Origin: a virus
Taxonomy: Duplodnaviria; Caudoviricetes
IMG/VR virus record: IMGVR_UViG_3300025154_000298
Location: 1-31,835 of that record
Direction: 5' to 3' (one strand)
Length of the DNA: 31,835 nt
In this document: positions 1-31,835 of the stretch, piece after piece
Layout of the letters: every line of letters begins with the position of its first letter
Position numbering within the stretch: position 1 is the stretch's first letter
Program-made: the position numbers and the translations under genes
The notes under the pieces: model-generated
Seen by the model: only the letters and a program-made list of their open reading frames with translations
The model's database searches: none
What the model was told of the DNA's origin: nothing

Positions 1-1
1 G

Positions 2-232
2 CACAGCAGCTTTGGTTGGATACAGTTCAAGGGCATAGCTGCTGTGCTAACCGCCAACACCATCTCCCTGGGCGGGACTGCGTGGACACCTGGCACAGTA
101 GCCGGGGCCTGCGAGCCGATCATCCTGGTAGAAGGGACGCCCAACACCTGGGTCAAGCAGTCCCTTGTGGGGGTTGTCCAGCGGGTGGCTGCAAGCACAG
201 CCTGGAGTGCCCTAGACCTCCGCATGGAGTAG
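2..232 (+). CDS. C-terminal part of a probable head decoration/cement protein (5'-truncated by window)
   Basis: Frame open from position 2: ..FGWIQFKGIAAV..GVVQRVAASTAWSALDLRME*. The GWIQxxG motif and small-residue composition resemble phage decoration proteins, and it lies at the head of the structural operon. Confidence 0.5.
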   Translation, partial: HSSFGWIQFKGIAAVLTANTISLGGTAWTPGTVAGACEPIILVEGTPNTWVKQSLVGVVQRVAASTAWSALDLRME

Positions 233-301
233 GTCACGTCTCAATCCAAAAAGTGTGGGTGGCCCAACAGTTCTGGGCCACCCACGACGGGAGTAAAGGA
301 T

Positions 302-745
302 ATGGCTAAAGGACCCCTCATGGTACAGGTGGACGCGGAGTCGGATTTCTGGCTCCCTCAATGGGTGCTGCAGGCCAAGGCCAAGGAGAGGGCCAGGATA
401 CTCATGGCCAGGCAGGGTCCCACGGTGCGGACGGTTACGGATAACGAGCTCCGAGAGATGCATCCCAACGACAAGGTGCCGGGTGTCTACGCTGTCCCCC
501 CGCGAGCGGACCGGCAAGAGGCTGCCTTGATAATCCCCAGCGCCGGTATGCTTTCAGCGGATCACGTGCGGGACCTGGCCGGCAGGGTGCGCGAGGGGGG
601 TTACGGCAAGGGGCCAACCTTCAAGACCAAACACATGAGCAGGCGAGACTGGGCCAGCATGGTGGGCAACTTGGTGGATTGGCTTGAGCAAAAAAGGAAG
701 GACCGGAATAAGGCTCACTTAGCCCTAGATGGGCTAAAAAGATAA
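302..745 (+). CDS. hypothetical phage protein
   Basis: 147 aa ORF with AAAGGA SD; co-oriented in the operon. Confidence 0.75.
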   Translation: MAKGPLMVQVDAESDFWLPQWVLQAKAKERARILMARQGPTVRTVTDNELREMHPNDKVPGVYAVPPRADRQEAALIIPSAGMLSADHVRDLAGRVREGGYGKGPTFKTKHMSRRDWASMVGNLVDWLEQKRKDRNKAHLALDGLKR

Positions 746-758
746 GGAGAGAACAGGT

Positions 759-1439
759 ATGGCAGTAGACACAGTAAGCCCGGAGGATTTCCTGGCACAA
801 ATCCAGGAGTACCACTCCAAGCACCAAACAGAGATGGTGGAAACCGCCGAGGAGGAGTCGGATACCGACGACGGTATGGGGGAGGTTGCTAAGGCTAAGC
901 CCAGGGCGAAGCAACTGCCTCGTTACCCGCGCTACCACCTGATATATGGCCGCGCCGGGGAGGTCATTGACTACCACGTGGACCACCTCCGGGGCGGGAT
1001 TGATGCACTCTGGCGCAAGCTTCAGAGGCGCTACCCCAAGGGGTCCGCGGGGGCCGGGCTGCCTGTATGGGTGTCAAGGCTCCCGGAAGGGGCTAAGAAG
1101 CCGGACCTAACCATTCCCTGCAATTTCCCCGGGTGCATTCTGGCATTTAGTTCACCCGAAGAGCGTGAGTTGCATCAGAGAGGCTTCCACCAGGATTGGG
1201 CCAACCTGGAACGCGACAGGCAAATCAGAGAAGACCGACAAACCCAAACGGACCAACTTGCATCGCTCATCGGGCAAAACCAAGCGACTCAGCAGCAACT
1301 CAGCAGTCTCATCGGTGGATTTCAGGAGATGGTTAGTGGCTTTACCGCAGTTGTTGGCAAGTTGGTAGAGGGCGATGCCCCTGCCCCTGAGCGCAAGCAG
1401 GCGTCCAAGCAGGTTGCTAAGAAGGGGGTGAAGAGATGA
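759..1439 (+). CDS. hypothetical protein with C2H2 zinc finger and coiled coil
   Basis: AAGGAG SD; C-x4-C-x12-H-x4-H (CNFPGC...HQRGFH); acidic N-terminus; Q-rich coil. Confidence 0.8.
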   Translation: MAVDTVSPEDFLAQIQEYHSKHQTEMVETAEEESDTDDGMGEVAKAKPRAKQLPRYPRYHLIYGRAGEVIDYHVDHLRGGIDALWRKLQRRYPKGSAGAGLPVWVSRLPEGAKKPDLTIPCNFPGCILAFSSPEERELHQRGFHQDWANLERDRQIREDRQTQTDQLASLIGQNQATQQQLSSLIGGFQEMVSGFTAVVGKLVEGDAPAPERKQASKQVAKKGVKR

Positions 1440-1729
1440 TCGACTTTACCAAGTATGCTCCCATTGGGAAGCAGACAGGGCTTTCCGTTGGGGCTACTGC
1501 TGTAACCCTGACCATGCCCTCCGGCCCTAAACCCAGAGTGGCAGAGGTCCAGGTTATGGGCGCCCCCATTCGTTATTGGACGGATGGGTCCACTCCCACC
1601 GCCACGCAAGGACTTCGGCTGGAGCCGTATGAAAGAAAAGGGCTTGCCTCTTACGCGGAGGTAGTCAACTTTTCCGCCATTCGAGAGGGGAGCACCTCGG
1701 CAACCCTGGAGGTCATGTATTATGGTTAG
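1436..1729 (+). CDS. small virion-associated hypothetical protein
   Basis: ATGA overlap with the previous gene; beta-rich 97 aa (IRYWTDGSTPTATQG). Confidence 0.75.
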   Translation: MIDFTKYAPIGKQTGLSVGATAVTLTMPSGPKPRVAEVQVMGAPIRYWTDGSTPTATQGLRLEPYERKGLASYAEVVNFSAIREGSTSATLEVMYYG

Positions 1730-2489
1730 CGAGACAAGTTTCCGCAATACTGGCGTTCTCCACCGCAACGCCATCACGGCAGTGGACAAGCTCACTATGG
1801 GGGCCCTCACGGTTACGGCGGGGGCGGGGTCTACGGGCAATCTGACCAACGTTGCCCACTCTGTGGCGGTAGTGGCCAATACCGCCGAAGGACCGACTAC
1901 ACCACAAACTGGATCTCGGACCCCATCCGTAGCAAACGAAGCGATCCGTATCGCCTTTGCAGCAGTAACCAATGCCCTCACCTACGACATCTTTTGTTCG
2001 ATTACCTCAGTTGACACCGGGAAATGGGTGCTACGTGTCACCGAGGCACAGCGGGCCGCTGGAGGCCAGTGCACCGTCGTGGGCACCTATGCAGCTGGGG
2101 GCGCTGCGGGAGCCATTGACATTGGCATTGTAGGCACCGAGGTAACTCAGGACGCTAACCCCAACATTGTTAACAATGCCTATACCCCTGGAACTGTCAC
2201 AGCGATCAACTGCGCTGGATACTCCACGGCCCGCGTCAAGGTGTCGCTTTCTGTCACCGACCTGCGGTCTCTTCCCACACTGGCGCTGATCCCCTTCTTC
2301 GGGAACCAGGTTAGTGCTACGTCGTGGCACGCCGGGGCACGTATCAACGTCCCGATCCTGACGGCCCTGGGCGAGGGACTAAACCAGGAGTTTGAAATTG
2401 ATGTGAATGGCGAGCCTGAAATGGTTATTCTCGTTGATACCATCACTGGTCAAGGTGCGGCCGCAAGCATTTGGCTGGAGTTGGTCTGA
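1722..2489 (+). CDS. putative virion structural protein (beta-rich)
   Basis: T/A/G/V-rich 255 aa; GGAGG SD; overlaps both neighbours. Confidence 0.75.
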   Translation: MVSETSFRNTGVLHRNAITAVDKLTMGALTVTAGAGSTGNLTNVAHSVAVVANTAEGPTTPQTGSRTPSVANEAIRIAFAAVTNALTYDIFCSITSVDTGKWVLRVTEAQRAAGGQCTVVGTYAAGGAAGAIDIGIVGTEVTQDANPNIVNNAYTPGTVTAINCAGYSTARVKVSLSVTDLRSLPTLALIPFFGNQVSATSWHAGARINVPILTALGEGLNQEFEIDVNGEPEMVILVDTITGQGAAASIWLELV

Positions 2490-4717
2490 TGCCTGCTGTC
2501 GGGCTTTCTCGCCCGCGCACTTGTCTGTTGGAGCCGACCCGCCCCTCAAGTGTCCAGGTGGGGAAGGCACCGGACACGACCTTACCGATCCGCTTTGCCT
2601 CGCTAAAGGGCTTGAACTTGCCCTTCGGCGTCCAGCGGAGCGGAACGTCGGGATCCTATACCTGGTGGGGGGCTGCCTGGGACGAGGCTGCCATCAGGGA
2701 ACAACTTAAGTTCCTGCGGTCCTACAACATCACGGACCTGCGGTTTTTCATGTTCTTTGATGACTTCATCGTCAAGGATGCCAACTGGAGCACGGGGGTA
2801 TGGACCCCTCAGTTCTACCCGGCCTATCGCGCCAATTGGGAGACGTTCGCCCGCATGTGCAAGGAGGCGGGCATCAGGATGTTCCCATGCCTCTACAGTA
2901 GCCCGCTCAGCGGGGCCAACATGAAATTCGACCCGGTGGCTATGTACCCCGCCTGGCGTGGGCCGGACTTGTTGGGCACCGGGACGAACAACGGCGGCAT
3001 GGAGAGTAACCCCCTGGTGGGGAATGGGTGGACCTACACAGACGGAAACGCCACGGAGACATACTACACTGATGAAGCCCAGGGAGTACAGCCGGGGGAC
3101 AACAAAGCCACGTCCTACGTCGGCTTTGTTGTCCCCGATGCGCAAGCCACGAAACTGGAGTCCCCGAAGGTGGCGTACGACGGGAAAACTCTCTTACGGA
3201 TCAGCATCAACGTCAAGGGGTCAGTAGCGATAACCCCCTATCTCAACTACTACAATGCAGCCGGGACCCTCACGGGGACCATGCTGCTGAAGCAAGTTAC
3301 GCTGGCCGGTGGGGGTGTATGGGAGACCTACACCATCGGGACTCAAACCAACCCGCCCCTGGGGGGCGTTACTCAGGTCACCATAACGATTCAAGTCGCT
3401 GTGGCTTCCACTGTCTACATCGGGGGTTGCCGCATTGCTCCTGCTGACCGCTCCTGGCTCTGGAAGAACTACGTGGAGGCAGCACGGGCCTGGTGTCAGA
3501 TGTACAATGACCAGACCGAGATCGGGAGCAATATCTCCGCTTGGAACACCTTCAACGAGATATACGATAACCTGATAGCCCTTAACGCCCACCCCTGGGC
3601 CGTCGATTGCTACAACGCCATCCGGTCGGTGACGCGCACCCCTGTGTCTATGGATAGCACCACTTCCTATTTCATCGGCACAGCAGGCAACCTACCGTGG
3701 TATAAGGACTGCTGCGATATCGCGGATATCCATAAATACGACACCGACCCGACGGCTATCCCCGACCTGAGCAGCCTGGGAACGCTCCCCTGGATACTTG
3801 GAGAGGCAGGGGCCAGCTCGACGGCCTCGCCGGGCACTCCGCAGCGAGAGAGAGTCACCTGTACAACGGCTGTTACTGTTGGCGGGGCAGGCAACCTTAC
3901 GGTAACGGTTAATTCGAGCCTCGCGGGGTTCCCACAGGCGGAGTCGGTGGCCGTAGCCAATAACGACAGTGCCGTAACCTATGCTGCTAAAATCCGCCGA
4001 CAGCTCTTAACGAACGCCACTATTACTGGCAGCTACCGCGTCCTGGTTAGAGACGCGGGCGCTCAACAGGTCGAGACGACTACCGTTGTGGCGGCAATTA
4101 CCGGGGCGGGCAATGCCGCCGTCACGGTCACGGCGGCCGGGATGCCGGGAAGCCCCATAACGGTCAGCATACCGCTCCAGGTAGGAGACGACTCGAAAGA
4201 GGTGGCCCGCAAGATTGCGGTCACCCTGACAGCGCATTCAGTGATAGGCGCATGGTTCTATTTTCTGCGTAGTGGGGCCGTCATCGCGATGACGGCTCAT
4301 GTTCAGGCGGCCAACGATGCAACCATGAACATCGCCATTGCCGACGGAACTCCGGCCCCTACTGGGCTAACGGCAATGGCGATGTTCACCAACACCACCA
4401 CGGGCAGTGGGACTGCCAAGGTCACGCTCACCCGCAGGATTGCATCTGAGGTCACAGACGACACGCTAGGCATTACGGTGGTAAAGGCTACCGCGGTGGG
4501 GCCAGACGACGTGAGCAGCGTGACCGACACGGCCAGCACGATAGGGGGCTACGCTGCCCTGGACACAACCATTCAGGGCTTTGCGGCGGAGGTTGCCCGC
4601 AGGGGAGGCAAGTGCATCATGCCGTGGGACTTCAACGGCATGATGGCGGTGGCAGGGCTGTTCCCGGCGCTGACCGCGTCGTCTGCGCTGGTATGGGAAC
4701 GGGACTGGACGCCGTGA
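2489..4717 (+). CDS. virion-associated clan GH-A (GH5-like) glycoside hydrolase with inserted CBM-like domain and two beta-rich repeats
   Basis: TGATG coupling at 2487-2491. Motifs LKGLNLP, LRFFMF, WNTFNE (acid/base), DIHKY, WILGEAG (nucleophile) and terminal CIMPW. Confidence 0.7.
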   Translation: MPAVGLSRPRTCLLEPTRPSSVQVGKAPDTTLPIRFASLKGLNLPFGVQRSGTSGSYTWWGAAWDEAAIREQLKFLRSYNITDLRFFMFFDDFIVKDANWSTGVWTPQFYPAYRANWETFARMCKEAGIRMFPCLYSSPLSGANMKFDPVAMYPAWRGPDLLGTGTNNGGMESNPLVGNGWTYTDGNATETYYTDEAQGVQPGDNKATSYVGFVVPDAQATKLESPKVAYDGKTLLRISINVKGSVAITPYLNYYNAAGTLTGTMLLKQVTLAGGGVWETYTIGTQTNPPLGGVTQVTITIQVAVASTVYIGGCRIAPADRSWLWKNYVEAARAWCQMYNDQTEIGSNISAWNTFNEIYDNLIALNAHPWAVDCYNAIRSVTRTPVSMDSTTSYFIGTAGNLPWYKDCCDIADIHKYDTDPTAIPDLSSLGTLPWILGEAGASSTASPGTPQRERVTCTTAVTVGGAGNLTVTVNSSLAGFPQAESVAVANNDSAVTYAAKIRRQLLTNATITGSYRVLVRDAGAQQVETTTVVAAITGAGNAAVTVTAAGMPGSPITVSIPLQVGDDSKEVARKIAVTLTAHSVIGAWFYFLRSGAVIAMTAHVQAANDATMNIAIADGTPAPTGLTAMAMFTNTTTGSGTAKVTLTRRIASEVTDDTLGITVVKATAVGPDDVSSVTDTASTIGGYAALDTTIQGFAAEVARRGGKCIMPWDFNGMMAVAGLFPALTASSALVWERDWTP

Positions 4718-4995
4718 CGCAGAAAAGCCATTGGCAGCGATATAAGGATCACTTGGCGAATCCGCCATCGTGGACGTTGCCGTCCACGATCTACCATCTG
4801 CGATACGACGCTGAGAGACGCGTCATCAGTTGCGAGGCGCACCGTTTCAGGGGAGATCTAGATGCACTAGAGCGCAAGGCGCAGCATGTCTATGGCGGGG
4901 GTGAAGTCGCAGAAGGTCTCCCTGTATGGAGCCTGGAACCGGTAGAGATCTACGATCCCCCGCCTCCTGCCAAGAAAACGGAGAGAAAGGGCTAG
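4714..4995 (+). CDS. hypothetical protein, paralogous to a domain of 759..1439
   Basis: GTGA overlap start (MTQKSHW..); shared YHLxY...RGxxDALxRKxQxxY...GLPVW motif. Confidence 0.75.
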   Translation: MTQKSHWQRYKDHLANPPSWTLPSTIYHLRYDAERRVISCEAHRFRGDLDALERKAQHVYGGGEVAEGLPVWSLEPVEIYDPPPPAKKTERKG

Positions 4996-4998
4996 GCC

Positions 4999-6267
4999 AT
5001 GTCAACGTCCCTTTTGGTTATGTCCCGCGAGTGTCCTGAGCGACTGGGGTGGTATTCGCAAGGGTCGCCTTCGTCAGGTTCAGCCACGACCGTATGGGTA
5101 CACAACGCCGCTGCATCGCACTTTGACGAAGAAGACGAGGCCACCTACTGGCAGAACGTATGGGCCAAAGTCGAGGCTGACTCTGCCGTGACGCCCCTTA
5201 ACGTAGGGGAAGTTCGGCGCATCAAGACTTACGCTCCCGGCACGTCAACATTCACGCTGCCCACAGGACGTGGCTTTAGCAACACCCCCACCACGACCAT
5301 GACAATGGGCTTTTACAAGGCTGTTCCCCCCGGGACCCGGTGGGGAAGCATCCCCGGTTGGACACACTACATCAACCGCATTCTTCGCAGTCTCCGGTAT
5401 CGGCGCTATGGGCTCCTGACACTGGTCACGGACGGCGACATGGAAACCTCCGGCACGAGCAACTGGACGGCAACCACGGCGACCCTGTCCAAGGTTACGG
5501 CAGCGGCCAACATCACCCTGGGAAGCAATAGCCTTCGGGCACTGAACAGTTCTGCTAACGGGCGTGCGCGATCCGCCCTCATCAATGTGGCTCCAGGGGA
5601 CACCTACTGCGTCCGGGCAGACCTTCGTGTTGCGTTCGGCACAGGGGAACTGGAAGCCTATGACGAGACCAACGCCGCAGTAATTGAGAGCGAGACCAGC
5701 ACCTACCGTGACTGGCGATACCTGGCCTTCGACTTCACCACGCCGGCAGGGTGCCTCTCGCTGTCCATCAGGCTCAAGGGGCAAGAGGCCAGCGCCGACG
5801 TGTATTGGGACAACGTGAGCCTCCGCCATAAATCGGCTAGGCAGATGGACCTACCCTCTTGGGTGGATAACCCTGGCGCCGTGGAAGGCCTATACCAGTA
5901 CCGGGGAGGCTCTGCCGTCACCGCCGGGGCTGACGCTGGGCTCTGGATGGGGCAGCACCTTAGCTCCATCCCATACGAGGACATCATTGCCGAAGTCACC
6001 GCGGCAAACCCCTACCGCATTGCCTATTCATTCGCACCTATGGCTGACGCACTTCTTTTGGTTCGAGGGCTAGGGCCACACTCAGAACTATCTTCTGACA
6101 GCGATACCACCACTGCCGACAAGGACCTGGTGGAATTGGGAGCCTGCTGGCTGGCAGCACGGGATCACGAAGACCCTCGAGCGGGCGAGTTTGAGGCGGA
6201 TTACAACTCTCGGCTATCTTTCCTTCCCTATGCCGAACGCTGGATTGCTTCGGGGCAACCCGTATGA
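4999..6267 (+). CDS. putative head-tail adaptor/virion protein with CBM4/9-like jelly-roll insert
   Basis: Internal LVTDGDME..W..G..SLR..VYWDNVSL signature of CBM-like domains; position before the large tail protein. Confidence 0.55.
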   Translation: MSTSLLVMSRECPERLGWYSQGSPSSGSATTVWVHNAAASHFDEEDEATYWQNVWAKVEADSAVTPLNVGEVRRIKTYAPGTSTFTLPTGRGFSNTPTTTMTMGFYKAVPPGTRWGSIPGWTHYINRILRSLRYRRYGLLTLVTDGDMETSGTSNWTATTATLSKVTAAANITLGSNSLRALNSSANGRARSALINVAPGDTYCVRADLRVAFGTGELEAYDETNAAVIESETSTYRDWRYLAFDFTTPAGCLSLSIRLKGQEASADVYWDNVSLRHKSARQMDLPSWVDNPGAVEGLYQYRGGSAVTAGADAGLWMGQHLSSIPYEDIIAEVTAANPYRIAYSFAPMADALLLVRGLGPHSELSSDSDTTTADKDLVELGACWLAARDHEDPRAGEFEADYNSRLSFLPYAERWIASGQPV

Positions 6268-8240
6268 CACGAATAGGCTCCGGCAGGTCCGCCGTCGCCA
6301 CCAGAACCACGGGTCGGGAACGTGCTTATGACCTAATTCTGAACGGGGATGGCTACATCCTCGCTCAGGACAAGGGCGTCCCGATCTGGACAGAAGACTC
6401 CATCCCTACCGAGTTAGGACAGGACGCCCCTATGGGGGAGCGTAACGTAGAGATGCGAACCTTTCACCTGGGCTACGGGTACGGCGAACACTACGTCCCC
6501 GGCTGCTATGACTACGCCGTGGACGCCGATTGTAGTCAACCCGGCATGATCGTAGCCGCAGGGCTGCTTACCACCATAACGGGCGTAGCCGACGGGTCCA
6601 ACCTGGTTACCGATTTCTTCGAGCTGGGTGGCAATATCTACGCCATTGGGGGCCGGTATTGCCGTCAGATCAACACTACGACCGACGCCCTAGTCGCGTT
6701 AGGGGCTGCTGTGACGGGCAAGGACTTCGGGGCTTCCACGGTTGTGACCAAGGCCGTGGAGTTTGACGGCGCCATCTTCGTGGGGTTTTCGTCCAGCACG
6801 CCTATCTGGAAATTCACAGGCTCGGCTTGGAGCCAGGCTGCCACCGTCCAGGCCAAGTACTTCGCCAAGGATTGGCTGGACGTTCCCGGCGCCGTAGGCT
6901 GGCGCCTCTGGCGAGGTTACAGCACCAATTCCGTGGATGGTGTCCTGACCGGCAGCGACCCGCTCACCGCTGCCAACTGGGGGCCGGCAACTCCCTTCGC
7001 CATCGGGGACACCTCGCAGGCCCTTACCGGCCTAGTGGGGATGCGCCACGCGGTATGGGCGTGCAAGGCGGATGGGCTATACGGACTGGACTCTTCCGGG
7101 CGGGCTACAAACCTGCTACAAGCCATCGCGCACCTCAAGAGTGCCAATAATGGGGTGAACCCCATCGCTATAGACGACTACATCTGCCTGCCTCACATTA
7201 TGGGGCTGCTGGAGTTCAACCCACGGACGGCAGGCTCCAACTTGCAATCCATTCAGCCCGGGGGAGACCCCGGCAACACCTCACCTGTGTACGGCCGGGT
7301 GACAGCGCAAACCTATCTGGCCGGGTGGCATTATGTGGCCCTCTATAATGGAACCGACACCTACATCCTCAAGGGGCGCCGGCCCCACGAGGGGGAAGCG
7401 ATCCCTCCTGGATGGATTGGCCCGAAGATATGGCACCCGCTGGTGAAGATCCCCGCCAAGACGGTCAACTGTATGCACGTCTCCGGCCTAACCACCCCCA
7501 ACCGGCTTTGGATGGGAGCAGGACAAGACGTGGCCTACATCACCGTGTCACCGATCAACAACCCGCTTTCTGAGTCGGGTCATACCTACGCCGCGGCGCC
7601 TTCGATCTATCTATCCCCCATTGACTTCGGGGCACGGGGGATAGACAAAGAACTGATGGGCTTCGATATTGAGAACTCTGGCTTTTCGAGCAGCACCTTT
7701 GCTCAGTTGAAACTCTCCATTGACGCCGGGGCGTACACCCAATGGGGTCTGAGTGCCACTACCGCTAGCCGGACCCGCCTCAGCCGACCTGCCACAGGAA
7801 GTTGGCGGGGCTACAACACCAAGATGCGCCTGGACATCACCAACGCCAGCAGTGCTAGCACACCGAAGGTGAAGGGCCTAATCGCCAGGGCAGCCTTACG
7901 CCCGCAATATGAGGACGTGCTGTCTTTCAGCATCATCCTGGCCGATGCGCAAAAGACTGCTGATGGAAGGTCCAGCAGGGTAGCAGCGGACACAGCCTTG
8001 GGTACGCTGAAAGCACTTCGCAATTCGCCTCCCGTGGTTTTAACCGATTACTGGAAAGGGGATGCTCGTAGCCGCAACGTCGTGGTGGAAAAGGCAGGTC
8101 CCATGCGTCTTATCGAGCAACACGAGTTTGCCCCGCCCGCTTGGATCAGTGAAGTGACCGTGCGAGTGATAGGCAACGTCGGGACCTACTTCAATTGGGA
8201 CGGACAGGCGGACTGGTCCGGCAACTACAAATGGACTTAA
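6264..8240 (+). CDS. putative tail nozzle / tubular protein (beta-propeller-like)
   Basis: 658 aa; recurring blade-like strands (FFELGGNIYAIGG, VEFDGAIFVG, RLWMGAG); between adaptor-like and fibre genes. Function inferred from synteny. Confidence 0.5.
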   Translation: MTRIGSGRSAVATRTTGRERAYDLILNGDGYILAQDKGVPIWTEDSIPTELGQDAPMGERNVEMRTFHLGYGYGEHYVPGCYDYAVDADCSQPGMIVAAGLLTTITGVADGSNLVTDFFELGGNIYAIGGRYCRQINTTTDALVALGAAVTGKDFGASTVVTKAVEFDGAIFVGFSSSTPIWKFTGSAWSQAATVQAKYFAKDWLDVPGAVGWRLWRGYSTNSVDGVLTGSDPLTAANWGPATPFAIGDTSQALTGLVGMRHAVWACKADGLYGLDSSGRATNLLQAIAHLKSANNGVNPIAIDDYICLPHIMGLLEFNPRTAGSNLQSIQPGGDPGNTSPVYGRVTAQTYLAGWHYVALYNGTDTYILKGRRPHEGEAIPPGWIGPKIWHPLVKIPAKTVNCMHVSGLTTPNRLWMGAGQDVAYITVSPINNPLSESGHTYAAAPSIYLSPIDFGARGIDKELMGFDIENSGFSSSTFAQLKLSIDAGAYTQWGLSATTASRTRLSRPATGSWRGYNTKMRLDITNASSASTPKVKGLIARAALRPQYEDVLSFSIILADAQKTADGRSSRVAADTALGTLKALRNSPPVVLTDYWKGDARSRNVVVEKAGPMRLIEQHEFAPPAWISEVTVRVIGNVGTYFNWDGQADWSGNYKWT

Positions 8241-8253
8241 CGGAGGCATCGTC

Positions 8254-9468
8254 ATGGCACTAGTATCGACAGTAGTAAACAGCGACGACAGGGCGGTCCC
8301 CAGCCACGTCAACAACCTGCGGACAGACCTGACAGCCCACACCCACGAGGGGACGGACACGGCGCTCCTCAAGGCCGACAGTATTACGACTGTGACCAAT
8401 GCGAGGACACTGACGCTCCCTACATCGGGCAACGATACCCTGGTGGGGAAGGCTACCACTGACGTCCTGACGAACAAGACCTTGACGAGCCCGACGCTGA
8501 CCAGCCCGATTCTCAATGGCAACGTATTTTTCAATGATACGGCTAATGCCCTTATGACACAGGGCCTTACCCTTCAGCAGGACGCCAACGATGACGAAAT
8601 CCTGGCCTTCAAGTCGAGCGACGTGGCACACGGGGTAACCGATGTAGCCGAAACGGACACGTATGCAGCCTTTTCTAAGGTGTCAGCACTGGGCGGGGGC
8701 TTGTTGGTCCGTGGGTTCACCGATACCGATGCCGCTGCGGGACGGGCCTTACTTTTGTCCGGACTGGTGGGCGAGGCGGTTGATACCACCAAGAGCACCG
8801 CGGGGATCGGCGCCATCGAGGTCTACGCTCAGATCAAAAGCGGTACGGGTGTGGCCCCGGTGGGCACTGACGGGAATCTGTTCGTTGTCTCCAACAATGG
8901 CACGGCGCGTTTTATCCACGACGCCGAGGGCACGCTGCACAGTATTGGGGCTTCCCAGACAGAGCGTTTTGGGAATGGCGAGAGTTTGCTGGTTGCGCCC
9001 ACAATCGCTGACTTCACAAACGCCAATCACGACCACGGGGACGCAGACGATGGCGGCGCATTGATATCGGGCATCACCCTGACCAGCCCCATCATCAACA
9101 CACCGAGCGACAGCGGGCAGGTGTACAGCGGGACGTATACGCCGACGCTGACGTTGGTAACCAATCTTAACGCTGCCACAGTCTTTACCGGTAGCGTCTT
9201 CCAAATTACACGGATTGGAGCAAGAGTCTTTGTCTCCGGAGAGATAGCCACCACCCCCACGGGGGCGGGGGCAGCTGAGGTTGGTATTTCCTTGCCGGTA
9301 GCATCTAACTTCACAAACGAGGGACAATGCAACGGAGGGGGAGACAACGGCGGGGCAGATAATGGCCGCATCAATGGTGATACCACCAATGACAGGGCTA
9401 GTTTTCAGTGGAACAGTGGCGTGGGTGCTAGCAACTTCGCCGTCTGGTTCTCGTATCTAATCGTCTAA
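8254..9468 (+). CDS. putative tail fibre protein
   Basis: GGAGG SD; TLVGKATTDVLTNKTLTSP fibre-type motif; C-terminal SGTYTPTL..TRIGARVFV..SLPVAS receptor-binding-type domain. Confidence 0.7.
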   Translation: MALVSTVVNSDDRAVPSHVNNLRTDLTAHTHEGTDTALLKADSITTVTNARTLTLPTSGNDTLVGKATTDVLTNKTLTSPTLTSPILNGNVFFNDTANALMTQGLTLQQDANDDEILAFKSSDVAHGVTDVAETDTYAAFSKVSALGGGLLVRGFTDTDAAAGRALLLSGLVGEAVDTTKSTAGIGAIEVYAQIKSGTGVAPVGTDGNLFVVSNNGTARFIHDAEGTLHSIGASQTERFGNGESLLVAPTIADFTNANHDHGDADDGGALISGITLTSPIINTPSDSGQVYSGTYTPTLTLVTNLNAATVFTGSVFQITRIGARVFVSGEIATTPTGAGAAEVGISLPVASNFTNEGQCNGGGDNGGADNGRINGDTTNDRASFQWNSGVGASNFAVWFSYLIV

Positions 9469-9477
9469 GGAGGCAAA

Positions 9478-9651
9478 ATGGACGACACCGATTCCGCCCA
9501 GACCCTGACCAAGGGACCTATAGTCATCGTTCGAGGGAAGGTTTACCCTGACGGCACGGTTTCCGACCCAACTTGTGAGTTTGTTCCAAAGTTCCATGCT
9601 AACATAGAATACACTTCCGAGTTTACCTACGAGACAAGCGAAGGAGCCTGA
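9478..9651 (+). CDS. small hypothetical protein (57 aa, not in ORF track)
   Basis: AAGGAGG SD; MDDTDSAQTLTKGPIVIVRGKVYPDG...EGA*. Confidence 0.65.
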   Translation: MDDTDSAQTLTKGPIVIVRGKVYPDGTVSDPTCEFVPKFHANIEYTSEFTYETSEGA

Positions 9652-9652
9652 G

Positions 9653-9805
9653 ATGGACAGCACCCTAACCCAAATCTTGTCAGCCCTATTCACGGCGCAC
9701 CAGTCCCTGGACGCGCTGCGGACTGAGCGGGAGAAGCTGCTAGCCCGGATCCAGGAGCTGGAGGTACAGCCTCCCATTCAGGGCGGGAACTCCGATGGGA
9801 CCTAG
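9653..9805 (+). CDS. small coiled-coil protein (50 aa, not in ORF track)
   Basis: AAGGAG SD; MDSTLTQILSALFTAHQSLDALRTEREKLLARIQELE..*. Confidence 0.6.
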   Translation: MDSTLTQILSALFTAHQSLDALRTEREKLLARIQELEVQPPIQGGNSDGT

Positions 9806-9827
9806 ACTGCTCGTGGCGGAGTCGTAG

Positions 9828-10169
9828 GTGGACCCCACCGTCCTGGTCTCACTGATCGGCCTGGCAGGGGTAGCGATGGGCTGGTTCGCCAAGGTGACGG
9901 TTGCGGCCATCTCCCGGTCGGCTCCGAAAGAGTGGAATGGGCAGGAACGGCGGGCAGTGCAGGACCTCGTGGACGCCAAGGTTACGCTCCATGCCTTCCA
10001 GTGCCCTGCTAAGCGGGATTTTAATGCAGCCCTGGACAAGACCCGACTGGAATTGAAGGGTGATATGGAGAAGATCGAAAATCGTCTCAGCGTAGACCTG
10101 GCCAAATTCAGGGAAGAACTGCGCGAGTCCCTGCATAATCTGCACGAGGAAATTCAGCGGCGGGTATAG
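9828..10169 (+). CDS. membrane-anchored coiled-coil protein (lysis-associated?)
   Basis: N-terminal TM helix (VLVSLIGLAGVAMGWFA) followed by a charged coiled coil. Confidence 0.7.
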   Translation: MDPTVLVSLIGLAGVAMGWFAKVTVAAISRSAPKEWNGQERRAVQDLVDAKVTLHAFQCPAKRDFNAALDKTRLELKGDMEKIENRLSVDLAKFREELRESLHNLHEEIQRRV

Positions 10170-10218
10170 CATCAACGAACCAACTCCGAGCTAAGCCAAA
10201 ACCCGCAAAACTCCCCTA

Positions 10219-10247
10219 TTGCTAAATGGCAATAGTTATGCTATACT
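10219..10247 (+). promoter_or_regulatory. sigma70-type promoter (leaderless transcript)
   Basis: TTGCTA-17-TATACT with TG extension; the ATG at 10254 is 7 nt after the -10. Confidence 0.65.
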
Positions 10248-10253
10248 TCTCAC

Positions 10254-10457
10254 ATGTACACCTTGCAAGCAAAGCGCCAACGAAACGACCTCATTTTCTG
10301 GTGGCATGAGCGACACCCTGAAATGACCCATGCCGCGCTAGCCAAAGCCTTCCGGATTTCCCGTCAGCGCGTAACGGCTATTTTGCGAACCTCACGTGCC
10401 AGGCCACAGGGGAATATAACGGGGAAAGGAGTCTTGGGCCGTGAAAAGAATAGCTAG
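10254..10457 (+). CDS. small HTH DNA-binding protein
   Basis: MTHAALAKAFRISRQRVTAIL helix-turn-helix (sigma region 4/Mor-like xSRQRV). Confidence 0.75.
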   Translation: MYTLQAKRQRNDLIFWWHERHPEMTHAALAKAFRISRQRVTAILRTSRARPQGNITGKGVLGREKNS

Positions 10458-10557
10458 AGTCAGAGAACCTCTCCGTCCGTATTTCCAAAGTGCCAAAGAT
10501 GTTTGGAGCCAGGGGGGTGCCTGGACTCTCCTGGCCCCTGGATGTGGGGCGTCATGA
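10441..10557 (+). CDS. possible 38-aa peptide coupling translation to the ligase
   Basis: AAGGAG SD, GTG start, stop overlaps the ligase ATG (ATGA). Confidence 0.35.
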   Translation: MKRIARVREPLRPYFQSAKDVWSQGGAWTLLAPGCGAS

Positions 10558-11498
10558 CTAATAGTTGGCATTCCTACCCGAGTATCTTTGCCTTGGGGCA
10601 CCGGGCGTTGGCAGAACTGTTCCTTGACCCCGTGCTGGTTGAGGAAAAAATCGATGGCAGCCAATTCTCGTGGGGAATATTCCTCGATGATATGGGAGAA
10701 TTGACGCTGAAGGCCCGTTCAAAAGGGGCAGAACTTAATCTGGTAGCCCCTGAGAAGATGTTTCACAAAGCAATAGAAATCATCAACAGCTTGCCCCTGC
10801 ATCCTGGATGGACATATCGGGCTGAATACCTGCAAAAGGCGCGGCACAACGCTTTGGCCTATGACCGTGTACCCGAAAAAAATCTGATAATCTTCGACAT
10901 CAATACTGACCACGAGTTGTACTTACCCTACGATGATAAGGTTATGGAAGCCAAACGCCTGGGACTTGAGACAGTGCCGCGCATCTATGAGGGTATGGTG
11001 AGCGATGTCCAGATGTTCCGAGGGCTGCTGGACCAACCATCAATTCTCGGTGGCCAAAAAGTAGAGGGAGTCGTGGTCAAAAACTACTCCCGCTTTGGGC
11101 TAGATAAACACGTGCTGATCGGCAAGTTTGTTTCCGAAGGATTTAAGGAGGTTCACGCTGCCGCGTGGAAGGAAGCAAATCCCTCGAAGTCTGATATTAT
11201 TGAGGAATTAATTTTCTCTCTACGGACACCGGCCCGATGGAACAAGGCAGTTCAGCACTTGCGCGAGTTGAGCCAGATTGAGGATTCGCCTCGCGATATC
11301 GGCGCTCTAATTAAAGAGGTTCATGCCGACATCGAAAAGGAATGCGTGGACCTGATCGCAACAAAGTTGTTGGAATGGGCGTTGCCCAAAATCAAGCGTG
11401 GAGTGGTGCGAGGGCTCCCAGAACACTACAAAGGAGAATTGCTCAAACGTCAGTTTGAGGATGAAACGCTGCTGGAGCCTGGGCTAGGGGGCGCCTGA
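10554..11498 (+). CDS. ATP-dependent RNA ligase (Rnl2-like nucleotidyltransferase)
   Basis: Motif I EEKIDG, III RAEY, IIIa IFDI, IV EGVVVK, V GKFVSEGFKE. No OB domain recognised, which favours RNA over DNA ligase. Confidence 0.8.
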   Translation: MTNSWHSYPSIFALGHRALAELFLDPVLVEEKIDGSQFSWGIFLDDMGELTLKARSKGAELNLVAPEKMFHKAIEIINSLPLHPGWTYRAEYLQKARHNALAYDRVPEKNLIIFDINTDHELYLPYDDKVMEAKRLGLETVPRIYEGMVSDVQMFRGLLDQPSILGGQKVEGVVVKNYSRFGLDKHVLIGKFVSEGFKEVHAAAWKEANPSKSDIIEELIFSLRTPARWNKAVQHLRELSQIEDSPRDIGALIKEVHADIEKECVDLIATKLLEWALPKIKRGVVRGLPEHYKGELLKRQFEDETLLEPGLGGA

Positions 11499-11875
11499 TG
11501 TCCAGACCGCTAGGCGGAACCCACATTGGTACGCACGAGGACCGCGGGTGCGAGAAGGCCGGGCCTGGCTCCCGGTGCTTGGCTTGCCCCTTCCCCGTCT
11601 GTGCCGAAGACACGCCGGACCGGGGCGGCCGGCCACGGCGGAGGGCAGTGATGAATGAGGTCGCCCGCTACGTGCAGTGCTCGTGCGGACTCACAGAGAC
11701 GATGACGTTCTGGAACGGGGTGCCTAACCTGACGAGGGCGTTTCAACTGCGACACGCCGGGCACCAACTGCGAACGCACGGAGCGCCGATGCGGGAGGAT
11801 ATCGCCCTTGTGAGTTCGTGGAACGTGGAGCAACCACATTTTCAGCGAAAGGCACAGCCGGGAAGGAGAAGGTAA
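11498..11875 (+). CDS. Cys-rich hypothetical protein
   Basis: DRGC...CLACPFPVC and CSCG...H motifs; TGATG coupling. Confidence 0.7.
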   Translation: MSRPLGGTHIGTHEDRGCEKAGPGSRCLACPFPVCAEDTPDRGGRPRRRAVMNEVARYVQCSCGLTETMTFWNGVPNLTRAFQLRHAGHQLRTHGAPMREDIALVSSWNVEQPHFQRKAQPGRRR

Positions 11876-11876
11876 C

Positions 11877-12170
11877 GTGACAACAGGACTAACGGCACTG
11901 GCGATCATCACACTGTTGGCGTTCGTTAACGAATCAATGGTCGAGTGGATTTTCGGGGAGTGGTTGGAGAAGCGGGTCATCAAGTACGTAGCTCTTGGTG
12001 GGGGTCTGCTTTTAGCCTTCGCCTTCCAGGTGACGCTGCTCAAAAACCTGGCTGGAATTGCCACTGCGCCCTACTACGCCGATGTGATCCTCTCCGGCCT
12101 GGTTATGGGTCGTGGCAGCCAATATGTACACGATCTCTATAGCCGATTCCTAGCCCCGCCGGTGTCATGA
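11877..12170 (+). CDS. holin
   Basis: 97 aa, three hydrophobic segments, ILSGLVMGRGSQYVHDL holin-type motif; directly upstream of the lysin. Confidence 0.8.
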   Translation: MTTGLTALAIITLLAFVNESMVEWIFGEWLEKRVIKYVALGGGLLLAFAFQVTLLKNLAGIATAPYYADVILSGLVMGRGSQYVHDLYSRFLAPPVS

Positions 12171-13138
12171 CCCTTGGCCTAGGGCTTCCCAACGCCCAAT
12201 TTCGCAAGTACTTTCAGCGGGAACTGAAAGCCGTTCGTGACCTGGGCCCCGATAATCTCCTTATCATCGCCTATCACGACGATGATAAGGAGTATGACCG
12301 AATTACTCAGGAAGCAGAACTGTGCCGTGACCTGGGCATCACTGCGCCCCTGGTGCGAGTCTACCGACCGACGGTGCGGGGGCTGAACCCCGTGGTTTGC
12401 GCCGCTGAGGACGCGAGGCTTTTCCAGTTGTACTTGGGCGCTGGCCTAACTCCTGGGTGGATTCCCTGGAATGAAATGAATATCGAGGGTTGGGGCGAGG
12501 ACTGGTCAGCACAGATTGAGTACGCGAAAGCCTATCTCTCGGCATTCACTGAAATCGTTGCTGCGGACAACTTGGAATTGGGTGTAGAGGTACACCTACC
12601 GGCACTCTCGCCCATCGGCGATTACGAGGACAGTTGGTATGCATATCGTGATGCCGGCTTAGGCGATAGATTCGATTTCGCGGATGTGCACTGCTACGAG
12701 CTGGATGATCTTCAAGACGCGGACACGCTTGGGGCCATCGTGGGACTGCCGGTAGTTTGCACCGAGGTTAATCAGATGCTTCCGAGCATCTACGCGCCGG
12801 CCCTGGCCCGGAATGGATGTGACGAGAGCTATTGGTTCATCCTCTCCAGCGACGACCCAGCTTTCTATCAATATTCGCTATTGCGCAACCCGGACCTGTA
12901 TGAGGATTTCAAAGCCACGGCACAACAGAAGGAGGAACCCATGCCGGAATTCGTTTTGGGATTCAAAGTCCTGGCGGAAAGGCTGCGAGCCGACGGACAT
13001 ACGGTGCTGGCCTTCTCAGATGAGATCAGCATAGACCATGCGAGCCTGCAACGGGTCATGATAGATAGTGAACCCAACCTATTTGCCTGGCAGGACGGCC
13101 AGGAGTCCGTTGTCGTCTACCCTTACCCTTTAGCCTGA
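12167..13138 (+). CDS. endolysin-locus clan GH-A glycoside hydrolase with C-terminal putative cell-wall-binding domain
   Basis: WNEMN, DVHCY, VCTEVN and WF catalytic-barrel motifs; C-terminal EFVLGF.. domain with an internal SD-ATG at 12941. Confidence 0.7.
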   Translation: MTLGLGLPNAQFRKYFQRELKAVRDLGPDNLLIIAYHDDDKEYDRITQEAELCRDLGITAPLVRVYRPTVRGLNPVVCAAEDARLFQLYLGAGLTPGWIPWNEMNIEGWGEDWSAQIEYAKAYLSAFTEIVAADNLELGVEVHLPALSPIGDYEDSWYAYRDAGLGDRFDFADVHCYELDDLQDADTLGAIVGLPVVCTEVNQMLPSIYAPALARNGCDESYWFILSSDDPAFYQYSLLRNPDLYEDFKATAQQKEEPMPEFVLGFKVLAERLRADGHTVLAFSDEISIDHASLQRVMIDSEPNLFAWQDGQESVVVYPYPLA

Positions 13139-13167
13139 GCGCCCCGCGGGTAATCGACCTGCGGGGT
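13126..13167 (+). promoter_or_regulatory. programmed -1 ribosomal frameshift signal
   Basis: Slippery heptamer C CCT TTA (13126-13132) in the correct phase, 8-9 nt spacer, stem-loop CCCCGCGGGT-aatcg-ACCTGCGGGG. Confidence 0.7.
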
Positions 13168-13617
13168 CTGCTACCGGCCACCGGCGTCTATCCGACCCGC
13201 TCCTACCCAGCGATTAAGTGGTTAGCGATTCACCACACGGCGGGGGCCGAGCGGGACTTCACGGCTAAGGAGATCGCTGACTACCACGTGGGCACGAAGG
13301 GATGGCCCGCGGTGGGGTATCATTACCTGCTCCATTGGGACGGCAGCATTGACTGGCTCCATGACATCACCGCCATGTCCTACCATATTCACGAACATAA
13401 CCATGACGCCGTGGGTATCTGCCTAGCCGGGGACTGGTCTCACCAGAGCCCGCCGCTAGTCATGCTCGAATCGTTGCGGTGGCTGATCGTCAAACTTAAA
13501 GCGCAAGTGCCGTGGGCCGAAGTCCGAGGCCACCGCGACCTGGCTCTCCCGGGATGGGAGACAGAATGTCCGGGCGGAATGTGGGATCTGTTTAGGGGAA
13601 TCACCAGTGAAAACTGA
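13126..13617 (+). CDS. N-acetylmuramoyl-L-alanine amidase (Amidase_2/PGRP-like), probably expressed via -1 frameshift from the upstream gene
   Basis: AIHHTA, GWPAVGYHY, HN..AVGICLAG, GHRD, TECPG motifs. The first Zn ligand (HH) lies upstream of the first ATG/GTG/TTG (13288); the frame is open from 13072. Confidence 0.8.
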   Translation, partial: PFSLSAPRVIDLRGLLPATGVYPTRSYPAIKWLAIHHTAGAERDFTAKEIADYHVGTKGWPAVGYHYLLHWDGSIDWLHDITAMSYHIHEHNHDAVGICLAGDWSHQSPPLVMLESLRWLIVKLKAQVPWAEVRGHRDLALPGWETECPGGMWDLFRGITSEN

Positions 13618-13632
13618 GTGGTGGATGGATGA

Positions 13633-13641
13633 TGGTATAAT
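13633..13641 (+). promoter_or_regulatory. extended -10 promoter element
   Basis: TGGTATAAT about 20 nt upstream of the XRE gene. Confidence 0.5.
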
Positions 13642-13662
13642 CCACTGGTAAGAGGTTATGAA

Positions 13663-13857
13663 ATGAGCCCAGACGAAATCAAAGAACTTCGGGCTGCGCT
13701 TGGGGAGTCCCAAGAGGCATTCGCTAGACACCTCGGGGTCACACTCAACACGGTCTATCGGTGGGAGACTGGAACGCGGAAGCCGGGGCTTTATTATCAA
13801 CAGAGGTTGAGGCTGTTCCGCGGGGCCGCCAAGCGCCTAGGGATCATTACATCATGA
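13663..13857 (+). CDS. XRE/Cro family HTH regulator
   Basis: IKELRAALGESQEAFARHLGVTLNTVYRWETGTRKP, a canonical HTH_3 pattern. Confidence 0.9.
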   Translation: MSPDEIKELRAALGESQEAFARHLGVTLNTVYRWETGTRKPGLYYQQRLRLFRGAAKRLGIITS

Positions 13858-13997
13858 GCGTAGCCGATATCACGATCATGCTGCGCTTCAGTGATTTTAT
13901 CAAACTGATTGAACTCTTGCGTAGTATTGCAAAAGGCGAGGTGCACGAGGGCCAGCAGGCGGAAGCGACTGCGCTTTTGACACGGATTAAGGGGTAA
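13854..13997 (+). CDS. small hypothetical protein
   Basis: ATGA overlap; MSVADITIMLRFSDFIKLIELL... Confidence 0.55.
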   Translation: MSVADITIMLRFSDFIKLIELLRSIAKGEVHEGQQAEATALLTRIKG

Positions 13998-14152
13998 CGT
14001 GGGTGTGAGAAACAAACACGTGGTCGCCGTGACGACACAGAGCGAGGTTGCTATAGGGGGCATCATTGCCGTGACCGCCGCGGGCTCCAGCTTCTTCCTC
14101 CGGGGATGCACCACACCACCTACACCTTAATTCCCCAATTCCCCCAATAACG

Positions 14153-14195
14153 ATAGCACAAAAGGCTTGACAAGTAGGCCGATGTGTGCTATGGT
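14153..14195 (+). promoter_or_regulatory. strong sigma70 promoter flanked by an inverted repeat (operator / divergent -10)
   Basis: TTGACA(14167)-17-TATGGT(14190); ATAGCACA...TGTGCTAT inverted repeat; ATG 7 nt after the -10. Confidence 0.75.
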
Positions 14196-14201
14196 TAAAA
14201 C

Positions 14202-14450
14202 ATGAAAACTCTTGACGCTCTCATGGAAGAACTTGACCGCCGCCGGGCGTTCCTGCAAGTCCGCCCCATGGCTTTCTATCGGTGGTTGGGCCTCACACCA
14301 CGCCTCCTGGAGATGGTGCGCCGGGGCCAACGGCAGTTGGGCGCCGAGGCCTTGGGGCGTATTCTCCTGGCAGACCCGTTCATGGAGAGGTGGGTTATTG
14401 CGTACCTTCGTGAGCGGGGGGAGATAGCGAAAGCCGGAGATAGCGAATGA
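14202..14450 (+). CDS. Cro-like HTH protein
   Basis: AFYRWLGLTPRLLEMVRRGQRQLG HTH-like segment; first gene after the promoter. Confidence 0.65.
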   Translation: MKTLDALMEELDRRRAFLQVRPMAFYRWLGLTPRLLEMVRRGQRQLGAEALGRILLADPFMERWVIAYLRERGEIAKAGDSE

Positions 14451-14725
14451 GAATTAGCAGGGACAAAAAGGAGGATGGAACGATGTCTAGGAATTGGCGA
14501 ATACTCGGAGAGGCCGATACAGGCATGCCCTTGGTATACCGGGACGCGCTAGGTGGGGGCGTGGTACTCATGCGGGTTATGGGGGCTGAGGGGAATCAAA
14601 CAGTGGTGCTCTCCTCTAGGCAGTTAGCTGAATTGCACCCTCTGACGACTGTGCCATGCCAGGATACCAACTGCGCCTGCTTCCAGGCGGGGGTGCTCTG
14701 GGCACGGGAGAACCCCGATGGCTAA
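14447..14725 (+). CDS. hypothetical protein (start may be 14483)
   Basis: ATGA overlap; AGGAGG SD before 14483; C-terminal CQDTNCAC. Confidence 0.65.
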   Translation: MRISRDKKEDGTMSRNWRILGEADTGMPLVYRDALGGGVVLMRVMGAEGNQTVVLSSRQLAELHPLTTVPCQDTNCACFQAGVLWARENPDG

Positions 14726-15248
14726 ATCAGGGGTGGCGTTTCACTGCCACCACGACAGGCTAGTCGAGTTTGTGACAAACTACGACGAGCGCGTGGCGTA
14801 CATCAAGCAGGAGAAGCCCCCAGCAGAGCGGCCTCTTCGTCTCCGACTCTTCCAGATGGTCCCGCCTGAGCGCCTATCCGCTGGATTGGCGGAAGCGGTG
14901 AACGAGAGCACCCGGCTGCGGGAGGAGAGCGACCGGCTGCGGGCCGAGGGCAACCGGCTGTGGGAGGAGGGCCACCGGCTGTGGGCCGAGGCCAGCCGGC
15001 TGTGGACCGAGAGCACCCGGCTGTGGGCCGAGGGCACCCGGCTGTGGGAGGAGGGCCACCGGCTGTGGGCCGAGAGCACCCGGCTGTGGACCGAGAGCAC
15101 CCGGCTGTGGGCCGAGAGCACCCGGCTGGGAGTTGAGAACATCGCACAGCATATGCCTGAGTTGCTGGCGCTGCACGCCGAACTCTGTCCAGAATGTCCC
15201 TGGAATGGACAGACGATCTTCGGGAGAGAGGAGAACCCCGATGGCTAA
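14718..15248 (+). CDS. hypothetical protein with heptad (ExxRLWx) coiled-coil repeats
   Basis: FHCHHD N-terminus, LHAELCPECPWNG C-terminus, about 10.5 heptads between them. Confidence 0.8.
   Translation: MAKSGVAFHCHHDRLVEFVTNYDERVAYIKQEKPPAERPLRLRLFQMVPPERLSAGLAEAVNESTRLREESDRLRAEGNRLWEEGHRLWAEASRLWTESTRLWAEGTRLWEEGHRLWAESTRLWTESTRLWAESTRLGVENIAQHMPELLALHAELCPECPWNGQTIFGREENPDG
14904..15128 (+). repeat. 21-nt coding tandem repeat (~10.7 copies)
   Basis: Consensus GAGAGCACCCGGCTGTGGGCC. Confidence 0.95.
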
Positions 15249-15585
15249 GTGGGAATTACATGAGCTTAAAAGGCAATTGGCGGTGCTGGAAGCTAGACTG
15301 GAGCCTCTCCTGGAAGATCGGCGCCGGCTCAATGCAGAAATTAGCGCACAGGAATTGCTCCTGATTAAGGCCAAGTGGGGCCTCTATGAGGGGATGATCG
15401 TCAAAAGACGCGGGCTGGAATACCAAGTGGTGGAGATATCCGATAAGTACGGAAAGCCATGGCTCGCTGGACATCCTCGGCGTAAGGATGGCAGCTTCGG
15501 CACGGTCGTCCGCAATCTCTACAATGAATGGGAGATGGTGGAGGATGGGCAGAAGTCGGCAGAGGATGCCAACCCCGATGCCTGA
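15241..15585 (+). CDS. hypothetical protein
   Basis: GAGGAG SD; MAKWELHELK.., GKPWLAGHPRRKDGSFG. Confidence 0.75.
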   Translation: MAKWELHELKRQLAVLEARLEPLLEDRRRLNAEISAQELLLIKAKWGLYEGMIVKRRGLEYQVVEISDKYGKPWLAGHPRRKDGSFGTVVRNLYNEWEMVEDGQKSAEDANPDA

Positions 15586-15676
15586 CTTCTTATACCTGGC
15601 CCAGGTTGGAATCCTGCTGTTGGTGCAGTGGACCGCGCTAGGGTATGTGGTTTGGCGAGGATGGAGGCTACGATGA
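15578..15676 (+). CDS. small membrane peptide
   Basis: 32 aa single TM; overlaps both neighbours. Confidence 0.55.
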   Translation: MPDFLYLAQVGILLLVQWTALGYVVWRGWRLR

Positions 15677-15909
15677 GCTCCGCGATTGAGATTGCCAGGG
15701 ATCTGTGCCACGAGTATGGTTGGACGCTGGTGGCTGCGACTAAGCAGGATCGGCATCCCGAGTTTGTGGCCATGCGCCGGCTGATTTGCAGCGAGCTTCG
15801 GACCAGAGGGTACAGCCTGCACGCCATTGCCAATGTCCTGCACCGCGATCATTCTACGGTGCTGCATCATCTGAGCAAAAGCAGCAACCTGCCTCTGCCA
15901 GCAGGGTGA
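15673..15909 (+). CDS. DnaA C-terminal-like HTH DNA-binding protein
   Basis: RRLIC..LRTRGYSLHAIANVLHRDHSTVLHH matches the Bac_DnaA_C RDHxTV signature. Confidence 0.8.
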   Translation: MSSAIEIARDLCHEYGWTLVAATKQDRHPEFVAMRRLICSELRTRGYSLHAIANVLHRDHSTVLHHLSKSSNLPLPAG

Positions 15910-15962
15910 ACGAGCGGAGCCGAGCGGATAACCCGCCCCAAGAGTAGACGGAGGAAACTTTT

Positions 15963-16184
15963 ATGATTGATCCCACGATTCAGCGGGAGACCCGCAGCAG
16001 CATCGAGATCGACATGAACGCCAAGGGCGACTGGGCGCTCAAGGCCAAGCTGTACTTTGATGACACTGACTCGTCAGGGCACATGCGGGCCCAGCGGACG
16101 CTGGAAGCCATAGACGCGTGGTTCCAGCAACGATTTAGGAACAGCCCGGTTGTGGTGCGCACCCAAACGATTGTGGGGTCGTGA
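15963..16184 (+). CDS. hypothetical protein
   Basis: GGAGG SD; SSIEIDMNAKGDWALKAKLY. Confidence 0.75.
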   Translation: MIDPTIQRETRSSIEIDMNAKGDWALKAKLYFDDTDSSGHMRAQRTLEAIDAWFQQRFRNSPVVVRTQTIVGS

Positions 16185-16393
16185 TGGGCAATATCACGAT
16201 TGAGACCACCGAGAGCGGGAACCTCCGGCTTACGTTTCCTGCTTCGGAGCACTTCACGGTCAGCAACAGCGCCCTTGACGGCATCGTCATAACAATCTTT
16301 GGGCGGACTCTGGCAGATGTGGTCACTATCCCGCGAGAGGGGGAGACCCCATCCTATTTCCTGCCGGACACCGCCTCAGATGCCGATGAGTGA
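16181..16393 (+). CDS. hypothetical protein
   Basis: Overlap-coupled 70 aa ORF. Confidence 0.6.
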   Translation: MMGNITIETTESGNLRLTFPASEHFTVSNSALDGIVITIFGRTLADVVTIPREGETPSYFLPDTASDADE

Positions 16394-16592
16394 GAGCAAG
16401 CGGCATCGCTGGCTGGAATGGTGCAAATCATGCGGTCGGAACCACGTCGTAGAGTTGCAGCCATGCTCGCACTGCGGTAACGGCATGGGCGGGGATGTGC
16501 CGCAACCAGCGTCGGATCGAGTAGCAGATTCATGCTGGGCTGATTACCGTTGCGATGGCTGCTACGCATTCGAGACGGACCACCTCGCATGA
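16386..16592 (+). CDS. Cys-rich zinc-binding protein
   Basis: CKSC, CSHC and CDGC motifs; start overlaps the upstream stop. Confidence 0.6.
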   Translation: MSESKRHRWLEWCKSCGRNHVVELQPCSHCGNGMGGDVPQPASDRVADSCWADYRCDGCYAFETDHLA

Positions 16593-17972
16593 GTGAGAAC
16601 GAGGCCGAAGATGAATGACGCACGTGAGCAGAACGCGGCCGAATATGCCCGCCGGGAGGCGATCTACGCCACGGCGAAAGCCTCAGAGTGCTCCGTCTGC
16701 CTCCGCCAGATGGGGGTGCGTCTTGAGAACGGGCAGCCGGTCGTCCGGTGCCAAACGGATCCCACGCACGAGGGCTACCGTCGGCTGCGGAGCCTGACGC
16801 AATTGGCCAAGGATGGAATGTATATCCCTTATGTGAGTGAGAGAGTGCAACGAAAGAAGGAGGAGCAATTGGAAGAGCAAATCCAGGATCCCGAAACCAG
16901 GGCCTTGGCAGTTTACGGTGGAGACCGTCAGATGATGACGACAGAGATTGCCCAAAAAATCGTGGCTCATATCTGGCCAGGAGCGCCAGCCGATGCGGTG
17001 GCAAGGGCAGTAATGATCTGTGCGCAAAACAACCTCAACCCATTGATGAAGCATCTATACATAATCCACTACCCCAGCAAAAGCGGAGGGCCCGGGCGGG
17101 ATGAGTGCGTCCTGGGGATAGACGGGTACCGCATAATCGCTCGCAGGCGTAGCCCGTTTAGTTATCGGGAAGGGCCACGGGCCATGACTGCGGAAGAGAT
17201 TGAGGCCAGAGGTGAAGATCCAAAACAGATGATAGGGTCTGTCGTCGTGCTGGAAACTCCGGGGGGTGGCCGATTCCCTGGCTATGGTTTTTGGAGGCGC
17301 GATCAAGAACCCCTCGGAATTGATAAGGGCAATACGAAGGGTAATATGGCCGATAAGCGGGCAGAAGCGGCGGCCTTCAGGCGTATTATGCCCGACAACG
17401 AACTGCCGGTACCGGTTGCGCTTGACGTGGCGTTTTCCGACATCTCTGACTACGTAGCCATCGCTGCTCCCAGCACTGTGAACACCGAAACCGGCGAGAT
17501 AAGTGAGGACCTGGGGCGGTGTCCTGTGCACAACAAGGCCTTCAAGCAGGGGCAGTACGGCCCCTACTGTGGCAAGAAGCTGGCAGACGGGACCTGGTGC
17601 AAGGAAAAGCCAATGGCCCAAGCTAAGGCTCCTGCCCGCCCCGTGCCGACCGAGGTTGTGACCCCGCCGGCCACCAGGCCAACCGTCACCCCGACCGCAC
17701 AACCCGTCCAGGCTTCACCAGAAGGGCAAGGCGTGCCCGCAAGCCCCGCGGACGCCCTGGGGGAAGCCTTTGGCCCGCAGGCTGAGGCTGAGACAGCACC
17801 GCCAAGTAGACCGGCAGTAGAGATGACGCCAACGGAGTTCTGGCGGGCAGCCAAACAGCTTGGGTTCGCCAACGCGAAGGCGGTATGCGACGCTCTCCAG
17901 GTGGCCGATGCCGGGGTTATCCTGCCGGAGATTGGCTATCGGGAAGCCCTCAAGAAGTTGCAGCAAAACTAG
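16593..17972 (+). CDS. bet: Bet/RecT family single-strand annealing protein with Zn motifs (start may be 16611)
   Basis: LNPLMKHLYII, LGIDGYRIIARR, MADKRAEAAAFRR, and the VNTETGEI tail motif. Confidence 0.8.
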   Translation: MRTRPKMNDAREQNAAEYARREAIYATAKASECSVCLRQMGVRLENGQPVVRCQTDPTHEGYRRLRSLTQLAKDGMYIPYVSERVQRKKEEQLEEQIQDPETRALAVYGGDRQMMTTEIAQKIVAHIWPGAPADAVARAVMICAQNNLNPLMKHLYIIHYPSKSGGPGRDECVLGIDGYRIIARRRSPFSYREGPRAMTAEEIEARGEDPKQMIGSVVVLETPGGGRFPGYGFWRRDQEPLGIDKGNTKGNMADKRAEAAAFRRIMPDNELPVPVALDVAFSDISDYVAIAAPSTVNTETGEISEDLGRCPVHNKAFKQGQYGPYCGKKLADGTWCKEKPMAQAKAPARPVPTEVVTPPATRPTVTPTAQPVQASPEGQGVPASPADALGEAFGPQAEAETAPPSRPAVEMTPTEFWRAAKQLGFANAKAVCDALQVADAGVILPEIGYREALKKLQQN

Positions 17973-17982
17973 ATGCCAACTA

Positions 17983-18251
17983 GGGCTTGGGGGCTATTTA
18001 TCGTTTTGGCAATGCCGGTGAAGGGCAGAATTCATCCCGGCCCGGTTGCCAGCAAACCGCAAGCTGGTGAGAGATGGATGCCGTTAACCCAAGCCCGAAT
18101 AAACGATAGGTTCAAGTTCAAGGCGGGGGGTACTCTGCCTAGCCCCCCCCATCTAGCCTAGGGCAGTCGCGCTTCCCGGTGAGCGCCCTGACTAATAGAT
18201 CGTAGTGTGCCAGTGATGTGGCGGGGGTTCGGGCCGAGGACGGGCCCCTGC
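17983..18251 (+). ncRNA. candidate structured non-coding RNA, family unknown
   Basis: Multiple long-range complementarities in a ~290-nt intergenic gap (see findings). Confidence 0.4.
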
Positions 18252-18266
18252 AAAAGGAGAGGAGAA

Positions 18267-18647
18267 ATGCTGGACCACCCACCGCCATTCCCATCCGAGG
18301 CGGACAAATCGCTGTGGTTTCCCAATCCGGAGTTGATCGGGGAGCTAATCAGTAAGGATGGATATCTTGGTTACTGGAAGCATCTAAAGTTCATCGTGTC
18401 CATCTCCGTCGAAGAGGACGGCAGATGGTGGCTGCACGCCAGCGTTAGTCGGACCGACATGAAGCTCCCAACATACGCTGACCTGAAGCACTTGAAGCAC
18501 TTTACCATCGGGGATGATCGGACCGCTTATCAGGTATTTCCCCCTGCGGACCATCATATCAACCTGGCCGAGGTGCTTCACCTGTGGCACTGCTTGGAAG
18601 GCCCGCTACCGTTGCCCGACTTCACGCGAGGAGGGAAGACGATATAA
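18267..18647 (+). CDS. conserved phage hypothetical protein
   Basis: AGGAG SD; WLHASVS...PTY.DL..LK..G...A.Q.FP..HIN..VLHLW pattern common in phage proteins. Confidence 0.75.
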   Translation: MLDHPPPFPSEADKSLWFPNPELIGELISKDGYLGYWKHLKFIVSISVEEDGRWWLHASVSRTDMKLPTYADLKHLKHFTIGDDRTAYQVFPPADHHINLAEVLHLWHCLEGPLPLPDFTRGGKTI

Positions 18648-18714
18648 ATTGGGTATGATTGATCTAAAGGTGTACCTGCGTTCCATGAAGATACCCGAAA
18701 AAGGAGGATAGAAA

Positions 18715-19296
18715 ATGGAGACAAAAAACTACGTCGTGGAGCTAACGCTGCTAGAGCCATTGCTCGGGACGGTTCCCAAGGACAAGGACATCTACGCCAC
18801 CTACATCGCGACCAAAAAGGAGAGCGCGAGTATTGGTGAGGTGGACACAGTGCCGGAGAACGACCTGGAAGAGAAGGGATGGACCGGCTTTCACACGGAT
18901 GATACAGGAATTTTCCTGTATGACTACCAGATCAAAGGCTTCCTGAAAGAAGCCGGCAACGTGCTCAAGGCCGAGCTCAAGGTCAAAAACCTCCGGTCGA
19001 AGCTGGACGACTACGTGTTTGTCTTCCCGCGCCGTATCCAGCTGGCGGAGAAGCCGGACGGGGTAATAGAGCGCCCGTTGAGAGCGATGACGGCGCAGGG
19101 GCCTCGTGTCACCCTGGCCCGCTCGGACACGGTGAATGCTGGGCGGGTGATCCGGTTCGAGGTCAGGACACTGGCTCATTCAGAGATCACCGAGGCACTC
19201 CTGGTGGCGCTCTTGGACTATGGGGCGCTCAAGGGGTTGGGCCAATTTCGGAACGGCAGCTACGGACGCGTCTCCTACACACTATCGCGTATGTAG
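18715..19296 (+). CDS. stand-alone Cas7/RAMP-like protein
   Basis: N-terminal beta strand VELTLLEPLLG, YQIKGFLKEA helix (RAMP sslKGxlR-like), and C-terminal G-rich loop GLGQFRNGSYGRV; AAGGAGG SD. Confidence 0.7.
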   Translation: METKNYVVELTLLEPLLGTVPKDKDIYATYIATKKESASIGEVDTVPENDLEEKGWTGFHTDDTGIFLYDYQIKGFLKEAGNVLKAELKVKNLRSKLDDYVFVFPRRIQLAEKPDGVIERPLRAMTAQGPRVTLARSDTVNAGRVIRFEVRTLAHSEITEALLVALLDYGALKGLGQFRNGSYGRVSYTLSRM

Positions 19297-19298
19297 AC

Positions 19299-19717
19299 GC
19301 AGCGCGAGGGCCTGGCTTTGGCACAGCAGAGCGTGGCAATGGCAAAGCGCAGCAGAGCTACGGCACTGCATGGCCTCGCGGCGAAGGCACCGCCCGGCGA
19401 AGCGCAGCTACGGCACGGCGATGCACCGCCCGGCGAAGGCAAAGCCCAGCAAAGCGCCGCGCGGCGCCGGCAAAGCACGGCAAAGCATTGCGGCGACAAC
19501 GGCAACGGCTGTGCCCGGCGAGGCGAAGCGCGGCAACGGCACAGCAGAGCAAGGCAGGGCGCAGCTACGGCTTGGCGCGGCGAGGCACGGCACGGCACAG
19601 GCAATGCGCGGCGTTGGCACAGCAGGGCTAGGCGAAGCGCAGCTACGGCACGGCAATGCAACGGCAGGGCTAGGCAGCGCGTCGCTACGGCACAGGCAAT
19701 GCGCGACGTGGCACGGC
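19299..19717 (+). repeat. non-coding NGC-NN pentamer array (putative guide RNA locus)
   Basis: Roughly 75-80 near-consecutive (G/A/T/C)GC-NN units, mostly GGC/AGC, with a 6-nt unit closing each block; starts 3 nt after the RAMP stop. Confidence 0.85.
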
Positions 19718-19724
19718 TAATGAT

Positions 19725-19765
19725 GTGGGCGGGCCTGGGCCGGTGACAGGCCCCCCGCAAAAAAA
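19725..19765. terminator. GC-rich hairpin closing the array (A7 on + strand = U-tract on - strand)
   Basis: GTGGGcGGGCCTG-loop-CAGGCCCcCCGC followed by AAAAAAA. Confidence 0.5.
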
Positions 19766-19784
19766 GGAAAGGAGGGGTAGCTTA

Positions 19785-20204
19785 ATGCGGTGCCTGACTC
19801 TCACTCAACCCTGGGCGACCCTCGTGGCCCTGGGCGAGAAGAAATACGAGACGCGCAGTTGGGGGACAGCCTACCGGGGGCCGCTGGCGATTCATGCTGC
19901 CAAGAGCTTCCCGAAGTGGGCCAGAGCCCTATGCGACAAAGAGCCGTTCGGATCAATCCTCTGGTCCCAGAACTATCGTTGGCATACCCTGCCGTTGGGC
20001 AAGATACTTGCTACTTGCCGTCTCGTGCGGTGCGTACCGACGGCCAACATGCCATGCACGCTACCTGGGAATGAAGAAGCCTTCGGGGACTTCACCATAG
20101 GGAGGTACGCCTGGGAGCTAACCGAGGTGGTGATGTTGCTGGAGCCCATACCTACAAGGGGGATGCTGGGGTTATGGGAGTGGCCTGGCTCTGCGCCGGG
20201 GTAG
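19785..20204 (+). CDS. ASCH domain protein
   Basis: LTLTQPWATLVALGEKKYETRSW..YRGPLAIHAAK...RGMLGLW; GGAGG SD. Confidence 0.92.
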   Translation: MRCLTLTQPWATLVALGEKKYETRSWGTAYRGPLAIHAAKSFPKWARALCDKEPFGSILWSQNYRWHTLPLGKILATCRLVRCVPTANMPCTLPGNEEAFGDFTIGRYAWELTEVVMLLEPIPTRGMLGLWEWPGSAPG

Positions 20205-20208
20205 GCTA

Positions 20209-20238
20209 TTGACAAATGATTTGCGGGCGTGATATATT
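20209..20238 (+). promoter_or_regulatory. sigma70-type promoter
   Basis: TTGACA-18-TATATT with TG extension; ATG 10 nt after the -10. Confidence 0.6.
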
Positions 20239-20247
20239 GCGAGGGAC

Positions 20248-20418
20248 ATGAAGTATGACTTGGTGCCCAAACGCCTGGCCTACCGCAATGAGGCCATCAG
20301 GCGGATGCGTGAAGAGCATCCCGAACTTGCCTTGCGGGAGATTGCTGAGGCGTTTGGGCTTACCCGGCAGAGAATAGACCAGATTCTCAAAGCGAAGAAC
20401 GGCAAGAAACCAAGCTAG
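20248..20418 (+). CDS. small HTH protein (56 aa, not in ORF track), paralog of 10254..10457
   Basis: MKYDLVPKRLAYRNEAIRRMREEHPELALREIAEAFGLTRQRIDQILK..*. Confidence 0.8.
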   Translation: MKYDLVPKRLAYRNEAIRRMREEHPELALREIAEAFGLTRQRIDQILKAKNGKKPS

Positions 20419-20421
20419 CCA

Positions 20422-20456
20422 GGGGACAAGGGCGCGATCCTTGCCCTTCTTTTTTG
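20422..20456 (+). terminator. intrinsic terminator
   Basis: GGGaCAAGG-loop-CCTTGCCC followed by TTCTTTTTT. Confidence 0.55.
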
Positions 20457-20522
20457 GCCTGGCGCTGTCATGAGTCTGTCAGGGAGTTTGCATTGGGCAT
20501 AATCAGGCACGGCGATAAGCTT

Positions 20523-20744
20523 ATGCTTGATCCCAACTGGAGACCCGAAGGCTATCGTTGTTTACGCTGCGGGCAGTCCGTCTGGACAGGGCAGCCGTTC
20601 GTCTTCTGGGCACTAGATAGTGGTGAGCATATCGTGCTTCACCCCGGGTGTGCGTGCCACTTCGGGGCGAGCCTTATTAAGGATGGAGTCTTGATTGCGC
20701 CCGTCCGATTGGGTAGAATGCAAAAACAGTCAGCGACTTGGTGA
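20523..20744 (+). CDS. small Zn-binding protein
   Basis: CLRC...HPGC. Confidence 0.6.
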   Translation: MLDPNWRPEGYRCLRCGQSVWTGQPFVFWALDSGEHIVLHPGCACHFGASLIKDGVLIAPVRLGRMQKQSATW

Positions 20745-20753
20745 CCTAACCAA

Positions 20754-21548
20754 ATGAGTGATGATCTTTACCTCGCCGCGTTAGAGTATTTTCAGCAGGG
20801 CTACATGACCATCCCCTTGGCACTGGATGGCGCAGGATTTGCCAAGCGGCCTATAACGCCTAATTGGAGCCAGATCCCATATAGCCTGGCCGCCCTAAAA
20901 AAACTCCCCTGGGAGGAAGCGAGGGGCCTTGGCGTACTACTGGGGGCAGCCTCGCGCAACCTCGCCGTGCTAGACTTGGATGATGTTGAACTAGCAGAGA
21001 TTGCGGTCAAGCACACGAATCATACCCGAACGGTCCGGACGGTGCGCGGTCGATGCCACATCTACGTACGGGAGCGCGTGATCTCCAGGCCGACGAAGTT
21101 CACCGCCACATGGCACGGGCGACCAGTAGAGGTCGAACTGAAAACCCAGGGGCAGCAGGTGGCGGCACCTCCGACGCCGGGCTATACCCTATTGAGCGAA
21201 GCGGAGCCGAAAGAAGTAGAGCATATCGGAGTAGCGTGGACGGGGCTTGCCAGAATGCTCGCTATCCAGACAGAGCCGGCCGGCAACGGGCAAAGCTACC
21301 CGAAGCCCTGGCAGGAAAAAGTAGTCGCCGGTGACCGGAACAAATCGGCCTACATCGAGGCCCATTTCCTCCGCGGCGCCGGGATGCCGTTAGGCTTAGC
21401 CTTACGGATCATGCAACTTCGATGGGAATCAGATTATGAGAAGGGAGAAACAGACTGGCAGGAGATATCGCGCACGGTGGAAAGTGCCTATGTCAAAGGC
21501 ATCCATGTTCCTATCAGTGATGTTTACACGGACATTGAGTGGACCTGA
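20754..21548 (+). CDS. bifunctional primase/polymerase (Prim-Pol) with PriCT-like C-terminus
   Basis: LAVLDLD, TVRGRCHIY, QQVAAPP and GDRN motifs. Confidence 0.85.
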   Translation: MSDDLYLAALEYFQQGYMTIPLALDGAGFAKRPITPNWSQIPYSLAALKKLPWEEARGLGVLLGAASRNLAVLDLDDVELAEIAVKHTNHTRTVRTVRGRCHIYVRERVISRPTKFTATWHGRPVEVELKTQGQQVAAPPTPGYTLLSEAEPKEVEHIGVAWTGLARMLAIQTEPAGNGQSYPKPWQEKVVAGDRNKSAYIEAHFLRGAGMPLGLALRIMQLRWESDYEKGETDWQEISRTVESAYVKGIHVPISDVYTDIEWT

Positions 21549-22828
21549 GCTTTCGCCCAGACCACTCGGTCTACTGGCAGAACCAACTGGAATCTGGCAG
21601 CACGATATATATTCATGCCCGCGATATCCGACGAGAGCGGGGGTATCTCTATGCTGAAGTTGCTATCTATGATCGGAAGACCCGCCTGGCAGCCGACGAT
21701 TTCGCAGTCAAGCGGAATGAGGATCGCCGGCGGCTCTGCAAGGAGGCTCATGGGGCTCTTAGCGATGCTAGTAAAGCAGCCTATCCCTTGGACTATCTCA
21801 AGCACGATGTTGATATGTTCCTTGAGGAGCTACCCCGGTTTTGGGAAGAGGACCAATTTGCCCTGGACACCTATGCACCAGGAGAGGAAATACCGGCCAT
21901 GTCCTTCGTGATTGTGCCCTATCTGATAGAGGATGCTATCACCATCGTGTACGGCCCCCAGGGAACAGGCAAAAGCTACTTGGCCAAGCTTATGGGGTTG
22001 AACATGTGTGGCGCTACTAATGGTTTCTGGCCAATACCCCAACCGCGGCCTGTGCTCTACGTCAACCTGGAAAGGCCCAAGCGGAGCATGGAGAGACGGG
22101 CGCGGATGCTGATGGCGGTGCTCGCCATTACGACACTCCCCTGCATGGACTATCTCCATGCGCCGGGGGCGCACCTGCCGACTATCGCCCCACGGTTGCG
22201 GGCCTGGCTGCAAGCGCACGCTGGTGGCGTGTTCATCCTGGACTCGCTCTCATTCACCCAGGTCGGTGCCCTGAATGATGATACCACCGCGGCAAAGGCT
22301 ATCGGACTACTCCGCACGGTAGGGGGGACCTGGTTGGTTCTAGGCCATACCCCTCGGGCCGACACGGGGCACTTAATCGGGTCAACTCTTCAGGATGCCG
22401 GCGCGGACGTGATGATCAGGCTTGCCTCGGAGCGGAAGGGAAACACTAACGGCCTGATGATGGAAGTCACCAAGGCTAACGACATCGGTTTTCCAGAGAG
22501 ATACTTCCTGGCCTTCGAGTTTAGCCAAGGAGATGCAGAAGGGCGGAGCGACCTGGTTAAGGTGCGAAAGGCCAGTGGTCGGGAATTTCCCGAACTAGTA
22601 GCTGGCGGCAAGGTTACGAACCACGATAAGCTCCGGGCATATCTGCAAGAGGTTAGCGAGGCTACGCCGTCAGAGGCCTCCGCTGCCACGGGGGTTCCCT
22701 ATACGACCGTTTCCACTATGCTGAATTCCTCCGAAAGTTTTGTCTTTTTGCGCAAGCGGGGTAAATTTAAGCTCTATGGAGTCCGAGCAGCACCCCAAGA
22801 AGAGGACGATGGCGACCTTCCTCCTTAA
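21539..22828 (+). CDS. AAA/RecA-type replicative helicase (RepA/AAA_25-like) with C-terminal winged HTH
   Basis: Walker A GPQGTGKS, VLYVNLE, Walker B FILDS, LGH; follows the primase. Confidence 0.85.
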   Translation: MDLSFRPDHSVYWQNQLESGSTIYIHARDIRRERGYLYAEVAIYDRKTRLAADDFAVKRNEDRRRLCKEAHGALSDASKAAYPLDYLKHDVDMFLEELPRFWEEDQFALDTYAPGEEIPAMSFVIVPYLIEDAITIVYGPQGTGKSYLAKLMGLNMCGATNGFWPIPQPRPVLYVNLERPKRSMERRARMLMAVLAITTLPCMDYLHAPGAHLPTIAPRLRAWLQAHAGGVFILDSLSFTQVGALNDDTTAAKAIGLLRTVGGTWLVLGHTPRADTGHLIGSTLQDAGADVMIRLASERKGNTNGLMMEVTKANDIGFPERYFLAFEFSQGDAEGRSDLVKVRKASGREFPELVAGGKVTNHDKLRAYLQEVSEATPSEASAATGVPYTTVSTMLNSSESFVFLRKRGKFKLYGVRAAPQEEDDGDLPP

Positions 22829-22916
22829 CACTTTATCCCTAAATTATGGGATAAAGTGTTCTAGAAGATTCACTTCATATTTATGTGAATCTAGGGTAAA
22901 GTGAAGTGTGAAGTGT
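22827..22916. other. candidate replication origin (AT-rich palindromes + AAGTG repeats)
   Basis: 13-bp perfect inverted repeat, 8-bp inverted repeat and repeated AAGTG directly after the helicase. Confidence 0.55.
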
Positions 22917-22941
22917 TATTATGTCAAGTAGCCAAAGCTAA

Positions 22942-23154
22942 ATGATTTCGCTTACTGATCTGGCTCTTTTGGAAAGCCGGCTTTCCAGAAATTGGGATAT
23001 GCTGCTAAAGATGGAAACTGAACACGATACAGGAGCAAAATACCAGCGATGGCAGGCCCAATGGGAAGGGCTATTAGCTGACTACGAGATTGGGTTAGCT
23101 TTTTATGGCCTGACGTGTGCACCGGGCGGCGAGTGGGACAAGAAGGAGTTTTAG
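22942..23154 (+). CDS. hypothetical protein
   Basis: 70 aa ORF in operon orientation. Confidence 0.6.
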   Translation: MISLTDLALLESRLSRNWDMLLKMETEHDTGAKYQRWQAQWEGLLADYEIGLAFYGLTCAPGGEWDKKEF

Positions 23155-23158
23155 CCGG

Positions 23159-23320
23159 ATGAAAAAGGTTGCCACGAAGGAGATCGACGGCACGCTCTAC
23201 CCGGTGGAGTGGGCCGTTGACCAGTGCCCCTACGGGCAGTCGGGTCAGGGGTGTGACCTGGGGGGGACATGCTTGCTGCGGAACGGTGCCCTGGTGATCG
23301 AGAAGAGGGTGGTCGGGTGA
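23159..23320 (+). CDS. small Cys-containing protein
   Basis: AAGGAG SD; MKKVATKEIDG..CPYG..C..C. Confidence 0.6.
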   Translation: MKKVATKEIDGTLYPVEWAVDQCPYGQSGQGCDLGGTCLLRNGALVIEKRVVG

Positions 23321-23505
23321 CCGGCACGGGTACCAACAGCAGCCCCGGCGGGTGGACATGCTCGCATTCCAGCATCGTGGTCGGGGGGTACCAAAAGGTG
23401 TACTGGTACCCGCAGGCAACGAGCGGTCTTGGCAGTAGCCGAACGGTGGATGTCGTGGTCTATCGGTGCCAACGCTGCGGGCTGGAATACGAGAGGGATG
23501 TTTGA
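23317..23505 (+). CDS. small zinc-ribbon protein
   Basis: GTGA overlap; CSH...CQRCG. Confidence 0.6.
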   Translation: MTGTGTNSSPGGWTCSHSSIVVGGYQKVYWYPQATSGLGSSRTVDVVVYRCQRCGLEYERDV

Positions 23506-23514
23506 GAAAGGAGC

Positions 23515-23715
23515 ATGATGACTGGAAACGAGCTACGGGAGCAGGTTTGCGGGGTATTGTTCGATGCCCTGCCGGAACTCAAGCAGGCTGTCAGGGCTTA
23601 CCTGAGCCAATCGCAGGTTCAGGAGAAAGATTTCAAGATCGCTACGGGCATCTGGCGAGCATTAAGCTCTATCGGGGATGCCGCGGAGAAACTCAGTCAG
23701 TCCGAGATGGAATGA
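23515..23715 (+). CDS. hypothetical protein
   Basis: AAGGAG SD. Confidence 0.65.
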   Translation: MMTGNELREQVCGVLFDALPELKQAVRAYLSQSQVQEKDFKIATGIWRALSSIGDAAEKLSQSEME

Positions 23716-23924
23716 TGGCGAAACGCATTGTGAGGTTAGTGACGTCTTGTCGGAAGTGTCCGAATTCGCAGCACTCGTTTGGTGTCAGGGGAACCAGTGG
23801 TCCGGAATCGGGAGATCATTGGTATTGTCAGCATCCCTCGGTGGCGAATCGGGTGATCGGTAGGTGGGTCGGTGTTGGTGATCCTATTCCGGGGTGGTGC
23901 CCGCTGGAGGATGAGCCGGCATGA
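23712..23924 (+). CDS. small Cys-rich protein
   Basis: ATGA overlap; CRKCP...C...IPGWCPL. Confidence 0.7.
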   Translation: MMAKRIVRLVTSCRKCPNSQHSFGVRGTSGPESGDHWYCQHPSVANRVIGRWVGVGDPIPGWCPLEDEPA

Positions 23925-24220
23925 GGATACTGCACCTCTACGGACAGGGAGCGTGGCACGATGATGTATGGATTGTGGGGGATCACGAGGCACTGGTAGA
24001 GTTGATGGCAACGATTCAGCGAGCGAGGAACATGGGGGAGGGCGTCTGCGAGGCATCGGTGAACGATGGAGAGGGCTTTCGTGTCCATGTCGTCGAGTGC
24101 CTGCCGGCCGTGATCCCGGAATTGTGCTTGCCGTATTTCGATCCGATGGCTACGGAGCGGGAGGACGACCACCGGACGCACAAATGGCCGTGGGAGTTGC
24201 TGGGGGTGAAGCATGAGTAA
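23921..24220 (+). CDS. hypothetical protein
   Basis: ATGA overlap; GGAGG SD. Confidence 0.7.
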   Translation: MRILHLYGQGAWHDDVWIVGDHEALVELMATIQRARNMGEGVCEASVNDGEGFRVHVVECLPAVIPELCLPYFDPMATEREDDHRTHKWPWELLGVKHE

Positions 24221-24434
24221 GCCCCCTGACTGGTGGCCGCTGAATCCATTTCACAAGAGCTATTGGGTTCAGGGGGAGTTGTTTTACACAGGGCAGGATA
24301 GCTATGCTGCCTGGCAGGAAGGCGCCTACGCCATGAAGCTGGCGATAATCGAGCGGGTGGAAACGATATTGTCCGATGCGGATGTTATTTGCCTCCCGGG
24401 TTGGGGAAAGTTCAAGGAGGAACTTGGGCTATGA
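24213..24434 (+). CDS. hypothetical protein
   Basis: Overlap-coupled; PDWWPLNPF..AAWQEG. Confidence 0.65.
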   Translation: MSKPPDWWPLNPFHKSYWVQGELFYTGQDSYAAWQEGAYAMKLAIIERVETILSDADVICLPGWGKFKEELGL

Positions 24435-24476
24435 CTGTCCCGTGCGCTGAGTGAACTGCCCGCGGTCTACCGGGCG

Positions 24477-24863
24477 TTGCGGGAGATAGCCTGGTTCGAG
24501 GTGCCGATGTTACCCCCTGCATCGCAGTCTCCGAATTCAAGGGTGCATTGGGCGGTTCGTGCCCGCGAGCGCCACGAGTTCATGCAGATGGTGGGGTTGG
24601 CAGCGCTAGCGAAGGGGGTGAAAGACTGGAAACTCTCCGGCGTGGAAATTGGCTTCGATCTCATTGTAGCTCAGAAGCGGCGCAGGGATGCGGATAACCT
24701 CATGGCCAGGGTCGGAAAACCTGTTCTGGATTCGCTGGTGAACCTGGGGGTGCTGGTGGACGACTCTATCGAGCATGTCGCGGTGCGGTTCGTGACTGTG
24801 ACGGTGGACCCGGTCCGGGCACCGCGGACCATCATCTCTATATGGCAGGAGGCGCCTGAGTGA
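24477..24863 (+). CDS. rusA: RusA-like Holliday junction resolvase
   Basis: PN...HW N-terminus and RRRDADNL..K..LDSL..LGVLVDDS catalytic motif. Confidence 0.8.
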   Translation: MREIAWFEVPMLPPASQSPNSRVHWAVRARERHEFMQMVGLAALAKGVKDWKLSGVEIGFDLIVAQKRRRDADNLMARVGKPVLDSLVNLGVLVDDSIEHVAVRFVTVTVDPVRAPRTIISIWQEAPE

Positions 24864-25675
24864 TGCCAATGCAGTCCCTAGTCTGTAGCCTTTCCCCTGG
24901 CCTGGGGATCTTGGACTTGGCGTTCGAGTCCGAAGGCTTTTGCATCGTCCGCGGTCCTGACCCCATCTGGGGCGGTGACAACCGCCGGTTTCATCTGGAG
25001 CCCGGCATATTTCCCGGCATAATCGGCGGACCGCCATGCCAGGAGTTCTCATCGCTGTCGCACTTGGTGCGGCACAATGGGGGGACCCCCAAGTGGGGGA
25101 ACCTGATACCGGAATTCTGCAGGGTGATCACCGAGGCCCAACCGGATTGGTGGCTCATGGAGAATGTGCGGCAAGCGCCATTGCCGATCGTGGAGGGCTA
25201 TGTAGTCCGGGACTACCTGCTCAATAACCGATGGGTGGGAGGCACGCAACACAGGGTGCGGCGATTCTCCTTCGGGACCAGGGATGGACGGGAGTTGGAC
25301 CTTAGCGCGGACCTGGTCATATTCGAGGCCGCAGACTTCGGCTGGGCCGTCTATGCTGGCCATGGCCCGACTCCTAGCCAGCGAGATAAGGTGCGCCGCC
25401 AAGCCGTCACAAGCGATATGCGGGTTGACGATCACCGGCATCTGACCCGAAAGAACGTCCTTCCCCATGATAAAGGGGGTAAACTGGTCCCCCTGGGCGC
25501 AATGCTGCAACTACAAGGGCTACCGGAAGACTGGCTAGATCATTGCCCTTTCACCATGCAGGGCAAGAAGGCAGCGGTCGGCAATGGCGTGCCTCAACCC
25601 ATCGACCGAGCCCTGGCCAAGGCAGTGAAGCGTGCTATGCAGTACGAGTTCGAGGGGGAAGGAGCGAAAGGATGA
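24860..25675 (+). CDS. DNA (cytosine-5) methyltransferase
   Basis: Motif I SLSPGLG, IV GGPPCQ, VI ENV, VIII HRVR, X VGNGVP. Confidence 0.9.
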   Translation: MMPMQSLVCSLSPGLGILDLAFESEGFCIVRGPDPIWGGDNRRFHLEPGIFPGIIGGPPCQEFSSLSHLVRHNGGTPKWGNLIPEFCRVITEAQPDWWLMENVRQAPLPIVEGYVVRDYLLNNRWVGGTQHRVRRFSFGTRDGRELDLSADLVIFEAADFGWAVYAGHGPTPSQRDKVRRQAVTSDMRVDDHRHLTRKNVLPHDKGGKLVPLGAMLQLQGLPEDWLDHCPFTMQGKKAAVGNGVPQPIDRALAKAVKRAMQYEFEGEGAKG

Positions 25676-26043
25676 ACTGGCGCCGCCGGTTGCTTCGCCT
25701 CTATGCCCAACTTCCGACATTCGAGTGCGTACCTGGATGCTCTCACTGCTGTGGCCCGACGCCCTGCGCGCCATCTGAGACGGCGCTTATCGCGCAGTGG
25801 CTCACCCAGCGGGGACTTGCGGTGCTCCACTCTCCATTGGCCGTTCTGCCTACGACGGATGGCCTGACCTGCGTGTACGCTGGGGCCGATGGATGCTCTA
25901 TCTACCCCGTTCGCCCTTTCATGTGTCGGCTCTACGGCTCTATCCCCAAGCTGCGCTGTCCCCTCGGTCGGGGGCCTGCGGAGCCCTTGAGTGAGTCCGC
26001 CGAGGCGTCCCTTATGCGTGAATATCTGGCGGCTTGGGTATAA
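25672..26043 (+). CDS. YkgJ-like cysteine cluster protein
   Basis: CVPGCSHCC...C...GCSIYPVRPFMCRLYG. Confidence 0.85.
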   Translation: MNWRRRLLRLYAQLPTFECVPGCSHCCGPTPCAPSETALIAQWLTQRGLAVLHSPLAVLPTTDGLTCVYAGADGCSIYPVRPFMCRLYGSIPKLRCPLGRGPAEPLSESAEASLMREYLAAWV

Positions 26044-26165
26044 CATGAAGAACTTCATGTTTCTCCTGGTCGTCTCGCTCCCGTTTTGGGGGCTGTTGGA
26101 TTGGCCTGAGTGTGGCAGTGTGGCAGAGTGGACTACATGCAGATAATGCAGCAGGTGAGGGAACG

Positions 26166-26444
26166 ATGATATTTGATGACCTTATAATAGCAGAACGGAT
26201 ACAACAGGATAAGAAGTGGGGGCAACAGGATCATTTACCCATTGAGTGGCTGGGGATACTTTCCGAGGAAGTCGGAGAGCTTGCTCAGGCAATTGTAAAT
26301 CGGCACTTTAGTAAGTCTGCTGACGATGGACTACAAATCCAACTGGAATTAATCCAAGTTGCTGCCGTAGCTCGCTCAATATGGGAATGCGGTGAGCGCA
26401 ACCATTGGTGGCTACCCACCCAAATTAGAGAGAATGCGGGTTAG
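26166..26444 (+). CDS. MazG-like nucleotide pyrophosphohydrolase
   Basis: ERIQQDKKWG..WLGILSEEVGELAQA...ELIQVAAVA. Confidence 0.8.
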   Translation: MIFDDLIIAERIQQDKKWGQQDHLPIEWLGILSEEVGELAQAIVNRHFSKSADDGLQIQLELIQVAAVARSIWECGERNHWWLPTQIRENAG

Positions 26445-27183
26445 CGCCGTCGTTATTTTCCTTGCGCTGGGCCTTAGCGTTGTGCTGGATGCCGTGGTGC
26501 CCTTCCCTACAACCGCCCCAGGGCCTCCCACAGGGGCCTGGGTGGTAGGCAAGGGGCAGCAGCATAGTAACGGGTATCCGCCCGGCCCCAATTCCGGGTC
26601 GTCTAGCGGTAGGATGCGATTCTCTGAAAATCGAGACGTAGGTTCGAGTCCTACCCCGGAAACCAACATGATCGAGGGTCGGCTAGAGGTAGGCCAGCAG
26701 GCTTTGAACCTGTCAACGGAGGTTCGAGTCCTCCCCCTCGAACCAATTGCAGCGCGTGGGGGCCATAACGGGCTGGATCTGCTGGTTGGCCAATCGGCGA
26801 GGATGGATGTAAACAATGGAATGGAGCGACGTACTCTGGATGCTGATGCTGGTGTTGTTCGCCGTATACGGCAAGGCGCGGACATTGTGACGGCGGTGAC
26901 GGGGACGCTCACTTATTACCATCCGGATCTCGCGGGCAACGTCATGCGCGATGGGATAACCACCTACGAGCCGACCATGAGCGGGGTGGCCGCGGCGACC
27001 TCCTGGCCGCTGGGGACCTGGCTAGAGGTGCGTGGGCCGACGGGGAGGTCCCTGCTGCTGGTGATCTCCGATACCGGCAAGTTAGAACCTGGCGCTCTGG
27101 ACGTGCCAGAGGCCGTCTTCGTGGTGCTTGCAGGCAGCCTTGCCCCTGGGCGGGTGCCGGTGAGGGTAAGGGTAATAGATTGA
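26434..27183 (+). CDS. RlpA-like double-psi beta-barrel (lytic transglycosylase-like) protein; start either 26434 (with signal/TM) or GTG 26887
   Basis: TYYH..G..MRDG..AAA..WPLGTWLEV...VISDTG...LDV..F motif at 26887-27183; the frame is open back to a hydrophobic N-terminus. Confidence 0.65.
   Translation: MRVSAVVIFLALGLSVVLDAVVPFPTTAPGPPTGAWVVGKGQQHSNGYPPGPNSGSSSGRMRFSENRDVGSSPTPETNMIEGRLEVGQQALNLSTEVRVLPLEPIAARGGHNGLDLLVGQSARMDVNNGMERRTLDADAGVVRRIRQGADIVTAVTGTLTYYHPDLAGNVMRDGITTYEPTMSGVAAATSWPLGTWLEVRGPTGRSLLLVISDTGKLEPGALDVPEAVFVVLAGSLAPGRVPVRVRVID
26592..26665 (+). tRNA. tRNA-Gln(CTG)
   Basis: Acceptor TTCCGGG/CCCGGAA, anticodon arm CGATT-CTCTGAA-AATCG, T arm GTAGG-TTCGAGT-CCTAC, encoded CCA. 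Confidence 0.93.
26672..26745 (+). tRNA. tRNA-Gln(TTG)
   Basis: Acceptor TCGAGGG/CCCTCGA, anticodon arm GCAGG-CTTTGAA-CCTGT, T arm GGAGG-TTCGAGT-CCTCC, encoded CCA. Confidence 0.93.
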
Positions 27184-27377
27184 ACGAGATGCCAACAGTT
27201 CTTTGCCCTAAGTGCGGAGGTCCGGCAACACTATTACAGAAAATCCCGCACCATAGAGGGTTGGTTGCATATGTGATGTCCTGTACAATCTGTAGGTCTA
27301 AGTTTTTCAAAGACTTTAATCGTTGTGTTGGGAATGATACGATTTTGAGGGGTAACCAAGATTCGGAAAGAAGCTGA
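27180..27377 (+). CDS. zinc-ribbon protein
   Basis: CPKCGG...CTIC. Confidence 0.6.
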   Translation: MNEMPTVLCPKCGGPATLLQKIPHHRGLVAYVMSCTICRSKFFKDFNRCVGNDTILRGNQDSERS

Positions 27378-27504
27378 AACTGCTCGCAAGCGAGGGAATG
27401 CTCGCTCTGTTCATATTAGCGTATACCTAGACGAGTAGCTGAGGTAGAGTAGGAGGAAGCGTGAAACAGGGAACGATTAGTAGGGGCAAAAGAGGGGGCC
27501 GAAA

Positions 27505-28218
27505 ATGATTAAAACGCGCATCGAGACCTTTGACTATTCATGGAATCCGACCAGTGGCTGCTCATTGGGCTGCTCCTACTGTTATGCTCGCAGGATTGCT
27601 CACAGATTCAAGCAGTCCTTCGAGCCGACGTGTCACCCGGAGAGATTAGCGCAACCGGCACGCGTGAGAAAACCATCGCGAATCTTTGTCGATTCTGCTG
27701 GTGACCTGTTTGACCCCTCTATCCCGTTCACTTTTATACGGCGCGTATTTGCAGAGATGCGCATGAATCAGCAACATACGTTCTACGTGTTGACGAAGCG
27801 GGCGGGGCGGATGTTAGAGTTTATGACCGTACTTGAGGCCAGCATGAATCATCGCCCATTTAGCTATTTGCCACAGCGCCATATATGGGTGGGGGTCTCA
27901 GTGACGAATCAGGCCGATGCTGATGAGCGCATACCGCTGCTGTTACAGACGCCCGCGGCTCATCGGTTTATCTCGTTTGAGCCGCTTTTGTCCGAGGTTG
28001 ATGCTGGAACGTGGTTTTGGTCTATGATGAGCGACGCTGGCAAGTGTGCTATTTCCTGGGCCATTATTGGCGGGGATTCGAGTCCCGGGGCGAAGCCTCC
28101 CGCGGCTGAGTGGGTAGAGGCGTTGACGAAACAGTGCGTGGCTGCTGGTGTCAGCGTTTACCACAAGAACAGCTTGCGGAGGGTGATATCCGATTTGAGG
28201 CGGGCGCATGTGGCGTGA
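27505..28218 (+). CDS. DUF5131 (phage Gp37/Gp68, radical-SAM-like) protein
   Basis: WNPTSGCSLGCSYCYA, IFVDSAGDLF, LTKR, WVGVSVTNQ, FISFEPLL, WAIIGGDS. Confidence 0.9.
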   Translation: MIKTRIETFDYSWNPTSGCSLGCSYCYARRIAHRFKQSFEPTCHPERLAQPARVRKPSRIFVDSAGDLFDPSIPFTFIRRVFAEMRMNQQHTFYVLTKRAGRMLEFMTVLEASMNHRPFSYLPQRHIWVGVSVTNQADADERIPLLLQTPAAHRFISFEPLLSEVDAGTWFWSMMSDAGKCAISWAIIGGDSSPGAKPPAAEWVEALTKQCVAAGVSVYHKNSLRRVISDLRRAHVA

Positions 28219-29299
28219 AGGGGGACTACGGGGAACGGGGCTACGGGGAGCTCCGTTCCCGTATTTTGGAGGGAAGCGCACCATCGCGGCAGCGGTGTGG
28301 GACCGCCTGGGGGACGTGGCCAGCTACATTGAACCGTTTGCGGGGTCGGCGGCGGTGCTGCTGGCCAGGCCGAACGCGCATTGCTGGTGGGACCGGACCG
28401 AGACGATAAATGATATGGATGGAATGGTCTCGAATTTTTGGCGGGCGCTACAGGCGGACCCGGACGCGGTGGCGAAGTGGGCAGACCACCCCGTTCTGGA
28501 AAACTGCTTGCACGCTCGCCACGCGTGGCTGGTAAGCCAAAAGGCATCACTCCGAGAGCGCCTGGAGGGGGATCCGGACTACTACGATGCCAAAATAGCC
28601 GGGTGGTGGTGTTGGGGCATGTGCTGTTGGATCGGGGGCGGGTTCTGTTCGGGACGAGGCCCCTGGCACGCCGTGGACGGCGAGTTGGTGAAAGCTGGCG
28701 ACGATGGCCAGGGCGTGAATCGGAAGCTAGTGCACCTGGGGGATGACGGCCAGGGCGTGAATCGGACGCGAGTTCACCTGGGGGATGACGGCCAGGGCGT
28801 GAATCGGAAGCTAGTTCACCTGGGGGATGACGGCCGGGGTTTATGCGAAGCAGTGCATGAGGGCATCCTGGCGTGGATGCGGAGGCTAGCAGATCGGTTG
28901 CGTAGGGTGAGGGTATGTTCGGGCGATTGGGCCAGGGTATGTACGCCGGTGGCCTGCCGGGAGGAAACCGGCTTGGTGGGGGTATTTCTGGACCCGCCCT
29001 ATTCGGCTGAATCGGGCCGGGACAACGAGATCTACGCAGTGGAAAATCTGACAGTCGCGCACGAGGTGCGGGCCTGGGCGATAGCTCACGGGGAGGACCC
29101 GCGGTATCGGATCGCGTTTTGCGGGTATGCCGGAGAGCATGATATGCCGGACTCGTGGGAGGTGCTGGCGTGGAAAGCGGTTGGCGGATATGGCAATCAG
29201 GGCAACGGTGCCGGCAGGGAGAATAGCGCTCGCGAGGTTGTCTGGTTCAATAAATCATGTCTCAAGCCGGAGCGGGTGCGGCAGTTGGATCTGCTGTGA
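28208..29299 (+). CDS. DNA adenine methyltransferase (D12/Dam-like)
   Basis: PFPYFGGK, EPFAGSAAV, ETIND, FLDPPY. Confidence 0.9.
   Translation: MWREGGLRGTGLRGAPFPYFGGKRTIAAAVWDRLGDVASYIEPFAGSAAVLLARPNAHCWWDRTETINDMDGMVSNFWRALQADPDAVAKWADHPVLENCLHARHAWLVSQKASLRERLEGDPDYYDAKIAGWWCWGMCCWIGGGFCSGRGPWHAVDGELVKAGDDGQGVNRKLVHLGDDGQGVNRTRVHLGDDGQGVNRKLVHLGDDGRGLCEAVHEGILAWMRRLADRLRRVRVCSGDWARVCTPVACREETGLVGVFLDPPYSAESGRDNEIYAVENLTVAHEVRAWAIAHGEDPRYRIAFCGYAGEHDMPDSWEVLAWKAVGGYGNQGNGAGRENSAREVVWFNKSCLKPERVRQLDLL
28697..28840 (+). repeat. 42-nt coding tandem repeat (3.4 copies, GDDGQGVNRKLVHL)
   Basis: Read directly from the sequence. Confidence 0.95.
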
Positions 29300-29493
29300 C
29301 CGAACTACGCGACGACTACTATCCATGTGGGTGCCGCGTGGGTCAGCGCGGGGGCGTGGTCGTGAGCTGGCTTCACTGCCCGGCACACCCGGTGTTGCAG
29401 TTCCGCCGCCGGATGCCGACGCTACAGGAGATTGAGTCTGTGATAGTGGAGCGGCAACCTCGGCTGATGCCGGACGCGCAGAGGCCCGGCTAA
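29296..29493 (+). CDS. small hypothetical protein
   Basis: GTGA overlap; PCGC...CPAH. Confidence 0.6.
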   Translation: MTELRDDYYPCGCRVGQRGGVVVSWLHCPAHPVLQFRRRMPTLQEIESVIVERQPRLMPDAQRPG

Positions 29494-29511
29494 ACTGGTA
29501 GCCGGGCCTCT
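29480..29511. terminator. hairpin at the convergence of the two transcription arms (bidirectional terminator candidate)
   Basis: Perfect 13-bp stem AGAGGCCCGGCTA-aactgg-TAGCCGGGCCTCT. Confidence 0.7.
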
Positions 29512-29523
29512 CGTGTTTGGGGT

Positions 29524-29742
29524 CTACGTGGCTATTGCTGCCAGCTTGATTGCCTGTCTCCATCCAGCCTTCAGAACCATGGTTCGCTCTCCGTCTCTGA
29601 TCTCCACGATGTAGCGGTGCGTTCGGTTGCAGACGCTACTATGAGTCATGGCTCGATGGTTGCCCTTCATCTCGGCATTAACTGCCCGGCTTACGGCAGC
29701 GTCCCATTGCTGATAGGTGATGATCTCAAGCTCAGTGCTCAT
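29524..29742 (-). CDS. hypothetical protein
   Basis: ATGA-coupled chain on the minus strand. Confidence 0.7.
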   Translation of the reverse strand: MSTELEIITYQQWDAAVSRAVNAEMKGNHRAMTHSSVCNRTHRYIVEIRDGERTMVLKAGWRQAIKLAAIAT

Positions 29743-29969
29743 GGCTCACTGCCTTCTTTGTGCTCGGGGTTACGGCACTTGCCGATTTCTCGCAGGAAAC
29801 GTTGTCTGCTCAGTTCTTCCTCTCTGATGGTGGCGGCCTGCTCCTGCGCGGCTTGCATGAGTTCGGCGATACGGCCCAGGCGCTCCGCGATGGCAACCAG
29901 GGCCGCGGCCCCCATGCCCTGGTTGCTCCCGATGGAGTTCATGGCCTCAATGGTCCACAGGTATTTCAT
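29739..29969 (-). CDS. hypothetical protein
   Basis: AAGGAG SD; AALVAIAERLGRIAE helix. Confidence 0.7.
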   Translation of the reverse strand: MKYLWTIEAMNSIGSNQGMGAAALVAIAERLGRIAELMQAAQEQAATIREEELSRQRFLREIGKCRNPEHKEGSEP

Positions 29970-30223
29970 TTCGTCTCCTTCATCTTCGCGGTCTCTATCG
30001 CTTCCATTGCCCGGTCGAACGCAATGGCCGCGGCAAACTCAGCCGCGGCCTCTTCGAGATCTTGGTAGTGGTTGTAGTTCATCTGCACCTCTCCCGCCTC
30101 GTCGCGCGAGATGAAGTTTCCCTGGCTGGTGGCGCTTGGGGGCCTGTGCTCCCACGTTACCTCTGCGCCTTCCACTGGGGCCAGCACCGAGAGTGCGGCC
30201 TTGATTGCCTGTCGGAATGTCAT
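29966..30223 (-). CDS. hypothetical protein
   Basis: GGAGG SD; overlap-coupled. Confidence 0.7.
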   Translation of the reverse strand: MTFRQAIKAALSVLAPVEGAEVTWEHRPPSATSQGNFISRDEAGEVQMNYNHYQDLEEAAAEFAAAIAFDRAMEAIETAKMKETK

Positions 30224-30423
30224 GGTTTCTCCCTCCTGATCTGAACAGAGTAGGCTGACTGTTCGTGGTCGATGTCCAGCGAGGCGGGCTTGCGAATCGT
30301 AACGGTCATGCGCAGGGAGTTTGCCTCCCGCACAAAGAGGCCAAATTCGCCGTCTGTGATGAGGTACCGCCCCTCCTCTGTGTCAATCGTGATGCTGTTG
30401 CTAGCGTTTGGCGTGATGGTCAA
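30220..30423 (-). CDS. hypothetical protein
   Basis: AAGGAGG SD, TTG start. Confidence 0.65.
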   Translation of the reverse strand: MTITPNASNSITIDTEEGRYLITDGEFGLFVREANSLRMTVTIRKPASLDIDHEQSAYSVQIRREKP

Positions 30424-30640
30424 GTTGCGCCTCCTTCTTCAACAATGCTTCGAGCATTTCGACTTCATCCAGCCGGATCGTGCGCATCCGGCCGCACTTG
30501 GGACAGCTCCAAACCCGGCTGGCGTGCCGGTTGGCCCCCATCCCGCGCCACTCCAGGCCCCGGCTCCACATCGGGCGGGCGCAGGTTGGGTTGGGGCAGA
30601 TCGGCCGGGGCTGGGCGTGAGTTTCTTGAAGGCGGGTCAT
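30401..30640 (-). CDS. zinc-ribbon protein
   Basis: ATGA overlap; CPNPTC...CPKCG. Confidence 0.7.
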   Translation of the reverse strand: MTRLQETHAQPRPICPNPTCARPMWSRGLEWRGMGANRHASRVWSCPKCGRMRTIRLDEVEMLEALLKKEAQLDHHAKR

Positions 30641-31275
30641 GACAATATCTCCCTCAGGCGGGCTTCCTGCCATGCTCGCTCGGCGTACCAGGCGGACTCG
30701 GCGGCGTACTCGGCGTACCAGGCGGACTCGGCGGCGTACTCGGCGGCAAACCAGGCGGACTCGGCGGCGGACTCGGCGGCGGACCAGGCGGACCTGGCGG
30801 CGGACTCGGCGGCGGACCAGGCGGACCTGGCGGCGGACTCGGCGGCAAACCAGGCGGACCTGGCGGCGGACTCGGCGGCGGACCAGGCGGACCTGGCGGC
30901 GGACTCGGCGGCGTCGAGTTCTTCCCTGCTGGCCTCGGCGGCGGCGAAGCGTCGGGCCACTGCGATAGCCTCCCGCGGTCGGCTGTCGTGAGGGCAGAGG
31001 GCCTCGAAAATCGGCAGCACATGCTCCGCGTAGTCGCAGGCCAGCACGCGGGCGAAACGGTCTCGCTCCTGTTCTTGTTCCGCCGGTACGGCCCGCAACG
31101 CCCAGAGCGCGTCATCCAGGCCGTTCAGGTCCAGGATTTGCAGGAGCGTGATGGGGCGGTCGTGGCTGTAGTGTGGCCCCAGGGCCGAGCGCAGGTGGGG
31201 GTACCGATTAGTGCACGCGTCGTGCTGCCGGAGCAGCCGGAGCGTGGTGGTTAGGGTCGTCATGTTGTAGCTCAC
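30637..31275 (-). CDS. phage protein with Imm5-like helical segment and Ala-rich 11-aa repeats
   Basis: NGLDDALWAL, ACDYAEHVLPIFE..DSRPREAIAVARRF, AAESAARSAW repeats; AAGGAG SD. Confidence 0.8.
   Translation of the reverse strand: MSYNMTTLTTTLRLLRQHDACTNRYPHLRSALGPHYSHDRPITLLQILDLNGLDDALWALRAVPAEQEQERDRFARVLACDYAEHVLPIFEALCPHDSRPREAIAVARRFAAAEASREELDAAESAARSAWSAAESAARSAWFAAESAARSAWSAAESAARSAWSAAESAAESAWFAAEYAAESAWYAEYAAESAWYAERAWQEARLREILS
30679..30912 (-). repeat. 33-nt coding tandem repeat (~7 copies)
   Basis: AAESAARSAW[S/F/Y] units. Confidence 0.95.
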
Positions 31276-31334
31276 TTTTCTTCTCCTTTAACGCCCGGCC
31301 TCACGACCGGGTTCCCGTGAAAACCGTATAGTTT

Positions 31335-31835
31335 TTAATCCAGCACCTTGAGTCTCTGCACCCGGACCTTCGCGTCCATCGTAGGTAGGCCGGCAAACAG
31401 AATATCCGCGCTGGCCACTTCCACCCGCAGGCAAATCAGATCGTGGCCAGGGGCGCACAGTCCCACCCATTCCGGCCGGTATCCGGGACGCAGCACATGC
31501 AGCCCCGCCGCGCACTGCTGATCGCTCACTACGGCCTCCGCCTCGACGACGGCTTCCTGCGCGTACGTCAGCACCGTACCCCCATCGAAATTGGGGGACT
31601 TCCGGGCAGGAGTCACCCATTTCCAAAAGATGTGGGTTTCTGAACCAGAGAGGTACGCTTGGCGGAAACATTCGTTCAATGCCTCGCTAGTCACGCCGTC
31701 TCCCAGGCGCACGCCGTTCCCCAGGCTCACGTTGTTCCCCAGGCGCACGCCGTCCCCCAGGCTCACGTTGTTCCCCAGGCTCACGTTGTTCCCCAGGCTC
31801 ACGCCGTCCCCCAGGCTCACGCCGTCTCCCAGGCT
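31335..31835 (-). CDS. hexapeptide-repeat (left-handed beta-helix-like) phage protein, 5'-truncated
   Basis: LGDGVS/LGNNVS repeats followed by a C-terminal domain (..QQCAAGLHV..KVRV); the frame runs off the window end. Confidence 0.8.
   Translation of the reverse strand, partial: SLGDGVSLGDGVSLGNNVSLGNNVSLGDGVRLGNNVSLGNGVRLGDGVTSEALNECFRQAYLSGSETHIFWKWVTPARKSPNFDGGTVLTYAQEAVVEAEAVVSDQQCAAGLHVLRPGYRPEWVGLCAPGHDLICLRVEVASADILFAGLPTMDAKVRVQRLKVLD
31692..31835 (-). repeat. 18-nt coding tandem repeat (>=8 copies)
   Basis: CTGGGRRACRRCGTGMGC units. Confidence 0.95.

Follow-up and report, generated by a model that had tools for sequence, protein, structure and literature searches.

We find that the pentamer array directly behind a small RAMP gene of this phage changes phase by one extra base at intervals, and we take these slips, with a probability of roughly 0.6, to be the borders of separate short VIPR guides, each block serving as one guide that silences the replication genes of competing phages. 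The window, meaning the whole stretch of DNA that was analysed, is an entire virus record of 31,835 nt; the same phage is represented by a complete genome of 59,695 nt (G001), and the sequencing runs containing the locus are labelled as groundwater metagenomes, with one labelled as soil. The idea of the slip as a guide border is already published under the name of "staggered vrRNA arrays", and the window array is a further example of this already described kind of VIPR system.

The vipr-like gene and its surroundings

The gene (18715..19296, plus strand) encodes a vipr-like protein of 193 amino acids with a RAMP/Cas7 fold and a glycine-rich loop (G-loop) near the C-terminus, and the array starts directly 3′ of its stop codon. 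The protein had no match in Pfam, in PHROG or among PDB sequences; its AlphaFold2 model has a pLDDT of 89.6, and in Foldseek that model comes closest to Cas7 subunits from complexes of types VII and III (E 2.6e-8). The G-loop aligns, over 39 columns only, with that of the SUSP1 protein ALH47069.1 (hhalign probability 82%), which we take to be the Vipr of SUSP1 from its locus layout and from the residue numbers in the structure paper. SUSP1 D177, which reads G1 according to the available part of 10.64898/2026.04.26.720927, aligns with a glutamine that is invariant in 120 clade sequences.

A scan of 49 ORFs, a subset of the whole set, found neither Cas1 nor Cas2 nor any other cas family. An Rfam scan of the window returned two tRNAs only, with no CRISPR or ribozyme match, and a ribozyme-spaced array was rejected on this ground. 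The neighbouring DUF7694 and ASCH genes and RecT do not recur within 3 kb of the gene in the other 231 loci, and no conserved nuclease gene was found near the related loci. The RAMP fold, the G-loop alignment and the lack of cas families and of a CRISPR array together fit a VIPR locus. The model is that of a putative stand-alone RAMP with an RRM core, a thumb and a G-loop; the locus, judged from its sequence, appears to be a minimal viral one without CRISPR array or Cas1/Cas2; and its units are adjacent pentamers whose N-GC-NN pattern falls into the YNNNG class, one of the pentamer consensuses published for VIPR (GGY/NN, NNNGG, YNNNG and NNNNG; 10.64898/2026.04.26.720920). Further non-canonical pentamers are reported in the available part of 10.64898/2026.10.21.760802.

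Several other features of the window were noted in passing. Two tRNA genes lie at 26592-26742, and a near-consensus sigma-70 promoter (11/12) at 20209-20238 stands before a small HTH gene, which in turn precedes primase-polymerase and AAA genes. In-frame tandem repeats occur within ORFs at 14903-15128 (21 nt), 28706-28839 (42 nt), 30681-30913 (33 nt) and 31691-31835 (18 nt); of these repeats, one falls within an adenine methylase and another belongs to a hexapeptide-repeat protein. The window carries a short patch of 16 differences from the complete genome (L001) at 15959-15980, the two being about 99.8% alike elsewhere. Contig L081 (1-409) has unrelated sequence upstream of window position 16624 and is identical onward, the break falling at the 5′ end of a RecT-like gene; this may be a recombinant variant or a misassembly.

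Architecture of the array

The array, a predicted vrRNA precursor, is parsed as 81 N-GC-NN units in 17-18 blocks (19298..19719, plus strand): 63 units have 5 nt, 16 have 6 nt, and there is one each of 4 and 7 nt. The periodicity is far outside what composition gives, with 60 GC pairs spaced 5 apart (mean 6.2 and maximum 16 in 500 shuffles) and 30 spaced 11 apart (maximum 14 in 500 shuffles). In agreement with the original observation that the pentamer phase slips by one base, the parse places 16 six-base units on the plus strand within 19303..19694, each followed by GGC: they start at 19303, 19314, 19335, 19356, 19406, 19432, 19463 and 19501 in the first half, and at 19532, 19563, 19594, 19610, 19641, 19657, 19683 and 19689 in the second. 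A probable 17th, at 19380 on the same strand, lies beside a small deletion. Thus G follows 16 of 16 six-base units, as against 27 of the 62 five-base units (Fisher p=2e-5).

Block lengths had been given as 5n+1, mostly 16, 21, 26 or 31 nt, for a total of about 15 guides. The lengths largely stand (31 nt five times; 26, 21, 16 and 11 nt twice each; 6 nt once), apart from a terminal block of 25 nt and a pair of irregular stretches (50 and 38 nt), so that not every length is 5n+1. The longer of the pair looks by eye like a damaged block of 24 nt plus a clean one of 26. The total is too low, as 17-18 blocks, holding 1-6 units each, are counted here. The same array is found unchanged in L001, L081 and two run contigs (X2 and X3) from which the window may itself derive, and no variant of it was found in run contigs across four runs.

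Predicted folding of the array is no better than that of shuffles (z=0.46), and a structured RNA across it was therefore rejected. A single GC-rich hairpin is predicted 3′ of the last block (19725..19757, plus strand) and is followed by an A run; it is possibly the 3′ end of the transcript, and a terminator search gave no call for it. Strong hairpins 3′ of the array are also present in 4 of 16 other arrays inspected by eye.

Internal duplications

The repeats originally described are all where they were said to be: GCGCAGCTACGGC at 19402, 19559 and 19637, its variants AGCTACGGC at 19356 and CGCTACGGC at 19683, and GCACCGCCCGGCGAAG at 19387 and 19423. By itself the threefold 13-mer is marginal against a null of shuffled units (p=0.03). 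The longest internal repeat, at 24 nt, was reached by none of 2000 such shuffles (mean 13.5), and the duplications of 24, 19 and 16 nt all exceed this null. The 24-nt segment (19396..19419, second copy 19631-19654, plus strand) includes the 13-mer and spans a junction, as does the second longest, so the duplicated segments do not coincide with blocks. The 19-nt direct repeats, which start at 19592 and 19687 (19592..19705, plus strand), flank 95 nt that are absent from contig L082; a true deletion and an assembly collapse may both account for this loss. The original prediction that the array diversifies by recombination rather than by Cas1-Cas2 acquisition fits these internal duplications, the L082 variant and the lack of Cas1/Cas2 hits.

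The proposal that AGC-TA-C-GGC is the junction signal fared worse. Of the 16 six-base units, no more than 4 close with AGC-TA-C, or 5 counting CGCTAC. In relatives TAC occurs in 27 of 2193 junction contexts, where AAA, AAT and AAC dominate, and AGCTAC was rejected as a processing signal for this reason. AGCTAC appears instead to be an incidental variant of the junction that was amplified by local duplication. Distant phages of the L014 group (about 40% protein identity) likewise carry the 13-mer at a single junction, which is probably a coincidence in a small sequence space.

Slips and junctions across the clade

We compared the window array with those of 234 fetched loci that carry a relative of the vipr-like gene. 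An array was called beside 188 of these, a count that includes redundant loci and a few calls that over-extend into the flanks; the score threshold was 30, and the highest score across 40 shuffled flanks was 9.7. The association of array and RAMP gene persists down to about 35% protein identity. There were no cultured phage or plasmid relatives, only four unannotated faecal phage records. In the L049 group, arrays can flank the gene on both sides, and the array of L137, in which internal duplication is extensive, exceeds 40 blocks.

The preference for a gain of exactly one base is general: with an equal penalty for every odd unit length, 58 cluster representatives hold 852 six-base units and between 37 and 72 each of 3, 4, 7, 8 and 9 bases. 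With scoring neutral at the base after the unit, G follows a six-base unit in 1792 of 1994 contexts, as against 2849 of 10169 internal ones. Blocks mostly have 5-7 units, and lengths of 26, 31 and 36 nt make up 582 of 784 unique slip-bounded blocks, which are 5n+1 by construction. The conserved junction is N-GC-AA-N followed by GG. Its AA is kept at only 4 of the 16 window junctions (AAT once, AAC three times), and the closest relatives of the window phage, such as L161 and L166, likewise have more varied junction triplets. Some blocks of the L289-L302 arrays contain an internal 4-nt unit, a slip of −1, that is conserved in many phages; some phase changes are therefore not borders.

Variation per site was measured in 219 pairs of near-identical blocks. 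The two NN positions change at 0.082 and 0.081 per site, the first base of the unit at 0.081 and the third at 0.040, and the G at 0.014, a value partly imposed by the parser. Variation had been expected to concentrate at NN; the constant G and the junctions do vary less, but the first base varies as NN does and is therefore as free. At the junction, NN of the last unit changes at 0.023 and the first G of the block at 0.014, and these low rates imply that junctions are under constraint: among near-identical blocks, last-unit NN differ at 10 of 438 sites, compared with 167 of 2042 internal ones (p=2e-6).

Exchange between related arrays is in part block by block. In a well-sampled group of phages, which we labelled gut phages because two records sharing its blocks are named human-gut metagenome, entire blocks occur in differing orders. 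Among 54 related arrays, in a test whose counts are not independent, 42% and 45% of the ends of shared segments lie within 8 nt of a junction, as against backgrounds of 26% and 25%, or about 1.7 times the background rate. More than half of the ends thus lie away from junctions, which counts against the slips as guide borders, as do the duplications of the window array that span junctions.

Candidate targets

For the window array itself, 13 stretches were searched against its own genome and 5.2 Mb of fetched loci, and none of them had a target; a search for competitor phages of its host returned only the phage itself. The best candidate comes from relatives: all 16 NN bases of an 8-unit block of L075 and L276 agree with L289, as do 6 of 7 skipped bases. 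The match follows the codons of a gene that PHROGs assign as a replication initiator of a related phage, each skip falling at the wobble position, and such a match (22/23) is expected 0.003 times over 248 long blocks, or about 0.02 times over six codes. A homologous initiator in L367, from a selected set of homologues, matches the same block at 23 of 23 contiguous bases. By eye, the match stops at both junctions of the block and is not extended by the neighbouring blocks.

Two further families point, as sequence matches more weakly than the initiator, to the replication machinery. A 9-unit family reads as E-M-S-x-E-Q-I-T, a DnaB motif, with its serine kept across the codons TCC, AGC and AGT. 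Its gapped hits in the viral collection number 38, where about 39 are expected by chance; four of them are DnaB helicases, including the two with the most skipped bases identical, and a host shared with the carriers of the guides is not established for these helicases. A family of 5-unit blocks agrees with a DnaC-like loader in 14 of 15 bases, though exact gapped hits were obtained for 36 of 47 five-unit blocks and for 33 in shuffles. We consider replication genes of related phages to be the likely targets.

Aggregate searches across the clade gave at most a weak signal. Under six codes the totals were level with shuffles in both 2.5 and 5.2 Mb; neither three-base codes nor those that skip 0, 1 or 2 bases showed an aggregate excess, and target steps of 2 and 4 gave no matches. 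An in-frame search found 7 of 279 blocks where 2.8 were expected (maximum 6), several of them from one family or in chosen genes, and 13 blocks with at least 8 hits compared with 6, an enrichment that is weak and partly due to gene choice. One widely searched block family had about 610 hits against an estimated 625 or so, with skip identity at chance, another had 4 hits against 3 in controls (401 genomes), and a contiguous 18-base decoded motif had a single hit in the viral collection, which is at chance level.

Several leads were dropped. A relaxed pattern of the DnaB family occurred in 49 of 401 genomes, with 8 matches to the reversed control, and its hits look generically codon-shaped; a stricter one occurred in 4 of 301, and the single hit inspected was not DnaB. 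Self-targeting inside the loci amounted to one chance-level match, and matches of A-rich blocks to the start regions of vipr genes were taken as compositional. If one mismatch is allowed, a 6-unit block family of the L052 group agrees with a conserved part of the vipr genes in 21 contexts. This is probably chance, since the skipped bases seldom agree and vipr genes are over-represented among the sequences.

Relation to described systems

As in the published staggered VIPR loci, a phage RAMP of about 20 kDa adjoins a pentamer array, one-base offsets are read as guide borders, a consensus with three free bases applies, and the targets predicted in the clade are phage genes whose wobble bases are skipped. 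The legend of fig. S18, the part of 10.64898/2026.04.26.720920 that bears on these arrays, describes guides taken from positions overlapping by 1 nt, and set against that legend alone the window array appears to have the same one-base guide offsets as a sequence pattern. For staggered arrays, the available text of the preprint states neither a junction consensus nor how block lengths are distributed, and it names no targets; its figs. S17 and S18 and data S4 may already display the block lengths and the free first base. The word "staggered" is absent from the available parts of 10.64898/2026.04.26.720927, 10.64898/2026.10.15.759431 and 10.64898/2026.10.21.760802, and a literature search returned no VIPR papers beyond these 2026 preprints.

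The type II systems of SUSP1 and a P. fulva prophage resemble the window locus in their G-loop and 5-nt unit, and their gapped target code fits the best match of the relatives. They differ in that the guides of SUSP1 have 9-16 GGY-NN units with a structured 3′ tail of their own and a vap1 gene (a vap accessory gene being typical of VIPR; 10.64898/2026.04.26.720920), whereas the window array has directly abutting blocks of 1-6 units, with no tail between them and with a free first base, and its protein a glutamine in place of D177. Class 1 CRISPR-Cas shares the RAMP fold and a guide array separated by a short conserved motif, but the window locus has no repeat-spacer array and interleaves constant bases within its guides.

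Probable guide borders and other readings of the slips

If the slips are guide borders, the extra base would break the 5-nt register of the protein filament, and we propose that this break makes each block act as one guide. By analogy with SUSP1, one protein subunit would bind each pentamer, the NN bases would pair with the first and second base of each three-base target step, and binding would repress transcription. The GC-AA-N-GG motif would mark the border, cleavage near it by a nuclease, perhaps Vipr itself, would release the guides, and these would direct the protein to the DNA of competing phages; new blocks would arise through recombination and point change. That six-base units bound guides, as originally suggested, is supported in part, by the clade-wide +1 slip, the GC-AA-N-GG motif, the ends of shared segments and those of the target match; what counts against one guide per block is that the blocks are short compared with the 9-16 units of characterised vrRNAs and have no 3′ tail of their own. 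Once the last unit is counted as fixed, such blocks keep some 8-12 informative bases, which is not enough to define a single site. The lack of a target match for the window array and the near-chance totals of the aggregate searches also count against it.

This shortness is one ground for the idea that the RNA stays uncut at the slips and works as long or multi-block pieces, in which a slip would reset or nucleate the filament and blocks may cooperate. The sole hairpin at the array end, the lack of a conserved nuclease gene nearby and the fact that RNA sequencing is said to confirm the ribozyme and single-guide types only, and not the staggered one (10.64898/2026.04.26.720920), all agree with it; however, the strong target match stops at both junctions and block order differs between related arrays, and we regard an uncut RNA as unlikely. 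Still less probable, in our view, is that the window array is a decayed or homogenised remnant whose slips are ancestral and whose targeting information has mostly been erased by slippage. Its excess of internal duplication, its blocks of 6, 11 and 16 nt plus two damaged ones, its few junctions with the clade's AA and its lack of a target would all suit decay, but the gene is intact and its model folds well, the G after the slip is kept at every junction, the close relatives L161 and L166 vary in the same way, and the sequences searched included no competitor phages of the host. We give very little credence to an ordinary tandem repeat or small coding region with slips as neutral indels: open frames of 142-166 aa do span the array and the repeat is GC-rich and slip-prone, yet nearly all slips are of +1 and come with a conserved motif, the array accompanies the RAMP gene even at low identity, and a period of 5 with gains and losses of 26, 31 or 36 nt would break any frame. 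The clade comparison largely excludes this possibility, and a protein-coding reading was rejected.

The first base of the unit

A further reading, which we hold to be doubtful, concerns the unit rather than its borders. Here the clade's unit would be GH-NNN and not GGY-NN, and a block would copy a continuous run of 15-24 bases from the gene of a competitor, with a pair of constant bases placed behind each codon; the third base would either pair or be a fossil of templated guide acquisition. The points that we count for this interleaved copy are the 23/23 initiator match, within which the first base of each guide unit equals the skipped target base, the DnaB-motif family and the loss of the aspartate that reads G1. 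Against it, synonymous constraint on the first base was not found clade-wide, skip identity was at chance in another block family, and the clade-wide test did not support the first base as the skipped target base as a rule. Codon-bias tests were set aside: dinucleotide bias confounds both the correlation of 0.51 with third-base preference and the stop depletion of 0.72-0.73 in the two wobble frames, and TGA shows no depletion.

Implications

With a clade that offers a junction motif, block turnover and candidate targets in replication genes, the cutting of such arrays and the gain of new guides become testable. If the third base pairs, these phages would have a recognition code of another kind, one that lends specificity to short guides; and if the first base does record the wobble position, it would be a clue to templated acquisition without Cas1-Cas2, or to a second code for very short guides.
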